Below, piece by piece: positions 1 to 64,000 of a stretch of DNA of 64,000 bases. The translations under genes were made by a program, and so were the position numbers. The DNA comes from Candidatus Lustribacter sp. (lineage in GTDB: Bacteria; Vulcanimicrobiota; Vulcanimicrobiia; Vulcanimicrobiales; Vulcanimicrobiaceae), in NCBI GenBank assembly GCA_965277805.1, contig OZ255842.1, positions 4,800,001-4,864,000 on the forward strand, read 5' to 3'. Within the stretch, counting starts at the first letter, position 1. The number at the start of each line of letters is the position of its first letter. The notes beneath the pieces were generated by a model. The model saw nothing but the letters and a program-made list of their open reading frames with translations, was not told where the DNA came from and ran no database searches.

Positions 1-1
1 G

Positions 2-1027
2 GGCGGAATGTTGGCCGATCGCTTCGGCGTGCGCCGGGTGCTCGTCGCCGCACTGCTGGTGTGGTCGCTGTTCACCGGACTCACCGCCCTCGCCGCATCG
101 GCCGGCGCGCTGATCCTGATCCGCTTTTGTTTCGGACTCGGCGAAGGCATCGAGAGCGGCGCGCACTTTCGCGCGCTCGGTGACACCTTCAATTCGCGCG
201 AGCGCTCGACGGCCAGCGGAATCTTACACACCTCGCTCGCACTCGGGCCGGCGATTGCCGCACCGCTGGCAACTGCCATCATCGGTGCATACGGCTGGCA
301 GGCGCTGTTCGTCTCGTTTGCGGTACCGGGCGTGATCGTGGCCGCACTCGTATGGGCGTTCTTCCCGAAGACGACGGGTCAACCGCGATCGCACGCCGTG
401 AAGACGGGCGGCAACCCGCTGCAGCGCGGGCCGCGTTTGTGGTCGATGTTCGCAGCGTACATGTGCTTCAACGTGGCCTTCTGGGGATTGGCGGGCTGGA
501 TGCCGTCGTATCTCTCGAGCGAGCGGCACATCGAACTCAAAGCGCTCGGCTTCGCTGCCTCGGTGCCGTATGTGTTCGGCTTCGCCGGGCTGCTCGTACT
601 CGGCTGGGTGGCGCGTACCGTGCTTTACGAACGCCGCGCGCAACTCGTCGCGGGCGCATACGTCCTGGCCGGCATCAGCCTGTTCGTCGCATTTCGGGCC
701 GGCGACGTCGTGATGTGCATCACGGGTCTTTCGGTCGCCGCGTTTTTCTTGTACGGCAGTTTCGCGCCGTTCTGGGCGGTTTCGCTCGATTTGGCGCCCG
801 AGGGTTCGCACGGCGCGCTGAGCGGATTCGTCAATCTCGGCGGCCAGATCGGCGGCTTCTTCGCGCCGATCGCCGTCGGCGCGTTCGTCGGGGCGACCCA
901 TTCGTATGCGGGCGGCTTCGCGCTGATGACGTGCGCGCTCATCGCCGGTGCGTGCGCGGTGTTGTTTGCGCAAGGTGCGTTGCGTTACAGCGATAGTGTG
1001 ACGCCCGCCATTACAATCGTGCAGTAA
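2..1027 (+). CDS. MFS transporter (ACS-like), 5' end outside window
   Basis: Open from window start; GxLADRFGxRR motif A, multiple hydrophobic helices, 'RFCFGLGEG'. Confidence 0.9.
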   Translation, partial: GGMLADRFGVRRVLVAALLVWSLFTGLTALAASAGALILIRFCFGLGEGIESGAHFRALGDTFNSRERSTASGILHTSLALGPAIAAPLATAIIGAYGWQALFVSFAVPGVIVAALVWAFFPKTTGQPRSHAVKTGGNPLQRGPRLWSMFAAYMCFNVAFWGLAGWMPSYLSSERHIELKALGFAASVPYVFGFAGLLVLGWVARTVLYERRAQLVAGAYVLAGISLFVAFRAGDVVMCITGLSVAAFFLYGSFAPFWAVSLDLAPEGSHGALSGFVNLGGQIGGFFAPIAVGAFVGATHSYAGGFALMTCALIAGACAVLFAQGALRYSDSVTPAITIVQ

Positions 1028-1085
1028 CGTCGGTTCGTACCGGACGAATATTATCAGCCCTGAACGCATCGTCAGCGCAGACGAG

Positions 1086-1763
1086 GTGATCGATATGCTG
1101 AATTTCTTTGGCGCAAAACCGAAGCCCGACTCATCGAAACTGAGAGCGAAACTGCCCGCGACGCACGCCTTCGTGACGTTCGTCGTGCGGGGAACCGGCA
1201 TCGAGGGCCGGCTCTGTTTCGAAGGCGCGAGCTTGAAGACGTTCCGGACGACGAAGATCGCCGGGATGACGCCCGGCCAGAGCGGCGTGTTCACCTACAG
1301 CAATCAGTTCGGCAAGTTCATGTTTACGGCGCGTCTGGTCTCGCTGAGCGACGATCAAGCGGTGTTCAATCTTCCCGATGAGATCAAGACGGTAGCGAGC
1401 GCTCCGGTGCCGGACCGGCGTGCCGAGGCGCGCATCGATACGACCGTGAGCGCGGAGTGGCGCTTCAAGCCGGTCGGGAAGATCGTCACTTCTTGGAGCA
1501 AGGTCGTGATCAGCGACCTCAGCCGCATGAGCGCGAACATGACCGCCGAGCGCGAATTCAAAGCACAGGACGTCATAGAAGTCCGCATGACCCTGGACGC
1601 TGCGCAGCCGGTGACGATCGACGCGACGATCGTGCGCTCGGAACGGGCCGGGAGCAAGTACAAGGTCGCCCTTGCCTTCCGGCACGTCAACGAAGAAGAC
1701 TCACACCAGATTACGCGCTTCGTGAACAAGCGCATGACGGAGCTGCGCGCCCGCGGCCTCTAG
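1086..1763 (+). CDS. PilZ-domain c-di-GMP receptor (YcgR/flagellar-brake-like)
   Basis: RRAEAR (RxxxR) followed by 'DLSRMSA' (variant of D/NxSxxG) and a C-terminal beta-barrel pattern; alternative ATG at 1095. Confidence 0.8.
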   Translation: MIDMLNFFGAKPKPDSSKLRAKLPATHAFVTFVVRGTGIEGRLCFEGASLKTFRTTKIAGMTPGQSGVFTYSNQFGKFMFTARLVSLSDDQAVFNLPDEIKTVASAPVPDRRAEARIDTTVSAEWRFKPVGKIVTSWSKVVISDLSRMSANMTAEREFKAQDVIEVRMTLDAAQPVTIDATIVRSERAGSKYKVALAFRHVNEEDSHQITRFVNKRMTELRARGL

Positions 1764-1820
1764 CGTCCCGATCGTCCCGCAGGGGTAGCACGCCTAGGGC
1801 GCCTTGAATGAGCGCCTGTT

Positions 1821-3023
1821 ATGAAGTGGCGGACCACGCTTTTTATCATGGTGGGCATCCAGGTGCTCAGCGTCGGCTCGTTTTTCTTTGCGCTGCCTTT
1901 CATACCGTTCCAAGTCGAGCAGCTCGGCGTGCACGATCCGGCTGCCGTGGATCTCTGGTCCGGCATCATCTTTTCCATCAACGCGCTGACCGGCGCGCTG
2001 TTCGCGCCGCTGTGGGGCGATGTTGCAGATCGCGTCGGGCGCAAGGCGATGGTGGTTCGTTCGAGCATCTTCGGCGGGCTGACGGCCGCGATGATGGCCT
2101 TCTCCCCGAACGTCTGGCTGCTCACGACGTCACGCGCGCTGATGGGCGTCGCGGGCGGCTTCACCAGCGCTGCGACCGCGCTCGTCGGGTCGATCGTGCC
2201 CGAATCCGAACTCGGCTTCGCCCTGGGCTGGATGACGACGGGGCAAATCGTCGGCACGCTGCTCGGGCCGCTGGTCGGCGGCGTGATCATCGACCGTTCG
2301 CACGACTACCGGTCGATCTACTTGCTCACGACGCTCGGAACGTGGACGTGTGCCTTTCTCTGCTGGCGCTTCGTGCGGGAAGACTTCGTGCGCGCGGTTC
2401 CCTCGTCGGCGCCGCGGGTGCCGATCTGGCGGCAGTTCGCCGCGATCGTGCGCGCGCCGGAGATGATGCCGATGTTCGCAATGCTCGTGCTGGGACAGGT
2501 CGCGATCCTCTCGACGACACCGGTGATCGCGCTCTACGTGCGCCAGCTGGTCGGACCATCGCCGCTGATCGGCGCGTATGTCGGCGCATCCTTCGCCGTG
2601 ATGGGCATCGCCGATCTCTTGGCCTCGCCGTTTCTCGGCAAACGCAGCGACAAGATCGGGTATCGCCGCGTATTGCTCATCTCGGTTGCCGGCGCGGCGA
2701 TTTGCACGGTTCCGCAAGCGTTCGTGCACGACATCCGATGGTTCTTGGCGTTGCGCTTCGGCGTCGGGATCTTTCTCGGCGGGATCATTCCGACCGCGAT
2801 CGCGTGGATCGGCCGGCAGTTTCCGGCCGAGCAGCGCGGGCGCGTGTACGGCGTCACGTACAGCGCGATGTTCCTCGGCCAGTTCGTCGGCCCGGCGTTC
2901 GGCGGTGCGCTTGCAGCGCGCTTCGGGATCGCATCGGTGTTTATCGCGACGAGCGCGTTCATGGTGCTGAACTTTATATGGGTTGCGCGCGGGGTGCGGG
3001 AGCAGAAGCCTGCCGAGGCATAG
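1821..3023 (+). CDS. MFS efflux transporter (DHA1, MdtG-like)
   Basis: 'PLWGDVADRVGRK' and 'LGKRSDKIGYRR' motifs; about 12 hydrophobic segments. Confidence 0.9.
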   Translation: MKWRTTLFIMVGIQVLSVGSFFFALPFIPFQVEQLGVHDPAAVDLWSGIIFSINALTGALFAPLWGDVADRVGRKAMVVRSSIFGGLTAAMMAFSPNVWLLTTSRALMGVAGGFTSAATALVGSIVPESELGFALGWMTTGQIVGTLLGPLVGGVIIDRSHDYRSIYLLTTLGTWTCAFLCWRFVREDFVRAVPSSAPRVPIWRQFAAIVRAPEMMPMFAMLVLGQVAILSTTPVIALYVRQLVGPSPLIGAYVGASFAVMGIADLLASPFLGKRSDKIGYRRVLLISVAGAAICTVPQAFVHDIRWFLALRFGVGIFLGGIIPTAIAWIGRQFPAEQRGRVYGVTYSAMFLGQFVGPAFGGALAARFGIASVFIATSAFMVLNFIWVARGVREQKPAEA

Positions 3024-3032
3024 AAGGTTCAA

Positions 3033-4034
3033 ATGATCAACGCGATTCGCATTCACCGCAACGGCGAACCGGACGAGATGCAATGGGAAGAGATCGAGCT
3101 TCCCGCGCCTTCGGCCGGCCAGGTACGCGTGCGACATACCGCAATCGCGCTCAACTACTCCGACGTCAACGTGCGGCGCGGCGGTTTCTACATCACCCCG
3201 CCGTCGGCGTTTCCGTTGATTCTTGGCAACGAGGCGGCGGGTGTCGTCGTATCCGTCGGCACCGGCGTCAGCACCGTCAAGCCCGGCGACCGGGTGGCGT
3301 ACGTCGGCGTCGGCGGGCCTTTTTACGAAGACACCGGGTCGTATGCGGAAGAGCGCAACGTGCCGGCTTCGTGCCTTATCAAGCTTCCGGCCGGGGTGAG
3401 CGAACATCAGGCGGCGGCCTTACTACTGAAGGGGCTGACCGCCTCGCTCGTGATCAATCGCATTCACCGGCCGAAGCCGGGCGAAACGATCCTCGTTCAC
3501 GCGGCGGCCAGCGGCGTCGGAACTCTCTTAACGCAGTGGGCGAAGCACCTCGGCGCCACCGTGATCGGCACGGTCGGCAGCAGCGAAAAAGCGGCGTTCG
3601 TGCGCGAGCATGGCTGCGACCACGCGATTCTCTATCGCGAGACCGACTTCGTTGCGGCGGTGAAGGCTATCGTTCCGGCCGGCGTGCACGCCGTGTTTGA
3701 CGGCGTGGGTAAAGACACGTTCATCGCGTCGTTCGACTGCACGCGGCCGTTCGGCATGCTCGTCAATTACGGGAATGCCTCCGGCCACGTTCCGCCGGTC
3801 GATCTGTTGCTGCTCGCCAAGAAGGGCTCGCTGTCGGTCTGCCGTCCGGCCTATAGTTCGCATGTTGCGGATCCGGACGACTATCGCGTTGCGTGCGATG
3901 AACTCTTCGATCTCGTGCAGCGCGGTGTGCTGCGCGTCGAAGCCGGCCGCAGCTACGCGCTGCGCGACGCCGCCGAGGCGCATCGCGATCTCGAAGCGCG
4001 CCGCACCGCCGGGTCAACCGTGCTCGTTCCCTAA
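3033..4034 (+). CDS. qor: NADPH:quinone oxidoreductase (zeta-crystallin/MDR family)
   Basis: 'LGNEAAGVV', 'LVHAAASGVG', 'VFDGVGKDTF', 'YGNASG' motifs; RBS-like GAAGG upstream. Confidence 0.9.
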   Translation: MINAIRIHRNGEPDEMQWEEIELPAPSAGQVRVRHTAIALNYSDVNVRRGGFYITPPSAFPLILGNEAAGVVVSVGTGVSTVKPGDRVAYVGVGGPFYEDTGSYAEERNVPASCLIKLPAGVSEHQAAALLLKGLTASLVINRIHRPKPGETILVHAAASGVGTLLTQWAKHLGATVIGTVGSSEKAAFVREHGCDHAILYRETDFVAAVKAIVPAGVHAVFDGVGKDTFIASFDCTRPFGMLVNYGNASGHVPPVDLLLLAKKGSLSVCRPAYSSHVADPDDYRVACDELFDLVQRGVLRVEAGRSYALRDAAEAHRDLEARRTAGSTVLVP

Positions 4035-4040
4035 CGCGCG

Positions 4041-4424
4041 TCATTTCGCGCGCACGCGGTTGTTTTTCGGCTTGTGCTCGAGCTCGACCAGGCCGAGCTT
4101 CTCGAGGACCGGCGGCACGTACATCGCAAACCGGCCGCGCAAGCCTTTCTTCAGGCCATACCAGCCGCCGGCGGGATTCTCCGGATCGCGGGCCCACGCT
4201 TCGAGCGTTCCGGGTGCCGCCGGCTTCTGTTCGTCGGCGCTGCCGAGTACGACCCAATCGCCGGCCGCCTTCAGGAACGCCGTTGCGTCCTCGATGCAGC
4301 GCAACTGATACCGCAGTTGCGTCTTCCCGACTTGCACGACCAGCGCCGGCGGATCGGCCTCGGCTTCGCGCCACGCCTCATATTCCGACGTGCCCGTGGG
4401 CGTTTTGAGCAGCCACTTGTCCAT
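4041..4424 (-). CDS. Conserved hypothetical protein (DUF6855-like)
   Basis: 'LKTPTGTSEYE...WYGLKKGLRGRF.MYVPP' recalled as a conserved small soil-bacterial family; start taken at MDKW. Confidence 0.7.
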   Translation of the reverse strand: MDKWLLKTPTGTSEYEAWREAEADPPALVVQVGKTQLRYQLRCIEDATAFLKAAGDWVVLGSADEQKPAAPGTLEAWARDPENPAGGWYGLKKGLRGRFAMYVPPVLEKLGLVELEHKPKNNRVRAK

Positions 4425-4469
4425 GGGGCAGAAGGTAACATAAATGTTACCAAGCCGCAATGGCCGCCA

Positions 4470-5414
4470 TTAGGTCGTAACGATGAGCTCGCTTGCGTCC
4501 ACGTGGCGCGTCAAGCCGCCGTACGTCAGCGCCGTGTCGAGCACGGGCTGGATCAACTGCGGTTCCAATGCGGTCGCGAAATTGACGCGGCGCATCTTGC
4601 GAATGAGCTCGACGTCGATCTTCGTGTACTTCGCGAGGATCGCCGCCGAGGCGTCGTGATGGCTGTTGGCCCAGCGCGCGGTCGTATAGATTGCGTCCGT
4701 CAGGCGTTTGGCAAGAGCCGGATTCGCGGTCAGCCAGCTGCGAGTTGAGAACCAGTCGCTGATCAGGAAGCGTTTGCCGACGGCGTCGTAGGGTGCCGCG
4801 AGCCGGCGCACTGCCGTTCCCGCGCTGCTTAAAAACGGTTCGCCGAAGTGCGCGCCCGCGACCGTGCCGCGCTCGAGCGCGGGCACCATTTGAATTGTCG
4901 GAAGTTCGATAAACGTGACCCGGGCGAGATTCGCGCCGTTCTTGACCAGCCAGGCCTTCACTGCCATGGCGCTCAGCGCCGTGATCGCAGGTACGGCGAT
5001 GGTTTGACCTTCGAAATCTTTGGCCACGCGGAAAGGAGCGTTGCCGGCGACGCAAAGCACCGTGCTCGGCGTCGCGGTTTCGTAGAGCCCACCGCCGGCG
5101 AAGACTGCCAACGGCAACCCGTGCACGACGGCATTGGCAAGTTCGGTCGCCTCGCCGAGCCCGACGTCGATTGCGCCGCCGATGCACGCCGCCGCTTGCG
5201 CGGCGCCATTCGGAAAGGTTTGAACTTTCGACGTTGAGTCCGGCGGCTGCAAACAGCCCGCCATCGACGCCGTATAAGCCCTCGCCGAACGTGTCGGCGA
5301 CGTTCTGACCGATCCGAATCGCCGGGCCCTGTTGCGCGCGCGCGAATCGTGGTGCAAGTGTGCCGGCGGCCGTGGCCGCAACAAACGCGAGCGACTGCCG
5401 GCGAGTAAGGCCAT
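4470..5414 (-). pseudogene. NMT1/SsuA-like ABC substrate-binding protein with Tat signal, frameshifted
   Basis: N-terminus (TRRQSLAFVAA...GLNVE) is in the 4447..5835 frame; C-terminus (VQTFPNGAAQ...) is in the 4470..5510 frame; switch at an A-run near 5226-5228 (minus strand). Confidence 0.75.
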
Positions 5415-5835
5415 TGCCGGTAACCTTTGCTGCGAGCGCGGCGAGGACGAGATCCCACGAGCGTTCGTAGCCGCCGGCGTTCGCGTCGTACGCGGCTTGC
5501 GGCGCAGCACCGCCGCCGTGACTCACGGTCACGCGCGTGCCGCCGTCGACCGCTTCGAACTCCACCTCGACGAACGTCGGCTGGTCCGGCCCCGTGCCGG
5601 GATACCAATCCAGCGCGAGCCGATGCGGTGGCGCAAAGGCACGCACGCGTCCCAACTGCACTTCCGTGCCGTCGGCCGCGCGTTCGAAGAACGGTCCGTC
5701 CGGTTCGATGCGAATGATGCTTGCATCGTCATCGGTGTGCCGGCGTTCGCTCGGCCACCACTCGCCCGCGCGTTGGGTGAATAGCGTGAAGGCGCGCTGC
5801 GGCTCGCAGCGCAGCACGATGCTCTTAACGATCAT
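5415..5835 (-). CDS. SRPBCC/AHA1-like domain protein (no stop before the SBP coding region)
   Basis: 'AFTLFT...WWP', 'PPHRLALDW', 'VEVEFEAVDGGTRVTVSH', C-terminal 'W..VL' helix; coupled to the upstream ArsR gene. Confidence 0.8.
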
Positions 5836-6125
5836 TCGCCGGCCAGCGTCTCGAGCCGTGCCAGCGCGACGTCCCAGAAGCTGTCGATGTAATCGCGCAC
5901 CGCGCGGAACCCTTTGAGCCGCACGGCATAGACGTTTTGCGTTCCACGCTCTTCCGGCACGACGAGCCCGGCATCTTGAAGCACCCGTAAGTGGCGTGAG
6001 ATCGCCGGCCGGCTGACATCGAAATGCAGCGCGAGCTCGCCCACCGGCAGCGGCGAGCGGCGCAGTTCGTTGAGGATTTCGCGCCGCAGCGGGTTTCCGA
6101 GCGCGTCGAGCGCGTGAACGTCCAT
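5832..6125 (-). CDS. ArsR/SmtB-family transcriptional regulator
   Basis: 'ALGNPLRREIL...SRPAISRHLRVLQDAGLV'; classic ArsR-SRPBCC pair. Confidence 0.92.
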   Translation of the reverse strand: MDVHALDALGNPLRREILNELRRSPLPVGELALHFDVSRPAISRHLRVLQDAGLVVPEERGTQNVYAVRLKGFRAVRDYIDSFWDVALARLETLAGE

Positions 6126-6244
6126 ACTACGCCAAATCGTAACACTCGCGTTACCGAGTTGCAAGGACGAGCCGGGTCTCGCGCGCCCGTCTTGAGGGCC
6201 TGTTCCGGCAGGACCGCTTTTAGGGTACCGGAACGGACCAGGCG

Positions 6245-7903
6245 ATGCTGCGCACTGGCGACCGGACGCAAGAGCGCCTCGCCCTGCTGGTTCGCGCGGG
6301 CGAGATGTTTCATCGTTCCCTCGAAGTCGAGGAAACGCTGGATAACGTCGCCCGGATGGCCGTCGAGTCGTTCTCCGACTTATGCTTGTTCGACTTGATC
6401 GACGAGCATTCAGACCGCCTCTACGTGACGGCCGGCGCCCACCGCGATCCCTCGATGGACGTGGTGCTCAAAAACGTCGGATCGTCGATTTTGTACGATA
6501 CGGAACTCGGCATCCATCCCGCCGTGCGGGTTTCGCAGTCGGGCAAGCCGTTCTTCGTTCCGGTGTTCGATGAGGCCGCGATCCATCAGCATGCAGCGTC
6601 GGGAAACCATGCCGCGTTCATGCGAAAAATGGGTTACCGGTCGAAGATCGTCGTCCCCGTCATCGCACAAGAACACATCTTCGGTGCGCTGAGCTTCGTG
6701 CGCACGGCCGACACCGTACCGTTCGACGAACAAGACGTCGATGCGGCGCAGGAACTCGGCCGGCGTGCCGGGCTGGCCGTCGCCAACGCGAAACAATTTC
6801 ATCGCGAACAGCACGTCGCCGCAACATTACAGCGTGCATTTCTGACGCAAGATTTTCCCGACCGCGAGAGGCTCGGTTTCCACGCCATCTACCGGCCGGG
6901 CAAAGGCGATGCCGAACTCGGCGGCGACTGGTACGACGCGTTCACCGTTGCCGACGGGTCCACGGTGATTACGATCGGCGACGTCACGGGTAAAGGCATC
7001 GAGGCCGCGCGCCTGATGGTGCAGTTACGGCAATCCGTGCGCGTGGGCGCATCGATCGACCCGGATCCCGGCGCCGTGTTACGGATCGTGAACGAGACGC
7101 TGCTGCTCGACCGCAGCCAAGCGATTGCGACGGCGTTTATCGGCTCGATCGCTCCCGGCGGCCGCACCGTGCGCTATGCCTCCGCCGGCCACCCGCCGGC
7201 ATTTTTGCGCCGCGACGACGGCACGCTGTTGCAGCTTTCCGGTTCCTCGCCGCCGGTGGGCATTCAAACCGGACTGACGTTCGATACAACGTCCCTGACG
7301 ATCGACGAACCCGCGACGCTGGTCTTGTACACGGACGGCGTAACCGAAGCGACGCGTGACGCGATCGCGGGCGAAGCCACGCTGCGCGCCGTCCTCGAGA
7401 GCAGTGCGTTCGGCGTTGCGGCCAATCCGGCGCGATTCGTCGAACGTGCCGTGGGCCGGAATCCATCGCAGGATGACGTCGCGATCATGACGGTTCGATT
7501 CGGAGATCGCCAGACGTTCTGCCAATGGGATTTTGCCGATCCCGCCGCGGCATACGCGATCAAAGGGAGCATCTTCGCGGCGCTCCGAGCGGTCGCGGAT
7601 TTTAGCGCCGAACAAGAACAAAATCTGCACGTGATCTTTAGCGAGCTCGTCGGCAATGCGGTGCGTCACGCACCCGGGGCCATGAGCCTTTCGATCTCGG
7701 CGCCGGGCGGGCGGCCGTGCTTGCACGTGATCGACGATGGGCCGGGATTCAGCCGGCGCCCGCAACTCCCGAACGACGTGTGGGCCGAGTCAGGGCGCGG
7801 ACTCTTTCTGATCTCGGCGCTGGCGGAAAAGCTGTCCATCGAACCGCTGGCAGGGTACGGTACGTACGTGAGCGTCGAATTGCGCTTTCAACCGCGTAGC
7901 TAA
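6245..7903 (+). CDS. GAF + SpoIIE (PP2C) phosphatase + HATPase_c anti-sigma-like domain
   Basis: 'GGDWYD', 'IGDVTGKG', 'SAGHPP', 'LYTDG', 'DDVA'; C-terminal 'SELVGNAVRHA...DDGPG...ESGRGLFL'. Confidence 0.92.
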   Translation: MLRTGDRTQERLALLVRAGEMFHRSLEVEETLDNVARMAVESFSDLCLFDLIDEHSDRLYVTAGAHRDPSMDVVLKNVGSSILYDTELGIHPAVRVSQSGKPFFVPVFDEAAIHQHAASGNHAAFMRKMGYRSKIVVPVIAQEHIFGALSFVRTADTVPFDEQDVDAAQELGRRAGLAVANAKQFHREQHVAATLQRAFLTQDFPDRERLGFHAIYRPGKGDAELGGDWYDAFTVADGSTVITIGDVTGKGIEAARLMVQLRQSVRVGASIDPDPGAVLRIVNETLLLDRSQAIATAFIGSIAPGGRTVRYASAGHPPAFLRRDDGTLLQLSGSSPPVGIQTGLTFDTTSLTIDEPATLVLYTDGVTEATRDAIAGEATLRAVLESSAFGVAANPARFVERAVGRNPSQDDVAIMTVRFGDRQTFCQWDFADPAAAYAIKGSIFAALRAVADFSAEQEQNLHVIFSELVGNAVRHAPGAMSLSISAPGGRPCLHVIDDGPGFSRRPQLPNDVWAESGRGLFLISALAEKLSIEPLAGYGTYVSVELRFQPRS

Positions 7904-7915
7904 AGGAGGCATATT

Positions 7916-8509
7916 TTGGATCGGGTGCTCCTCGTATGGTCGGACGTCGTTTGACCGTTTTGTTATCTCGGCTCGGTCTGGGTCGAAGAAGCGGCAAAGA
8001 AACTCGGCGTCACAACGCGGTGGCTGCCGTTCGAATTGCATCCTGAGGTGCCGCCCGAAGGCGCCGACAAGCCGTTTTCGGACGACGAGTGGCCAATGGT
8101 TCGCGCGCGGCTGATCGGTTTGGCGCAACGCGTCGGGCTGCCGATCGATCCGCCGCGGCGCAACGCCAATTCGCGGCTGGCGCTCGAGACGATGGAACTG
8201 GTGCGTTCGCGCGCCGGCGATGATGCGGCCGCCAGTTTCCATCACGCCGTTTCGCGCGCGTTCTTCGTCGAGGGCGCGAACGTTGCCGACATGGGCCTCA
8301 TCGCAGCCGAAGCGGCGGCATTCGGCATTGTGAAGGTCGACGTGGAGACGGCGTGGCAGCAGCATGACTTCGCCGGGGCCGTGGATGCGTCGATCGCGGC
8401 GTCGCGCGCGGCCGGCGTGCGGGGCGTGCCCGCCTACGGTTGGCCGGGGCAGCGCGCGATCAGCGGCATGATGGAGCCCGGCCAGATCATCGCAGCGCTG
8501 GGGGAATGA
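7916..8509 (+). CDS. DsbA/FrnE-family thiol oxidoreductase, probable selenoprotein (UxxC)
   Basis: AAGGAGG RBS 7903-7909, TTG start 7916; reads MDRVLLVWSDVV-[TGA 7952-7954]-PFCYLG...PFELHP...GVRGVP. The TGA sits where homologues have the first Cys of SDxxCPxCY. Confidence 0.85.
7968..7986 (+). promoter_or_regulatory. Candidate bacterial SECIS hairpin
   Basis: TCGGCTC-GGTCT-GGGTCGA: 7-bp stem (two G-U), G-first loop starting 21 nt after the UGA. Confidence 0.65.
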
Positions 8510-9531
8510 GGTGGGCGGCACTCGCGGTCGCTTCGGTGGGCGCCGGTTTTCTCGCGCAGGCCGGGCACGTTCCGGCAGCATGGCTGATCGGGCCGATGAT
8601 CGCCGCAATCGTTGCAGCAATCTCGGGATTCGGCCGAACGCTGCCGCGCTGGACGCTTGCCGCGCCGCAGGGCGTGATCGCGGTGACGATCGCACAGGTC
8701 TTCACGCTACCGGTGCTCGGTGAAGTCGCGCGCGACTGGCTGCCGATTCTCATCGTGGTCGTTGCAACGGTCGTCGCCGCCGGCACGGCGAGTTGGCTGC
8801 TCGCGCGCTACAGCCCGATCTCGGCGGCGACTGCCGCGTGGGGTTCATCGCCCGGCGCATCGGTGACGATGATCGCGCTCTCGGCCGAGTTCGGGGGCGA
8901 TCCGCGCGTGGTCGCGTTCATGCAGTATCTGCGCGTGACGCTGGTCGTGCTGTCGGCCTCGACGGTCGCGCATGTCGTGTTGGCGCATTCGCATGCGGTC
9001 GCCGCGCCGGCAGCGCCCGGGACGCAACCGTTCGCGCTCGTTCCGTTCGTTGCGACCTTCGCGTTTGCCGTCGCGGCTGCGTTCGCCGGGCGCATCTCGC
9101 GCGTTCCCGGTGCTCAGTTCATCTTTCCGCTGATCGCCGGCGGCGCGCTGCACGTCGCCGGGCTCTTGCCGATCGACGTGCCGTGGTGGCTGCTCGATGC
9201 GGCGTACCTCGCGGTGGGTTGGACGATCGGACTCGCGTACACGCGCGAGATCTTGCTGTTTGTCTGGAGCGTGCTGCCGACGCTGCTGCTCTCGACGCTG
9301 GTGTTGCTTGCAATGTGTGCGCTGGCGGGAGTGTTGCTGGTCGTGCTGGTGCACGTCGATCCGCTCACCGCGTATCTTGCGACGACGCCGGGCGGCCTCG
9401 ACTCGGTGTCGATCATCGCGCTCGGCAGCGGCAGCAACGTCGCGCTGATCCTCGCGATCCAAACGTTGCGGCTGTTCGCGGTCGTTGCCAGCGGCCCGCC
9501 CTTGGCAAAGCTGATCGGCCGCATCGCGTAA
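8506..9531 (+). CDS. AbrB-family (AbrB-duplication) membrane protein
   Basis: 'PAAWLIGPM', 'SPGAS..M', 'VAFMQYLR', 'ATTPGG', 'QTLRL'; ATGA overlap with the DsbA-like gene. Confidence 0.88.
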   Translation: MRWAALAVASVGAGFLAQAGHVPAAWLIGPMIAAIVAAISGFGRTLPRWTLAAPQGVIAVTIAQVFTLPVLGEVARDWLPILIVVVATVVAAGTASWLLARYSPISAATAAWGSSPGASVTMIALSAEFGGDPRVVAFMQYLRVTLVVLSASTVAHVVLAHSHAVAAPAAPGTQPFALVPFVATFAFAVAAAFAGRISRVPGAQFIFPLIAGGALHVAGLLPIDVPWWLLDAAYLAVGWTIGLAYTREILLFVWSVLPTLLLSTLVLLAMCALAGVLLVVLVHVDPLTAYLATTPGGLDSVSIIALGSGSNVALILAIQTLRLFAVVASGPPLAKLIGRIA

Positions 9532-9544
9532 CGAACCGCGAGGC

Positions 9545-10546
9545 ATGATCAACCGCCGCCGCGCAGTCGCTGCGCTCGCCGCACTTACCGCCGTGCCGTT
9601 TGCGCGCGCCGCATCGGCGGCCGACAAGATCACGATCTCGGTGCCGTCGACGAACGTGGACGATGCCGCGATCTTCGTTGCGTTGCAGAAGGGCTATTTC
9701 GCGGCCGCGGGACTCGACGCCGACCTCACCGTGATGGGCGGCGGCATCGCGACGCCCGGGCTGCTTTCGGGAAGCCTGCAAGCGAGTGCATCGCCGGCCG
9801 CGGCGCTGAGCGCGATCTTGCGCGGCGCCGACCTGCGCATCTTGCTCGTGTTCGGCACGAGCCCGCCCTACCAGTTGTGGGGCAACGATTCGATCCGGTC
9901 GCTCGCCGATTTGCCCGGCAAGACCGTCGGCATTCAGAGCCGCGGCGATACCTTCGAACTCGCCACGCGCATCGCGCTGCAGCAAGCCGGCGTCTCAGCC
10001 GATTCGGTCGGCTTCACGCCGCTGGGCGTCGGCGGAACGGTCGGCGGTGCCCTGACGAGCGGTGCGGTTCCGGCGATCTGCACCGCCGGCGTCGAAATCA
10101 ACGAATTGCGCGCGCACGGTCTGCTCAAGAACGCCCACCTCGTCATGAACTACTACGGCAAAATTCACATGCCGTTCAACGGTCTAGCGACCTCGCAGAA
10201 GCTCATCACCGAGAGCCCGCAAATCGTGCACGGCATCGTGACCGGAATCGTCAAAGCGGTGCGCTACGCGCGTGCGTTCAAGCCGCAGACTGTTGCGATG
10301 ACGGCGAAGTACGCAACCAACCCCAACCTGGTGGCGCTCGGCGAAGACTACGACGTGCTGATGGAGTACTTGACCCCATCGTTGACGGCGCGCCCCGACG
10401 TGCTGATCCCCGATCTTGCGGTGCGCGCGCAGTTGCTGAACATTCCGAAAGCGCAGATTCCGCCGATCGAAAAAGTCTACGACTTCACGATCGCGCAGGC
10501 GGTCGGGGCCGAACTCGATCGCGCTCGCTGGCGGCCGGTCGCGTAA
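9545..10546 (+). CDS. NMT1/THI5-like ABC substrate-binding protein with Tat-type signal
   Basis: 'NRRRAVAAL...ARA' leader, 'VALQKGYFAAAGLD', 'SLADLPGKTVG'. Confidence 0.88.
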   Translation: MINRRRAVAALAALTAVPFARAASAADKITISVPSTNVDDAAIFVALQKGYFAAAGLDADLTVMGGGIATPGLLSGSLQASASPAAALSAILRGADLRILLVFGTSPPYQLWGNDSIRSLADLPGKTVGIQSRGDTFELATRIALQQAGVSADSVGFTPLGVGGTVGGALTSGAVPAICTAGVEINELRAHGLLKNAHLVMNYYGKIHMPFNGLATSQKLITESPQIVHGIVTGIVKAVRYARAFKPQTVAMTAKYATNPNLVALGEDYDVLMEYLTPSLTARPDVLIPDLAVRAQLLNIPKAQIPPIEKVYDFTIAQAVGAELDRARWRPVA

Positions 10547-10571
10547 CGGGGCGTCCGCTGATCCCGCCTCA

Positions 10572-10591
10572 GGTTCGGCGCTGGCCGAACC
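10572..10591. promoter_or_regulatory. Palindrome, candidate operator of the downstream ArsR-type regulator
   Basis: GGTTCGGC-GCTG-GCCGAACC perfect 8-bp inverted repeat just upstream of the MFS-regulator pair. Confidence 0.5.
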
Positions 10592-10597
10592 GTCGTT

Positions 10598-11979
10598 TTG
10601 GCTCCGGTAAACGCGGTAGACTCGGGAGATGAGCCTTCATCGATGGTGATTGCGGCCACAGCGCTCGGCTTCGTCCTCGTTCAGCTCGACGTGTCGATCG
10701 TGAACGTTGCGCTCCCCACGATGGGACGCGAGCTTCATTCCGGCGTCGCCGCTCTCCAGTGGGTTGTCGATGCGTACACCGTAACGTTCGCGGCGCTGCT
10801 GCTTTCGGGCGGAGCGTTGGGCGACCGGATCGGTGCGCGGCGTGCGTACGCCGGCGGTTTCGTCGTCTTCGTGTGCGCCTCGATCGCATGCGGTTTCGCA
10901 TCGACGGCCGATATGCTGATCGCCGCGCGCGTCGTGCAAGGCGCGGGCGCGGCGCTGCTCATTCCGTCTTCGCTGGCGCTGATCAATCACGCGTACGGGA
11001 ACGACGCGGGAGAGAGCGGGCCAAAGCGGTTGGTCTCTGGACTGCTGCCGGGAGCGTTGCGCTCGCAGCCGGACCGATCGCCGGCGGCGCACTGATCGAG
11101 AGCATCGGTTGGCGAAGCATTTTCTTCGTCAACGTGCCGCTGGGTGCAATCGGGCTGTGGCTTACCTGGCGCTGGGTCGCCGAGACGCCACCTGGAGAGC
11201 GCGCGTTTGATTTTCCGGGTCAAGTGCTTGCGGTCATCGCGCTCGGTCTCCTGATCGCAGACGTCATCGCCGCCGGCGCGACGGATTGGAACCCGCCGTT
11301 CGTTGTCCTGGGCCTTGCCGCAACGGTCGTTTTCGGCGCCGCGTTCATCTTTGCCGAAGCCCGTTCGCGCGCACCGATGCTGCCGCTCGATTTATTCCGG
11401 CGGGCCGGATTCAGCGCACCGGCGATCGTGGGCTTTGCGATCAACCTGACGTTGTATGGACAATTGTTCGTGCTGAGGCTTTTTTGGCAGCGCACGCAAG
11501 GCTACGGTCCGTTGCAGACGGGTCTAGCATTTCTGCCGTTCTGCGTAAGCCTGGGCTTCGCGAACGTCATCACCGGCCGGCTCGTTGCGAAGCACGGACC
11601 GCGATGGCCGATGATTGCGGGCTTGACGATTGCGATCGCCGGCTATCTGCTGCTATTGCCGATCGATGCGCACGTACCGTATGCAATGCTCTTGCCCGGC
11701 ACGATCGTGCTCCCGTTCGGAATCGGTCTGGCCGTGCCGGCAATGACGAGTGCGCTGCTCGCTGCGGTTGAAAAAGAGCGGTCCGGGATCGCTTCCGGTG
11801 TGCTGAACGCGGTGCGGCAAGCGGCCGGCGCGCTCGGCGTCGCCGTTCTCGGAGCAATTGCCGTCCACGGGGTACTCGGCGTTCGCATCGGACTGCTTCT
11901 TTCGGCTGCCCTCATCGCGCTTGCACTCCTCGTCGCGATCTTCGGACTGCGTGCGTCCGCGAAGGGAGCGTCGTCATAG
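10598..11979 (+). pseudogene. DHA2 (EmrB/QacA-like) MFS transporter, frameshifted
   Basis: N-half 'QLDVSIVNVALP' (10598..11095 frame) and C-half 'RAKAVGLW...GWRSIFFVNVP' (10759..11979 frame) meet at GAGAGAG near 11010-11016; removing one AG restores NDAGERAKAV. Confidence 0.8.
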
Positions 11980-12665
11980 CGAACGAGGGGCCGCGCATCG
12001 ATCAGGTTGCGCGGCTCGTCGGCGATCCATCGCGGGCAAGGATGCTCGACGTCCTCATGGACGGCCGCGCTTGGACGGGCCGCGAACTCGCGCGCGCCGC
12101 TCACGTCACGGCGTCGACCGCAAGCGAGCATTTGCAGCGTCTCGTGAACGGCGACTTGCTGTCCGTCGTTGCGCAGGGCCGGTTCCGCTACTACCGGCTG
12201 GCGTCGCCGGACGTCGCGTATGCGCTCGAAGCGCTGATGGTGCTGGCGCCGCGGGAAGCAACTGCAGCGCCGAAGCGCGCGGCCTTCGATCCGCTGTTGC
12301 GGCGCGGCCGCACGTGCTACGACCACTTAGCCGGCGAACTCGGCGTGGCGCTTGCGGAGGCGCTCGTCCGCCGCGGGGCCGTCGTATTCGGCTCGGACGG
12401 CGGCACGCTCACGCCTGAGGGCGTCGAGCTTTTCGAGCGGCTCGAGATTGCGATCGAGCCCGGCAATGCTCGCCGTCCGCTCTGCCGTCCGTGCATGGAT
12501 TGGAGCGAGCGGCGGTTGCATCTGGCCGGACGGGCCGGCACCGCGCTCGCGCGGCACGCGCTCGAACGCGGCTGGATCCGACGGCAAAAGGGCACCCGCG
12601 CCGTTCTCGTCACCGATGCCGGCGCCGCGGCCTTAGACGATCTCTTTGACGTGCGGCTCTCGTAA
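11976..12665 (+). CDS. ArsR-type winged-helix regulator, RTCYDHLAG (YdfF-like) subfamily
   Basis: 'TASEHL..L', 'QGRFRYYRLA', 'RTCYDHLAG', 'CMDWSERR.HLAG'; family-like sequence (VARLVGDPSRARML) extends upstream of ATG 12042 to an ATA at 11976. Confidence 0.88.
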   Translation: MANEGPRIDQVARLVGDPSRARMLDVLMDGRAWTGRELARAAHVTASTASEHLQRLVNGDLLSVVAQGRFRYYRLASPDVAYALEALMVLAPREATAAPKRAAFDPLLRRGRTCYDHLAGELGVALAEALVRRGAVVFGSDGGTLTPEGVELFERLEIAIEPGNARRPLCRPCMDWSERRLHLAGRAGTALARHALERGWIRRQKGTRAVLVTDAGAAALDDLFDVRLS

Positions 12666-12708
12666 GCGCCAGGACTCCCTTCGTGCTTCCCGCATAAATT
12701 TCGGAGAG

Positions 12709-13641
12709 ATGGCTGAAGTCGTAGCGATTGGTGCGCTCTCGCACAGCCCGCTTCTGAACGGCGCGACGGCAGACGGCGTAACGCCGCCTGCGGGCGTCGC
12801 CGAATTTCGCGCCGCCGCACGGGCGCTTGGCGATCGCATCAAGGCGGCAAAGCCCGACGCGCTGCTGCTGATCGGCCCCGACCACTTCCGCTCACTGTTC
12901 TACGTGAATATGCCGGCGTTCTGCCTCGGCGTCGGTCGCGTAACCGGCTGGGGCGACTGGGAGACGCGCACGGGCGAGCTTCCGAGCCGGCCGGCGATCG
13001 CGCGCGCACTGCACCGCGCGCTACTCGAAGCCGACTTCGATCTTTCCGCTTCCTACGATCTGCCGATCGACCACGGCCTCACGCAACCGCTCGACCTGTG
13101 CGCGCTGCCGGCGGATCTGCCGATCGTGCCGTTGATCGTCAATGCGAATGCGCCGCCGCGGCCGTCGCTGCGCCGCTGTTTCGCGCTCGGCATTGCGTTG
13201 CGCAACGCGATCGGCGCGTTACCGCAGGCCGTGCGCGTGGCTGTCATTGCATCCGGCGGGCTTTCGCACACGCCGCCGGCCGGCGACATCGAAGCCGGCA
13301 GTGCGGAAACGGTGGAGCGGCTCATTCACGGTGCGGCGCGGGTGCACGACGACGAGGCTGCGCGCGAAGCACAGATTCTCGCCGCCGTACCGGTTCTCGC
13401 TACCGGCATCAATGCCGGCTGGGATCGCAAGCTGCTCGCGCGTTTGGAAGCGGGCGACGGTGCCGCTGTTGCGTTAGAGCTCACCGATGCCGCGATCGAC
13501 GCGGAAGGCGGCAACGGCGGCCACGAGGTCCGTTCGTGGATCATCGCTGCCGGCATCGCGGGTGAGTTGCCGTTTCACACGTTGTCGTACGCGCCGATTC
13601 CCGAACTGATCACGGGCATGTCGGTGGGAGCGTTCGGCTGA
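12709..13641 (+). CDS. Class III (LigB/MhpB-like) extradiol ring-cleavage dioxygenase
   Basis: 'SHSP', 'GPDH', 'DHG', 'SGGLSH', 'GNGGHEVRSW' motifs. Confidence 0.9.
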   Translation: MAEVVAIGALSHSPLLNGATADGVTPPAGVAEFRAAARALGDRIKAAKPDALLLIGPDHFRSLFYVNMPAFCLGVGRVTGWGDWETRTGELPSRPAIARALHRALLEADFDLSASYDLPIDHGLTQPLDLCALPADLPIVPLIVNANAPPRPSLRRCFALGIALRNAIGALPQAVRVAVIASGGLSHTPPAGDIEAGSAETVERLIHGAARVHDDEAAREAQILAAVPVLATGINAGWDRKLLARLEAGDGAAVALELTDAAIDAEGGNGGHEVRSWIIAAGIAGELPFHTLSYAPIPELITGMSVGAFG

Positions 13642-14988
13642 ATGGATGCAGCCGAACTCGCCGGCCTCGTCGACGTTCGTAGCGGCACCGTCGATCCGCG
13701 CATCTACTTCGATCAAGACATCTACGACCTCGAACTCGAACGCGTCTTCGGGCGCTCGTGGCTCCTCCTCGGGCACGAATCCCAGATCCCGAAGCCGGGG
13801 GATTACGTCAGCACCTACATGGCGGAAGATCCGGTGCTGGTCGTGCGCCAGCCGGATCGCACGGTGCGCGCGTTCCTCAACGTCTGCCGTCATCGCGGCA
13901 TGCGCCTGTGCCCCTACGACCTCGGTAATGCAAAGGGATTCAGTTGTTCGTATCACGGTTGGTCGTACGATACGGCCGGCAAGTTGATCGGCGTGCCGCA
14001 CGCGCAGGACGGATACGGCGGCGAACTCGACCTTTCGCAGTGGCCGGCGCGCAGCGTCGAAAAACTCGAGATCTATCGCGGCTTGATCTTCGGCACCTGG
14101 AACGCCGATGCGCCCGACCTGCGCACCTATCTCGGACCGCTGGCGTGGTGGCTCGACGGCATGCTCGACCGATCACCGGCCGGATCGAAATTGATTCCGG
14201 GCGTCTCGAAGTGGACCGTGCCGTGCAATTGGAAGCTGCCGGCCGAACAGTTCACCAGCGACTTCTATCATTTCCCAATCACGCACTCGTCCGCGATCGC
14301 GGCGATGCGCCGTCCGACGGATCCGCCGATCGAGCGCGCGTTCAACAAGACGCCCGGATATCAAGTCACGAGCTCCTACGGACATGGCTTCGGTTCGTTC
14401 TGGTTCACCGAACCCGAACGCCGAGCATGGACGGAAGATGCGGCGTGGCGTCATCAGGTTGAGGAGTTTCCGGCCGTCAAGGAACGGCTCGGCACGCTGC
14501 ACGCGGCGCGCACGAGCGGTCATGGTGAGGTGTTTCCGAACTTTGCCACGCTGGCCGGACCCGGCCTATTGCGCATCTGGCATCCGCGCGGACCGAACTT
14601 GACCGACGTGTGGTCGTACTTGGTCGTGGAAGCCGATGCGCCCGACGACGTGGTCGAGGCCGTTCGCGTCGGCGGTGCGCGCAGCTTCGGGCCGAGCGGT
14701 TTGCTCGAACAAGACGATTCCGAGAACTGGATTCAGATCCAGCGCAATCTGCGCGGCTACGTCACCCGGCAAACGCCGTTCAACATGCAGATGGGTTTGC
14801 ACGGCACGCCGATCGAGACCGACGAAATTCCGGGCGTCGTGCGGCACGTGTTCTGCGAGAGCGCGGCGCGCGGAATGTACGAACGCTGGCACGAGCTGCT
14901 GCGCACGCCGACCGCGGTCGAAGCCGAGCGGCTACGCGTTGCGCGCGCGCCCGAGCGCGACCGCGCGTTCGTACCGGTGGTGCGATGA
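13642..14988 (+). CDS. Rieske aromatic ring-hydroxylating dioxygenase alpha subunit (HcaE/BphA-like)
   Basis: CRHRG...CSYHGW Rieske ligands; '[14 protein letters not shown]...TH' and 'EQDDSENW' iron site. Confidence 0.95.
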
Positions 14989-15503
14989 GCGTTACCGATG
15001 AGATGGTGCGCTATTTCAGCGTTCAGAACTTCCTCTTCGACGAGGCCGCGCTGCTCGACGAGCGGCGCTTCGATGAATGGCTCGAGCTCTGCGCCCCCGA
15101 GATCCGCTATTGGATGCCGGCCCAGACGAACCGCGATCGCCGCGAGCGCGATCTCACCGTTGGAGGACCCCAAGATCTACCGATGTTCGAAGAAACGTGG
15201 GAGCATCTCCATCAACGCGTGCGACGGCTGGCGACGGGCCACGCCTGGGCCGAAGAGCCGCCGTCGCGCACGCGCCGCTTCGTCGCCAACCTGCGCGTTG
15301 CCGAACGCGGCGAAGGTGCCGTGCGCGCATCCAGCAGTCTGCTGCTTTACCGCACGCGACACGACGCCGACGTACAGTTCTTCGTCGCTTCCCGCCAAGA
15401 CGATCTGCGCCCGCATGAAACGCACCGCTGGCAAATCGTCGCTCGTACGATCGTGCTCGACGCGACGACGGTTCCGGGCCACAACTTGAGCGTGTTCTTC
15501 TGA
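14985..15503 (+). CDS. Ring-hydroxylating dioxygenase beta subunit (HcaF/BphE-like)
   Basis: '[18 protein letters not shown]', '[11 protein letters not shown]', C-terminal 'NLSVFF'; ATGA overlap. Confidence 0.93.
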
Positions 15504-16318
15504 TGAGCGGTCGTTTTGACGGTCGCGTCGTCTATCTCACCGGCGGCGGCTCGGGTCTCGGCCGCGCGCTGGTCGAACGCTTCATCGCTGAAGGCGCGAC
15601 GCTGACCGTGCTCGATCGCTCGGCGGAAAAGAATCGCGAGTTGCGTGAAGCATTCGGCGAGGCGGTCGTCACCACCACCGCCGATGTCCGCGACCCGAAG
15701 GCGCACGTGGCCGCGGTCGAAGCGGGCCTAGCCGCGTACGGCCGGCTGGACGTCTATATCGCGAACGCGGCGATCTGGGACGGAAACGTCTCGCTGCTGG
15801 ACCTGCCGCCCGAACGCATCGACGCGGCTTTTGAAGAAGTGTTCGGTGTCAACGTCAAAGGCGCGCTGCTCGGCGCAAAAGCCGCTGCGCCCGCGCTTGT
15901 CGAGAGTCGCGGAGCGATGATCTTCACGCTCTCGATTGCGGCGTTGCGGGCGGGCGGCGGCGGGCCGTTGTACACGAGTTCCAAAACGGCCGGGATCGGG
16001 CTCGTACGCGAGCTGGCGTTCGAACTCGCGCCGTTCGTGCGCGTCAACGGCGTTTGCCCCGGCGCGATGGCGACGGACTTGCGCGGCCCGGAATCGCTCG
16101 CGCTCGGCGACAAACCGCTGATGGCGAATATCGATCCGGACGTGATTCGCAGCGCCTACCCGCTCGACTTTTTTCCGCAGCCCGGCGACTACGTCGGGGC
16201 GTATCTGTTTCTTGCCTCGTCGGATTCATCGGTTACGACGGGTACGCTGATTGAAGCAGATCTCGGGATGAGCGCGCGCGGCATTCGCAAAATCGCCGGC
16301 CGCGCGGGTCAAGACTAA
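15503..16318 (+). CDS. cis-dihydrodiol dehydrogenase (HcaB/BphB-like SDR)
   Basis: TGGGSGLG, 'NAAIWD', 'GGGGPLYTSSK', 'LAFELAP.VRVNGV.PG'. Confidence 0.92.
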   Translation: MSGRFDGRVVYLTGGGSGLGRALVERFIAEGATLTVLDRSAEKNRELREAFGEAVVTTTADVRDPKAHVAAVEAGLAAYGRLDVYIANAAIWDGNVSLLDLPPERIDAAFEEVFGVNVKGALLGAKAAAPALVESRGAMIFTLSIAALRAGGGGPLYTSSKTAGIGLVRELAFELAPFVRVNGVCPGAMATDLRGPESLALGDKPLMANIDPDVIRSAYPLDFFPQPGDYVGAYLFLASSDSSVTTGTLIEADLGMSARGIRKIAGRAGQD

Positions 16319-17076
16319 GGCTGGAAGCCGGCGCTCTTCCAGACTGCCGCCCGGGCCGGACTCGTGGCGTCGGCAATGAACGCGCGCGCATCGTCGGGCG
16401 AGGTCGACCCCTTTGCTACCGCGACCGAGTACGTGATGTAATTCTGCAGCGCCGCCGGAAACGGTCCCGCAACGGCGACACCTTTCACGGGCACGATTTC
16501 GCTGATGTTCTGAACGCAAAGCGCGGCCTTACCGCTCGCGACGAGATCGCAAGAGAAGCCGCCCGGCACTAGGGTCTCCTTCGGGCGCACGGCGTCTGCG
16601 ATGCCCATCTTTTGCAACAGCCCCGCAAAGTAGATTCCGCTCGAGGCGCCCGCGGCCGGATCGGTCGTGGCGATCGACGGCGCGGCGAGGAGTGTCGCCT
16701 TGAGGGCATCAGGGGTCGACAGATCCGGTACGGCTGCGCCCGCGCGTATCCCGACGCCGATGCCGGTCCGGCCGAGATCGACGCGCGTGCCGGCAATGAT
16801 GCCGCCGTTCGTCGTTAGCGTGTCGAGCGCGGGAGCGGAAAGTACGACGACGTCGGCGTGTGCGCCGGCTGCAAGCTTGGCCGTTATTTGGCCGGCCGTT
16901 CCTTCGGTCACGACCACCGCGCGCCCGTGCGCACGTTCGAAGTCGTGGGCGAATTGTTCGATGACCGCCGAGGCTGCGCCGGCGCAAAGCACCGTGATCG
17001 GCTCCGCGGCGCGAGCGGTCAGCGCGGACGCGGTTGATGCAAGGGCGACGAGTGCAGCGATGATGGCGATGCGCAT
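16315..17076 (-). CDS. ModA-like substrate-binding-fold protein, secreted
   Basis: Signal peptide MRIAII...ARA; 'DLGRTGIGVGIRAGA..PD', 'DPAAGASSGIY', 'QNISEI'. Confidence 0.85.
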   Translation of the reverse strand: MRIAIIAALVALASTASALTARAAEPITVLCAGAASAVIEQFAHDFERAHGRAVVVTEGTAGQITAKLAAGAHADVVVLSAPALDTLTTNGGIIAGTRVDLGRTGIGVGIRAGAAVPDLSTPDALKATLLAAPSIATTDPAAGASSGIYFAGLLQKMGIADAVRPKETLVPGGFSCDLVASGKAALCVQNISEIVPVKGVAVAGPFPAALQNYITYSVAVAKGSTSPDDARAFIADATSPARAAVWKSAGFQP

Positions 17077-17138
17077 ATGGCGTGTGACCGGAGGGGCGCG
17101 CCGAGGAGTTGCGCTTTGCGGCAACGGAACTGCTCTGC

Positions 17139-17828
17139 ATGACGACGATAACCGCGATTTCATCGATGGCAACGCGCCAGCTTCTGAACGACCTTTCCCA
17201 TGCGTTCGAGCAGAACGCGCAGTGGAAAGTGGAGGTCGAATCGATGGGCGGCGTCGACGCGGCGCGCATCATACGCGAGGGCAAGCCGTTCGACGTCATC
17301 GTGCTCGCCTCGAACGTGATGGAGCAGCTGGAAAAGGACGGCTGGATCGTCCCCGGCTCGCGCGCTGATATCGCTCGCTCGGGCGTCGCCGTTGCCGTGC
17401 GTTCGGGCCTGCCGCATCCCGCAATCGCGAGCGAAGAAGACGTCAAGCAGGCGGTTCTGGGATCGAAGAAGATCAGCTACTCGAGTGGCCCGTCCGGTGA
17501 TCATCTGAAGCGACTCTTCGCCCGCTGGAACATTGCCGAACAAATGGCCGATCGCACGGTCGAAGCGAGACCGGGGATTCCCGTCGGCTCGCTCTTGGCG
17601 CGCGGAGATGCCGATCTCGGTTTCCAGCAACTGAGCGAATTTCTCGATCTGGACGGTATCGATATCGTCGGTCCGCTGCCGGAGGCGATCCAAACGATCA
17701 CGGTCTTCACTGCCGGCGTCGGCACGCGGTCCGCGCACCCGGACGGCGCGCGCGCTTACGTCCAGCACCTCATTTCGCCGGCGACCGCCGCGGCCAAAGA
17801 GAAGCTTGGTATGGAGGCCGCTGCGTAA
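17139..17828 (+). CDS. ModA-like substrate-binding-fold protein lacking a signal peptide
   Basis: 'ISSMATR', 'ARSGVAVAVR', 'YSSGPSG', 'GFQQLSE'; AGGAG upstream. Confidence 0.85.
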   Translation: MTTITAISSMATRQLLNDLSHAFEQNAQWKVEVESMGGVDAARIIREGKPFDVIVLASNVMEQLEKDGWIVPGSRADIARSGVAVAVRSGLPHPAIASEEDVKQAVLGSKKISYSSGPSGDHLKRLFARWNIAEQMADRTVEARPGIPVGSLLARGDADLGFQQLSEFLDLDGIDIVGPLPEAIQTITVFTAGVGTRSAHPDGARAYVQHLISPATAAAKEKLGMEAAA

Positions 17829-17838
17829 GTCGCCCGTC

Positions 17839-18942
17839 CTAGTGCACGTAGCCGCGCTCGCGGTAATATTTGAGCGCGCCGGGGGCCATCGGAATCACGG
17901 GGCTGACGGCGACTGAGTGGATGTCGTAATACCATGGGTCGCCGTACATCCGGAAGAGGTCCTGATGCTGGTCGAGCGCTTTGGCCACGGCATAGGTGAA
18001 GCTGTCGGGTGCGTCGGCACGCACGTAGATGACGTTCTCCGAGCGCGTGACGGTCGGTACCGGCCGTTCGACGCCGCGCAGCAATGCGATCGGTGCGTCG
18101 GCGCGCCGATAACTGCCTTGCGCGACGATCGTTGTGCGAAGCTGTTCCGGCATGTCAAAGAAAACGAGGTCATCGAGTTGGCTCGCTTCATACCACAGGC
18201 GCTGCTCCGGCGTGTCGGCGAGAAGTGCGCCGCCGATGAACAGGTCGGCCTGAGCGCGCCCTACGCGATCCCCGGTTTTCACAAAGCCTCCGCCGTGCGC
18301 TTTTAAGCCGTCCTCGGTGATCCCGTAGTAATCGAGGATGGCTTGCGTCGCTTGATCGCGCGGCGGGAAGGCGATCCAGGTCGGCGCCATGCGGTCCTTG
18401 ACTTGCGAGAGATCCGTGATGCCGGATTTCTTGGTTGCCGCCATCATCATGAAATTTGGTTGATGCACGACCGCGATGATGCGGTAGTTGTGGCGAGTCT
18501 TATGATCCTTCGCGTATGGTCCCGTTCCGTTCCAAGCGGCGATCAAATTGGTCAGGCTGGTCGCGCTGATATCGGGAACGGCGTCCGGCGGATTTTCAAT
18601 GTACGAACTCACTTGATCGTCGACGGGAATCGTCGGGAAAATCGGTTTGAGGCGATCGGCCATCTCACGTGGACCATATTCGGACCAGCAGACAAAGCAA
18701 ATTTTCACGTCATAATCGATCGGTTTCATCGCCGCTTGCGTGATGAGTGCGAGCACCCCCCACGGGCAGGCCTTGCACGCGCCGGCGAAGACCGGACGTT
18801 TGATCGCGATCCCCGTTGCACCGATATTGACGAGCTTCAACGGAACGGTTGCGGGCGCGGGCTCTTGCGCCTGTGAGAAGCTTTGCGTCGAGAGGAGAAA
18901 GCAGAGTGCAACGATGGTGGCCACCCAGGCGCCGAATCGCAT
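17839..18942 (-). CDS. TAXI-family TRAP solute-binding-like secreted protein
   Basis: Signal peptide; 'SGITDLSQVK', 'VRADAPDSFTYAVAKAL', 'IPMAPGALKYYRERG'; GGGAGG RBS. Confidence 0.75.
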   Translation of the reverse strand: MRFGAWVATIVALCFLLSTQSFSQAQEPAPATVPLKLVNIGATGIAIKRPVFAGACKACPWGVLALITQAAMKPIDYDVKICFVCWSEYGPREMADRLKPIFPTIPVDDQVSSYIENPPDAVPDISATSLTNLIAAWNGTGPYAKDHKTRHNYRIIAVVHQPNFMMMAATKKSGITDLSQVKDRMAPTWIAFPPRDQATQAILDYYGITEDGLKAHGGGFVKTGDRVGRAQADLFIGGALLADTPEQRLWYEASQLDDLVFFDMPEQLRTTIVAQGSYRRADAPIALLRGVERPVPTVTRSENVIYVRADAPDSFTYAVAKALDQHQDLFRMYGDPWYYDIHSVAVSPVIPMAPGALKYYRERGYVH

Positions 18943-19120
18943 ATGAGCCTCCCAGAAAAACCGTTTGCTCCCCGCTACTACCGCGAGCTCACACCTTTAG
19001 CCCTGCCTGACCGCGTGCGCGCGACGAAAGAATTGCCGGAACATGCTTGAGTGAGCGAACCTACACGGCGGATGAAAGACGCGGCTTCCGGTGTAAGTCT
19101 AAAAGCGAGCTTACTGGTCG

Positions 19121-19470
19121 GTGCAATGCGGAGAGCACTGGTTCACGTATTGTGTGTTCGGCAAGCCGCGGTATTGGCTGCTGGCCGGTGCGGTTTCGGT
19201 ACTCTTTTTCGTCGGATGTTTCGTGTTCGCGCATCTGCAACCGGCAATGCCGCTCTACAACGGCGGCGACTGCCAACCGCCAGCTGCGCTAAAACGGATG
19301 CGAAATCCACGATCGCGGCGACGACGTACCCGGCCAAGAAGATGCTCTGCGCCGCGCACATCAACCGTCAGGGCGGCATCAACTACACGACGTTCGATGC
19401 CACGTCCACTTGCCGCGAGCAGCAAAGCCTCAATCACATCGAAATCGTGGTCGCGCCACCCTCGCGCTAA
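19121..19470 (+). CDS. Possible membrane-anchored hypothetical protein, apparently frameshifted
   Basis: TM segment in the 19121 frame and protein-like C-terminus in the 19051..19470 frame; junction near 19275. Confidence 0.3.
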
Positions 19471-20039
19471 CGGGTGCCGGAGATGACCGCGAAACGGCTG
19501 ATCAGCTCCTGAGCTGACGACGCGCTGTCGACGAGCTTCTCCCGAGCGAACGCATCGACGGTTGTCTGGAGATCGCCGCAGTCAACGTAGCCCGCGTAGG
19601 CGTTATCACGAAGCGCTCTCGTGAAGCGCGCTATTGCGTAGTGCTTCGCTTCGAGCACGTGCGGCAACCCGACGTACCCGAAGTCCATCCCGTCTCTCAT
19701 CGCAACGAATTGTAACGGAAGCTGTTGCGCGTGTGCGCGAGCGGCGGTCAGCGTGTCGGTGAATGCTACATCCGCGGTGCCTTCGGAAATCGCGGCCACG
19801 GCCTCGGCAGCACCGGACAATGTCGCCGCCTGCACGTCCAACCCGTATTCCCGGAAAAGGCCGGCCGTGACGTCGTGGCTTAGCTTTTCCCAGCCTGCCA
19901 TCGGGAAGCCGGCGATGCGCAGCACGTGCAGACGCTGCTCTCGTGCGATGCGCGCCGTGAACGCGCCGCTGCAAAGAGAGGTCGTCGTCAGCACGATCGG
20001 CCGGCGCGCCGTCAGCGCTCTCATCGCATCGTTCAGCAT
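19467..20039 (-). CDS. Shortened NMT1-like substrate-binding protein
   Basis: 'GLFREYGLDVQ...AVAAISEGTADVAF' with the central lobe apparently missing. Confidence 0.6.
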   Translation of the reverse strand: MLNDAMRALTARRPIVLTTTSLCSGAFTARIAREQRLHVLRIAGFPMAGWEKLSHDVTAGLFREYGLDVQAATLSGAAEAVAAISEGTADVAFTDTLTAARAHAQQLPLQFVAMRDGMDFGYVGLPHVLEAKHYAIARFTRALRDNAYAGYVDCGDLQTTVDAFAREKLVDSASSAQELISRFAVISGTR

Positions 20040-20051
20040 GCTATGCCTGCA

Positions 20052-20579
20052 TTACGGATAGAGCACATCGCTGGCGTCACGGACGATGAATTTGTCGGGC
20101 CGCGCGATGAAGTCGAGCACGATCGCAGCCACAGCCTCGACGCGGTCGCGATCGAGTGCGTGGCCGGCGGCGTAAATCATGATCGGATGCGCGCGCGGCA
20201 ACGCGGCACACAGCGCGGCCGCCGCGCTCGGCGGAACGCGCGTGTCATCCGTGCCGAGCAGCAGCAGAATCGGAATATCGGGAGCCGCTTGCGGTGCCGG
20301 CAGCGGCGCGAGTTCGGGCGCGAGCAACACGAGGGCCGCGCACGCCTCACCCATTGCGCCGGCGAGAGTTAGCGCGGCCGCGGCGCCGCTCGATTGACCG
20401 ATCAGCACGAACGGGCCGAGCGGTGGCGATACCGCCGCCACGGCGCGCGCGTCCGCCGTCGCTGCAGGCAGGCTAACCACGCGGTGATCCCGAGCAAGCC
20501 GATCGGCAAGCGGCGAAGCGCCGGCCGCGTCGGCGGACAGCAGCCAGAGGACGGCCCGGCTATTTTTATCGCTAGACAT
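20052..20579 (-). CDS. Compact alpha/beta-hydrolase-fold protein
   Basis: GQSSG nucleophile elbow, 'GTDD', 'AGH'; overlaps the end of the LLM gene. Confidence 0.75.
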   Translation of the reverse strand: MSSDKNSRAVLWLLSADAAGASPLADRLARDHRVVSLPAATADARAVAAVSPPLGPFVLIGQSSGAAAALTLAGAMGEACAALVLLAPELAPLPAPQAAPDIPILLLLGTDDTRVPPSAAAALCAALPRAHPIMIYAAGHALDRDRVEAVAAIVLDFIARPDKFIVRDASDVLYP

Positions 20580-21681
20580 CAGCAGTCTCTCGCAGTTGGG
20601 GCAACACCTTATTTGCGAACAGTGCCATCGAGTTGAGCGTCCGATCGCCGAGTTCGAATGCGGGGATCAGATCGAAGATACCGGCACCGAGTTGACGGCG
20701 GATGCGCTGTGCTTGCGCGAGCACGGTAGCGGGACTGCCGAGCATGATCTGACCGAGTTCGAGACGGTCCGCGAGTTCGAAGTGGCGGCGCACGCGGCCG
20801 CCCTGCCGCACGTGATCGGCGCCGTAATAGCCGGTGCCCGCGATCGTCGCCTCGAGCGCTTGATTTGCAAGAACCGGACTGCCGCGCTGGCGACGTGCGT
20901 GGCTCGCTTCGAAATCTGCGTTGGCTTGCTCGTCGGTATCGGCGACGTGAAATCCGAGGCGATACAAAACGTGATCGGGCGTGGGGGTCCAACCAACTTC
21001 GTTTGCTGCGGCGCGATAGCGGCCCGCGGCCTCCGTCGCAAGCGGCAGCGTCGTCACCGCGAGCCCAAGCGAAACGCGGTTTCGCCCTGCGAAGGCGGCC
21101 GATTCCGGGCTCGAGCCCGACATGAAAATCGGCGGATGCGGATGCTGAACGGGACGCGGCCAGATCGAGATCGCACGAAACTCGAAGAAGCGGCCCTGCC
21201 AGCCGAACGGCACCGGCTGCGTCCATGCCTCGCGGATGAGGAGCAGCGCCTCTTCGAAGCGCGCCCGTGATTCCGCCGGATTGGTATTGTAGGTAACGTT
21301 TTCGTTGGGCGTTCCGCGCAACATGCCGGCGATGATGCGGCCGTTGCTCATCGTGTCGAGCATCGCCACTTCCTCGGCGACGCGAACCGGGTTTAACATC
21401 GGCACGAGCGAGCCGAGGAGCGCGATCTTCGCGCGCTTTACGACCTGCGTCATCGCGCCGGCAAACACCGTCGGATTCGGGGTGAGCGAGAAGGGCCCGA
21501 AGTGATGCTCGGTAAGCCCGACCCAATCGTAACCCTGCTCGTCGGCCAATTTGAACTGCGCCAGCGAGTTGGACATCGAGCGATCAGCTTCCTCAGACAG
21601 ATAGCCGTCGATCGGGGTCGGCCAGCCGTCGGCGACGCCACCGCCGTAGAATACCGGGGAAGTGAATGAAGCCTGGAACAT
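20572..21681 (-). CDS. LLM-class flavin-dependent oxidoreductase
   Basis: 'EHH', 'PVRVAEEVAMLD.MSNGR', 'WPRPVQ.PHPP', 'GSSPES'. Confidence 0.93.
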   Translation of the reverse strand: MFQASFTSPVFYGGGVADGWPTPIDGYLSEEADRSMSNSLAQFKLADEQGYDWVGLTEHHFGPFSLTPNPTVFAGAMTQVVKRAKIALLGSLVPMLNPVRVAEEVAMLDTMSNGRIIAGMLRGTPNENVTYNTNPAESRARFEEALLLIREAWTQPVPFGWQGRFFEFRAISIWPRPVQHPHPPIFMSGSSPESAAFAGRNRVSLGLAVTTLPLATEAAGRYRAAANEVGWTPTPDHVLYRLGFHVADTDEQANADFEASHARRQRGSPVLANQALEATIAGTGYYGADHVRQGGRVRRHFELADRLELGQIMLGSPATVLAQAQRIRRQLGAGIFDLIPAFELGDRTLNSMALFANKVLPQLRETADV

Positions 21682-21776
21682 GTCTTACGAATCTACTGCC
21701 AGATACGCACGATACCATTGTGCGCTCAAAGGCTGACCCGCGGAGCGGGCCGAAAATCTCCGCCGAGGTAACATCG

Positions 21777-22367
21777 ATGGCTGAAACATTCGAAACCCGC
21801 CGCGAACTGCAGCTCAACGTATCAGCCGATCAGGCGTGGGAATGGTTGTCGAACATCGGTAACGCGATGACGGTCAATCAATTCCACGTGGGGCTCGACT
21901 GCGATCCGGCCGATTTTCGTGACCCCAGCGTCGGGCTCGACGTGCCGATCGTACACGAGATCTACGGCAAGCGACACGTGCGCCTCGGCAAGATCACGCA
22001 GTACGGCGATTACGAAATTGCCTGGGGCGAACGTCTGCCCGATCCAAGCGTCAAGGATACGTTCCCGCACAGCGAAGGCTGGAAAGTGGAATCGCTCGGG
22101 CCCAGCTCGTGTGTTCTTCGCAACCGAATCCGCGGACGGCCGATGTACCCGCTGGTGGAGATTATCGGCAAGGAATTGTGGGACCAGCGCATGCCGTTGA
22201 TCCTAGACAACGACCTTCAAGATGTTGCGTTCACGCTGGGTGCGATCGAAAACAAACAGCACTTCGAACTACCACCGCTGGTTTCGGTGCTCCATCGGCT
22301 CGCTCAAGCGCGCGAGATCAACGGAATGGAAGCGAAAGAATTCTTCGACTCGCTCGCACAGCAGTAA
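21777..22367 (+). CDS. Hypothetical protein, SRPBCC-like
   Basis: GAGG RBS; 'LNVSADQAWEWL' N-terminal pattern of SRPBCC folds; divergent from the LLM gene. Confidence 0.6.
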   Translation: MAETFETRRELQLNVSADQAWEWLSNIGNAMTVNQFHVGLDCDPADFRDPSVGLDVPIVHEIYGKRHVRLGKITQYGDYEIAWGERLPDPSVKDTFPHSEGWKVESLGPSSCVLRNRIRGRPMYPLVEIIGKELWDQRMPLILDNDLQDVAFTLGAIENKQHFELPPLVSVLHRLAQAREINGMEAKEFFDSLAQQ

Positions 22368-22511
22368 CAATCTTATCGAAACCGTTATCCTTTCGCGGCA
22401 TAAACTTAACCGACACCGCCCGCGAAGGCGGGGTGCTCATGCGAGAGCAGAGGAAGCCTCGACGTAAGCGGCAGCTTTGCCGTTGTGTGGGCCCAGTGCC
22501 GGAGATGCTTT

Positions 22512-22907
22512 ATGCAGAAGACTATTGGACTTTTTTTGATGTTATTGTTGCTAAGCGCCACGAACGCGAACGCGGCGACGACGACGTGGTTTGACGGCGC
22601 GCAATTCCAGAATCATACGAACTCGCCGGTTTGGGTGACGATTTATGAGTCGCCGCTGCCGATCGTCGGGCCGTGGAAGATCGTCAAAGCTGCTTGCGTC
22701 GCGATGCAATCATTTGGCTCGTGGAACTACCTGCCGACGACGCAGTACATGAAAATCAGAGCGCAGGCGATCAAGGGACATGGCGACTGCAATGACGGCA
22801 CGTATTGGGACGGCAGCGTATCCGGCACGGCGAACATGAACGGCGGCTCGATGTCGGCACAGATCAATACGCTGCCCGGCGGCGCGTCGAAACTCACCTC
22901 GCCCTAA
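22512..22907 (+). CDS. Small secreted protein (beta-rich, two Cys)
   Basis: GGAGA RBS, signal peptide MQKTIGLFLMLLLLSATNANA. Confidence 0.75.
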   Translation: MQKTIGLFLMLLLLSATNANAATTTWFDGAQFQNHTNSPVWVTIYESPLPIVGPWKIVKAACVAMQSFGSWNYLPTTQYMKIRAQAIKGHGDCNDGTYWDGSVSGTANMNGGSMSAQINTLPGGASKLTSP

Positions 22908-22945
22908 GCGCGACCCCGAAACAACCGGCCGGGGTTAGTCCCGGC

Positions 22946-23287
22946 TTAGTTGACGTAGCAGTTCTTGAAGTCTTTGTCCGCGGTAACGGTGTACGTGGCG
23001 CTGCCCGTTCTGTTTTTCGGCAGGCACGTGAGTGCGAATCCGGGACTCGTCGTAATGCTGGCGTACACCGTTTTGACGGTACAAAGACCGGGCTTGGCGG
23101 TGAACGTCGCACCCGGAACGAGTTGCATGCCGCGGTCGTCTTTGCAAAAATTCGTATGATACGTGATGGTAATCAAGGCCACTTTGGTCGTCTTGTTTAC
23201 GACTTGCAGCGACGCGGCCGAGGCCGGCTGAACCCAAGACATCGCGAGAAGCACACCGGCGAACGCGAGTAAATGCGCTTTTTTCAT
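22946..23287 (-). CDS. Small secreted protein (beta-rich, four Cys)
   Basis: Signal peptide MKKAHLLAFAGVLLAMSWVQPASA. Confidence 0.75.
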   Translation of the reverse strand: MKKAHLLAFAGVLLAMSWVQPASAASLQVVNKTTKVALITITYHTNFCKDDRGMQLVPGATFTAKPGLCTVKTVYASITTSPGFALTCLPKNRTGSATYTVTADKDFKNCYVN

Positions 23288-23343
23288 GGCTACTAGGGCT
23301 ACGGCCGACAAGGGGTTTCCTGCTACGCCGGGCGGCCAACCGG

Positions 23344-23359
23344 CGTGATGCGCATCACG
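23344..23359. promoter_or_regulatory. Crp/Fnr-family-like binding site
   Basis: Perfect 16-bp palindrome CGTGATGCGCATCACG = GTGA-N6-TCAC between divergent genes. Confidence 0.5.
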
Positions 23360-23473
23360 ATGGCAAAGCTGCGATTAGTTGCACAAAGATAGCGCTTGCT
23401 TTTCTGGTGGGGTTCTCGTCTTGGCAAGCTAAGCTTATTCACTTACCTTCCGACGATCCGATTGCGGGTGCTT

Positions 23474-24079
23474 GTGTCTATTACTCGCCTAGCGGCCCTG
23501 GCAGCTCTTTTCGTTGTGACTGCCGGTGCACCAACGATTGCCCAAACGCAAAGCCCACCGTCGCTTACGATCAAGACGCTAGCCTCGGTGAAGACCAGCG
23601 CCGTTCCGGCCGGCCCGCTTTTTTGGCGCCTCGAGACGTTCCCGACGTTGTCGCTCGCGCAATCGGCTGCCGGCCCTTCCGCGTTAGCGGTTCAATCCGG
23701 CGGACGAAACTGGTTGATCACCCTCGGACCTGCAGGTGGCGCATCGGCGGGAGGCACGAAGGTTGCCGAGGTCGGTCCGCTTCCAGCGGTTACGGCCACG
23801 AATTATATGTTGCAAGTGAACGAAGCGAGTGGACCGCCCGGTGCTATAACTCCGCAGCATTCGCACCCCGGCTCCGAAACGTTCTACGTCCTCAACGGCG
23901 AGACGACAAGTCGGACGCCGGACGGGGTGATGCATGTATCGGCAGGGCATGCCGAAATCGGGCACGTTGCCGGCACTCCGATGCAAGTTTCGAGTTCGGG
24001 CACAACGGATCTGCTGTCGCTCGTGATGTTCTTGGTTGACGCCGATCAGCCGTTTTCGACGCCGGCCAAACTTCCATAA
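23474..24079 (+). CDS. Secreted cupin-domain protein
   Basis: Signal-like N-terminus; cupin 'HSHPGSETFYVLNGE'; start uncertain (ORF opens at 23396). Confidence 0.8.
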   Translation: MSITRLAALAALFVVTAGAPTIAQTQSPPSLTIKTLASVKTSAVPAGPLFWRLETFPTLSLAQSAAGPSALAVQSGGRNWLITLGPAGGASAGGTKVAEVGPLPAVTATNYMLQVNEASGPPGAITPQHSHPGSETFYVLNGETTSRTPDGVMHVSAGHAEIGHVAGTPMQVSSSGTTDLLSLVMFLVDADQPFSTPAKLP

Positions 24080-26526
24080 AAAAATACGAGCCACGCCTTG
24101 AAGGCGTCGAGTGGAAGTGGCCGGCAAATGCTAAAGCCCTGCGCGTAGCGGCACGACCGCTGGCGAAGCCAGTTGATCTGTTCGGGCTGTTCCGTTCCTT
24201 CGCCCAATGCGTCGAAGCCGAACGACTTTGAAATAGAGATGATCGTCTCGACGATCGCTTGATCGTGCGGATTGTCCAGAATGCCGGCGACGAAGCTCTG
24301 ATCGATCTTGACGATGTCGACCGGCAAGCGCTTCAGTGACGAGAGTGAGGAGTAGCCGGTCCCGAAATCGTCGATCGCGATCCGCACGTCCAAGCGCCGA
24401 AGCGCCCGGCAGACCCGGCGCGTCGCATCGACGTCACGCATCGCGTCGCTCTCCGTAATCTCGACGCCGATGCTGCCCAACGCCACGCCGCTGCGCGCCG
24501 CATTGGTAAACAAACGAATGATCTTCGCGTTTCCCGCCTGGCGTCCGGAGAGGTTAAAATACAGGCGAAAGCCGTCGCGCGACACAGTCATCAACTCCTT
24601 GGCCGCCGCGAAGGCATTGCGCATCACCCAAGCATCGATCTCGGCGATGAAGCCGGTTTGCTCCGCGAACGGGATAAACTGCTCGGGCCCGACGAGGCCT
24701 CGCGTCGGATGATGCCACCGAATTAAGGCTTCGCATCCGGCAACCGACCCGGTTGCGATCTCGACGTGGGGCTGGAAGTACAGTTCAAACTGATCGTGAG
24801 CCAGCGCAGCCATCAGATCGTTGCGAAGCGTCGCACGCCGTAGCGCGTCGCCTTCCATTCCCGATTCGTACACGACGATCGATCCGTGGCCTTTTCCTTT
24901 TGCGACCAGCAGCGCCGCGTCAGCGTGGGACAGGATCGCGTCGATGGTCGAACCGTCCTCCGGCGCCATCGCGACCCCGAAGCACGCGTTGAGCGCGATG
25001 AAGTTCTCACCTTCACGGTCGCCCGTCGAAAACGCGCGCGCGAACACCTCGGCGAAGTCAAGCGCTCGTGCGTGCGCGGCGCGCTTGGAGTCCGGATCGG
25101 GAATGAAAATAGCAAAGACGTCGCCGCCCACGCGACCGACGAGTTCGCTTGCCGATGCGCGTTGGCGCAGAGCACTGCCGACCTCGACCAGCAGTGCGTC
25201 GCCCGTCATATAGCCGTAAGATTCGTTGACTTCGCGCAACGCGTCGATGTCGACCAGCACGATGGCATGGCGTTCGCAGTTCCGCCCTGCCGCACGGGCC
25301 TGCGAGCGGAAATGCGAACGGTTCATCAGTCCGGTGAGGACGTCGTGAGACTGCTGGTACACGATACGGTCGAATTGCCAACGCTGCTGAACGTTGCCGG
25401 CAAAAAACGATGCCAGCACTTCGATATAGGCCTTGTCTTGCGGACCGAAGGGGTAGAGGCTGGGCATTGTGGAGGCAAACGAAAGGCCCCACGTCGTCCC
25501 GCCGGCCGTAAATGTCGTCGCGATCAGCGAGCGCGTTCCATTTTGCCGCGCCAACGGACTGGCCCACGGTCCGGGATGAAGATCGTCCCATGCGCGAGCC
25601 CCGCCGCCCGCGGCAAGGAGTTCGTTGACGACGCCGCTTTCGATCGGCACGATATCTCCGGCGCGCATCGTCAGCGCTCCGGTGACGGCAGGGAATGGGC
25701 CGGTTACCGCCTCGACGATCATCTCTGTGCCGTCGACGCGCCAGAGCGCTCCCTGAAAACCTTGACCGCTACGCATCGCGGATGCGGCTTCCCGAAGCAT
25801 TGCCGGCCAACGCTCTTCGTCCCGAAGCTGTGAGTCATTGACGATCCGCCACAGCGCCTCCAGACGCTCGGCGTGGTGCCGCGTGCGCTCCTCCTCGATG
25901 CGAAGCGAGGTCTCCAACTCGCTGAGTTGCAGTTGATTGGCGAACGAAGCCGCCAGGATTTCGATATACGAATAGTCCGGCGGACCGAACGGCACGGCCG
26001 AAGGCGCGGCGAGCGACGCAATCGTCAGAACGTGGGTCTTTCCGCACGCAACGAAGTTCGTCGCGATTTGGGCCCGAATGCCGAGCGCGCGGCGCTCGGC
26101 GCTGAGGTCCGGCAGGGTCTGAACGTCGTCCCAGGACCGCGTGCGCGTTACGCCGACATCGCGAGCGTGGATCGTTGCGCTCACCGGCACGCGCCGGCCG
26201 ACGCGGACCGCTGCTCGCAGCGGCGAATCGGCCCCGCCGAGTTCGCCGGCCGCTGCGTCGAAGATGTAATCCTTGCCCTCGACGTGACCGAGCACCGCGA
26301 AGTACGGCTCGCCGGGTCGCATCGCTGCCGCGGCTTCGCTGAGCATCGCCGAAATGAGCGCTTCACCGCCGAAGTTCGAGGTGTTGACGATTCGCCATAG
26401 CGCCTCGAGCCGCTCGGCGTGGTGCTGTGTGCGTTTCTCGGACGCCGGTACTCGCCTCAGTGCGTTGCGTAAGAGAGCGAGTCGTTTTCTCAGCACTTCG
26501 GCACCTCTCCCGATTGTGCTGAACAC
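24046..26526 (-). CDS. GAF-GAF-GGDEF-EAL protein, likely c-di-GMP phosphodiesterase
   Basis: Two 'AERLEALWRIVN' GAF modules; 'DVLTGLMNR', degenerate GGDVF; intact EAL, EITE, DDFGTGYSS, KID. Confidence 0.92.
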   Translation of the reverse strand: MFSTIGRGAEVLRKRLALLRNALRRVPASEKRTQHHAERLEALWRIVNTSNFGGEALISAMLSEAAAAMRPGEPYFAVLGHVEGKDYIFDAAAGELGGADSPLRAAVRVGRRVPVSATIHARDVGVTRTRSWDDVQTLPDLSAERRALGIRAQIATNFVACGKTHVLTIASLAAPSAVPFGPPDYSYIEILAASFANQLQLSELETSLRIEEERTRHHAERLEALWRIVNDSQLRDEERWPAMLREAASAMRSGQGFQGALWRVDGTEMIVEAVTGPFPAVTGALTMRAGDIVPIESGVVNELLAAGGGARAWDDLHPGPWASPLARQNGTRSLIATTFTAGGTTWGLSFASTMPSLYPFGPQDKAYIEVLASFFAGNVQQRWQFDRIVYQQSHDVLTGLMNRSHFRSQARAAGRNCERHAIVLVDIDALREVNESYGYMTGDALLVEVGSALRQRASASELVGRVGGDVFAIFIPDPDSKRAAHARALDFAEVFARAFSTGDREGENFIALNACFGVAMAPEDGSTIDAILSHADAALLVAKGKGHGSIVVYESGMEGDALRRATLRNDLMAALAHDQFELYFQPHVEIATGSVAGCEALIRWHHPTRGLVGPEQFIPFAEQTGFIAEIDAWVMRNAFAAAKELMTVSRDGFRLYFNLSGRQAGNAKIIRLFTNAARSGVALGSIGVEITESDAMRDVDATRRVCRALRRLDVRIAIDDFGTGYSSLSSLKRLPVDIVKIDQSFVAGILDNPHDQAIVETIISISKSFGFDALGEGTEQPEQINWLRQRSCRYAQGFSICRPLPLDAFKAWLVFFYGSLAGVENG

Positions 26527-26595
26527 CGTGCAGCCATCGTATCAAGGTGCCCGGCCCGCGTCTGTGAACCGCGCACTTCACAGACAAGGACGCCC

Positions 26596-27474
26596 TCACG
26601 AGACCAGCTGCAATACGCTCGCTAGACTGTGCAGCATCTCAACTTCGCGCAACTCGATCCGGCGTGGTTCGCACCACGAGACGGCTATCGTCCCTCGATA
26701 GCCCTGGCGGTCCAGCAGAGGGACCGCGATGACGCTCCCCACGCCGAGATCGGCATTGAACTCGCGCCACACGTCGGCCGGGCACTCGTACTCGTAGTCA
26801 CCGTGCGCGGCGGACGGCGACTCGAAAGCCAGCCGGACTGACTGCTCACCGGCGCGCTCGTCGGCCGTGGGAACGTGCTCGCTCACCCCGACGCCACCGT
26901 GCCGGAGCGCGCGGTGAGCCTCGTGGACGACGCGATCGCACATCGGCTTCCAGAAGCGCGCCCGCCGGCCGGTCGCGCGACCGCGGATGCCGCCCGCATC
27001 TTCGAGATTGATGACGCCGACGCAATCCACCGCCAAGAGCCGGGCTCCCGTTTCCATCGCTTCCACCGCCGCATCGTCATAGCTCGCAGCCGCGGATACG
27101 CGCGTAACGTACTGTCGCATCTCGGCCAGGTTGAGGACCGGGTCGCCCTGGACGCAGTCTTCTATCTGGCGCGCAACGCGACGGTCGTAGAGCAACTGCG
27201 CGATCTTCGTCGCCAGCCCGGCCGTGATCGCTGCGCAGCGTCCGTTCTCAATCGCGCAGTACCATTCGCGGCTGATCGCCAGGGCCTCGGCTAGCTCTTC
27301 TTGAGTCACCGGCTGCCCGACTCGTCCCGGCCTCCGAACGTAATCGCCGACGACCTCAACTCGTGGTGAAATCGCTCGCCGCCGCTGCCTCATATCGCTC
27401 AGCAACTCGTGCGGAAATCTAGGCACCTCGTCTCCCCTCAAGCTGATCGTGGCAAACGAATCACGAGGCGTCAA
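26596..27474 (-). CDS. XRE-type HTH + GAF-domain protein
   Basis: 'VTQEELAEALAISREWYCAIENG' HTH; C-terminal 'SVIAVPL...GTIAV' GAF; start uncertain. Confidence 0.75.
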   Translation of the reverse strand: MTPRDSFATISLRGDEVPRFPHELLSDMRQRRRAISPRVEVVGDYVRRPGRVGQPVTQEELAEALAISREWYCAIENGRCAAITAGLATKIAQLLYDRRVARQIEDCVQGDPVLNLAEMRQYVTRVSAAASYDDAAVEAMETGARLLAVDCVGVINLEDAGGIRGRATGRRARFWKPMCDRVVHEAHRALRHGGVGVSEHVPTADERAGEQSVRLAFESPSAAHGDYEYECPADVWREFNADLGVGSVIAVPLLDRQGYRGTIAVSWCEPRRIELREVEMLHSLASVLQLVS

Positions 27475-27485
27475 GGACTTTTAGT

Positions 27486-29168
27486 TCACGGCGTTTCGCT
27501 GCGCTCTAATAGGTAGTCCAAGCCACCGACGCGATACCAGCGGTAACCATACGGCTCCAACTCGATCGTGTGTTGCCCGTGGTTGCCGTGGCTGTGATCG
27601 TCGGAAAGCAGGTTGACCAGCTCATCGACGTTCCTGTTCGTGCCGGCTTTCGAACTTGTCCGAAGGTCCAAGTGAGCGGGATTCGTTTTGCCCGACAGAT
27701 TATGCACGATGAGGACGGCATTGTTTCGCCATTCGTATTGAAGTGCGAGAACGTCGGCAGCGTGGGTGTTGAGGATCGCAAAATCGCCCCAGCCGATCTC
27801 CGGCACTTCTTTGCGCATCCGGATGATGCGCTCCATCCAGTTGAGCAGCGAATTCGGATCGCGTCGCTGGCCGGCGACGTTGACGTTGTGGTAACTGAAC
27901 GGCCCCTCGGAAATCACGGGGAGAACCGGTTTGGCGTTTTTCGTAAATCCGGCAAGCGGTTCGGTCGACCATTGCATCGGCGTCCTGACGGCGTTCCGTT
28001 CCTCCAGGTTAAGATCGTCCCCCATCCCGATTTCATCGCCGTACTCGAGCACCGGCGTGCCGGGCAGCGTCATCATGAGGCTATAGGCGAGCTCGATGCG
28101 CGCTCGATTTCCGCCCAGCATCGGCGCAAGCCGGCGACGAATTCCCCGGTCGTAAAGTTGCATACGCTTCTCGGGTCCGAACGCAGCGAAGACCTGTTCG
28201 CGCTGCCGTTTCGTGAGTCGTCCGAGATCGAGTTCGTCGTGATTGCGCAAAAATATTCCCCACTGCGCAGTTGCCGGACGCGGCTTCGTCGTCTCGAGCG
28301 CCTTCACGAGCGGACCGGCGTCGGCGGTCGCGAGCGCGTAAAAGAGCGCCTGATTCACTTCAAAATTAAACAGCAGCTGGAGCCGTTCGCCCGTCTCGCC
28401 GAAATAATTCATGTCCTCATCGGGAAGGACGTTGGCTTCCGCAAGGACGATCGCTTCGCCGTCGCGCCATTGCAAGAATTCCCGAAAAGCGCGCAACATT
28501 TCGTATTGCTCTTTTGGTTTGGCGCCGGCGCGCGGGCCCTTTTCGGCGATGACGAACGGCACCGCGTCCATGCGAAAGCCCGACACGCCGAGCTGCAGCC
28601 AAAACCCCATGATCTTGAGAATCTCGGCGTGCACGCGTGGATTCGCGGTGTTGAGATCGGGCTGGAAATCATAGAACCGGTGAAAATACCACGCTTTGGC
28701 GCTCTCCTCATAGGTCCACGTCGTTTTTTGCACGCCCGGGAAGACGACGCCCTCATGTGAATTACGCGGCTCGTGATCGGACCAAATGTACCAGTCGCGA
28801 AACGGCGACGCCTCATCCGCGCATGCCGACGTGAACCACGGATGTTCGTTCGATGTGTGATTGACGACCAGGTCGATGATCAGGCGGATGCCACGCGCTT
28901 CGCAACCGCGCGCGACCTCGACGAAATCGCCGAGGGTTCCGTACCGCGGATCGACATTATAATAGTCGGTGATGTCGTAGCCGTCGTCGCGATTCGGCGA
29001 TGATTGGAACGGCATGAGCCAGAGCGTCGTTACGCCGAGCCCTTGCAGGTAATCGAGACGGCGCAAAACGCCCTCGAGGTCGCCGATTCCGTCGCCGTTC
29101 GAATCCATGAATGTGGCCACGGAGATCGCATAGACGACGGCGTTTTTGTACCACAGATCGCTGATCAC
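27486..29168 (-). CDS. GH13 alpha-amylase-family protein (trehalose synthase TreS-like)
   Basis: 'DSNGDGIGD', 'DLVVNHTS', 'GFRMDAVP', 'AEAN', 'FLRNHDEL', 'GIRRRLAPML'. Confidence 0.9.
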   Translation of the reverse strand: MISDLWYKNAVVYAISVATFMDSNGDGIGDLEGVLRRLDYLQGLGVTTLWLMPFQSSPNRDDGYDITDYYNVDPRYGTLGDFVEVARGCEARGIRLIIDLVVNHTSNEHPWFTSACADEASPFRDWYIWSDHEPRNSHEGVVFPGVQKTTWTYEESAKAWYFHRFYDFQPDLNTANPRVHAEILKIMGFWLQLGVSGFRMDAVPFVIAEKGPRAGAKPKEQYEMLRAFREFLQWRDGEAIVLAEANVLPDEDMNYFGETGERLQLLFNFEVNQALFYALATADAGPLVKALETTKPRPATAQWGIFLRNHDELDLGRLTKRQREQVFAAFGPEKRMQLYDRGIRRRLAPMLGGNRARIELAYSLMMTLPGTPVLEYGDEIGMGDDLNLEERNAVRTPMQWSTEPLAGFTKNAKPVLPVISEGPFSYHNVNVAGQRRDPNSLLNWMERIIRMRKEVPEIGWGDFAILNTHAADVLALQYEWRNNAVLIVHNLSGKTNPAHLDLRTSSKAGTNRNVDELVNLLSDDHSHGNHGQHTIELEPYGYRWYRVGGLDYLLERSETP

Positions 29169-29198
29169 GACGTCCCTCTACCCATAATGTGGCTCGAG

Positions 29199-30791
29199 AT
29201 GGGCATAAGCGGGGCGATGTGGTGGCAAGACGGGATCATATATGAGGTTTATCCGCGTTCGTTTTTTGACACGAACGGTGATGGGATCGGGGATCTGCCG
29301 GGCATTGCGGAACGGCTCGACTACCTGGAGCGGCTCGGGGTCGACGCCGTCTGGCTTTCGCCGGTCTATCCGTCGCCTATGGCCGATTTCGGCTACGATG
29401 TCGCGGATTATTGCAACATCGATCCGCTGTTCGGATCGCTTGCCGATTTCGACGCACTGCTCGCCGGGGTACATGCGCGCGGCATGCGCCTCATCCTGGA
29501 CTTCGTTCCGAACCACACCTCCGAACAGCATCCATGGTTTTTGGCGAGCCGCTCATCGCGTAGCGATCCGAAGCGTGATTGGTATTTGTGGCGCGACGCC
29601 GCGCCGGGCGGTGGACCCCCGAACAATTGGCAAAGTCAGTTCGGTGGAAGCGCGTGGGAATGGGATGCCGCAACCGGTCAATATTACTTGCACTCGTTTT
29701 TGAAAGAACAGCCCGATCTGAATTGGCGGAATGCCGGCGTTCGTGAGGCCATGTATGACGCGTTGCGTTTTTGGCTCGATCGCGGCGTCGATGGATTTCG
29801 CGTCGACGTCCTGTGGCTTTTGATCAAGGACGATCGCTTTCGGGACAACCCCGTCAATCCGGCATGGCAACCCGGCCAATCCACCTATGACCGCTTCGTG
29901 CCGTTGTATACGTCGGACCGGCCGGAAGTACAGGCGATCGTTGCGGCGATGCGATCCGTCCTGGATGCCTACACGGACCGCGTACTCATCGGGGAGATCT
30001 ATCTGCCCATCAAGCGGCTCGTCGCCTATTACGGACTGGATCTTCGCGGTGCGCAGCTGCCGTTCAACTTCGCCTTGATTCAGACCGCTTGGAACGCGGC
30101 CGCGATCGCAAGTATCGTACGCGAATATACGAGCGCCTTACCGCAGGGTGCGTGGCCGAACTGGGTGCTCGGAAATCACGACCAGTCGCGAATCGCGACG
30201 CGCGTCGGAACGGCGCAAGCCCGTGTGGCGGCATTGCTGCTGTTGACCTTATGGGGAACGCCGACGATGTACTACGGTGACGAACTCGGGATGGTCGATG
30301 TCGCGATCCCGCCCGGCGACGTGCGCGATCCGGCAGAATTGCGTCAACCCGGGATCGGCGCGGGACGGGATCCGGAACGTACGCCGATGGCATGGGATAC
30401 GTCGGTGAACGGCGGCTTCTCCCCGGCAACACCATGGCTGCCGCTCGGCAGTAACGAACGTCAGGCGAACGTCGCCGAACAAGAGCGCGACGGCACCTCG
30501 ATGCTCGCCTTCTATCGCAAACTCATCGCCCTGCGGCGCGGTAATAAAACTGTGCTTTGTTCCGGAAGTCTTGAGGACGTCGTCGTGACGGGCACCGTCC
30601 TTCGTTATGCGCGCCGGAGCCCCGAACGGACGATGGACGTCTTTCTCAACCTGGGGGCAGCGGATCAACGCGTCGACGGATGTGCCGGGACCATCGTGCT
30701 TTCGACGGCTCCGGAACGCGCGCTGGGCGCGGTTCCCGACGCCTTAACCCTTCATCCCAACGAAGGAGTCATCGTCGAGCAGCTCCGTTGA
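29199..30791 (+). CDS. GH13 alpha-glucosidase/oligo-1,6-glucosidase
   Basis: 'YEVYPRSF', 'DFVPNHTS', 'GFRVDV', 'IGE', 'LGNHD'; start could be 29187, 29199 or 29217. Confidence 0.92.
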   Translation: MGISGAMWWQDGIIYEVYPRSFFDTNGDGIGDLPGIAERLDYLERLGVDAVWLSPVYPSPMADFGYDVADYCNIDPLFGSLADFDALLAGVHARGMRLILDFVPNHTSEQHPWFLASRSSRSDPKRDWYLWRDAAPGGGPPNNWQSQFGGSAWEWDAATGQYYLHSFLKEQPDLNWRNAGVREAMYDALRFWLDRGVDGFRVDVLWLLIKDDRFRDNPVNPAWQPGQSTYDRFVPLYTSDRPEVQAIVAAMRSVLDAYTDRVLIGEIYLPIKRLVAYYGLDLRGAQLPFNFALIQTAWNAAAIASIVREYTSALPQGAWPNWVLGNHDQSRIATRVGTAQARVAALLLLTLWGTPTMYYGDELGMVDVAIPPGDVRDPAELRQPGIGAGRDPERTPMAWDTSVNGGFSPATPWLPLGSNERQANVAEQERDGTSMLAFYRKLIALRRGNKTVLCSGSLEDVVVTGTVLRYARRSPERTMDVFLNLGAADQRVDGCAGTIVLSTAPERALGAVPDALTLHPNEGVIVEQLR

Positions 30792-30793
30792 GG

Positions 30794-31024
30794 CTATTCC
30801 GTGAGGCTCGCCTCGCGTTTCGGAAATCGGTCCGCGATCGTCGCAGTGACCGGCCCCGGACTGAGGCGATTTTCCCGCCTCAGCAATGTCTGACGCCGGC
30901 GCCAAAGCGTTCGGCTATACGAAACGTTCATGAGAAACAGCGCCCCATTGACCGCGCTCGCCGCAATCAGCCCGAGTGTCGCCGGACCGAGCTTCGCAAA
31001 AACGTGAGCCGCTGATGTCAGCAT
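30794..31024 (-). CDS. Small hypothetical membrane protein
   Basis: GGAG before ATG, one hydrophobic segment. Confidence 0.4.
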   Translation of the reverse strand: MLTSAAHVFAKLGPATLGLIAASAVNGALFLMNVSYSRTLWRRRQTLLRRENRLSPGPVTATIADRFPKREASLTE

Positions 31025-31194
31025 GCTCCATTAAACGTGACGGCGCTCGTTTCACGCATGTCAGCCGCGCATCCCTAATCTGTCTTTCATGGGGCCGAGC
31101 CGCGCCGGGGAGGGAGAGCAGCTAGGTAAGCCCTCACCAAGCTGAGGACCATCCGAATGTAGCTCCGGATCATCGGCGCCGATAGTATAGAGCT

Positions 31195-34100
31195 TTGCAA
31201 ACCCTTACTGATGTGTTCGCACCCGGCGCGCCGCCGCCGCCCGAGGGGCTCCGAACGCTGCACGTCTCTCCTAACGGGTACGTCGAGCCCGGACAGACGA
31301 TCCATGCGACGTTTGCGTTCCGAAATCTCGGCGGTGGCACCGCGACCGGATTTCGCGTTCGTTTCCGCCTTCCCGAAGGTCTGACGTACCTGGTCGGCAC
31401 CGCGCGCATCGATTCGACGCCCGCCGACGAGCAGGGCGGACTGACGGCGCTGCTTCACGGCTCGGGTGCCGACATCGGCGAAATTGCGCCCGGCGACGAG
31501 CGGCGGATCTCGCTCGATTATACCGTTGCTTCGACGATCGAGAACGGCACCCAGATCGCGATTCAAGCTGCGATTGCGTCGTTCGAAGTTCCCGTCATCG
31601 GTTCGAACGTCGTGCGCCTCGTGGTTCGCAGCAAGCCGCTCCTGCGCAACCCGAAGACCGTCCTCGCCGTCGCGCCCGTTCGTGAGGTGGCTCCGGGCGC
31701 AGAACTGCAACTGCGTGCGGTAATCCACAATGGGGGGCACTCGAGCGCGCACGACGTGATCGCGCTGCTGCCGCTTCCCAGCCACACCACCTACGTCGAG
31801 CGGAGCGCGCGCATCGATGGTCGCGAACTCGCCGGCTCTTCCGACGATCCTTTCGGCGTGGGCCGGCCTGCGATCGTCGCGCCGGCACTCGCTCCGGGCT
31901 CGACGATTGAGGTCGGCTATCGGGCGCGCATCGATCCCGTCATCGAGGACCAGACATCAATTGTCGTTCGCGGTGGAATCGGTTCCCTGGAAACCGCCGA
32001 GTTCGCACTCGAACTGGCCCCGCTGAAGGTCGCCTCGCTGCCGTCGTTCGCAAGCGAGGAAACAGCCTTTGTCACCGATTGCGACGAGCAGGTCTCACCG
32101 GGTCAGCGCATACGTCTGGCGGTCAGGTTACGGAACACCGGTACGGCGCGCGCGCGAAACGTACGCGCACAATTCGCGCTTCCCCCCGGTGTCGTCTATT
32201 GTGCCGGTTCGCGCACGTGCGACGGAGCGGCCGTACCGGACGGAGAGGATCCCGTCACGTTCGCGCTCGGCGAGTTGGAACCGGGACGAACGATCGAACT
32301 CGCGCTCTACGGCGGCATCACGAGCCCGGCGAGCGACGGCACGTCGCTTACTCTCGCCGTACGAACGGATTGGCAGGGCGGGCATCGCGCCTTCGATCGC
32401 GTGCTGACCGTTCGCTCGGCTCCGGCCTTCCCCGCGGCGTTCAATGCGATCCGGCGCGAAGGCGCGCGGCGAATTGCGCCCGGTGAAGCGGTCGGGTTCA
32501 CCGTAGCGATTGCGAACCTTGGAACGGCCGTCGCTTCCGGCGTTCGCATCGTTCTTGACGCGGATGATGGTATCGAGCATTTGCGGGCCGCCGAGGGCGA
32601 CGCCGAGCTACCCATCGGCGACGACGGCGCGATCGCGCTCGACGTGTTGTCGCCCGGGATTCGCCGGACGTTGCGCATCGATGGGGTGCTCGCAACGGTG
32701 CTCGAAGACGAGGCGCAACTTCGCCTCCGCGCCGTCTTACGCGTCGCAGGCGTTGATGAGGTCGAGCTCGGCGCGGCCGTCGTTCAAGTCGCGTCGCGTC
32801 CGCGCTTTACGGTGGAAACATCGCAGCTCGTCGCCGCGAGCGACGACGCGTTGCGTCCGAACCACATGACCCCGTGCAAGCTCGTGCTTCGCAACGACGG
32901 TACGGACCGTGGGCGCGAAGTCCGCGTTCGCCTGCAGTTCCCGCCGGAATTGCGCCTCGAACGTGTCGACGGCGCCACGCACGATGATGAAACGGTTCTG
33001 TTGGGGGACATCGCGGCGGGCGAGACGCGCGAAGCGATGGTGCACTTCCGGCTGACCGGACATGTCTCCCACGACGAACCGCTCACCGTGCTCGGGTGCG
33101 TGAGCGGCCGCAACGTCGTTCCGTTTTCGCTCGAGCCGCTGGAACTGCGCACGCATGCTGAAGCGTCCTTTGCCGAAGGTGCGACGCTGACGTCGCAACC
33201 CGCCGAAACGATCGATGCCGGCGCGTCGATATACTACACCTTGGCGCTGCGCAACGGTGGCGACGGCGCCGCGAAGCGGCTTACGATCCGGCTCGATCAG
33301 CCCACCAATGCCGTCTATGCGCCGGGCAGCACGAGCATCAACGGCATCTCGCTGCTCGACTTTGTCGGCACGTCACCGCTGCTGGGAAGCACCGGGCTCT
33401 CGCTCGGAGACGTCGCCGTCGGTGCAGAGGTGATCGTCCGCATGCAGGCCATCGTCAACGCGCCGCTGCCGGCCGGCACCACAATCGAAGCGCGCGCCTA
33501 CATCGCTTTGGACGGCGGGCCGGAAACGGCCGTGCGTTGCGAGCCGGTGCGCGTGCGATCGACCTCGGCGCTTCCCATCGTCGAGGCCGCGCTTCCGTTC
33601 ACCGTGATCGGTGCCGCCGCCGCGCCGAAGCGTATCTCAAGCAACGGCGATGGACACGCCTATGCGCTGAACGGCTCCGCCGCAACCCCCGTGGCGTTAC
33701 CGCGCGAATCTCTGCCGGTCGAATCGGTGCCGGTCGAGGAGACCATCGACGGGCCGGTGATTCTCTCACTCGGTCTCGATGACAAAAAGCTCGCGTGGAC
33801 GGTACGCTATCTTGAAGAGGCGCGCCTCGATGGGCTCGTCCCCGATTTGCTGCTGCTGCGAGCGCTGTTCCCCGACGACGCGGCCGGCGCAGATGGTGCC
33901 ACGCGCCGGCTTCTACGCGAGCACGCGGAGCGATTGAGCGAGCTTGCCGATCGGCTTTTCGTGAAGCTTCGTCTCCCCGAGCCCGATATCGTCGAGGCGG
34001 ACGTCGAAACACCGGCATTGCGCGAATCACTTCGCGGCGTCCTCACCGCACTGCGCGAATTGCCCGTTGCGGCGCCGTACGAAGCCAATGGATTACGGCT

Positions 34101-34410
34101 GATCAGTTCGTTGCACGGGGACGAGCTTGCGAGTGCACAGGCCGCCCTCGATGAGGCTCCTTTGGTCACGGGAGAACCATGGCTCGCGACCGCCTTGCTC
34201 CTCGGCTCGACGCTCGAGTTCGACGGGCGCGTCGTCGGCGACGTGGGCGCGTACCGCACTGCGCTGCGTCGCGAACTTACCTCCATCCGTGATCTTGACA
34301 CCGATGCGTTCCTTGATGCGGTCCTCTCGCGACCGGTCGACGCACAGTTGGTGGAGAGCCGTGGGCAAGCGTTGCGCGTGCTCGCGGCGCAACGTGAACC
34401 AGCGCCCTGA
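31195..34410 (+). CDS. Large protein with six DUF11/Ig-like repeats and a helical C-terminal domain
   Basis: Six repeats of 'VxPG...hxNxGxxxA...hPxxxxY'; no evident signal peptide. Confidence 0.8.
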   Translation: MQTLTDVFAPGAPPPPEGLRTLHVSPNGYVEPGQTIHATFAFRNLGGGTATGFRVRFRLPEGLTYLVGTARIDSTPADEQGGLTALLHGSGADIGEIAPGDERRISLDYTVASTIENGTQIAIQAAIASFEVPVIGSNVVRLVVRSKPLLRNPKTVLAVAPVREVAPGAELQLRAVIHNGGHSSAHDVIALLPLPSHTTYVERSARIDGRELAGSSDDPFGVGRPAIVAPALAPGSTIEVGYRARIDPVIEDQTSIVVRGGIGSLETAEFALELAPLKVASLPSFASEETAFVTDCDEQVSPGQRIRLAVRLRNTGTARARNVRAQFALPPGVVYCAGSRTCDGAAVPDGEDPVTFALGELEPGRTIELALYGGITSPASDGTSLTLAVRTDWQGGHRAFDRVLTVRSAPAFPAAFNAIRREGARRIAPGEAVGFTVAIANLGTAVASGVRIVLDADDGIEHLRAAEGDAELPIGDDGAIALDVLSPGIRRTLRIDGVLATVLEDEAQLRLRAVLRVAGVDEVELGAAVVQVASRPRFTVETSQLVAASDDALRPNHMTPCKLVLRNDGTDRGREVRVRLQFPPELRLERVDGATHDDETVLLGDIAAGETREAMVHFRLTGHVSHDEPLTVLGCVSGRNVVPFSLEPLELRTHAEASFAEGATLTSQPAETIDAGASIYYTLALRNGGDGAAKRLTIRLDQPTNAVYAPGSTSINGISLLDFVGTSPLLGSTGLSLGDVAVGAEVIVRMQAIVNAPLPAGTTIEARAYIALDGGPETAVRCEPVRVRSTSALPIVEAALPFTVIGAAAAPKRISSNGDGHAYALNGSAATPVALPRESLPVESVPVEETIDGPVILSLGLDDKKLAWTVRYLEEARLDGLVPDLLLLRALFPDDAAGADGATRRLLREHAERLSELADRLFVKLRLPEPDIVEADVETPALRESLRGVLTALRELPVAAPYEANGLRLISSLHGDELASAQAALDEAPLVTGEPWLATALLLGSTLEFDGRVVGDVGAYRTALRRELTSIRDLDTDAFLDAVLSRPVDAQLVESRGQALRVLAAQREPAP

Positions 34411-34799
34411 TGACGCTTACGGCCGGCGTCGCCCTGCTCGTCTTCGTGGCAGTGGTGATAGCGCTCGCGGCGCGATTCTTGCGACGGCCCGCTCGCGACG
34501 CCGTTCCGGCCGTGCCGCAGATACGGGACCTGCCCTATGCGGAGCCGCCGGAACCAGCGCCGCTCGAACCAACGCTGCCGGAGCCGGAGACGGAGCCGGT
34601 CATAACGTGGACGATCGCATTGACCACGACGGCGCTTGATGAAGCGGGCCGCCTGCGCCTCATCGACGATTTGACTATGCTCGCCGCGCCCTGGACGATC
34701 GCTCTCTTACGCCGCGCGTATCAGGAAGAAAGCTCACCGCAAATGCGGGTCCGGATCGAGGCCGCCTTGGCCTCGTCCGGAGAACCGATCGGCACGTAA
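34410..34799 (+). CDS. N-terminally membrane-anchored protein with Pro/Glu linker and HEAT-like C-terminus
   Basis: TM helix, PEP-rich linker, 'LLRRAYQEE...VRIEAAL'; TGATG overlap with the repeat gene. Confidence 0.7.
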   Translation: MTLTAGVALLVFVAVVIALAARFLRRPARDAVPAVPQIRDLPYAEPPEPAPLEPTLPEPETEPVITWTIALTTTALDEAGRLRLIDDLTMLAAPWTIALLRRAYQEESSPQMRVRIEAALASSGEPIGT

Positions 34800-34802
34800 A
34801 CT

Positions 34803-35177
34803 CTAGCGGGACCCGACCTCAAGTCCATTCTTGCTGCGGAAGATAGCGAAGTGAGATTTGGCGGTGCCTAGCGACGTGTACGGAGCGGCAGAACCTGCCC
34901 CGGCCAATGTAGCGTCGATTTTCGTAATGAGGCACGCGCCGCGCTTCGCACTTATAGTAATCTGCGTCGGCTTGACGCCGCTGTTTGGGAGCTTGTGGCC
35001 GGCCGGAACGGAAAAGTTATCGGATCGGCCCGCCGCATAACGTATCGTGCCCGTGGCGGGAAAATGGGTTTCGTTAACGATGGTCGCGCTCGGGTATGCC
35101 GAGGCCGGCGAGGAAACGCCGAGCATCGGGGCTGTCAGTGCGATCGCTTCAATCGCGAGCGCCTTTATCGTGCTCAT
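34803..35177 (-). CDS. Small secreted protein
   Basis: Signal-like MSTIKALAIEAIALTAPMLGVSSPASA then 'ATIVNET'. Confidence 0.55.
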   Translation of the reverse strand: MSTIKALAIEAIALTAPMLGVSSPASAYPSATIVNETHFPATGTIRYAAGRSDNFSVPAGHKLPNSGVKPTQITISAKRGACLITKIDATLAGAGSAAPYTSLGTAKSHFAIFRSKNGLEVGSR

Positions 35178-35643
35178 TGCGGCAATCGCAGCCGTGCGAC
35201 AACTGCGGCACATGCGGCTGGCGAACCAGTTGAGTTCCTATTTCCAGATCATGGCGTGGGGTCAGTCCGCGGAAGGCATCGAAGCCCGGCGTTTCCTCGG
35301 GTCGCTGGATCTTAGCGATCGCGCGACGTTTCTTGCGGTGACGACGCCCCAGGTCGACCATCGGCTTAGCGCAATCGGCGCGCATTACCAGAACGTAGCT
35401 CGACTGCTCAATCTCGGAGTCCTCTACGATTCGCTATTCGGGTCCTACTACGACATGGCGCCGCGCATTTGGAAAGAAGTACAACCGATAGCGGCGTTGA
35501 TGCTCGAGCAAACCGGGGCGGCGATCTGGATCGATTTCGAATACTTGGTATATCGTGAACGCAAGCAACGGATACTGGCGAAGCTGTTTCGTCGCTACAG
35601 CCGTACGGCGTCTATCGCTTCCAGCCGAGCGCGTAACCGCTAA
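35080..35643 (+). CDS. DUF4760-like membrane-anchored protein
   Basis: TM then 'AVRQLRHMRLANQL', 'HYQNVARLLNLG', 'WIDFEYL'; start uncertain. Confidence 0.6.
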   Translation: MVALGYAEAGEETPSIGAVSAIASIASAFIVLIAAIAAVRQLRHMRLANQLSSYFQIMAWGQSAEGIEARRFLGSLDLSDRATFLAVTTPQVDHRLSAIGAHYQNVARLLNLGVLYDSLFGSYYDMAPRIWKEVQPIAALMLEQTGAAIWIDFEYLVYRERKQRILAKLFRRYSRTASIASSRARNR

Positions 35644-35647
35644 GCGG

Positions 35648-36037
35648 TCAGCGCTCGCGGGCACCGTTCTGAACCGAGAGCTCCCAGCGATATCCGTCCG
35701 GATCGTGAAACCACAGGCCCATGTGCGGTGAGCCCGGCGACGTGGGGCCGATTTCGTTGCCGGGGTCTTCCAATTCTACGCCGTTTTTCTTCAACGTCTC
35801 GAGCGCTTCGCGCAGCGCGCGCATGTTCTCGAGATGAAACGACGTGTGGTCGATCGTTTCCGGATGTGGTGTGCCTTTAAAGAACCCGATGATCATCGCG
35901 TTGTTCGTCAGCGCGATCGCCTCATCGGACCGGAACATTTCCTGCAGATCGAAGTTCTCGGTCCAGAATTGTGCGCTCTTCTCCGGGTCTCTGACGGCAA
36001 AGCTGAAATGCCAGACCGCGCCAAGTTGTACTTTCAT
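35648..36037 (-). CDS. VOC/glyoxalase-family protein
   Basis: 'HFSFAVRD', 'DHTSF', 'FHDPDGYRWEL'. Confidence 0.9.
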   Translation of the reverse strand: MKVQLGAVWHFSFAVRDPEKSAQFWTENFDLQEMFRSDEAIALTNNAMIIGFFKGTPHPETIDHTSFHLENMRALREALETLKKNGVELEDPGNEIGPTSPGSPHMGLWFHDPDGYRWELSVQNGARER

Positions 36038-36047
36038 CGTTCGTACC

Positions 36048-36782
36048 TCAGATTTGTGCTAGGCCGCCGTCGACGGCGAGCTCGCTGCCGGTCATGAAGC
36101 TGCTGTCCTGCGACGCGAGAAAGGCGGCTACCGCGCCGATCTCCGCCGGATCGCCCATGCGTTGGAGCGCAGTCATCGAGCCGTAGGCGCTCAGGCCTTC
36201 CTCGCCTAGTGCTTCTCTCGCAAGTTCGGTCGCCGTTGCCCCGGGCGATAGCACGTTCACCCGAATGCCGGTGCCTTTGAGGTCTTCCGCCCAAGTCCGC
36301 GCGAGGTTGCGCACAGCCGCCTTGCTCGCGCTGTAGGCGGTGAACGCCGGGGCACCCGTGGTGCCGGCACTCGATCCGGTCAAGATGATCGACCCTCCGT
36401 TGCCCATCAGCGGCAGCGCCTGCTGGACCGTGAAGATCGTGCCCTTCACGTTGGTGTCGAAGGTTTCGTCGATGTGCTCGGCCGTGATCTTGCCGAGCGG
36501 AAGCCGGCTTCCTACCCCGGCATTGGCGAAGACGATGTCGAGAGTTCCGCGCTCGGCCTTCACTTCCGCGTAGAGCCGGTCGAGGTCGGGCAGGCTGGAG
36601 ACCGAGCCCTTCACCGCGCGAGCATTGGGCCCGAGCTCGGTCAGTGCGGCGTCGAGTGCCGCCTGCCGGCGGCCGAAGATGAAGACGAAAGCGCCCTCCT
36701 CGATGAACCGCTTTGCCGCGGCGCGGCCGATGCCGGTAGCTCCGCCCGTGATCACGGCGGTCTTTCCATTCAGTCTATTCAT
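36048..36782 (-). CDS. SDR-family oxidoreductase
   Basis: TGGATGIG, NAG, YSASK. Confidence 0.95.
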   Translation of the reverse strand: MNRLNGKTAVITGGATGIGRAAAKRFIEEGAFVFIFGRRQAALDAALTELGPNARAVKGSVSSLPDLDRLYAEVKAERGTLDIVFANAGVGSRLPLGKITAEHIDETFDTNVKGTIFTVQQALPLMGNGGSIILTGSSAGTTGAPAFTAYSASKAAVRNLARTWAEDLKGTGIRVNVLSPGATATELAREALGEEGLSAYGSMTALQRMGDPAEIGAVAAFLASQDSSFMTGSELAVDGGLAQI

Positions 36783-36805
36783 GATGCCGTCGAGCGTATC
36801 ATATA

Positions 36806-36868
36806 TGGACCGTTCGGTCAACAATCAGATTTGTTGATTTGGACCGTTTGGTCATCATCTGGTATACT
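36806..36868. promoter_or_regulatory. Two TetR operators and a leaderless-type promoter
   Basis: TGGACCGTTCGGTCA (36806) and TGGACCGTTTGGTCA (36840); TGGACC-N17-TATACT ends 7 nt before the TetR ATG. Confidence 0.7.
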
Positions 36869-36875
36869 ACCGTGT

Positions 36876-37451
36876 ATGGGACGGCCGGCGACCTTCGATC
36901 AAACGGAGATGTTGGAGACGATACAATCGGTCTTCTGGGATAACGGGTATTCGGCGACATCGCTCGACGACATCATGCAATCGACCGGTCTCGGCAAGGG
37001 CAGCCTCTACGGCGCCTACGGCTCAAAGCAAGACATGTATCTGCTGGCCTTCACCGATTACTGCGACTGGGCCGTCGCGGATCTTCAGGGACGCCTGCGC
37101 GGTGACGACGCGGGCGCGATCGTACGCTTACGTGAGTATGTTCAGTCGGCGGCGAAGGGCGGCGCAAATGCCCGTCGCGGATGTATGCTGGCAAAGGGTA
37201 CCGCCGAAGTTGCCGCGCGCTTTCCGGAAATTGACAAGATCATCGAGCGGACGTTCAAGGCGATGGAACGCGCAATCGTTCATTGCGTTCGTCAAGCGCA
37301 GAGCGCAGGCGACATTGCCGCCGATCGCGATGCGCGAGCGATCGGCGTAACGTTGCTGGCCGTCGTTCGCGGAATGGGATCGCTGGCGCAAGCGGGCATG
37401 TCTTCAGCTTCCCTTTCGCTGGCTGCCCAAGGCGCGCTGGCCATGCTGTAA
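36876..37451 (+). CDS. TetR/AcrR-family regulator (NemR/ComR-like)
   Basis: 'MGRPATFD...FWDNGYSATSLDD...GLGKGSLYGAYGSK', 'GCML'. Confidence 0.93.
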   Translation: MGRPATFDQTEMLETIQSVFWDNGYSATSLDDIMQSTGLGKGSLYGAYGSKQDMYLLAFTDYCDWAVADLQGRLRGDDAGAIVRLREYVQSAAKGGANARRGCMLAKGTAEVAARFPEIDKIIERTFKAMERAIVHCVRQAQSAGDIAADRDARAIGVTLLAVVRGMGSLAQAGMSSASLSLAAQGALAML

Positions 37452-37509
37452 CTGCCGCTGCTATGGGTTTCTGAAATGGGGCGCGCCGGTGCCGGTCGAA
37501 TCATCGGCT

Positions 37510-38862
37510 ATGGCGACGCAGCTGGCGATTCCGGGGCCGCGCGGCCGCGATGCGCTGCGGTTCCTCGGTTTCGGCGATTCGGACGGGCTGCTCGCGTACT
37601 TCCTCGAGACCGCGCGGCGATACGGGCCGATCAGCTATCTGCGTGTCCTCGGTCAGCACGTCGTGCTGTTGGATGACGCCGGTCTGATCGAAGACGTGTT
37701 GCAGACCCAGCAACACCGCTTCGTGCGCGATGCGGGTGCCGCGCTGTTGCGCGAGATCACCGGCGACGGAGTGCTGACACTCGACGACCCCGGTCATCTC
37801 CGCCGGCGGCGCATGCTGCAGCCGGCATTTCACCGCGCCCGCATCGAGCACTACGTGGCGAGCATGCAAGCGATCGCGCAGCGTACGGCCGACGCTTGGC
37901 ACGACGGCGAGCGGATCGATGTCGGTGCAGCGATGATGCGGTTGACGCTCGACGTGGTTGGGAGCGCGCTCTTCGGCGACGAGGTCGGATGCGCCGATCA
38001 GATTGCGGAGGTGGTCTCGTCGATCGGTCGACGTGGAGGACGCCTTCAACCCCTGCTCGCTGCGCTCGCGCCGGCCCTGCTTGCAGCGCGCAGACATTTG
38101 CCGCAAAACGTGCGCCTCGTTTTCGGGCGCGAGCGTGCCGCGCTCGAGGGCATCGTCGATCCGATCATCGCGCGGCGCCGCGCGGCCAAAACGGGCGGAA
38201 GCGATTTGCTCGCGATGCTGCTCGAGGCGCGCGATGAGGCCGGCGAGGCGCTCAGTGATGTGGACATCCGGAACGAGTTGATCACGTTCGTCCTAGCCGG
38301 ACACGAAACGACCTCGAGCGCGCTGACCTGGGCATGGTATTTGCTCGGGCGGCACCCTGAGGTCGAAGCGCGCTTCCGGGACGAGGTGGATGCGGTACTC
38401 GGCGGACGCCCGGTCACCATGGATGACGTGCGGCAGTTGCCGTATACATCCAACGTTTTCGCCGAAGCACTGCGGCTCTATCCGCCCGCGGCGGCCTTCG
38501 CGCGCCGGCCGACGGAACACGTGACGCTCGGCGGCTATACGATACCACGCTATGCGAGTGTATTCGTGAGCCCGTACGTGACGCATCGCAATCCGCGCTA
38601 CTTTCCCGAGCCGCTGGCATTCCGCCCCGAGCGCTGGGAGGCCATGGATCCGCCGAAGTTTGCCTTCTTCCCGTTCGGCGGCGGGGCAAAGATGTGCATC
38701 GGGGAACCTTTTGCGCGCGCCGAAGGCGTGGTCGTGCTTGCGACGGTTGCGCAACGCCGGCACCTCAAAATCGCTGGGAAGGACGTCGCGCCGGCTCCGT
38801 CAGCGCTGTTGCGGCCGAGCGAACCGATCTTGGCGGAGGTCACTTCTCGCCCGCATGCCTAG
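37510..38862 (+). CDS. Cytochrome P450
   Basis: AGHETT, EALR, PERW, FGGGAKMCIG heme motif. Confidence 0.96.
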   Translation: MATQLAIPGPRGRDALRFLGFGDSDGLLAYFLETARRYGPISYLRVLGQHVVLLDDAGLIEDVLQTQQHRFVRDAGAALLREITGDGVLTLDDPGHLRRRRMLQPAFHRARIEHYVASMQAIAQRTADAWHDGERIDVGAAMMRLTLDVVGSALFGDEVGCADQIAEVVSSIGRRGGRLQPLLAALAPALLAARRHLPQNVRLVFGRERAALEGIVDPIIARRRAAKTGGSDLLAMLLEARDEAGEALSDVDIRNELITFVLAGHETTSSALTWAWYLLGRHPEVEARFRDEVDAVLGGRPVTMDDVRQLPYTSNVFAEALRLYPPAAAFARRPTEHVTLGGYTIPRYASVFVSPYVTHRNPRYFPEPLAFRPERWEAMDPPKFAFFPFGGGAKMCIGEPFARAEGVVVLATVAQRRHLKIAGKDVAPAPSALLRPSEPILAEVTSRPHA

Positions 38863-38876
38863 AGGCCGGGGCGTTG

Positions 38877-38996
38877 CTACTCGTTCTTTTTACCGAGGAG
38901 ATTGGCAAGGAGCGTGCCGTCGATGACGACGAGCACGGCGATGATGACGGCGAAAACGAGCGTTACCGCCTTGAAGAAACCCCAGAGAAATCCCAT
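38877..38996 (-). CDS. 39-aa single-TM small protein
   Basis: GGGGAGAAGG RBS, MGFLWGFFKAVTLVFAVIIAVLVVIDG... Confidence 0.55.
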   Translation of the reverse strand: MGFLWGFFKAVTLVFAVIIAVLVVIDGTLLANLLGKKNE

Positions 38997-39127
38997 GCGG
39001 ACCTTCTCCCCGGCACGGAGGCCATCGAAGCAAGGCGATGCTTGCGCCGCGCGGCTCGGAGCGAGGCCGCGGCGGGAACAATGCCGTTCACCGGCATACG
39101 CTTTCCCGAAGTGGGGGACACGCACGA

Positions 39128-40405
39128 ATGATCACCGAGAGCGAAAACGCACGCCTGACGAGCGTTATGGCCGGCACGCCGAGCGGCGAGTTGCTGCGCC
39201 GTTACTGGTATCCGATCGCGACGGCGGGCGAGATGCGCGACAAGTGGACCAAACGCGTCCGGCTGCTCGGCGAAGACCTCGTGCTCTTTAAGGACCGCAG
39301 CGGCCGGCTGGGCTTGATCGGTGAGGCCTGTCCCCACCGGCGCGCTTCCCTTGCCTACGGGATCCCCACGGCCGACGGCATCCGCTGCCCCTACCACGGC
39401 TGGAAGTTCGACGCGACCGGCGCCTGCACGGAGCAGCCCAACGAGCCTGAGGGTAGCACGTTCAAAGAGAAGGTCAGCATCGGCGGCTACGATGTCGGCG
39501 AACTTGGCGGCCTGATCTGGGGCTATCTCGGGCCCAAGCCGGCGCCGTTCATCCCGCGGCTCGACGGCTTCGTCGTCGAACGCGCCGTGCGCATGATGGG
39601 CGGCGCGCTCGTGCCCTGCAACTGGCTGCAGATCATGGAGAACTCGTGCGACCCGGTCCACACCGAATGGCTGCACGGGCACTTGGCCGAGTTTGTGGCC
39701 GAACAGAAGACCGGCATCAAACCGTCGTACGCGATCTCGCGCCATCATGTGAAGATCGCATTCGACGAGTTCGAATACGGGCTCTACAAGCGCCGCCTTT
39801 ACGAGGGTCAGTCCGAAGACGCCGACGATTGGCGCGTCGGTCATCCGGTGTTCTTCCCGAACACGCTCGCGGTCGGCTCGAAGCGCGACGGCTCGCGGAC
39901 GTATTCGTTCCAGATTCGCGTCCCGGTAGACGACGAGAACACGATGCACTACTGGTATACCGCCTATACGTTCCGGGACGGCGTCGAGATTCCGGCACAT
40001 CTGCTCGAGGACGTCGTCCCATTCGACGTGCCGCAACGCGATGAGAAGGGCGAGTTTCTGCTCGATGTGCTCGACATCCAGGACGTGATGGCGTGGGTCA
40101 CGCAAGGCCCGGTCGCCAAACGTCAACTGGAGAAACTCGGCACTACCGACCGCGGCGTCATCCTATTCCGCAAAATGCTCGAACGCGAGATCGCCAAGGT
40201 CGAAGACGGCGAAGGTCCGATGGCCGTTATCCGCGACGCGTCCAAGAACACCGTGATCGATCTACACGTCGAGTACGACAAGCAGATGCTTAGCGACGGC
40301 CTCGGGCGCGCGCTTTCGCGCACGCAGGCGCGCTTTTATCCATACCGCGCCGATTTGCTGAAGGTGTTCGAAGAAGCCCACCGTCCGCTGACCACCGCGC
40401 CCTAA
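39128..40405 (+). CDS. Rieske oxygenase, LigX/phthalate 4,5-dioxygenase-like (possible O-demethylase)
   Basis: 'GTPSGELLRRYW', CPHR...CPYHGW, 'NWLQIMENSCDPVH..WLH', 'QD.MAW.TQG'. Confidence 0.9.
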   Translation: MITESENARLTSVMAGTPSGELLRRYWYPIATAGEMRDKWTKRVRLLGEDLVLFKDRSGRLGLIGEACPHRRASLAYGIPTADGIRCPYHGWKFDATGACTEQPNEPEGSTFKEKVSIGGYDVGELGGLIWGYLGPKPAPFIPRLDGFVVERAVRMMGGALVPCNWLQIMENSCDPVHTEWLHGHLAEFVAEQKTGIKPSYAISRHHVKIAFDEFEYGLYKRRLYEGQSEDADDWRVGHPVFFPNTLAVGSKRDGSRTYSFQIRVPVDDENTMHYWYTAYTFRDGVEIPAHLLEDVVPFDVPQRDEKGEFLLDVLDIQDVMAWVTQGPVAKRQLEKLGTTDRGVILFRKMLEREIAKVEDGEGPMAVIRDASKNTVIDLHVEYDKQMLSDGLGRALSRTQARFYPYRADLLKVFEEAHRPLTTAP

Positions 40406-40541
40406 GCAATGCTCCTAGAAGTGTTGATTCGTTAAGCCGGGAGAAGTACCGCGCGTTCGATTTCTGCCCCGTGTAGGTCGCGTTCCACTTGGAGATCGTA
40501 GCTAGCCTGCTGGGCGTATCCAGATGCGGCGAGCACGGGTC

Positions 40542-41819
40542 TCAGTGCGCTATCCCCAGTGCTTGAAATCTCACCATGTCGATGCTGCCCACTGCGGCAA
40601 CGGCCGCATCCATCTCGACGCCCGTTCCGTCGACGCTAACGGCATACCGGTTGCCGACGATCTCCATGAGGTCGCTGCGCTTCCCGTCGTTCGTCCATTT
40701 CTCGTGAACGCGATGTCCGTTGACGTCGATGTTCTTCTCATAGCCGGTATCGCTGTCGTTGTCGGCTTGCATCGTCGTCGCAAGATTCGCGGCCGCGGCC
40801 AATCCGCTAATATTTCCGAGATCCGACACGGTTACATCGATATGCGGACCATCGGAGCGGCCGTACGTCGCGTGCGCCGATGACGTGGAGATGCCGGCGA
40901 GCGATGAGGACGAGCCGCCCGCGGCGTTTCGCGAAAGTCCGGCGATCGCTTTTGGAAGCAGCGACTCGAGGACGTCGTGCGCAATCGGCGTAACCGGCGG
41001 AGCGCCGCCGTGGACGATCGAGCCGAGCATCTTCATGCCGGCTTGCAGCTGCGCGTCGCTGTCGCCGCGCCGCTCCGCTTTCTGCTCGTCCTTCTCCGCG
41101 GCGGCAACGTCTTTGATAACGTTATGGGCGCGCTCGGCATTCGCATTGCCGCCGCCCATAGCGGCGCCCAGAATACCAGCGACGATCGAGTGCCCTTCGT
41201 TATCGGGTGCGGAGGTTGCAATGATACCGTGACGGGCGAAGATACCGGCAGTCAATCCGGTTGCGCCGGTGACGAGCATGCAGATTAGGCTCGCGCAGAT
41301 GCCGCACCCGATGCACGCAGCAGTAAAGGGAATTGCCTTTTCGCGCACGCTCAAACCGAGTGCCGGCGCGCCGCAGGAGAAGACGTAAAGCGCCCAGAGC
41401 GCCGCGAATATTTCGAGCGCGCTCAGCGGCGGAACGACACCGAGGATTCCGGCCACGAGCGACGGCGTGTACGAATACGCGACGAGCTTTAAGGAAGCAA
41501 GCGAATCGCGCCGTCCGCCGAACGACGGCGCGAGAAACGTGGCGATTGCGCTCATGATCAAGACGCCGGCGAGGATCATGACGAACATGAAGATCGCTTG
41601 AGTAAGCGATGCGCTCAACGGGGCGCGATAGGTTCCGGCGAACGGGATGCTCACGCCCACGAGCGAGAGGCCGATGACGAGGGCGACGGGGCCGACCGTC
41701 GCCAGCGGCACGATGTAGCCTGAAAAGAGGCCGGCGGCGGTGGACGGCTCCGCTGCGATCGCCGGCCATTCGGCATGCGGTCGCAAGATGATGCGCTTGG
41801 CGCGCTCGACGATGCTCAC
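40542..41819 (-). CDS. Yip1-domain membrane protein with extracytoplasmic C-terminal domain
   Basis: 'RAKRIILRP..EW..IAAE', 'LAPSFGG', 'LKLVAYSYTP'; about five TMs then a soluble domain. Confidence 0.85.
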   Translation of the reverse strand: MSIVERAKRIILRPHAEWPAIAAEPSTAAGLFSGYIVPLATVGPVALVIGLSLVGVSIPFAGTYRAPLSASLTQAIFMFVMILAGVLIMSAIATFLAPSFGGRRDSLASLKLVAYSYTPSLVAGILGVVPPLSALEIFAALWALYVFSCGAPALGLSVREKAIPFTAACIGCGICASLICMLVTGATGLTAGIFARHGIIATSAPDNEGHSIVAGILGAAMGGGNANAERAHNVIKDVAAAEKDEQKAERRGDSDAQLQAGMKMLGSIVHGGAPPVTPIAHDVLESLLPKAIAGLSRNAAGGSSSSLAGISTSSAHATYGRSDGPHIDVTVSDLGNISGLAAAANLATTMQADNDSDTGYEKNIDVNGHRVHEKWTNDGKRSDLMEIVGNRYAVSVDGTGVEMDAAVAAVGSIDMVRFQALGIAH

Positions 41820-41901
41820 GATTGCATCTTCCGCCTAGGCCTGTAAACGTCGGGGCATGGCCGGCGCGGGCGCGAGTGGCGCGGGGCGTTTCATTGGAGC
41901 C

Positions 41902-42093
41902 TCATTTTTTGCAGTCGTCGGTCAGTTGGTGCGTGAGAATGAATGCGTTTAAGTCCGCGGGGTCGCGGAAATAGCGCCGCTGTTTGGTAGCGAGATGTTC
42001 CACCGATCCGCGCCACTCCGCGCGCCTGCCGGCGCCTCCGCTCTCGCACCACATGCGGACGAGAAACGCATGCTCGCGGCGTTCATTCTCCAC
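41902..42093 (-). CDS. Small conserved protein (FLVRxW...WRGxVEH...RRYF)
   Basis: 63-aa ORF from GTG; motif recalled from proteins beside BTAD regulators. Confidence 0.65.
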   Translation of the reverse strand: MENERREHAFLVRMWCESGGAGRRAEWRGSVEHLATKQRRYFRDPADLNAFILTHQLTDDCKK

Positions 42094-42113
42094 CCACGCA
42101 TGATAAAGTGAAT

Positions 42114-42156
42114 GCGTCCAAATCGCGTCCAATGCGATTGGACGAATGCTGGACGC
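42114..42156. promoter_or_regulatory. SARP-type heptamer operator array
   Basis: GCGTCCA at 42114 and 42125; inverted TGGACG(C) at 42139 and 42150; 11-bp period on each side. Confidence 0.65.
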
Positions 42157-42195
42157 CGGTGCGCTATTCTCGACGCACACGCTTTTGGAGGTTCC

Positions 42196-42705
42196 ATGAA
42201 ACGCACTACTGCAGTATCCGTCCTCGCTTTATCGCTCTTCAGCGGCGCCGCCGCCCTTGCGGCGCCAACGCCGATTCCCGGCGGTGCGAATCAGGCAGCC
42301 GGCGTTGCCGGCACGTTCGGACAGAAGCTATTCAACGGTGAAATCCGCCTCTTGCCGAGAGATATTCGCGATGCAAGCGACTCCGACGGGCTCATGGCAG
42401 CGACGGGGAAAAAATGGATCGTGTTCACCGCGTCTGCCAGCAACGGCACCGCGCATGCGCTCGATATGACGCAATTCATCGCGTCGATCGTCGATCAGGA
42501 CGGCGACACGCTCCAGGCGCAGCCGGATAAGGTCAAACCGATGGGCGGCGTGTACGGGCAGCCGCCCGGAGGTCAGTGGAAAGAACAGGTCATGTTCGAC
42601 GTGCCTTTGGATTTCGTTCCGGTGAAAATCGTTCTCTTACCGTACGATCGGAAACATCAGGCCTTCCGCATCACCGTACGCCCCGGAGACTACGCACACT
42701 CGTAG
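42196..42705 (+). CDS. Secreted Ig-like protein (DUF4352-like)
   Basis: GGAGG RBS, signal peptide, 'IVDQDGD...PGG..K..V.FDVP' pattern. Confidence 0.75.
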   Translation: MKRTTAVSVLALSLFSGAAALAAPTPIPGGANQAAGVAGTFGQKLFNGEIRLLPRDIRDASDSDGLMAATGKKWIVFTASASNGTAHALDMTQFIASIVDQDGDTLQAQPDKVKPMGGVYGQPPGGQWKEQVMFDVPLDFVPVKIVLLPYDRKHQAFRITVRPGDYAHS

Positions 42706-45700
42706 TCTTCGCGAGCGAGAAGCGCTCGGTGCGCGTGCAGCGCAGCATACGCCGCGCGCGTGCGCGCGTCGGGCAGTTTCTCGAGCCGTGCGCGTACCAG
42801 CGCGCCCGCACGTTCGCGTAGCGCGTTCGACTTCGCCGTGCGGCCGATCGCCGCAAACCCGTCGGCCGCTTTCGCGAGCGCATCGGCCGGCATGACGACC
42901 GCATTCTCGTCGATTGAAATCGCTGCGTCGAGTTCCGCGGCAAACTCGCCCGCCTGGTCGCGCTTCCCGCACGCAATCAGCGTCGGAATCATTTCAGCGA
43001 TGAGTTCGCGTCGCTCGTCGGCGAAGCCGGGCGCCGCGCAAATCGCCAGCGCTTCGGTGAACAGCCGGAGGCTCTCGCCGGGGTCGCGATCGAGCAGACG
43101 CAACGCACTTGCGGAATGTCCGAGCGCGGTTGCGATCATGCGTTGGTCCGGAATATTGCGCGCGATCTCGAGCGCGCGCTGCGCTTCGGCCAACGCCCGC
43201 TCGCCGTCGCGTCGCAAAAGCGCAACGTACGCGAAATTCGCATGACAGAGCGAACGGCCCAGCGCGTTGTCGAGCCGAAGAACGTGCGCGAGCGCCTCCC
43301 GGTAGTAGTGTTCCGCATCGTCGAGCAGGCCGACATGATTTTCGAGCGCGCCGGCGTTAATCGCGATCGACGCGCGCGATTGGGGCTTACCGATGCGTTC
43401 AAAAATCGCCGCTGCCGCCCGAATGTGTTCTCGTGCCGACGCGACGTCGAAGGACCACCAGTCGATGCGCGCAGCGACTTGGTGCGCGTTGCCTTCTCCC
43501 TCGACGTCGCCGATTTTCCGGCAGAGTTCGAGAAGCGCCGGCGACAGCCGCGCGGCTTCGCCGCGGTCGGCCATCTCCACGGCGAGCATCGCTTGCGCCC
43601 GGACGATTGCGAGTTGGTCCGCGAGCGAAGGATCGGCTCCGGCCTGCCGCTCCGCTTCGCGGATGACCGTTTGCGCCGGCTCGAAGTCGGCCGCGGCTGT
43701 AAGCGCGTGCGCGACGGTGCGGAGATCGTCGAAGCGTTCGGACGGCGTCCGCGCGAGGCCGTCGATAGCATCGATGTTATGCATCGTGCGTGCGGCCGAA
43801 GCGGGGTAACCCCGCGCGATGTCCCCCCGGGCGCGACAGCGCAGCGTCTTGGCCATCATACTCGCGTCGCCGCTCGCGAGCGCGATGCGTTCGAGCTCAT
43901 CCGTGGCGTGGCGCTGCCGTTCGAAGTCGCCGGTCTGCAACCCGAATTCGCTCGATCTCTGAAGAGCGATCGCGCGCAGAGCATCGTCGTCGAGATCGTT
44001 CGCGAGTGCGAGCATCATCGCGGCGGCATCGTGCTGACGTTGACCGTCGCCGCACGTCAGCGCGGCCGATTCGATGGCGGCATACAGAGCGAAACGTTCC
44101 GGCAGGCGCTGCTCGAGCCGCAGTGCATGGTCTGCAAACGCGATGGCATCCTGCCATGCGTATTGGCCGCGCGCGACGCTCGCCGCACGGGCGTAATATC
44201 GAGCGGCTTCGTCCGTCCGTCCGGCTCTCTCGAAATGCTGAGCAAGGACGCGCGCGAATTCGTCTTGGCGGTCGGGGAAGAGCTGCAGAATCGCTTTGGC
44301 AAACCGCCGGTGCCGCCGCCTCTCGACGTCGGCCGGCATCGATTGCAGCACGGTTGCCCGGATGAGATCGTGCGTGAACTGATAGTCGCCACGCGATCCG
44401 GCCGCCGTTTCACGGAGCACGAAGCGATCGACGAGCTCGTCTGCCGCATCGAGGACTTCCGCCAACGGCCAGCCGGATGCGTGTTGCAGCACGTCGATCG
44501 AGACGATCGTGCCGCCGACGGCCGCAATGTCGATGAGCGAACGCGCTGCCTCGGAAAGCATAGCGACGCGCGCATTGATCGTCGATTCGAGCGTTGCCGG
44601 TATCTCGCCGGGTTCGTCGTCGTTGCATTCGGACCGCGCGCCGTACTCGCGAACGAGCTCGCTGAGAAAGAGCGGGTTGCCGTTTGCGAGATCGATGGCG
44701 CGGCTGCCGAAGGCAGGGGATACGGCCTTGTAGTCCTGAACGATTTTCCGGCAGGCCGTCGCGTCGAGCCGGCCGAGGCCGAGACGCAGCGCCCACTTCA
44801 TCGCCGGATCACTTCGGAACGACTGCAGGGCACTCGTCATCTGCTCCTCGCGAAACGAGACGATCGTCAAAAACGGCGATCGCGCGCACGTTCGGGCAAT
44901 GCGCGTGATCAGATCCAGCGTATCTGCGAAGACCCAATGCAGATCTTCGAAGATCATCACGGTCGGACGCGCGGCGCTCAGCCGCTCGGCCGCGAGCGCG
45001 ATCGCATCGAAAAATCGCTCGCGCTCGCGCTGATCGATCAAGCCGACGCTTTCGGGAATCTCGGGTTTCATGGCGCGCAGTTCCGGAAAGCGCACCGCGA
45101 GCGTGCTCAGCAGCGCCGGCGAGAGCGATAATCGGGCGAGTTCGCTGATCGCGCCGGTCAAGGCTTCGGTGACGGGCTCGTACGGCGCCGCTTCGGGAGC
45201 CGACGAGGTACCCCAGAGGACGCGCGCGCCTTCGTGCTCGGCGACCGTGGCGAATTCACGCAGCAAGCGAGTTTTGCCGATACCTGGTTCACCGGAAACC
45301 ATCGCGACCCGGCCTTTGCCGCTCGCCGCGTGTCGCCACGCGTGGCGCAGCGCGTCGATCTCGTCTTCGCGTCCCGCGAATGGCAGTGCGCGTTCGGGCG
45401 CGGGGCAATGATCGTCGCGCTGCGTGTTCACCGATGCATGCCTGCGGATCGCGTCGTGGAGCGATTGCGTTTCGTGCATCGGCGGTGCGCCAAGCTCGAT
45501 TTGGAGCCGCTCGCGGAATGCGTGAAACTCGGTCAGGGCGCTCGACCGGTCACCGGACTCGTAATGCAGCGTCATCAACGTGCGCACCGCGTCTTCGCGG
45601 AATGGGTCGACATGCAGAGCGCGCTGCGAAAGTGCGATCGCCTCGGAGAAGCGGCGCTCGCCGCGATAACGATCGACGAGACCGATCAGCAGGCGCAAAT

Positions 45701-46169
45701 ACAGTGTTCGTAACCGCTCGCGATGCGGGATGAGCCAATCCTCATCGCAGCCTTCGAACAGTTCGCCGGTATAGAGATCGACCGCGCCGGGGGCGAGGGC
45801 GGGATCGGACGCCGCGGCTTCCAACCGCGTGACGTCGAGATCGAGCGGCATCTGCGAATTGAACGCGACGGTTTTGGCGTCCACATCGAGCCAACGGTGT
45901 CCGGTTACGTCGTTAAGCGCACCGTTGACGCGATGCAGATGGCGCCGCAAATTCGTGCGCGCTTCGATCTCCGAATATTCCGGCCAGAATTTATATGCGA
46001 GTTGATCGCGCGCGATTGGCCGATGGCGTCCGAGCAGCAGATAGACGAACAACGGCAACGTCTGCGCAGCCACAAAGCGTATCGGTTTACCATCGTACGA
46101 AACGTGCGGTGTGCCAAAAAGTCGAACGCTGAGCGGCTGAACATCTTCCAAACCGTTGGTGCCGGCCAT
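42690..46169 (-). CDS. SARP/BTAD-family activator with AAA/STAND ATPase and TPR-like repeats
   Basis: wHTH 'LFG.P...FWPE...ARTNLRRHL', BTAD 'LYTGELF...DPFRE', Walker A GEPGIGKT, Walker B 'IFEDLHW', GNP. Confidence 0.92.
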   Translation of the reverse strand: MAGTNGLEDVQPLSVRLFGTPHVSYDGKPIRFVAAQTLPLFVYLLLGRHRPIARDQLAYKFWPEYSEIEARTNLRRHLHRVNGALNDVTGHRWLDVDAKTVAFNSQMPLDLDVTRLEAAASDPALAPGAVDLYTGELFEGCDEDWLIPHRERLRTLYLRLLIGLVDRYRGERRFSEAIALSQRALHVDPFREDAVRTLMTLHYESGDRSSALTEFHAFRERLQIELGAPPMHETQSLHDAIRRHASVNTQRDDHCPAPERALPFAGREDEIDALRHAWRHAASGKGRVAMVSGEPGIGKTRLLREFATVAEHEGARVLWGTSSAPEAAPYEPVTEALTGAISELARLSLSPALLSTLAVRFPELRAMKPEIPESVGLIDQRERERFFDAIALAAERLSAARPTVMIFEDLHWVFADTLDLITRIARTCARSPFLTIVSFREEQMTSALQSFRSDPAMKWALRLGLGRLDATACRKIVQDYKAVSPAFGSRAIDLANGNPLFLSELVREYGARSECNDDEPGEIPATLESTINARVAMLSEAARSLIDIAAVGGTIVSIDVLQHASGWPLAEVLDAADELVDRFVLRETAAGSRGDYQFTHDLIRATVLQSMPADVERRRHRRFAKAILQLFPDRQDEFARVLAQHFERAGRTDEAARYYARAASVARGQYAWQDAIAFADHALRLEQRLPERFALYAAIESAALTCGDGQRQHDAAAMMLALANDLDDDALRAIALQRSSEFGLQTGDFERQRHATDELERIALASGDASMMAKTLRCRARGDIARGYPASAARTMHNIDAIDGLARTPSERFDDLRTVAHALTAAADFEPAQTVIREAERQAGADPSLADQLAIVRAQAMLAVEMADRGEAARLSPALLELCRKIGDVEGEGNAHQVAARIDWWSFDVASAREHIRAAAAIFERIGKPQSRASIAINAGALENHVGLLDDAEHYYREALAHVLRLDNALGRSLCHANFAYVALLRRDGERALAEAQRALEIARNIPDQRMIATALGHSASALRLLDRDPGESLRLFTEALAICAAPGFADERRELIAEMIPTLIACGKRDQAGEFAAELDAAISIDENAVVMPADALAKAADGFAAIGRTAKSNALRERAGALVRARLEKLPDARTRAAYAALHAHRALLAREDYECA

Positions 46170-46313
46170 TGCGCCGCCTTCGGGTCGTTTTCGATGTTTT
46201 CTTGCGGCCGAAGAAACGGCGGCGAACGATGATCGACGCGTCAAGCCAACCCTCGGTTGCTTATTTTCGCAACCGTGAGATTGCTCATTTGACGATCATC
46301 ACGTAGATAGACC

Positions 46314-46502
46314 GTGCGGCACACCGAAAACGGTTTGGACAAGATCGGGCGCATCACCACCGGCGGTCCCGTAACGGAAGTTGCATCGCCGGTCGCTGGC
46401 CTCGGTTTGCGAGGCATCGCGGTTGCACCCTATGGTTCGCTCTGGTTCTGCGAGCCGGGTACCGGCTTGAATCCCGGACGCATCGGAAAGTGGGTCGCCT
46501 AA
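46314..46502 (+). pseudogene. Fragment of a Vgb-lyase-like beta-propeller
   Basis: 'TENGLDKIGRITTGG.VTE...GIAVAPYGSLWF.E' repeat unit only. Confidence 0.65.
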
Positions 46503-46503
46503 C

Positions 46504-46884
46504 ATGCGGCGCATTTTGCTCTTGATCGCTACCTGCCCCATCGTGTCGGCGCGCACCGACGCTGGCACCACGAGGACTCCGATCTCGTCATCCCAGGGCG
46601 CTACTCCTTCGGCGGGTACCACCACGCTGCCGTCGGGAACCCAACCGATCGCTCTCAGCCCGACCTCGGTTTCGTTGACGGCCGGTTCGCCGGTACAGCA
46701 ATTCTCGGTAAGCGAGTCGAATTACACCCGCACGTTCGCCGTTACGAGCAGCAATTGCAGTGGAATTGCGACGTTCACACCCGCAAGCGCAAGCGGCAGT
46801 TTTCAGGTCGTCGATTTTCGTTACGACGGTGAGCGGAACGGTGAATTAAGCCGTAGCGCCGGCCTTAGATCGGTAGCGCTGTAG
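46504..46884 (+). CDS. Hypothetical Ser/Thr-rich protein, probably degenerate
   Basis: 'LSPTSVSLT...FSVSESNY' Ig-like stretch with a poor signal peptide. Confidence 0.35.
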   Translation: MRRILLLIATCPIVSARTDAGTTRTPISSSQGATPSAGTTTLPSGTQPIALSPTSVSLTAGSPVQQFSVSESNYTRTFAVTSSNCSGIATFTPASASGSFQVVDFRYDGERNGELSRSAGLRSVAL

Positions 46885-46965
46885 CCGCGCATGTAGGCGT
46901 GCGGTGACAGCCGGCTCATGATGTCGGCGACGAACTTCGCGTAGAGCTCGCGTCCGCTTGCAATA

Positions 46966-47580
46966 CTAGTGCATGCACGGAATTGCTGTCTCAAGCCGGG
47001 CTCGTAGTTCGATCACCTCCGCACCGCAGAGATCGGTCCGGTAAACTAATGCGCCATTCGCCCCCAGCGTATCGAGAGTCGACTTTGCCGGATGACCGAA
47101 CGTATTATGGCGACCGACCGAAATGATAGCAATGTGCGGCTGCACGGCGGCGACGAACGCCGAAGTCGATGCGTAGCGAGAGCCATGGTGGCCGACCTTC
47201 AGGATGTCTGCGTGAACATCGATCCTGCCCGCGAGCAGACGCGACTCACTCGCCTCGCCGGCGTCTCCCATGAAGAGTTCACGAAACGTGAGCGATCCGT
47301 CGATATACGTCAGCCTTGTGACGATGCTGTTTTCATTTATGTCGTCACCAGTGTCGGCGAGGAACGGAAACGAAGGCGCGAGTAGGTCGAGCTCCACGCC
47401 GTCGTCCGATGACCATCGGATTCCGCGCCGCGCGATGACGATCGGCACGTGATGCGCATGCGCCGCGGTGACGCAGTCCCGATAAGCGCGACCCGCGTAC
47501 GTCTGCCCCGAATCGAACAGCAACCGTACCGGCATTGCGTCGATGATCGGAGCACAGCCACCGACGTGATCGCCGTAGGG
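46966..47580 (-). pseudogene. comEC: 3' fragment of ComEC/Rec2 (metallo-beta-lactamase domain only)
   Basis: GDHVGG, 'NENSIV', 'LFMGDA', 'LKVGHHGS', 'ISVGRHNTFGHP'; similarity stops abruptly inside the HxHxDH motif. Confidence 0.8.
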
Positions 47581-48084
47581 AAATAAAACACATACCAAAG
47601 GGTCTCGCCGATGGTTCAGATCGGCGAGGCCCACGCACCGGAAAGTGACTTCCAGTGACCCGTTCAGCTTACCACGGCAGCCACTCCACGAAGAAGTGGG
47701 CGACGGTCTCGACCACAAGCCTGATGCGCCAAGCCGGCGAACGTGCCGAATGGGACGTCTCCAGGGCGGTCTCGATCCTCCGGAGCTGGTCATACGACCA
47801 CCCGAACGCCAAGTCGGCGATCGCGATCATTGTGAGCAAGGCCGCTGGCGCCCCGAAGTTCGCCATCGACGAAAAGCACCTGAGGACCATCGTCGGAGTC
47901 GCTGCGTGAACGCCGCCGCCGCAAAGGCCAAGGGGTTCGCCACCGCCGCGTGCGGTTCTCTAGGCTGGCACGCATCGTGCATAGCCTGCAATTGGACGCA
48001 GCAGCCCGATCTGCGCCGGTACTACAGCGACGCTGCACGCGCGGCCCGCCTGCACAGCGCCCAACTGCACAAGGACACAAGCCG

Positions 48085-49062
48085 ATGACCGCGCTGGCGA
48101 CAACGCTTGAACCAGCTGCGGCGATGCTGGCCATGATCCAAGATCTCGGCGAACGAGCGAACGATTACGCGACCGCATCGAAGGCCAGCAGCACACGACG
48201 GGCCTACGCGACCGATATGGCCGATTTCGGTGCCTTCGCGGGCTCCTGCGGAGCTGCTACCGTCCCGGCCGACTGGCAGCTCATCGCCGCCTACGCGACG
48301 CACATGGCCGACCGGGGCCTGTCTATCGCGACGATCCGCCGGCGCATGGTCGCGATCTCCCAGGCGCACAAAACCGCCGGCCTCGAGTCGCCTACCGCGA
48401 AGAAGGCCGTGCGCGATGTGGTCGCCGGCATCGCCCGCACCAAGGGCGTCCCGCCCCGGCGCAAAGACGCCCTGAGCGTCGACCTGCTGCGCAACGCTGT
48501 GCTGACCCTGGCTGACGACGACCTCAAGGCGAAGCGCGACCGTGCGATGGTACTCCTCGGGTTCGCGATCGCGGCGCGCCGGTCGGAGCTCGCGGCCCTC
48601 AACGTTGAGGATCTGCATTTCGATGCGCGCGGGCTCGTCGTGACGATCCGGCGGTCGAAAACGGACCAGGAGGGCGTCGGGGCCGAGATCGGCGTCCCGT
48701 ACGTCGACAACAAGGGCCTTTGCGCGGCGCGTGCGGTGCGCACGTGGCTGGACGCGGCCGTAGTCACCTCGGGTCCCGTGTTCCGCACCTTCAGCAAGGC
48801 ACGTGTGCTGCAGGCGAACCGTATCGATGGCGCGGACGTCGCGCGGCTCGTGAAGCGCGTCACCGGGCTCGCCGGGATTGCTGGTGACTTCGCCGGCCAC
48901 AGCCTGCGCGCGGGCTTCATCACTTCCGCGGCCTCAAGCGCCGGCGTTAGCGAGGTCGACATTATGCGCGTCAGCCGGCATAAGAGCGTAACCATCTTGC
49001 GCGGCTACGTGCGGCGCGCGACCGTTTTTGATAAGGCTCCGCTGACGTCGATCCTTGGATAG
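48085..49062 (+). CDS. Cre-like tyrosine recombinase
   Basis: N-domain 'STRRAYATD'; catalytic R (ARRSEL), K (RRSKTDQ), HSLR, RH, Y (GYVR); AAGGA RBS. Confidence 0.93.
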   Translation: MTALATTLEPAAAMLAMIQDLGERANDYATASKASSTRRAYATDMADFGAFAGSCGAATVPADWQLIAAYATHMADRGLSIATIRRRMVAISQAHKTAGLESPTAKKAVRDVVAGIARTKGVPPRRKDALSVDLLRNAVLTLADDDLKAKRDRAMVLLGFAIAARRSELAALNVEDLHFDARGLVVTIRRSKTDQEGVGAEIGVPYVDNKGLCAARAVRTWLDAAVVTSGPVFRTFSKARVLQANRIDGADVARLVKRVTGLAGIAGDFAGHSLRAGFITSAASSAGVSEVDIMRVSRHKSVTILRGYVRRATVFDKAPLTSILG

Positions 49063-49074
49063 CTGCGCTCGAAA

Positions 49075-49938
49075 TTACGGGTTGTTGGCTAACCAGTTGT
49101 CGACGGCAACAAGGAGATCGACGGCGATCGGCCGACCGGCAAGAAGTAACGTAGCGACGAGCTCACCGTCAAGCGGAAGCGCGGCGCCCGCGGAAACCCG
49201 AGGGGCGATCGCTGGCAAGTTGGCAATGGCTTCCACATAGTCGACGTCCACGATCCCAGAACGATGCACGAGCACTTGCCGGATGGCGTTCAATGCATCG
49301 AGGGTTGGATCGTTTAGCGGACCGAGAATGGCCTGCACATCGCCAAACGCATCTTTATATGCCCTCCGCGAGCCGCGCCGAGGGTCGCCCAATGAGTCGA
49401 AGCGGTACTTCTCACGGAGGAGTGTCCCCATGCGACCGGTCAGGTTGAAATTGTAACGGTGAAGTATTCCTAACGCCACCTGTTTTTGATCGTCTCCGCG
49501 CGGTGTGGAAGCTTTGCTGCCATTTAGGTTGGCAAGTATCTTTGGGTGCGAATTGAGCGCTTTTTCCCACAAGTCCGCTACAAGCGTCTCGAGTGTTGTC
49601 CACGATTGCACAAGAAGTGTCGAAAGAACACCTTCGACGCCGAGTTCGATCATCGAATGATACGACTGGACTGCCTGCCATTGCGCCAGCCCAATCCGAT
49701 AGAGATCCTCGACTGATGCCGGTGAAACAGGAACCTCTCCCGTGGCGGCTCGCCCTGCGTACATACTCGTCACGATCGTCTGAACAATCGCGTCGCCGCG
49801 CCACAAATTTTTAGTAGCTGCTTGGTAGACCGGCCGCAGTTCTGGCGTTTTCAACTGTTGGGCGAGCGGCTCTCCGCGCATCATCCATGGGATTAAGCCG
49901 GTGAGTTTGAAATCACGTTGTGGAACGGTGCTGTCCAT
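49075..49938 (-). CDS. HEPN-like protein
   Basis: 'SWTTLETLVADL' helix and 'IRQVLVHRSGIVD' RxxxxH motif. Confidence 0.6.
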   Translation of the reverse strand: MDSTVPQRDFKLTGLIPWMMRGEPLAQQLKTPELRPVYQAATKNLWRGDAIVQTIVTSMYAGRAATGEVPVSPASVEDLYRIGLAQWQAVQSYHSMIELGVEGVLSTLLVQSWTTLETLVADLWEKALNSHPKILANLNGSKASTPRGDDQKQVALGILHRYNFNLTGRMGTLLREKYRFDSLGDPRRGSRRAYKDAFGDVQAILGPLNDPTLDALNAIRQVLVHRSGIVDVDYVEAIANLPAIAPRVSAGAALPLDGELVATLLLAGRPIAVDLLVAVDNWLANNP

Positions 49939-49987
49939 CGCGTTTGCTTCCGCACAAAGAGAACGACCCATTCGTTCAGTAGCAGGT

Positions 49988-50008
49988 TCGATAACCTCTC
50001 ATTATCGA
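49988..50008. repeat. Candidate recombinase core site
   Basis: TCGATAA-CCTCTCA-TTATCGA: 7-bp arms around a 7-bp asymmetric spacer. Confidence 0.5.
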
Positions 50009-50294
50009 CCATGTCTGGGGACGGGACTTGCGGAGGCCGCCAGCAATGCACGCGCATGCGCCGCTGACCACTGCTCCCATAAATCTTTACAAATGCTACG
50101 ACGCGCGCCCTTGGGCATCCGTGCCTTATCGAGTTTTCATTTAATGATATATACAGCAAACAAAGAAAAGAAGACAGTGGCGAAATTTTCCTTTAAAACG
50201 AGGCATTTATGCTTAGTTACGGAGTTTTGCGCACCGATTGCGGAGCGATGCGAAATCGTATAGGCTTACCCAAACCTCAACCCCGCATCGACCA

Positions 50295-50333
50295 ACAAAG
50301 CGGCCCCGCCGGCGCTTGAACACCGACGAGGCC
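50295..50333 (-). terminator. Minus-strand intrinsic terminator just upstream of the 50357 RBS
   Basis: 13-bp stem fully paired only as minus-strand RNA (three G-U), followed by GCUUUGUU. Confidence 0.55.
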
Positions 50334-50356
50334 AGTCATAGGAAGGATCACTCCAC

Positions 50357-50878
50357 ATGACAATGACCACTACGCTCATTGAGACCGCGAAACCCATAAT
50401 TTACAAAGAAACGAAACCGAAAGTTCACGTGTGGCCGAAGGTCACCGTTCGGGAAACGACCGATGCAGAGCGTGCTGAGGCACTTAGTGTCGGTACCAAG
50501 GCACTCGGCTCAACCGTCGACGCTGAAGAACACAAACTCCGGGCGCTTAAGGCCATGCTCAACGTAGCGCGTGCGGTTTCAGAAGATCCGAAAGCCTTGA
50601 ACGACGTCGGCGCCGTCATGACGTGGGCTGATGGCTTAGACGCGCTCGATCGCCACTATGACGAGTTCGGCGTCACGCAGGCCTTGATGGACCTCGGTGA
50701 AGCAGCGCGCGAAGCGGAGCAGCTCGCGATCGTGTCGGGCCATGCCATCTTTGCCGCAGGCGGAGACATGACCGATGGCGAGTTTGTGGCCACCCCCCGG
50801 ACCCATGTCGCCGAGCAGATCGCGAAATACGGCGCAGCAAAAACCACCACTGGCTACCGGAAAGCAAAGGTCCGCTAA
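50357..50878 (+). CDS. Hypothetical mobile-element protein
   Basis: AGGAAGGA RBS, 173-aa ORF. Confidence 0.7.
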   Translation: MTMTTTLIETAKPIIYKETKPKVHVWPKVTVRETTDAERAEALSVGTKALGSTVDAEEHKLRALKAMLNVARAVSEDPKALNDVGAVMTWADGLDALDRHYDEFGVTQALMDLGEAAREAEQLAIVSGHAIFAAGGDMTDGEFVATPRTHVAEQIAKYGAAKTTTGYRKAKVR

Positions 50879-51043
50879 ATGCCGGCTGAGATCGACTACA
50901 ACCCGGGCGGCACGATCAAAACGATCTGGCTGGACGTCGACGCTGCCCCGTTCATCGACATCATGCTTGACTGTATCGAGCAGGCGGAAGCGCGCAAGAA
51001 AGTGAGTGCCGCTGACCCAAAATCGATTGCGACCCAACTGTAG
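50879..51043 (+). CDS. 54-aa hypothetical protein (not in ORF track)
   Basis: ATG directly follows the upstream TAA; MPAEIDYNPGGTIKTIWLDVD... Confidence 0.5.
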   Translation: MPAEIDYNPGGTIKTIWLDVDAAPFIDIMLDCIEQAEARKKVSAADPKSIATQL

Positions 51044-51180
51044 TGACCGGGCCCCTTGCACCGGTGGCAACTAACGTGCGCGATAACCAGATTGGCGGAG
51101 CGCGCCTAGTTCGGTTTACCGCTGGCCGCAATGAGACCTGCACGCGCGGCCGTCGGATCATCGCGCCCGTGGCGATCACA

Positions 51181-51411
51181 TCACGGAGAGGGGCGGCGCT
51201 GTTGCTCTTCGAGCATGCGGAGTCGACGTTCAATCGGCCATTTGCGAAAAGCAAAAACCATGAGCAGAATGATATTGATTGGGGATATAAATGTGAGCAT
51301 CGCGATAGTAGGATTGTAACCCGCCTTCGAGGCAATTCGCCAGCTCGCCGGTACAACAAGGCAGACGAAGATGAGCGTAACGACGATACCCGGTATCAAT
51401 TGAGCCGACAC
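51181..51411 (-). CDS. Small membrane protein (W.I..KAG...AF..WP family)
   Basis: AAGGGA RBS, GTG start, 'WRIASKAGY...PINIILLMVFAFRKWP'. Confidence 0.7.
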   Translation of the reverse strand: MSAQLIPGIVVTLIFVCLVVPASWRIASKAGYNPTIAMLTFISPINIILLMVFAFRKWPIERRLRMLEEQQRRPSP

Positions 51412-51538
51412 AAGTGGTCCCTTTCTTAAAAACGGCATGCGCCACGTTGCGATCCTTTCTTGCGGCAGCTGGACGACTCCGGCCGCGTTGCATCCGCCGG
51501 GGCGATGCTGAACCGTCCCGCTCGGACTCATCGGCGTG

Positions 51539-51715
51539 TCATGGATTCGCCAACATCGCGTTGCAGACTGATCTATTGACCGTACGTTCGTCGTAAACTA
51601 GCGCGCGGTCGAACGTCACCCACCAGACTTTTTTATCGGCGGCGTCGACCTGGGCGTTCGCCGCTACTGCCGCTAAGGTGTGCTCGATAAAAGTGCACGA
51701 GGAGGCGAGCGACGC
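51539..51715 (-). pseudogene. Internally deleted paralogue of the 53054 gene
   Basis: VDAADKKVWWVTFDRALVYDER matches the 53054 ORF. Confidence 0.6.
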
Positions 51716-52187
51716 CGCGGCATTACGCGTAGCCCAAACCGCTCTATCGAACACGTCCGCGTATCTGAAGGTCCATCTCCGTAATGGGACGACCGAAACG
51801 GGAAGCGTGAACAATGGCCCGCTCGCCGCGAGCCAGAGTTCCTGGGCATGTGGATGGCCCGCACCTTTGCCGGCGCTCCGAACGGTACCACGAGAGTGAG
51901 CGGCACACGACGTCGTGGTGCGCAGCGCAATCCGAAAAAAGATGCGGTCACCGATAAGCGCGGATGCGCTACGACCCAATTGTGAGGATCGCCTCCGGAT
52001 CCCGGATCGTCGTTTGTTCACGGAGAGTAAAGCGAATCGACGTTTGGGGCCTCGGCGTGATCCTCATCACGCAACCCCTTTGACTTTTGGCGGATAACTG
52101 TAACGGAATCGCTTGAGCCGAAACTGCCCTCGATTTGATTTTGTAAACAGCCTAGCGCACGTACCACGAAATCGCTAAGGTCGTTCC

Positions 52188-52394
52188 ATGTTAATGTCAC
52201 TGAGAGAGCAGGGCACGCGCGTCAGCTCATGCCCGTATCCGACAAAAGCCGAGCGGGGTTGTAGGGCGGACATCGCGTGGTTTTGCGTGTCTTGCAAACG
52301 ATTTTCGTGCGGGATGCACGTGACCCGTCAGAGTGGCAACGTGGCATGCCGGCATTGCGCGCAGCAGTTACGTCGCCTGGGTGATCTAAATTGA
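52188..52394 (+). CDS. Cys/His-rich zinc-finger micro-protein, copy 1
   Basis: C-x9-C-x5-W-x-C-x2-C-x4-C-x2-H-V-x-R-x6-C-x2-C. Confidence 0.75.
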   Translation: MLMSLREQGTRVSSCPYPTKAERGCRADIAWFCVSCKRFSCGMHVTRQSGNVACRHCAQQLRRLGDLN

Positions 52395-52714
52395 TGGATG
52401 GGCCGTCCAATGTCGATCAACGGGCCGGGGGACAAAACACGGCTCGAGTTTACGATGCTGACCGTCGCGTGACCAAAGTAGAGTGCGCGGAAGCCACGAT
52501 GCGCGGTGAGGCCTGCCGAGCGATTCCGCGTTGGCGGTGCCAAGGATGCGATCGTAACACGTGCGCCGATCATGTCGTGAGGCTGGCTGCGGGACCGCTT
52601 TGCGCAATCTGTAAGCAGCCAGCGACTCCGCTAATGCGGCGCGGCATTTTCTCGCACCATACCGACGAGACAGCCACGGTATTCATGAACCCACCTCAAC
52701 GGCTTAGCCGATAA
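52391..52714 (+). CDS. Cys/His-rich zinc-finger micro-protein, copy 2
   Basis: Same motif with identical spacing; overlaps the stop of copy 1. Confidence 0.75.
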   Translation: MMDGPSNVDQRAGGQNTARVYDADRRVTKVECAEATMRGEACRAIPRWRCQGCDRNTCADHVVRLAAGPLCAICKQPATPLMRRGIFSHHTDETATVFMNPPQRLSR

Positions 52715-52719
52715 TTCCG

Positions 52720-52959
52720 ATGAAAATTCAAAGGAAGGCCGAACGGCGAAAGGAGCCGCCTCATTGCGCGCAGGTCAGCGCAAACCGAAAACATTGCAAG
52801 TCGATACCGGCCTGGCGTTGCGAAATGTGCGCGACGGTTTTGTGCGGTGTGCACGTCGTCAGGAACGAGTACCGCGCGAGTTGCCGGCTCTGTGGGAGCA
52901 ACGTGGTTCGCTTCAGTAAGCGCCTCGGCGAACGGCGGGCATCAATTTCGTTGCAGTGA
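52720..52959 (+). CDS. Cys/His-rich zinc-finger micro-protein, copy 3
   Basis: Same motif with identical spacing; starts 5 nt after copy 2. Confidence 0.75.
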   Translation: MKIQRKAERRKEPPHCAQVSANRKHCKSIPAWRCEMCATVLCGVHVVRNEYRASCRLCGSNVVRFSKRLGERRASISLQ

Positions 52960-53053
52960 CAGCGCCGGATGGTCCACTAGGTTTGCCCCGGCGCTTCGCG
53001 GAGACCAGTACCCGGGCGGGGGTAGAGCTACCCGCCGCGAAGGCGACCCGTCC

Positions 53054-53296
53054 GTGAACTTTCCGGCCTACGTGCACTTGGTAACCGACAAGATTCGCGA
53101 GGTCATGCCTGACGTAGCCCGGGTCGCGCACGGGCGCTGCGTGACGTGGTCGCGCGGTTCGCAATCACTCACGGTCGACGCCTCCGACAGCAAGACGTGG
53201 TGGGTGAGGTTCGACCGCGCGCTCGTGTACGATGAACGCCAGAACGTCGAGAGCGCCATTGTGATGGCGCAAAACGCAGTTGCGCACTTCACTTAG
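53054..53296 (+). CDS. 80-aa hypothetical protein (WWVxFDRALVYDER)
   Basis: GTG start after GAAGG; conservation with the 51.6-kb paralogue supports coding. Confidence 0.65.
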   Translation: MNFPAYVHLVTDKIREVMPDVARVAHGRCVTWSRGSQSLTVDASDSKTWWVRFDRALVYDERQNVESAIVMAQNAVAHFT

Positions 53297-53378
53297 CGCG
53301 TTCGACGGCGCGGCGTGCGCGACAATAGCCGCGGAATATCGTCTCGACCAACGAGGCGTCCTCGTCGAGGATGAGGCC

Positions 53379-53762
53379 ATGCGGTGCCGAGCGTGCGGGT
53401 TCTCATCGCGCCTACCCGGCACCCCGGTTTCCGCGTGGCGCCGTCGCAGTCCGGAAATCGAGCCGCCGGTAGTCGAGCTGTGTGAGATCTGCAACGCCGC
53501 AGCCGAAACGTGTAGCACGGCGGAGCGGAGTTTAACAGGGGGCCGAGTCCGGAAAGCGTGTTCTATGGACAACGAAGCAGCGGACTCGGCGAAAAGCCCC
53601 GAAGCTCCGAACGGCGACTCGAAGAAGCCTCGCCAGTCACCTTACGGCCAGTCCGAAAACTACGGCTCCCCCGGCGGCGACGAGCCACCGGCAAGCACGG
53701 ACCCTGGAAGCGGCGCCGCCGGCGACGCGCGCGAGCGCGGTGAAGGTCCGGCGCCGTCGTAG
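53379..53762 (+). CDS. Putative zinc-ribbon protein with disordered tail
   Basis: GAGG RBS; CRAC...CEIC, then a Gly/Pro/Ser/Asp-rich tail (alternative start 53565). Confidence 0.45.
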   Translation: MRCRACGFSSRLPGTPVSAWRRRSPEIEPPVVELCEICNAAAETCSTAERSLTGGRVRKACSMDNEAADSAKSPEAPNGDSKKPRQSPYGQSENYGSPGGDEPPASTDPGSGAAGDARERGEGPAPS

Positions 53763-54009
53763 GGTGGCGCCGGCTGACGCATCCGAGAACGCAATCTTAA
53801 CTGGCAGAATGAGCAGGGGGCGATGCCGCGATGGGCAGCGAGCGACGAGTTGACGACGTGGATAGCCTATCCTCTGCACAGGGGGCGGGAAGTTGGTAGT
53901 TTCGAAGAGGTCCGACGTCTACAATGCGGGACGCCACGCGACGTCTTGATACGCGTAGGCGCAATTATGAGGTGATTTGAAAGCGCCCACCAATGCGCTC
54001 GAGGGCTAG

Positions 54010-54306
54010 TTAGAGACTCTCGAGAAACGCCTGGCGCTCGGCTCGACTTTTTCGGTATTCCTCTAGTCGTTCGGGCGAAGATTCCGTTTCCGCTAAACGC
54101 TTCTCGAATTCTAGCCATTTCTTCAGCTTCGGGTGTGTGAGGCGGAAGGCGGAGACTTCTTTACCGCAGCCTGCAATCTCTCGCGACTGCTGTGCTGCCT
54201 TCTCCTGAGCCCGAATATACAGTTGTCCGTCCTCCGGCCCGTCCACTTCGACAAGGGTCGCGTAATCGCGGCTGCCGCCACGATCGGTAACAATGAAGAA
54301 AGGCAC
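54010..54306 (-). CDS. Hypothetical protein
   Basis: 98-aa ORF with GAGGAG upstream. Confidence 0.5.
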   Translation of the reverse strand: MPFFIVTDRGGSRDYATLVEVDGPEDGQLYIRAQEKAAQQSREIAGCGKEVSAFRLTHPKLKKWLEFEKRLAETESSPERLEEYRKSRAERQAFLESL

Positions 54307-54324
54307 AGCTTATGCTCCTCGTAG

Positions 54325-54578
54325 TGACGTGTAGCCAGGAGATAGGGCGCCATAGGCGGAGAGTTGGGGTGGTTTGCAGCTCGCGAACGAACTCCTCGGG
54401 ACTGCGTTTGCCGATTTACGTCTGCGGGCGAACTCCTTGCAGTTGCCCCGCGCGTCTTCCACGATCAATCGTGCAATCGTCCGCCAGTGATTGAACTCTT
54501 TCTCATTGAGGCATTGGTCTAGGAAGCGCCCCTGGGACGACGCGATGTAGGCACTCTGGGTCGGTGTGCCCGGTCGAC
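54325..54578 (-). mobile_element. IS3-family remnant (transposase C-terminus and right end), heavily decayed
   Basis: 'PGTPTQSAYIASSQGRFLDQCLNE' resembles PGKPxQNxxIESFNGRFRDECLNE; ends GGCTACACGTCA. Confidence 0.75.
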
Positions 54579-55140
54579 GAAGGGCAGCGACCTCGGCGAT
54601 CGCCCCCTGAAGGACGGTACGGCGAGGCCCAGCAATGTGCCACACCGTGGCTCGTAAGTGGAATCCCTCAAGATCTCAAAAAGACGAACCAGAACCTTAC
54701 CTACTATTGGGCAAGGATCTAAGTGCGGATGAAATCGCCGACATCATTCATCATTCTGTCCGCTCTGATGTTGGTGAAGCAGATTGACGAAACGCTGAGG
54801 CATCAGTTGTCCATATTTCCATAGCCGGGATTTGCAGTTGTGCCCGCGTGTGAGTCGTCAAGCTCGCTAGCCGTTGGTCCCGAAGCCTGACGAAAAACCA
54901 AATCACCGCACATTCTGTGACATTTTTCAGACCCGCTGTACCTCATTCTCAGTGACTTTTACGAGAGCGTGTCAACGGCTTTGAAACCGTCCATCGTTGA
55001 GAACTTCATACTTTTTTGAGGTTCGTCATCGATTTGACGCTTTCGGTGAGCAAGATGACGTCGGAGCCACAAGAACGGGCTTCGGCGCTGAATGGGGAGA
55101 AGAGTTACAGCCAACAGCGATTCCCGAGGTACAGGTTTTG

Positions 55141-56148
55141 ATGGCAGACATCGGTGATCTCAAACCATATGCCTTAAGGCAAATCTGGCAATTCGAGGAT
55201 CGGCACTTTACAGTTTGGTTATCTGACAATCTCGATCGGCTCGGGAGCGCCCTAAGCATGTCTCTCGAATTTCGAGAACGGGAGAAGGCCGTAGGGCCAT
55301 TTTCACTCGACATTCTCGCACATGACACGATTCGGGACCGTCTTGTGATCATCGAGAACCAACTCGAAGCGACTAATCACGACCACCTCGGGAAGCTGCT
55401 GACCTACGCGGCTGGACTTGATGCCAAGTCAGTTATCTGGGTCGCTCCAACCTTTCGTGATCAGCACCGCGCAGTGATCGATTGGCTCAATGCCCATACC
55501 GATGAAAACGTTGACTTTTTTGCCGTCGTGTTAGAGGCAGTCCAAATCGACAACTCCCGCCCTGCAGTCAACTTTAAGGTGGTCGCATTCCCGAATTCAT
55601 GGCAGAAGACGCTTAGCGATCAGCGAGCCGATATTCAATCCGATAATCGCGGCATTTTTTTCTACCAGTTCAATGAAGCACTCCTTTTGGAACTGCGCAC
55701 CATAGGCGGATTTAAAACGCTTCCCGCACCCTCCGCTCGATACGAGATGATCGTTGAACGAACAAATTGGGGGGTGCGGTATGGCACCGCATTTTCGCGT
55801 GACACATTACGCGTTGCCGCATGGATCGTCTCTACCGACCAACAGGCAAACAAAGACCTCTTCGAAGCGTTGAAGCAGGAGCGCACAGATCTCGACGCAG
55901 CAATCGGCCAGGAAATTACTTGGAACTATAATCCTGATCGCCTAGGACAGATTCTCGAAATAAGTCGGCCAGCTATTTCGCGAGGAAACATTGCAGATCT
56001 TTCCTCGACGATCAAATGGGCTGCGCAGACGCTCGTCAGTATGAGGGCCGCAGTGGAGCCGCGCCTTACGTCAATTGCTTCCTCGCTCAATAGCGGATAC
56101 CAGGATAACGAAAGATTCGAACACCAACTCGATCAACGCGGAGGCTGA
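55141..56148 (+). CDS. PD-(D/E)xK nuclease-like domain + DUF4268-like domain
   Basis: 'FTVWL..NL..L', 'VGPFSLDILA', 'IIENQL..TNHDHLGKLLTYAAG'. Confidence 0.8.
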   Translation: MADIGDLKPYALRQIWQFEDRHFTVWLSDNLDRLGSALSMSLEFREREKAVGPFSLDILAHDTIRDRLVIIENQLEATNHDHLGKLLTYAAGLDAKSVIWVAPTFRDQHRAVIDWLNAHTDENVDFFAVVLEAVQIDNSRPAVNFKVVAFPNSWQKTLSDQRADIQSDNRGIFFYQFNEALLLELRTIGGFKTLPAPSARYEMIVERTNWGVRYGTAFSRDTLRVAAWIVSTDQQANKDLFEALKQERTDLDAAIGQEITWNYNPDRLGQILEISRPAISRGNIADLSSTIKWAAQTLVSMRAAVEPRLTSIASSLNSGYQDNERFEHQLDQRGG

Positions 56149-56544
56149 TGTGGACAACAATGCGGCGATCTAGGGCTGCCTCAAAAGGTTTCTTCCCTGA
56201 AGCGACCGGCGCCGCCGGCGCAACGCACCATGGTAAATTGGGCCAAAGCGTTGCTACGCGATTATGAGCTAGCCGTAACCCGGGGTGGGCGACCCACCGG
56301 CATTGAACGCCCGCGCGCGAATCACGTGGCCGTCTCGCAGCAGACCCGTCGAAAATAAGCGCCGAGCCCGTTGACCCGAGCGGCGAGGCACGGAGGAGCG
56401 GGTACCGGGCTACATTCTGTCGACGCTGCTGTTGATAAACCAGATTGAGCGTTTAGACCGTGAGGCTTCGGGACCTACGAGCCGCCGCTTCAGTGTGCAT
56501 AAATAGTTCGTGTATCGTTTCGGTGTGCATTCGCCCAGACAATG

Positions 56545-56766
56545 CGAAAGCGGTTTAACGGCCGGTTTCGAGATGAATGCCTCAACGAGAACGAGTTTCG
56601 ATCCCTGGCGCATGCACGGCTGATCATCGAAGACTGGAGGCGCGACTACAACGAATTCCGCCCGCACAAGTCGCTCGGCAACCGAACTCCCGAGGACTTC
56701 GTCCAGCGAGCTGCAAACCACCCCAACGGTCTACCTATCCGCGGCATAACTCAGGGCTACACGTCA
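56545..56766 (+). mobile_element. IS3-family remnant (transposase C-terminus and right end)
   Basis: 'FNGRFRDECLNE...WRRDYN..RPHKSLGNRTP'; ends GGCTACACGTCA. Confidence 0.88.
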
Positions 56767-56908
56767 CTGTGGTTATTGCGTCGGCGCGTTTGCGGCAGGC
56801 GGATTCTCGAGAGCGCGTCCGCCGACATGATGACGAAAAACACGACACACAGAAGGCGAGCTTCCTTGGCTTCCATGATCGATAACCGGAGATTAACAGC
56901 CGCGTCGT

Positions 56909-57370
56909 TCATTTCTTGACTTCGCCAACGTCGTCACACGATCTAGTGGGCTTGTCTTGCGTGCAGTCAAAAAAGAACGCCGGATGTACCGACATGCGAT
57001 CGGGATGGTTGGCATAAAAATCATCAACGGCGTGCATGTAGGTGCCGAATGTTTTTGAGTACACCGGACTTGATCCGCTTGACGTAAAAATCGCTGAGAC
57101 AAGAGAGCTCTTCTGCGCCGCTGTCAGGCCACTCATACCATTTACTTTCTTGATCAGCGCAACCTGAAGGCGCAATTCTGCCGATTATGACGCAACTGGC
57201 AGGACATCGGACAGGACTACAACGACCGCTAGCTTCGACTCATCGCTGAGACCTTTCCACCACTGTCCATCCGCATCGAGGGTTTGGGTCGCTTGCGACT
57301 GCAATGCGAAGAGAAGAACGAAGGACGCGAAGGCCACCGCAGTCAGCGACTTTCTGGTAAATTTGATCAT
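56909..57370 (-). pseudogene. Secreted protein interrupted by an in-frame TAA (57185-57187)
   Basis: ORFs 57185..57421 and 56909..57175 share a frame; signal peptide, 'DGQWWKGLSDESKL', 'AVDDFYANHP'. Confidence 0.65.
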
Positions 57371-57465
57371 TGCCCGTTCCTCGTGTCGCGATCGCCCGCG
57401 GCGTCGGCCTCTTTCTTGCACACGAAGGCGCCGTGCTTCGTGCGAGCGTACCAGCGCACGTTGCC
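57367..57465 (-). pseudogene. 3' fragment of the small secreted gene seen at 63599
   Basis: Encodes RWYARTKHGAFVCKKEADAAGDRDTRNGQ*. Confidence 0.7.
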
Positions 57466-57611
57466 AGCATTCTAAAGACTTCCCGCGCGTAGCTGCCCCG
57501 AGTCGAATTTTCAGCGGCTGAGCCCCGTGGCGCGAGCCGGCAGTATGATTAAACGGGCGTGGCGCGTACCTTTAAGGCGCGTCGCGATATTGAACTCGGG
57601 TGACCTGGAGG

Positions 57612-58469
57612 CTAGTTCTTCCCCGCATTCAGGTGTTCGAAAACGGCTGCGAGAAGACCGAATGCGGTTCCGATAAAAGCAAACAGTGATGCGATCGGTC
57701 CAAACAAATCAGCCCGAGCTTCCGCGCGAAGCAAAAACCAGGTCAGCGGTCTTCTTGTGAAACGGCGGGTCAGCATGAGCGCATAACTTAACGCGAACAT
57801 AAAGAAGAGAGTGTACGTTGTCAGCGACGGGCCGATGACCGCCAGGAAGCCGATAAACCGATTGGCTTGGTGAATAAACGGCGCTAGAAACGGCAGTGCC
57901 GCGGGAATAGCAAGAGCAATCAATGCCGAGGTGAAGATAGAGTCTCCGCGGTTAGCGAGGCTCACGAGCGCGAGACCAGGGATAGCTGCCACAATGTAAA
58001 GTGAAACACATGAAAGCATCAGTTGGGCCCTACGAGCCGACACAGCACGTCGGATTATGTAGCGTGAGAGAATGCCTAACAAAACGTCTATTACACATCC
58101 GATTAGGATGTACAAGGAGAAGGTAGCAACGGCCGTCAGTTTCGCGTCGAGATTCGCATGATACCATTGAGCTGAGAGCACGCGCGATGCAGTCGCTCCG
58201 CCGAGTATTAGGAGGGTCAGAAATGCCGGGATAGCGCCGAGTAAAAGTGCTCGGCGAGAAATGAGACGTTTCCCCAATATTGAGGTGAGGAATGCGTCGC
58301 AGAAGCGGAAAGTCGTTAACGGGATCGAGCCCCAATCTCCCAGGTCAACTTTCAAGTACCAATCCTCCAAGCGCTTGCGCAAAGGTTCACGGTCGTTCGG
58401 GCGCAGAGAAAAGTTGAGGATCTGGCAGATACCGCTTAGAACGAAGAACGCAACGCTTATTGCGAACAC
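57612..58469 (-). CDS. Multi-pass membrane protein
   Basis: 285-aa ORF with about seven hydrophobic segments. Confidence 0.7.
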   Translation of the reverse strand: MFAISVAFFVLSGICQILNFSLRPNDREPLRKRLEDWYLKVDLGDWGSIPLTTFRFCDAFLTSILGKRLISRRALLLGAIPAFLTLLILGGATASRVLSAQWYHANLDAKLTAVATFSLYILIGCVIDVLLGILSRYIIRRAVSARRAQLMLSCVSLYIVAAIPGLALVSLANRGDSIFTSALIALAIPAALPFLAPFIHQANRFIGFLAVIGPSLTTYTLFFMFALSYALMLTRRFTRRPLTWFLLRAEARADLFGPIASLFAFIGTAFGLLAAVFEHLNAGKN

Positions 58470-58568
58470 TGTACAGAACGCCCTCCGATGACGCGGGGAG
58501 CGAAAGTTTCGTTCTCTCGAGGGCGCTTTCCCTAGCGCTAATCCGAGCGCGGGGCGATGTGCCGCTCG

Positions 58569-59110
58569 TCAAAAAGCGCGCCAAATGTTCGCGCGAATAT
58601 CAAGGTCGGTTGTATGAAACACTGCCATCAACACGAGACGCAATCTCATGCCGAGCGACGTTCCGTCGAGTGTGTTGCGTTTGGCTGCATCCGCTTCCGA
58701 GCGACCAGAAGCCGGCATTAAACCGCAAAGCTCTTTGATCGCCATGTCATCGACCCGATAATCGATGAAGTGAGAAATGGCGTTGCGGATATTGCAGAAC
58801 CTCTCTAGCAGCGGTCCGAGTTCTGCAGAGACGGCACCATATTCCAGCGAAAGAGTAATTAGGCGCCCGAGCGTCGCTCCCCGTCCCCTGGGCCGGCGGA
58901 CCCTGGCGCCGTGGATCAACCCGCATCGGCGGATATAACCTCGAACAAAGGCATGCGAGAATTGCTGACATTTTTCGACCACCACGCCCAGGGCAAACCG
59001 TCCGAACGCTGAAGCGCTTTAAGATATAATCGCCGCGAAACTTCCAGGCGCTTTGAAGCGTCCTTCGCCAACGCAACAAGACAGAAACAATCACTTCTTC
59101 GTCTCGCCAT
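58569..59110 (-). pseudogene. HEPN-like protein, probably frameshifted near 58985
   Basis: 'TLGRLITL...LERFCNIRNAISH' RxxxxH; upstream part in another frame. Confidence 0.55.
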
Positions 59111-59175
59111 CTCAGATGATGGCGAGGTCCACCGTGCCACTTAGCCGCCTCAGCGCTACGCTTAGAAAGTGATGC

Positions 59176-59904
59176 CTAAAATATCTCTCGTTGCCATCCC
59201 GCAATCATGGCATCCGACGCATTCGCCCAGCCGAACTGTCGGAAGATCGATTGAATAGCTTTAATTGCAAGCTCGAAGGGCTTTGCGACTAAAACGTCCA
59301 GTTCGACAACTTGGGCAACTTCTTGCTTGTCAGTCGCCGTAGTGTAGAGACCGCTCAGACGTATGCCGGGATCCGTCGAGCCAATCGCCCATCCTCGCGT
59401 CCCGCGCAGTCCTACCGTGATCTCTACTGCGCTCTCGTAGGGAATGGCCTGTGCAAGTCGCGCCGCAAACTCGAAAGTCTCCGTAATTGAATATATTAAG
59501 CTGACAAAGCTCACGAACCCACGGATCGCGTCAATCGCGCCTTCGCCTTGCCGCCAGGGGCGCACGCTCTTGCGCATGTTGGCCTGCACTTCCGTATCGC
59601 CATCCTCCAATAATTTTGCGCGAAACAGAAATTGGCCGTTACGATATAGGCGCCATTCTTCGGGATGATCGCCAATTAGAGCACTACCGGACTTCGATTC
59701 GCAATACAACTCCCTTGGGCCGATCGTTAAGGGTCGCTGACGCTCGATGTGCGGAAAATACCAACCGCGCGCCTGGACTTGCGCAGTCGAAAGCAGGTCA
59801 TCATAGCGGCGGACGTCGATCAGTTCTTCGTTCAGCCGGAGAGGCACGATCGTCAGCACATAGCGGGCACTGGAATCTATTGACGCGCCTATTTCGTCAG
59901 TCAT
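59176..59904 (-). CDS. Hypothetical partner of the Schlafen/AlbA_2 protein
   Basis: 242 aa, 'RGWYFPH', 'EEWRLYRNGQF'; TAATG coupling. Confidence 0.75.
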   Translation of the reverse strand: MTDEIGASIDSSARYVLTIVPLRLNEELIDVRRYDDLLSTAQVQARGWYFPHIERQRPLTIGPRELYCESKSGSALIGDHPEEWRLYRNGQFLFRAKLLEDGDTEVQANMRKSVRPWRQGEGAIDAIRGFVSFVSLIYSITETFEFAARLAQAIPYESAVEITVGLRGTRGWAIGSTDPGIRLSGLYTTATDKQEVAQVVELDVLVAKPFELAIKAIQSIFRQFGWANASDAMIAGWQREIF

Positions 59905-60587
59905 TATTCAAAATCCGCGCTGAACTCGCGGCGTTGCCCGCGCATAATCTCGGCCGCATCATCTGGAAGCCGTAGGCCGATTCGTTGAGCCGTTGTAATG
60001 ATCTCTCTTGCCCGCTTCTCGGCGGCAATCTCGATAATTTCCGCGACGAGCGTCGCGTCATGGATCTTCGTCGTCGATATTCTATCTCTTGTCCGAGCAG
60101 GAATATCCCCGATACTTAGGCCGTCCTTCCCTGATTCATTAGGCGTCGCATTTCCGCAGAAGATGAAGGTGCGGTCGAACGGCTCAACTTCAATTGCAAC
60201 GAAAGTCTTGCCCTCATGTTCAATGTGTCGAACCTTCAGCTGGACCGGCGGGCGCGCGTACCGATTGACGAGGAGCTGAACATCGTCTTGTGTATATTCG
60301 GCCGCAACCGGCTGGCTAACGCCGTCCGGAAACCAACGGCCCTCACGTTCAGCCATCCCAATGAGAATCCGACCTCCATCTCGGAGGTTCGCCATCGCCA
60401 TACAAGTCTTGGCAAGCTTCCAACGAAGCTTGCTATACGTTTCCCCCGACTTGAATTCGTTGTTACGGGTTTCAACCGCCGCCTTAATCGCTTCAAGCGA
60501 CAGGTCTAAATCTTGGTCCACGATACCCCACTCGGCCAGGATGGTTCCCGGTATTAGCTTGGCTGACGTTGCTTTCGCAAAACGCAT
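59904..60587 (-). CDS. Schlafen/AlbA_2-domain protein
   Basis: 'ETRNNEFKS', 'MAMANLRDGGRILIGMAE', 'FVAIEVEP'; start may be a downstream GTG near 60520. Confidence 0.85.
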   Translation of the reverse strand: MRFAKATSAKLIPGTILAEWGIVDQDLDLSLEAIKAAVETRNNEFKSGETYSKLRWKLAKTCMAMANLRDGGRILIGMAEREGRWFPDGVSQPVAAEYTQDDVQLLVNRYARPPVQLKVRHIEHEGKTFVAIEVEPFDRTFIFCGNATPNESGKDGLSIGDIPARTRDRISTTKIHDATLVAEIIEIAAEKRAREIITTAQRIGLRLPDDAAEIMRGQRREFSADFE

Positions 60588-60669
60588 CTACCATCTTTCA
60601 TCCTTGTACCTGGAAATGTCTTGACCGTTCTCAAACGGGTCAATTTTTCGCTTTCCAAGGACGCGGTAT

Positions 60670-61451
60670 TTGATTCCGCAGATCGGCTGGATCGGATCTC
60701 CAGAGTCTGGCGGCAGCTGAAGCATTACATCGGCCGCAGTTTTTGCCAAGGGAGCGACAAATTTGCTTCGACTAGCGCTTGAAGTTGCACGTTCGACGCA
60801 AGTTCAATAGGCGCCGAAACCTCGAGACCCGGATAGAGGACCTCGACGTCAAACCAGCTTTCTGCAGACCGGTCGTCGCAATTCTGTTGGGCGGACTGGA
60901 CGTAAACGACATGACTAAGGTTCCGCGACAGGATTTCCAAAACGTCATCGTCGCCGACGAAGCTGGGTTTCATAAACTGGTGATGGAGCAAAACATCGCC
61001 GCAGGCGGTCCTATGTCCGACGCCCGTTTAGAAAGGCAATTTAGCTTGGTATGGCCGGACCTTGCGGCTGCTCTCGACGAGTGCGCGGCGATCCCCCGCC
61101 GAAGTTTCGAAAAAGGCTCTTGCGCCAAATGAGATTCTTGAGGAAATACTACAACGGGTTCGAGAAATCGAGCGCGGGATGGCTGACTCCAGGCAAACGT
61201 CGGCGATAAAATTGCAGTCCGGGATAGGCACTGGCGTATCGGAACCGCCGCTCGTCCTCACGGCCAGGTTGCTGGATCTTGTGGAGCGCGATCTGCTGGA
61301 AAATACTGACGATGCGACACGTATACTTCGTTGGAAATGGCTCCTAGCGGACGGAGACAGTCGGAATCAAAAAGGAGCGATCTCAAAAAAGAAACAGCCA
61401 ACAATCCGCCGGCTTAAAGTTCGACAAGACGCTCCGCGAGAAAATCATTGA
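60670..61451 (+). pseudogene. Decayed TIR-domain-like gene
   Basis: Fragments 'IGWIG..AAEALH', 'VVAILL.GLD...DFQ', 'RLERQFSLVWPDL', 'EILEEILQRVR' resemble a bacterial TIR family; broken across frames. Confidence 0.5.
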
Positions 61452-61929
61452 GTGCCTTTTTCGGGATGCACCTCTCGAATCGAAGATTTGATCAGAAGAA
61501 CGAGTAGGAAAATTCTCGCAGAACGCTCGACGAGATCGGTCAGCGCCTGACGACCTTCGATTAACGCCGAAGTACTTTCCGTAGGCTGGCACTTTCGAGA
61601 CCGCATCCCATGCTCGCGCGCGGCTAAGGTTTTGGCCGTGCTCGCAATAGGCTATTCGCGCGCGCGGTCCAAGGGGCGTTGCGGATCGCATTCACGTAAA
61701 TGCTAGATGAAATGGCTACACGCGTGCGGAGCTGCCTGTGGGAAATCAGGATCATCCGATATTACGAACGTGCCCTGCTGGTAGATCCGATTAAATGCCG
61801 GGTACGAGAGTACTCCTTAAGATGAGGACGACCTGGAAGCCCCCGTTGGCAACGACGGGGGCTTCTGGATTCCCCAGCTATTATTTCGACATTCGCAGGT
61901 TTGGGCATGAAAACGGGTACACGGCCGAC

Positions 61930-62103
61930 ATGAACTTACAAGAGCCCGCGATTGAAATGGAAGATCCTTACGCTTCGCAGGACGATCCGGACGTTGGCCC
62001 CTCGCCAAACGTCGATCCAATCGGAGATAACGGCGACGACGATGATGACAACGAGGACGATGACGAGGACGGGGATGGCGACGACGACGAGGCCGTCGCG
62101 TAA
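61930..62103 (+). CDS. 57-aa extremely acidic protein
   Basis: 25 of 57 residues are D/E, no K/R. Confidence 0.55.
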   Translation: MNLQEPAIEMEDPYASQDDPDVGPSPNVDPIGDNGDDDDDNEDDDEDGDGDDDEAVA

Positions 62104-62335
62104 AGGTAGCGCGCGTTAGAGCGGAAGACTGCGATGTCTACTGTACCCGAAGATGCAAGTCCATCCGGGCCTCGACGGCAAATAGATTGCTTGGTTTTTG
62201 CTCTTTCAACCGCGCTTAAGCTGATGCGGAGTCCTGAATCATCTAGACGCGCAATCCCGTGTGTCGCACTAGAAGCTGAAATTCTCCAAGCGTTCGTGCT
62301 CCTCTACGTCCGCCGAAACTGAGTTCACAGTCGCC

Positions 62336-62578
62336 ATGCAACGCGTTCCTCAGAGCACCAAGTATTTTGCCAAGGTACTCGCCTGGCGAAAGCTCGACAA
62401 TGGCCCGCTTTGGGAAATGGCCACAACGTGCGCAGAAAAATTGGGCCACAGACACGGCTCGCAGGCTGAAGCGGAATCCTGCGGCCCGCCAGGCACTGTG
62501 ATCGAGTACGACTTGGGCGATAGAGGCGCTGTTCGAAGCTACGGCCCCTTACTACGCAAAGACTTACCGCCGAGCTGA
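62336..62578 (+). CDS. Small hypothetical protein with C-x4-GHxH...C
   Basis: 80-aa ORF, 'TCAEKLGHRHGSQAEAESC'. Confidence 0.4.
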   Translation: MQRVPQSTKYFAKVLAWRKLDNGPLWEMATTCAEKLGHRHGSQAEAESCGPPGTVIEYDLGDRGAVRSYGPLLRKDLPPS

Positions 62579-62651
62579 TCCCAGCCTAACAGATGATGCA
62601 AATGAATACTTGCGTGCCGCGGATGCTGAGGCGCTACGCCGCGCGGGTAAT

Positions 62652-62753
62652 ATGCTTCGGACGCATCAACGTGCTCTGATAGAACTGGCATTCTTTGACG
62701 GACACACGCACGACGAGATCGCCAACAAGTGGCTTTACCAGTACGCTCTGTAA
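62652..62753 (+). pseudogene. ECF sigma factor region-4 remnant
   Basis: 'QRALIELAFFDGHTHDEIA'. Confidence 0.55.
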
Positions 62754-62763
62754 CTGGAAATTA

Positions 62764-63602
62764 TCATGAGCGCGGCTGCTTAAATAGATTGCTGGCTCCG
62801 GCTATTCGTCCACGCGCGGCCGCAACGCGCTCATCAGTTTCTGGAAGCGGTAGCGATGAGCCGGTAAATCCCGTCAAGCCGTAATCGGGCTCGGTGGTCA
62901 GCGTCAGCTCCGTGAAGCTGCCGTCTGGACAGAAGCGCCGATTACCGATACGTTTGCGGAGTAGGCTGCTCGTGCTTCTTGCCATGCGTCGAAAAAGGCG
63001 TAGTAGAAGTGCAGGGCTCCGTTGAGGCGCGGAACGAGATCGGTGTTAATGGGAACGCTTGGCGTTAGAAAGCCGTTAATAAGCACCGGCTTCCGCGGAC
63101 GATGTTGAACCGATCAGCGTGCAGTTGGTAGTTGGCGTGTACGAACGCGTTGCGAATCTGATTCGAGTAGAAGACGAATAGTGTCCCCACCTCCTCCAGT
63201 TCAAGTCGTCGCGCCCAGGCCCTGATCTTGTCGATTTTTTGCACTGGGTAAGGTAGCGCGTCGCCGCTCTTGGTCACAAAAGGTAACATCGAATACCGGT
63301 CGCCGCGGCAGACACGCAACATGTTTCCCACGATGTGATAGCCGATGTCCATCTCGATGATGTGCGTATAGACGAGGAGCCCGAGGCGCAGTTTCGTGTA
63401 GATGTCGGCTAGTGGCTCTTGCAACGCCATCAGATCGCGCACCAGCACTTGACTCTCGCTCTCGGCAAACCAGCCAGGTCCTTTGAGGCCCGTTATGTTG
63501 ACTAGGGTCGAAGCGTACTCAAATTCGTCGACTGCGCGCGCCCGTGCAAATAACGTCTCGAGGACCGCCTGAGCTTTAATACGACTTAGCACGATGCGTC
63601 AT
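62764..63602 (-). pseudogene. HEPN-like protein with multiple frameshifts
   Basis: 'LLVYTHIIE...IRNAFVHANY'; continues through overlapping ORFs 63065..63592, 62904..63086 and 62764..62985. Confidence 0.6.
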
Positions 63603-63841
63603 TGGCCATTCCTCGTATCGCGATCGCCGGCGGCGTCGGCCTCTTTCCTGCACACGTAGGTTGGTGTGTTCAGCCAGAGCACGACGTCGCGGGGACAATG
63701 CCTCTGCGCGGCCGCCTCGCTGTCGAACATCGCAGTCGCGGCTGCCACTATGACTGTCGAGGGCAGCGTTGCGGCCGCGGCTAGCCCGAGGCCGCTCGGC
63801 ACGGCAAGAGCAGCGGACGCGAAAAAGGCTCGGATCTGCAT
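63599..63841 (-). CDS. Small secreted protein (AQRHCP.D.V.WLNT family), apparently internally deleted
   Basis: GGGAGG RBS, signal peptide; lacks the RWYxxTKHGA segment seen in the 57.4-kb copy. Confidence 0.6.
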   Translation of the reverse strand: MQIRAFFASAALAVPSGLGLAAAATLPSTVIVAAATAMFDSEAAAQRHCPRDVVLWLNTPTYVCRKEADAAGDRDTRNGQ

Positions 63842-64000
63842 GCGTGCGACCTCCCGGAATCGCATATGGGCGCTTCGCGGCGCCACAGCGTAGAGCCGCC
63901 CGCACAGGAAGTTCTCGCTCGTACCTAGCGTGCTCGACTGCTGGAACATCATTGGGCGCGCAACGCGGGTCTGCCCACTAGGTGGTCGGAAGTTGCCATC

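Follow-up and report, generated by a model that had tools for sequence, protein, structure and literature searches.

An in-frame UGA codon, very probably read as selenocysteine, in a FrnE-like DsbA-family gene of Candidatus Lustribacter

The window (the whole 64,000-nucleotide stretch of Candidatus Lustribacter sp. DNA under analysis) holds a table-11 open reading frame at positions 8036–8509 of the forward strand, whose frame stays open further upstream across a TGA. This raises the question of whether that TGA is a stop or a selenocysteine (Sec) codon. A preliminary description of the sequence had proposed a hidden selenoprotein, and its local anatomy was found as described. A Shine-Dalgarno sequence, AAGGAGG (7903–7909), overlaps the upstream gene's TAA stop and lies 6 nt ahead of a TTG start (7916–7918). 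From this codon the frame reads DRVLLVWSDVV-TGA-PFCYLG, joins the frame of the shorter call and runs to a TGA stop at 8507–8509, giving a predicted coding sequence (7916–8509, forward strand) for a 197-aa FrnE-like DsbA-family selenoprotein. The in-frame TGA (7952–7954) would encode Sec13, and a TGT (7961–7963) encodes Cys16, the protein's sole Cys and the presumed resolving residue of a UxxC motif (U13-P-F-C16). Behind the codon, TCGGCTC (7968–7974) and GGGTCGA (7980–7986) form the 7-bp stem of a candidate SECIS hairpin (7968–7986) around the loop GGTCT (7975–7979), the first G of which is at +21 from the UGA. Over 7700–8700, a contig of sequencing run X1 is identical to the window (0 differing letters) and also reads TGA, although it probably comes from the same source as the window DNA and is hence not independent.

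We compared the locus with relatives drawn from Ca. Eremiobacteraeota, Ca. Lustribacter and Vulcanimicrobiota records. The active-site TGA was present in 7/7 loci of the first relatives compared. Among 61 genomes of the window's class there were 20 matches, including 15 close orthologues spanning the codon, all with TGA (15/15); the other five comprised one that did not span the codon, two distant FrnE forms with CPWC and two Ser forms. A search of 401 genomes of the phylum (query P0032, E 1e-20) matched 69, all in the three families of the window's class (67/399 without the unpublished genomes G366 and G254). TGA was held by 67 of the 73 matched stretches, its position being confirmed in 30/30 loci fetched and taken from the TGA flag alone for the other 37 stretches; the remaining 6 stretches begin behind the site. 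Loci L050 and L070 (unpublished genomes) were excluded from the alignments and the trees. In the final alignment the TGA was kept in 36/36 distinct orthologue sequences, which are 55–99% identical to the window's protein. The WSDV(V/I) coding sequence ahead of the TGA was conserved in the same 36/36, and the orthologues start with ATG, GTG or TTG at or near the codon corresponding to TTG 7916. The alignment proposed earlier as a check for Cys/TGA interchange thus gave TGA throughout the orthologues and Cys at the same site in close homologues, and the 120 top database proteins include 7 full-length ones with Cys there.

The genome is a single contig of 5.53 Mb (95% complete, 5.9% contaminated). 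It was searched for the Sec machinery, and SelA (E = 6e-123), SelB (over the cut-off), SelD (E = 2e-113) and tRNA-Sec (75.8 bits, anticodon UCA) were all recovered. The selA and selB genes are side by side, the C-terminus of SelB is a SECIS-binding wing domain and SelD is the Cys form, so the earlier proposal that the organism uses Sec is well founded. A thioredoxin gene (WCGPC) stands directly ahead of selA-selB (G000:C1 4921072–4924602). Across the class, SelA was found in 58/61 genomes and the SelB wing domain in 60/61 (52/55 and 53/54 without the six and seven unpublished genomes, respectively, included in these tallies), and Sec use looks nearly universal. Two genomes have SelB and no SelA match: G009 and G011, the latter 97% complete in one contig. 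All 15 genomes (of 61) with a TGA orthologue have SelA and SelB matches; we rejected this co-occurrence as evidence, because relatives with or without the gene nearly all carry SelA and it therefore does not discriminate.

The published bacterial SECIS consensus specifies a loop of 3–9 nt with G in the first two places, a spacing of 16–37 nt, a stem of 4–16 bp and an energy of -7.5 or below (PMC13188914). Applying these constraints with our own script, written from the legend of Fig. 2 in that review and used instead of bSECISearch, we found the hairpin to lie within every limit, with a 5-nt loop, G-G/U first, a 7-bp stem, a 20-nt spacing and less than -7.5 kcal/mol. However, the loose consensus is also passed by 45/250 TGA, 60/250 TAA and 57/250 TAG ordinary stops (18–24%), and a stricter form by 0/250, 5/250 and 3/250, respectively. 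Folding energy was dropped as evidence, as the hairpin is no more stable than shuffled sequences (z -0.8 to -1.5, not significant). Alone, then, the hairpin is weak evidence; its conservation across orthologues together with the TGA makes it strong evidence.

Pairing is kept in 36/36 orthologues: the seven stem pairs hold in 224/224 cells (36 sequences, 32 of them distinct over the 48 nt). As controls, 0/500 shuffles reach as high and slid registers are 13–57% paired, although the shuffle counts are not to be read as probabilities, because the sequences are kin and not independent and the stem uses the genome's common codons (CTC, 46% of Leu; GGC, 66% of Gly). One pair varies between G-U and G-C across orthologues (a Val or Ala codon). 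Another, at +18/+28, shows a compensatory change from C-G to U-A in 3/36 sequences, made up of a silent GGC-to-GGT change and a Val-to-Ile change; it is seen in L046 and, on a different branch of the tree, in L067 and L068. Covariation is limited to this pair and about two events, was absent among the first 17 sequences and became visible only with 36. Over codons +4 to +10, the synonymous difference among 16 full-length sequences is 0.14, against 0.49 elsewhere, and is below all 164 other windows of codons, the lowest of which is 0.32. Six of the 36 sequences carry the loop variants AGUUU and AGUCU. The apex of the E. coli fdhF SECIS also contains GGUCU, as the preliminary description had pointed out, and the same apex is common to the window's hairpin and the fdhF SECIS described for Salmonella (PMC4489274). 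Unlike the SECIS model and enterobacterial fdhF, the window's hairpin lacks a bulged U in its upper stem, and its lower stem is not kept in register between orthologues.

Other readings of the codon were weighed against this background. Were the TGA a true stop, the locus would be a nonsense allele or pseudogene, or would encode a protein without the active site, with its start downstream at 8036 or later. The public annotation would agree, since 113 of the 120 top database proteins begin only after residue 13 and the public call for the window's own sequence is a 137-aa piece. These short proteins are, however, gene-caller outputs. With the TGA, the WSDV(V/I) sequence and the hairpin all conserved in 36/36 sequences down to 55% identity, and with Cys forms that are full length at the same site, a true stop is highly improbable; the short form would also lose strand 1 and helix 1 of the modelled fold. 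If TGA were generally a codon for Trp or Gly (code 4 or 25), an open frame across it would be explained, and nothing more. TGA is the stop of 1639 of the 3974 long coding-like frames in the genome, prfB is present (over the cut-off), the sole UCA tRNA is tRNA-Sec while tRNA-Trp has CCA, and the homologues have Cys at the site; together these rule out a changed code, to which we attach a negligible probability. Each outcome named beforehand as fatal to a Sec reading failed to appear: sel genes are present, the assembled sequence reads TGA and not TGC or TGT, and the TGA is shared well beyond this strain. Judged from sequence, machinery and conservation, there is very little doubt that Sec is inserted at this UGA, and the earlier proposal to that effect is supported by the sel genes, the 36/36 TGA codons, the Cys homologues and the covariation in the hairpin.

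We then asked what the protein is. With the TGA read as U, it matches PF01323 (DSBA) over residues 5–187 (78.3 bits against a cut-off of 25.6, E = 8e-22) and is the genome's only match to this profile; no NCBIfam model matches it. By sequence, its best solved relative is FrnE of Deinococcus radiodurans (DR_0659; PDB 5CNW and others; E = 5e-10), in which U13 falls on the first Cys of CPWC (the nucleophilic Cys22) and GVP is aligned with Gly170-Val171-Pro172 (8423–8431), the position of the thioredoxin-fold cis-Pro loop, as placed by alignment and not by geometry. An AlphaFold2 model from a 47-row alignment (pLDDT 95) likewise gave FrnE first in Foldseek (TMq 0.83–0.85), followed by SCO1869, a Nitrosomonas protein, HCCA isomerases, YjbH, DsbM, kappa GST and Rv2466c, with periplasmic DsbAs lower. 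In the model, strand 1 begins at residue 4, which leaves no room for a signal peptide. Judged on its features, the protein probably belongs with the FrnE subfamily (cd03024), having an N-terminal CxxC-type site in a DsbA-like fold and, according to the model, a cytoplasmic location.

Relative to D. radiodurans FrnE, the window's protein shares the WSD..CP.C and GVP motifs and, as predicted from the model, a cytoplasmic location without a signal peptide, whereas it has Sec for Cys22, about 25% identity and SGMMEP for SGAQAP. It also lacks the C-terminal CxxxxC relay, Cys16 being its only Cys; some FrnE proteins, such as those of D. maricopensis and S. roseofulvus, are described as lacking this tail as well (PMC8945050). 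Its regeneration must therefore differ from that of D. radiodurans FrnE, which is reported to act in cadmium and diamide stress (PMC8945050). That DsbA-like proteins are a recognised family of bacterial selenoproteins, as the preliminary description held, is borne out by the literature: DsbA-like UxxC selenoproteins were described in 2005 from nine Sargasso Sea sequences (COG2761; PMC1088965) and are listed as form 1 in a 2026 review (PMC13188914), with members reported from marine metagenomes and from anaerobes such as Anaeromyxobacter, Desulfovibrio and Desulfotomaculum (PMC1794560). Form 1 shares with the present protein the PF01323 domain, Sec in the first position of UxxC and a hairpin behind the codon whose small apical loop contains G, both being predicted by computation only (PMC1088965, PMC13188914). 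Compared with the published members by their descriptions, the present proteins differ in forming a tight Eremiobacterota/Vulcanimicrobiota clade that is less than 40% identical to most other library representatives.

The gene almost certainly encodes a small cytoplasmic redox enzyme in which the attacking Cys is replaced by Sec via an internal UGA. The fuller reading, a 197-residue cytoplasmic FrnE-like thiol-disulfide oxidoreductase with Sec at residue 13, we hold to be highly probable. Delivery of Sec-tRNA to UGA by SelB is an established pathway. Here, SelB.GTP.Sec-tRNA would insert Sec on binding the GGUCU hairpin, which lies 21 nt past the UGA; otherwise release factor 2 would stop translation after 12 residues, so output should depend on selenium supply. 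The selenolate of Sec13, at the start of helix 1, would attack the disulfide of a partner protein, and Cys16 would resolve the mixed bond, leaving a Sec13-Cys16 selenenylsulfide. Because the protein has no counterpart of the CxxxxC relay in D. radiodurans FrnE, we propose that an outside reductant resets this bond, most plausibly thioredoxin/thioredoxin reductase. TrxB is over the cut-off in the genome, whereas no DsbB (PF02600), gshB or bshC was found and no mshC reached the cut-off in this 95% complete assembly, which favours both thioredoxin and a cytoplasmic reductase/isomerase role. A part in redox-stress repair as a reductase or isomerase is likely, while thioredoxin as the recycler has about an even chance. 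For transcription, the RNA-library runs X15 and X16 gave only short records of relatives' genes in small shares and none for this gene. A promoter scan of 6000–10700 returned 0 sites, and a terminator-like match at 7936–7958 is within the chance range (9 found in the region, 4.1 ± 2.2 expected).

The main rival concerns function only. With Sec inserted as above, the enzyme might act on small molecules with a low-molecular-weight thiol, in the manner of kappa GST, HCCA isomerase, DsbM or Rv2466c, to which it has TMq values of 0.75–0.78 (HCCA isomerase and kappa GST) and 0.61–0.68 (Rv2466c and DsbM). The clade's own invariant residues (W176, M185-M186 and KPF) and the long stem branch of the clade in the tree also hint at a specialised substrate. 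We nevertheless consider this role unlikely, given that FrnE ranks first by both sequence and fold, that the motif retains its second Cys and that, among the genes sought in the 95% complete genome, gshB and bshC gave no match and mshC none above the cut-off. A periplasmic DsbA-type oxidase that makes disulfides is suggested by the Pfam name, and true DsbA proteins do appear low in the fold list (TM about 0.5–0.65). The absence of room for a signal peptide in the model, the lack of a DsbB match and the CPFC-like motif, as in FrnE, make such an oxidase very improbable, and a cytoplasmic FrnE-like reductase/isomerase remains the preferred reading.

Close Cys forms bear on the history of the codon. 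CxxC is present in 115/150 library representatives. A pattern search restricted to Cys found four metagenome loci (L035–L038), all with TGT (4/4), while the genome uses TGC about six times more often (TGT 603, TGC 3516); the use of the rarer codon by all four suggests that they may be young reversions. The stem or loop is broken in L035, L037 and L038 and intact in L036, whereas by the same test 0/36 TGA forms are broken. L037 (P0003), the sister of L046 and 85% identical to the Sec form, keeps the Ile without the paired silent change. Masking the active-site residue, we built a tree from 35 TGA forms, 7 Cys forms and 4 distant Cys proteins. Its deepest branches are TGA. Accounting for the Cys forms takes 6 changes, or 5 should an open fork be resolved their way; holding them together as one group was rejected (p-AU 9e-56). 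The outgroup of this tree is long-branched, and the DNA is known for 3 of the 7 Cys proteins. P0002 and P0032 are single-member clusters that could be errors, and L035 has a frameshift. P0003, by contrast, occurs on 12 contigs, and several Cys members are listed in the P0073 cluster. An earlier survey counts 15 Sec-to-Cys events in four families and its 2006 table lists none for DsbA-like proteins (PMC1794560), against about 5–6 here; such changes are described as rare (PMC13188914) and are reported to be almost limited to FdhA and SelD. On balance we lean slightly towards a FrnE-like subfamily specific to this lineage of Vulcanimicrobiota soil bacteria, with Sec as the ancestral state, at least five independent reversions to Cys, and a SECIS that constrains the protein and decays once Cys returns. 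As part of the same slightly favoured reading, residue +10 would be restricted to Val or Ala, with Ile allowed only where the Gly codon carries the paired silent change. If true, this would offer natural Sec/Cys pairs at 85–90% identity with which to test what Sec buys a soil bacterium and, with the covarying in-frame SECIS, a clean small case of an RNA structure constraining a protein. Nine distant FrnE-like representatives (30–40%; P0150, P0163, P0172, P0195, P0205, P0229, P0249, P0256 and P0259) also begin past the active site and are dispersed among the Cys forms in the tree; they are possibly other Sec lineages.

A strict hairpin scan of the genome's 131,447 TGA triplets, which genes with other hairpins or short frames can escape, left 24 coding-like candidates. 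Four of these look real: the FrnE-like gene, a formate dehydrogenase alpha subunit and two PrdB/GrdB-like genes, all with a C-G-closed GGUCN loop 17–20 nt behind the UGA. The formate dehydrogenase codon (C1:3160986, reverse strand; gene at G000:C1 3158287–3161565) reads RI-TGA-HS and has a GGUCU hairpin; downstream are beta, NrfD-like and FdhD-like genes, as named from their translations. The PrdB/GrdB-like pair (G000:C1 3857351, reverse strand, L043:3659–4819; and G000:C1 2098042, forward strand, L044:3619–4761) read TPT-U-PLC, with GGUCG/GGUCA hairpins. Both stand alone and give about 380 aa on readthrough, with TIGR04483 as the best NCBIfam match, below the cut-off. Two broader scans were set aside: the loose consensus passed 222/1134 coding-like TGA read-throughs, mostly noise, and a plain search for the loop motif gave 91 matches, mostly out of frame.

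The protein family has been known since 2005 and no new mechanism is involved; the gene is a well-supported further member. Our literature search for Sec in Eremiobacterota, Vulcanimicrobiota or WPS-2 found no report within its scope, which stopped short of subscription papers and the supplements of selenoproteome surveys that may list these genomes. The result corrects a systematic mis-call that strips the active site from most public proteins of the clade. It also indicates that a soil phylum that has received little study would use Sec beyond formate dehydrogenase, with at least four apparently UGA-recoded genes in this genome. We take the lifestyle of the Vulcanimicrobiota group to be aerobic. 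The repeated reversions and the phylum-wide use of Sec are the parts worth a specialist's glance, and the latter bears on the statement that aerobes rarely keep selenoproteins (PMC13188914).

At the compared loci, the immediate neighbours were judged from our own ORF translations. The preliminary description had placed the gene 12 nt behind a SpoIIE gene and in ATGA overlap with an AbrB-family membrane gene, and both hold: a GAF-SpoIIE-HATPase_c gene (6245–7903, forward strand) ends with TAA at 7901–7903, and the overlap at 8506–8509 leads into a gene (8506–9531, forward strand) of the membrane-protein family AbrB (PF05145, TIGR03082), correctly labelled as such and not as the transition-state regulator. 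The arrangement recurs in only 1/19 loci (L008, 95% identical), and conserved context was therefore rejected; the gene travels alone, and its neighbours are uninformative about function. In L011 it is directly followed by an NMT1-type binding-protein gene, which in the window lies behind abrB, and in L022, L023 and L027 (family f2) ORF translations place it within or next to the tuf-rpsJ-rplC region of ribosomal protein genes. Elsewhere in the window, an MFS transporter gene (10598–11979, forward strand) is apparently split over two frames, 10598–11095 and a second ending at 11979; L008 reads through from the same start for 287 aa. The split appears to be a frameshift or an assembly error. Odd N-termini or frame changes were also seen in the ORF list at 4470–5510 (reverse strand), which we take to be ABC binding-protein-like, and at 14998–15503 (forward strand), presumably an aromatic dioxygenase beta-subunit-like gene behind its alpha subunit at 13642–14988; these are possibly further frameshifts.
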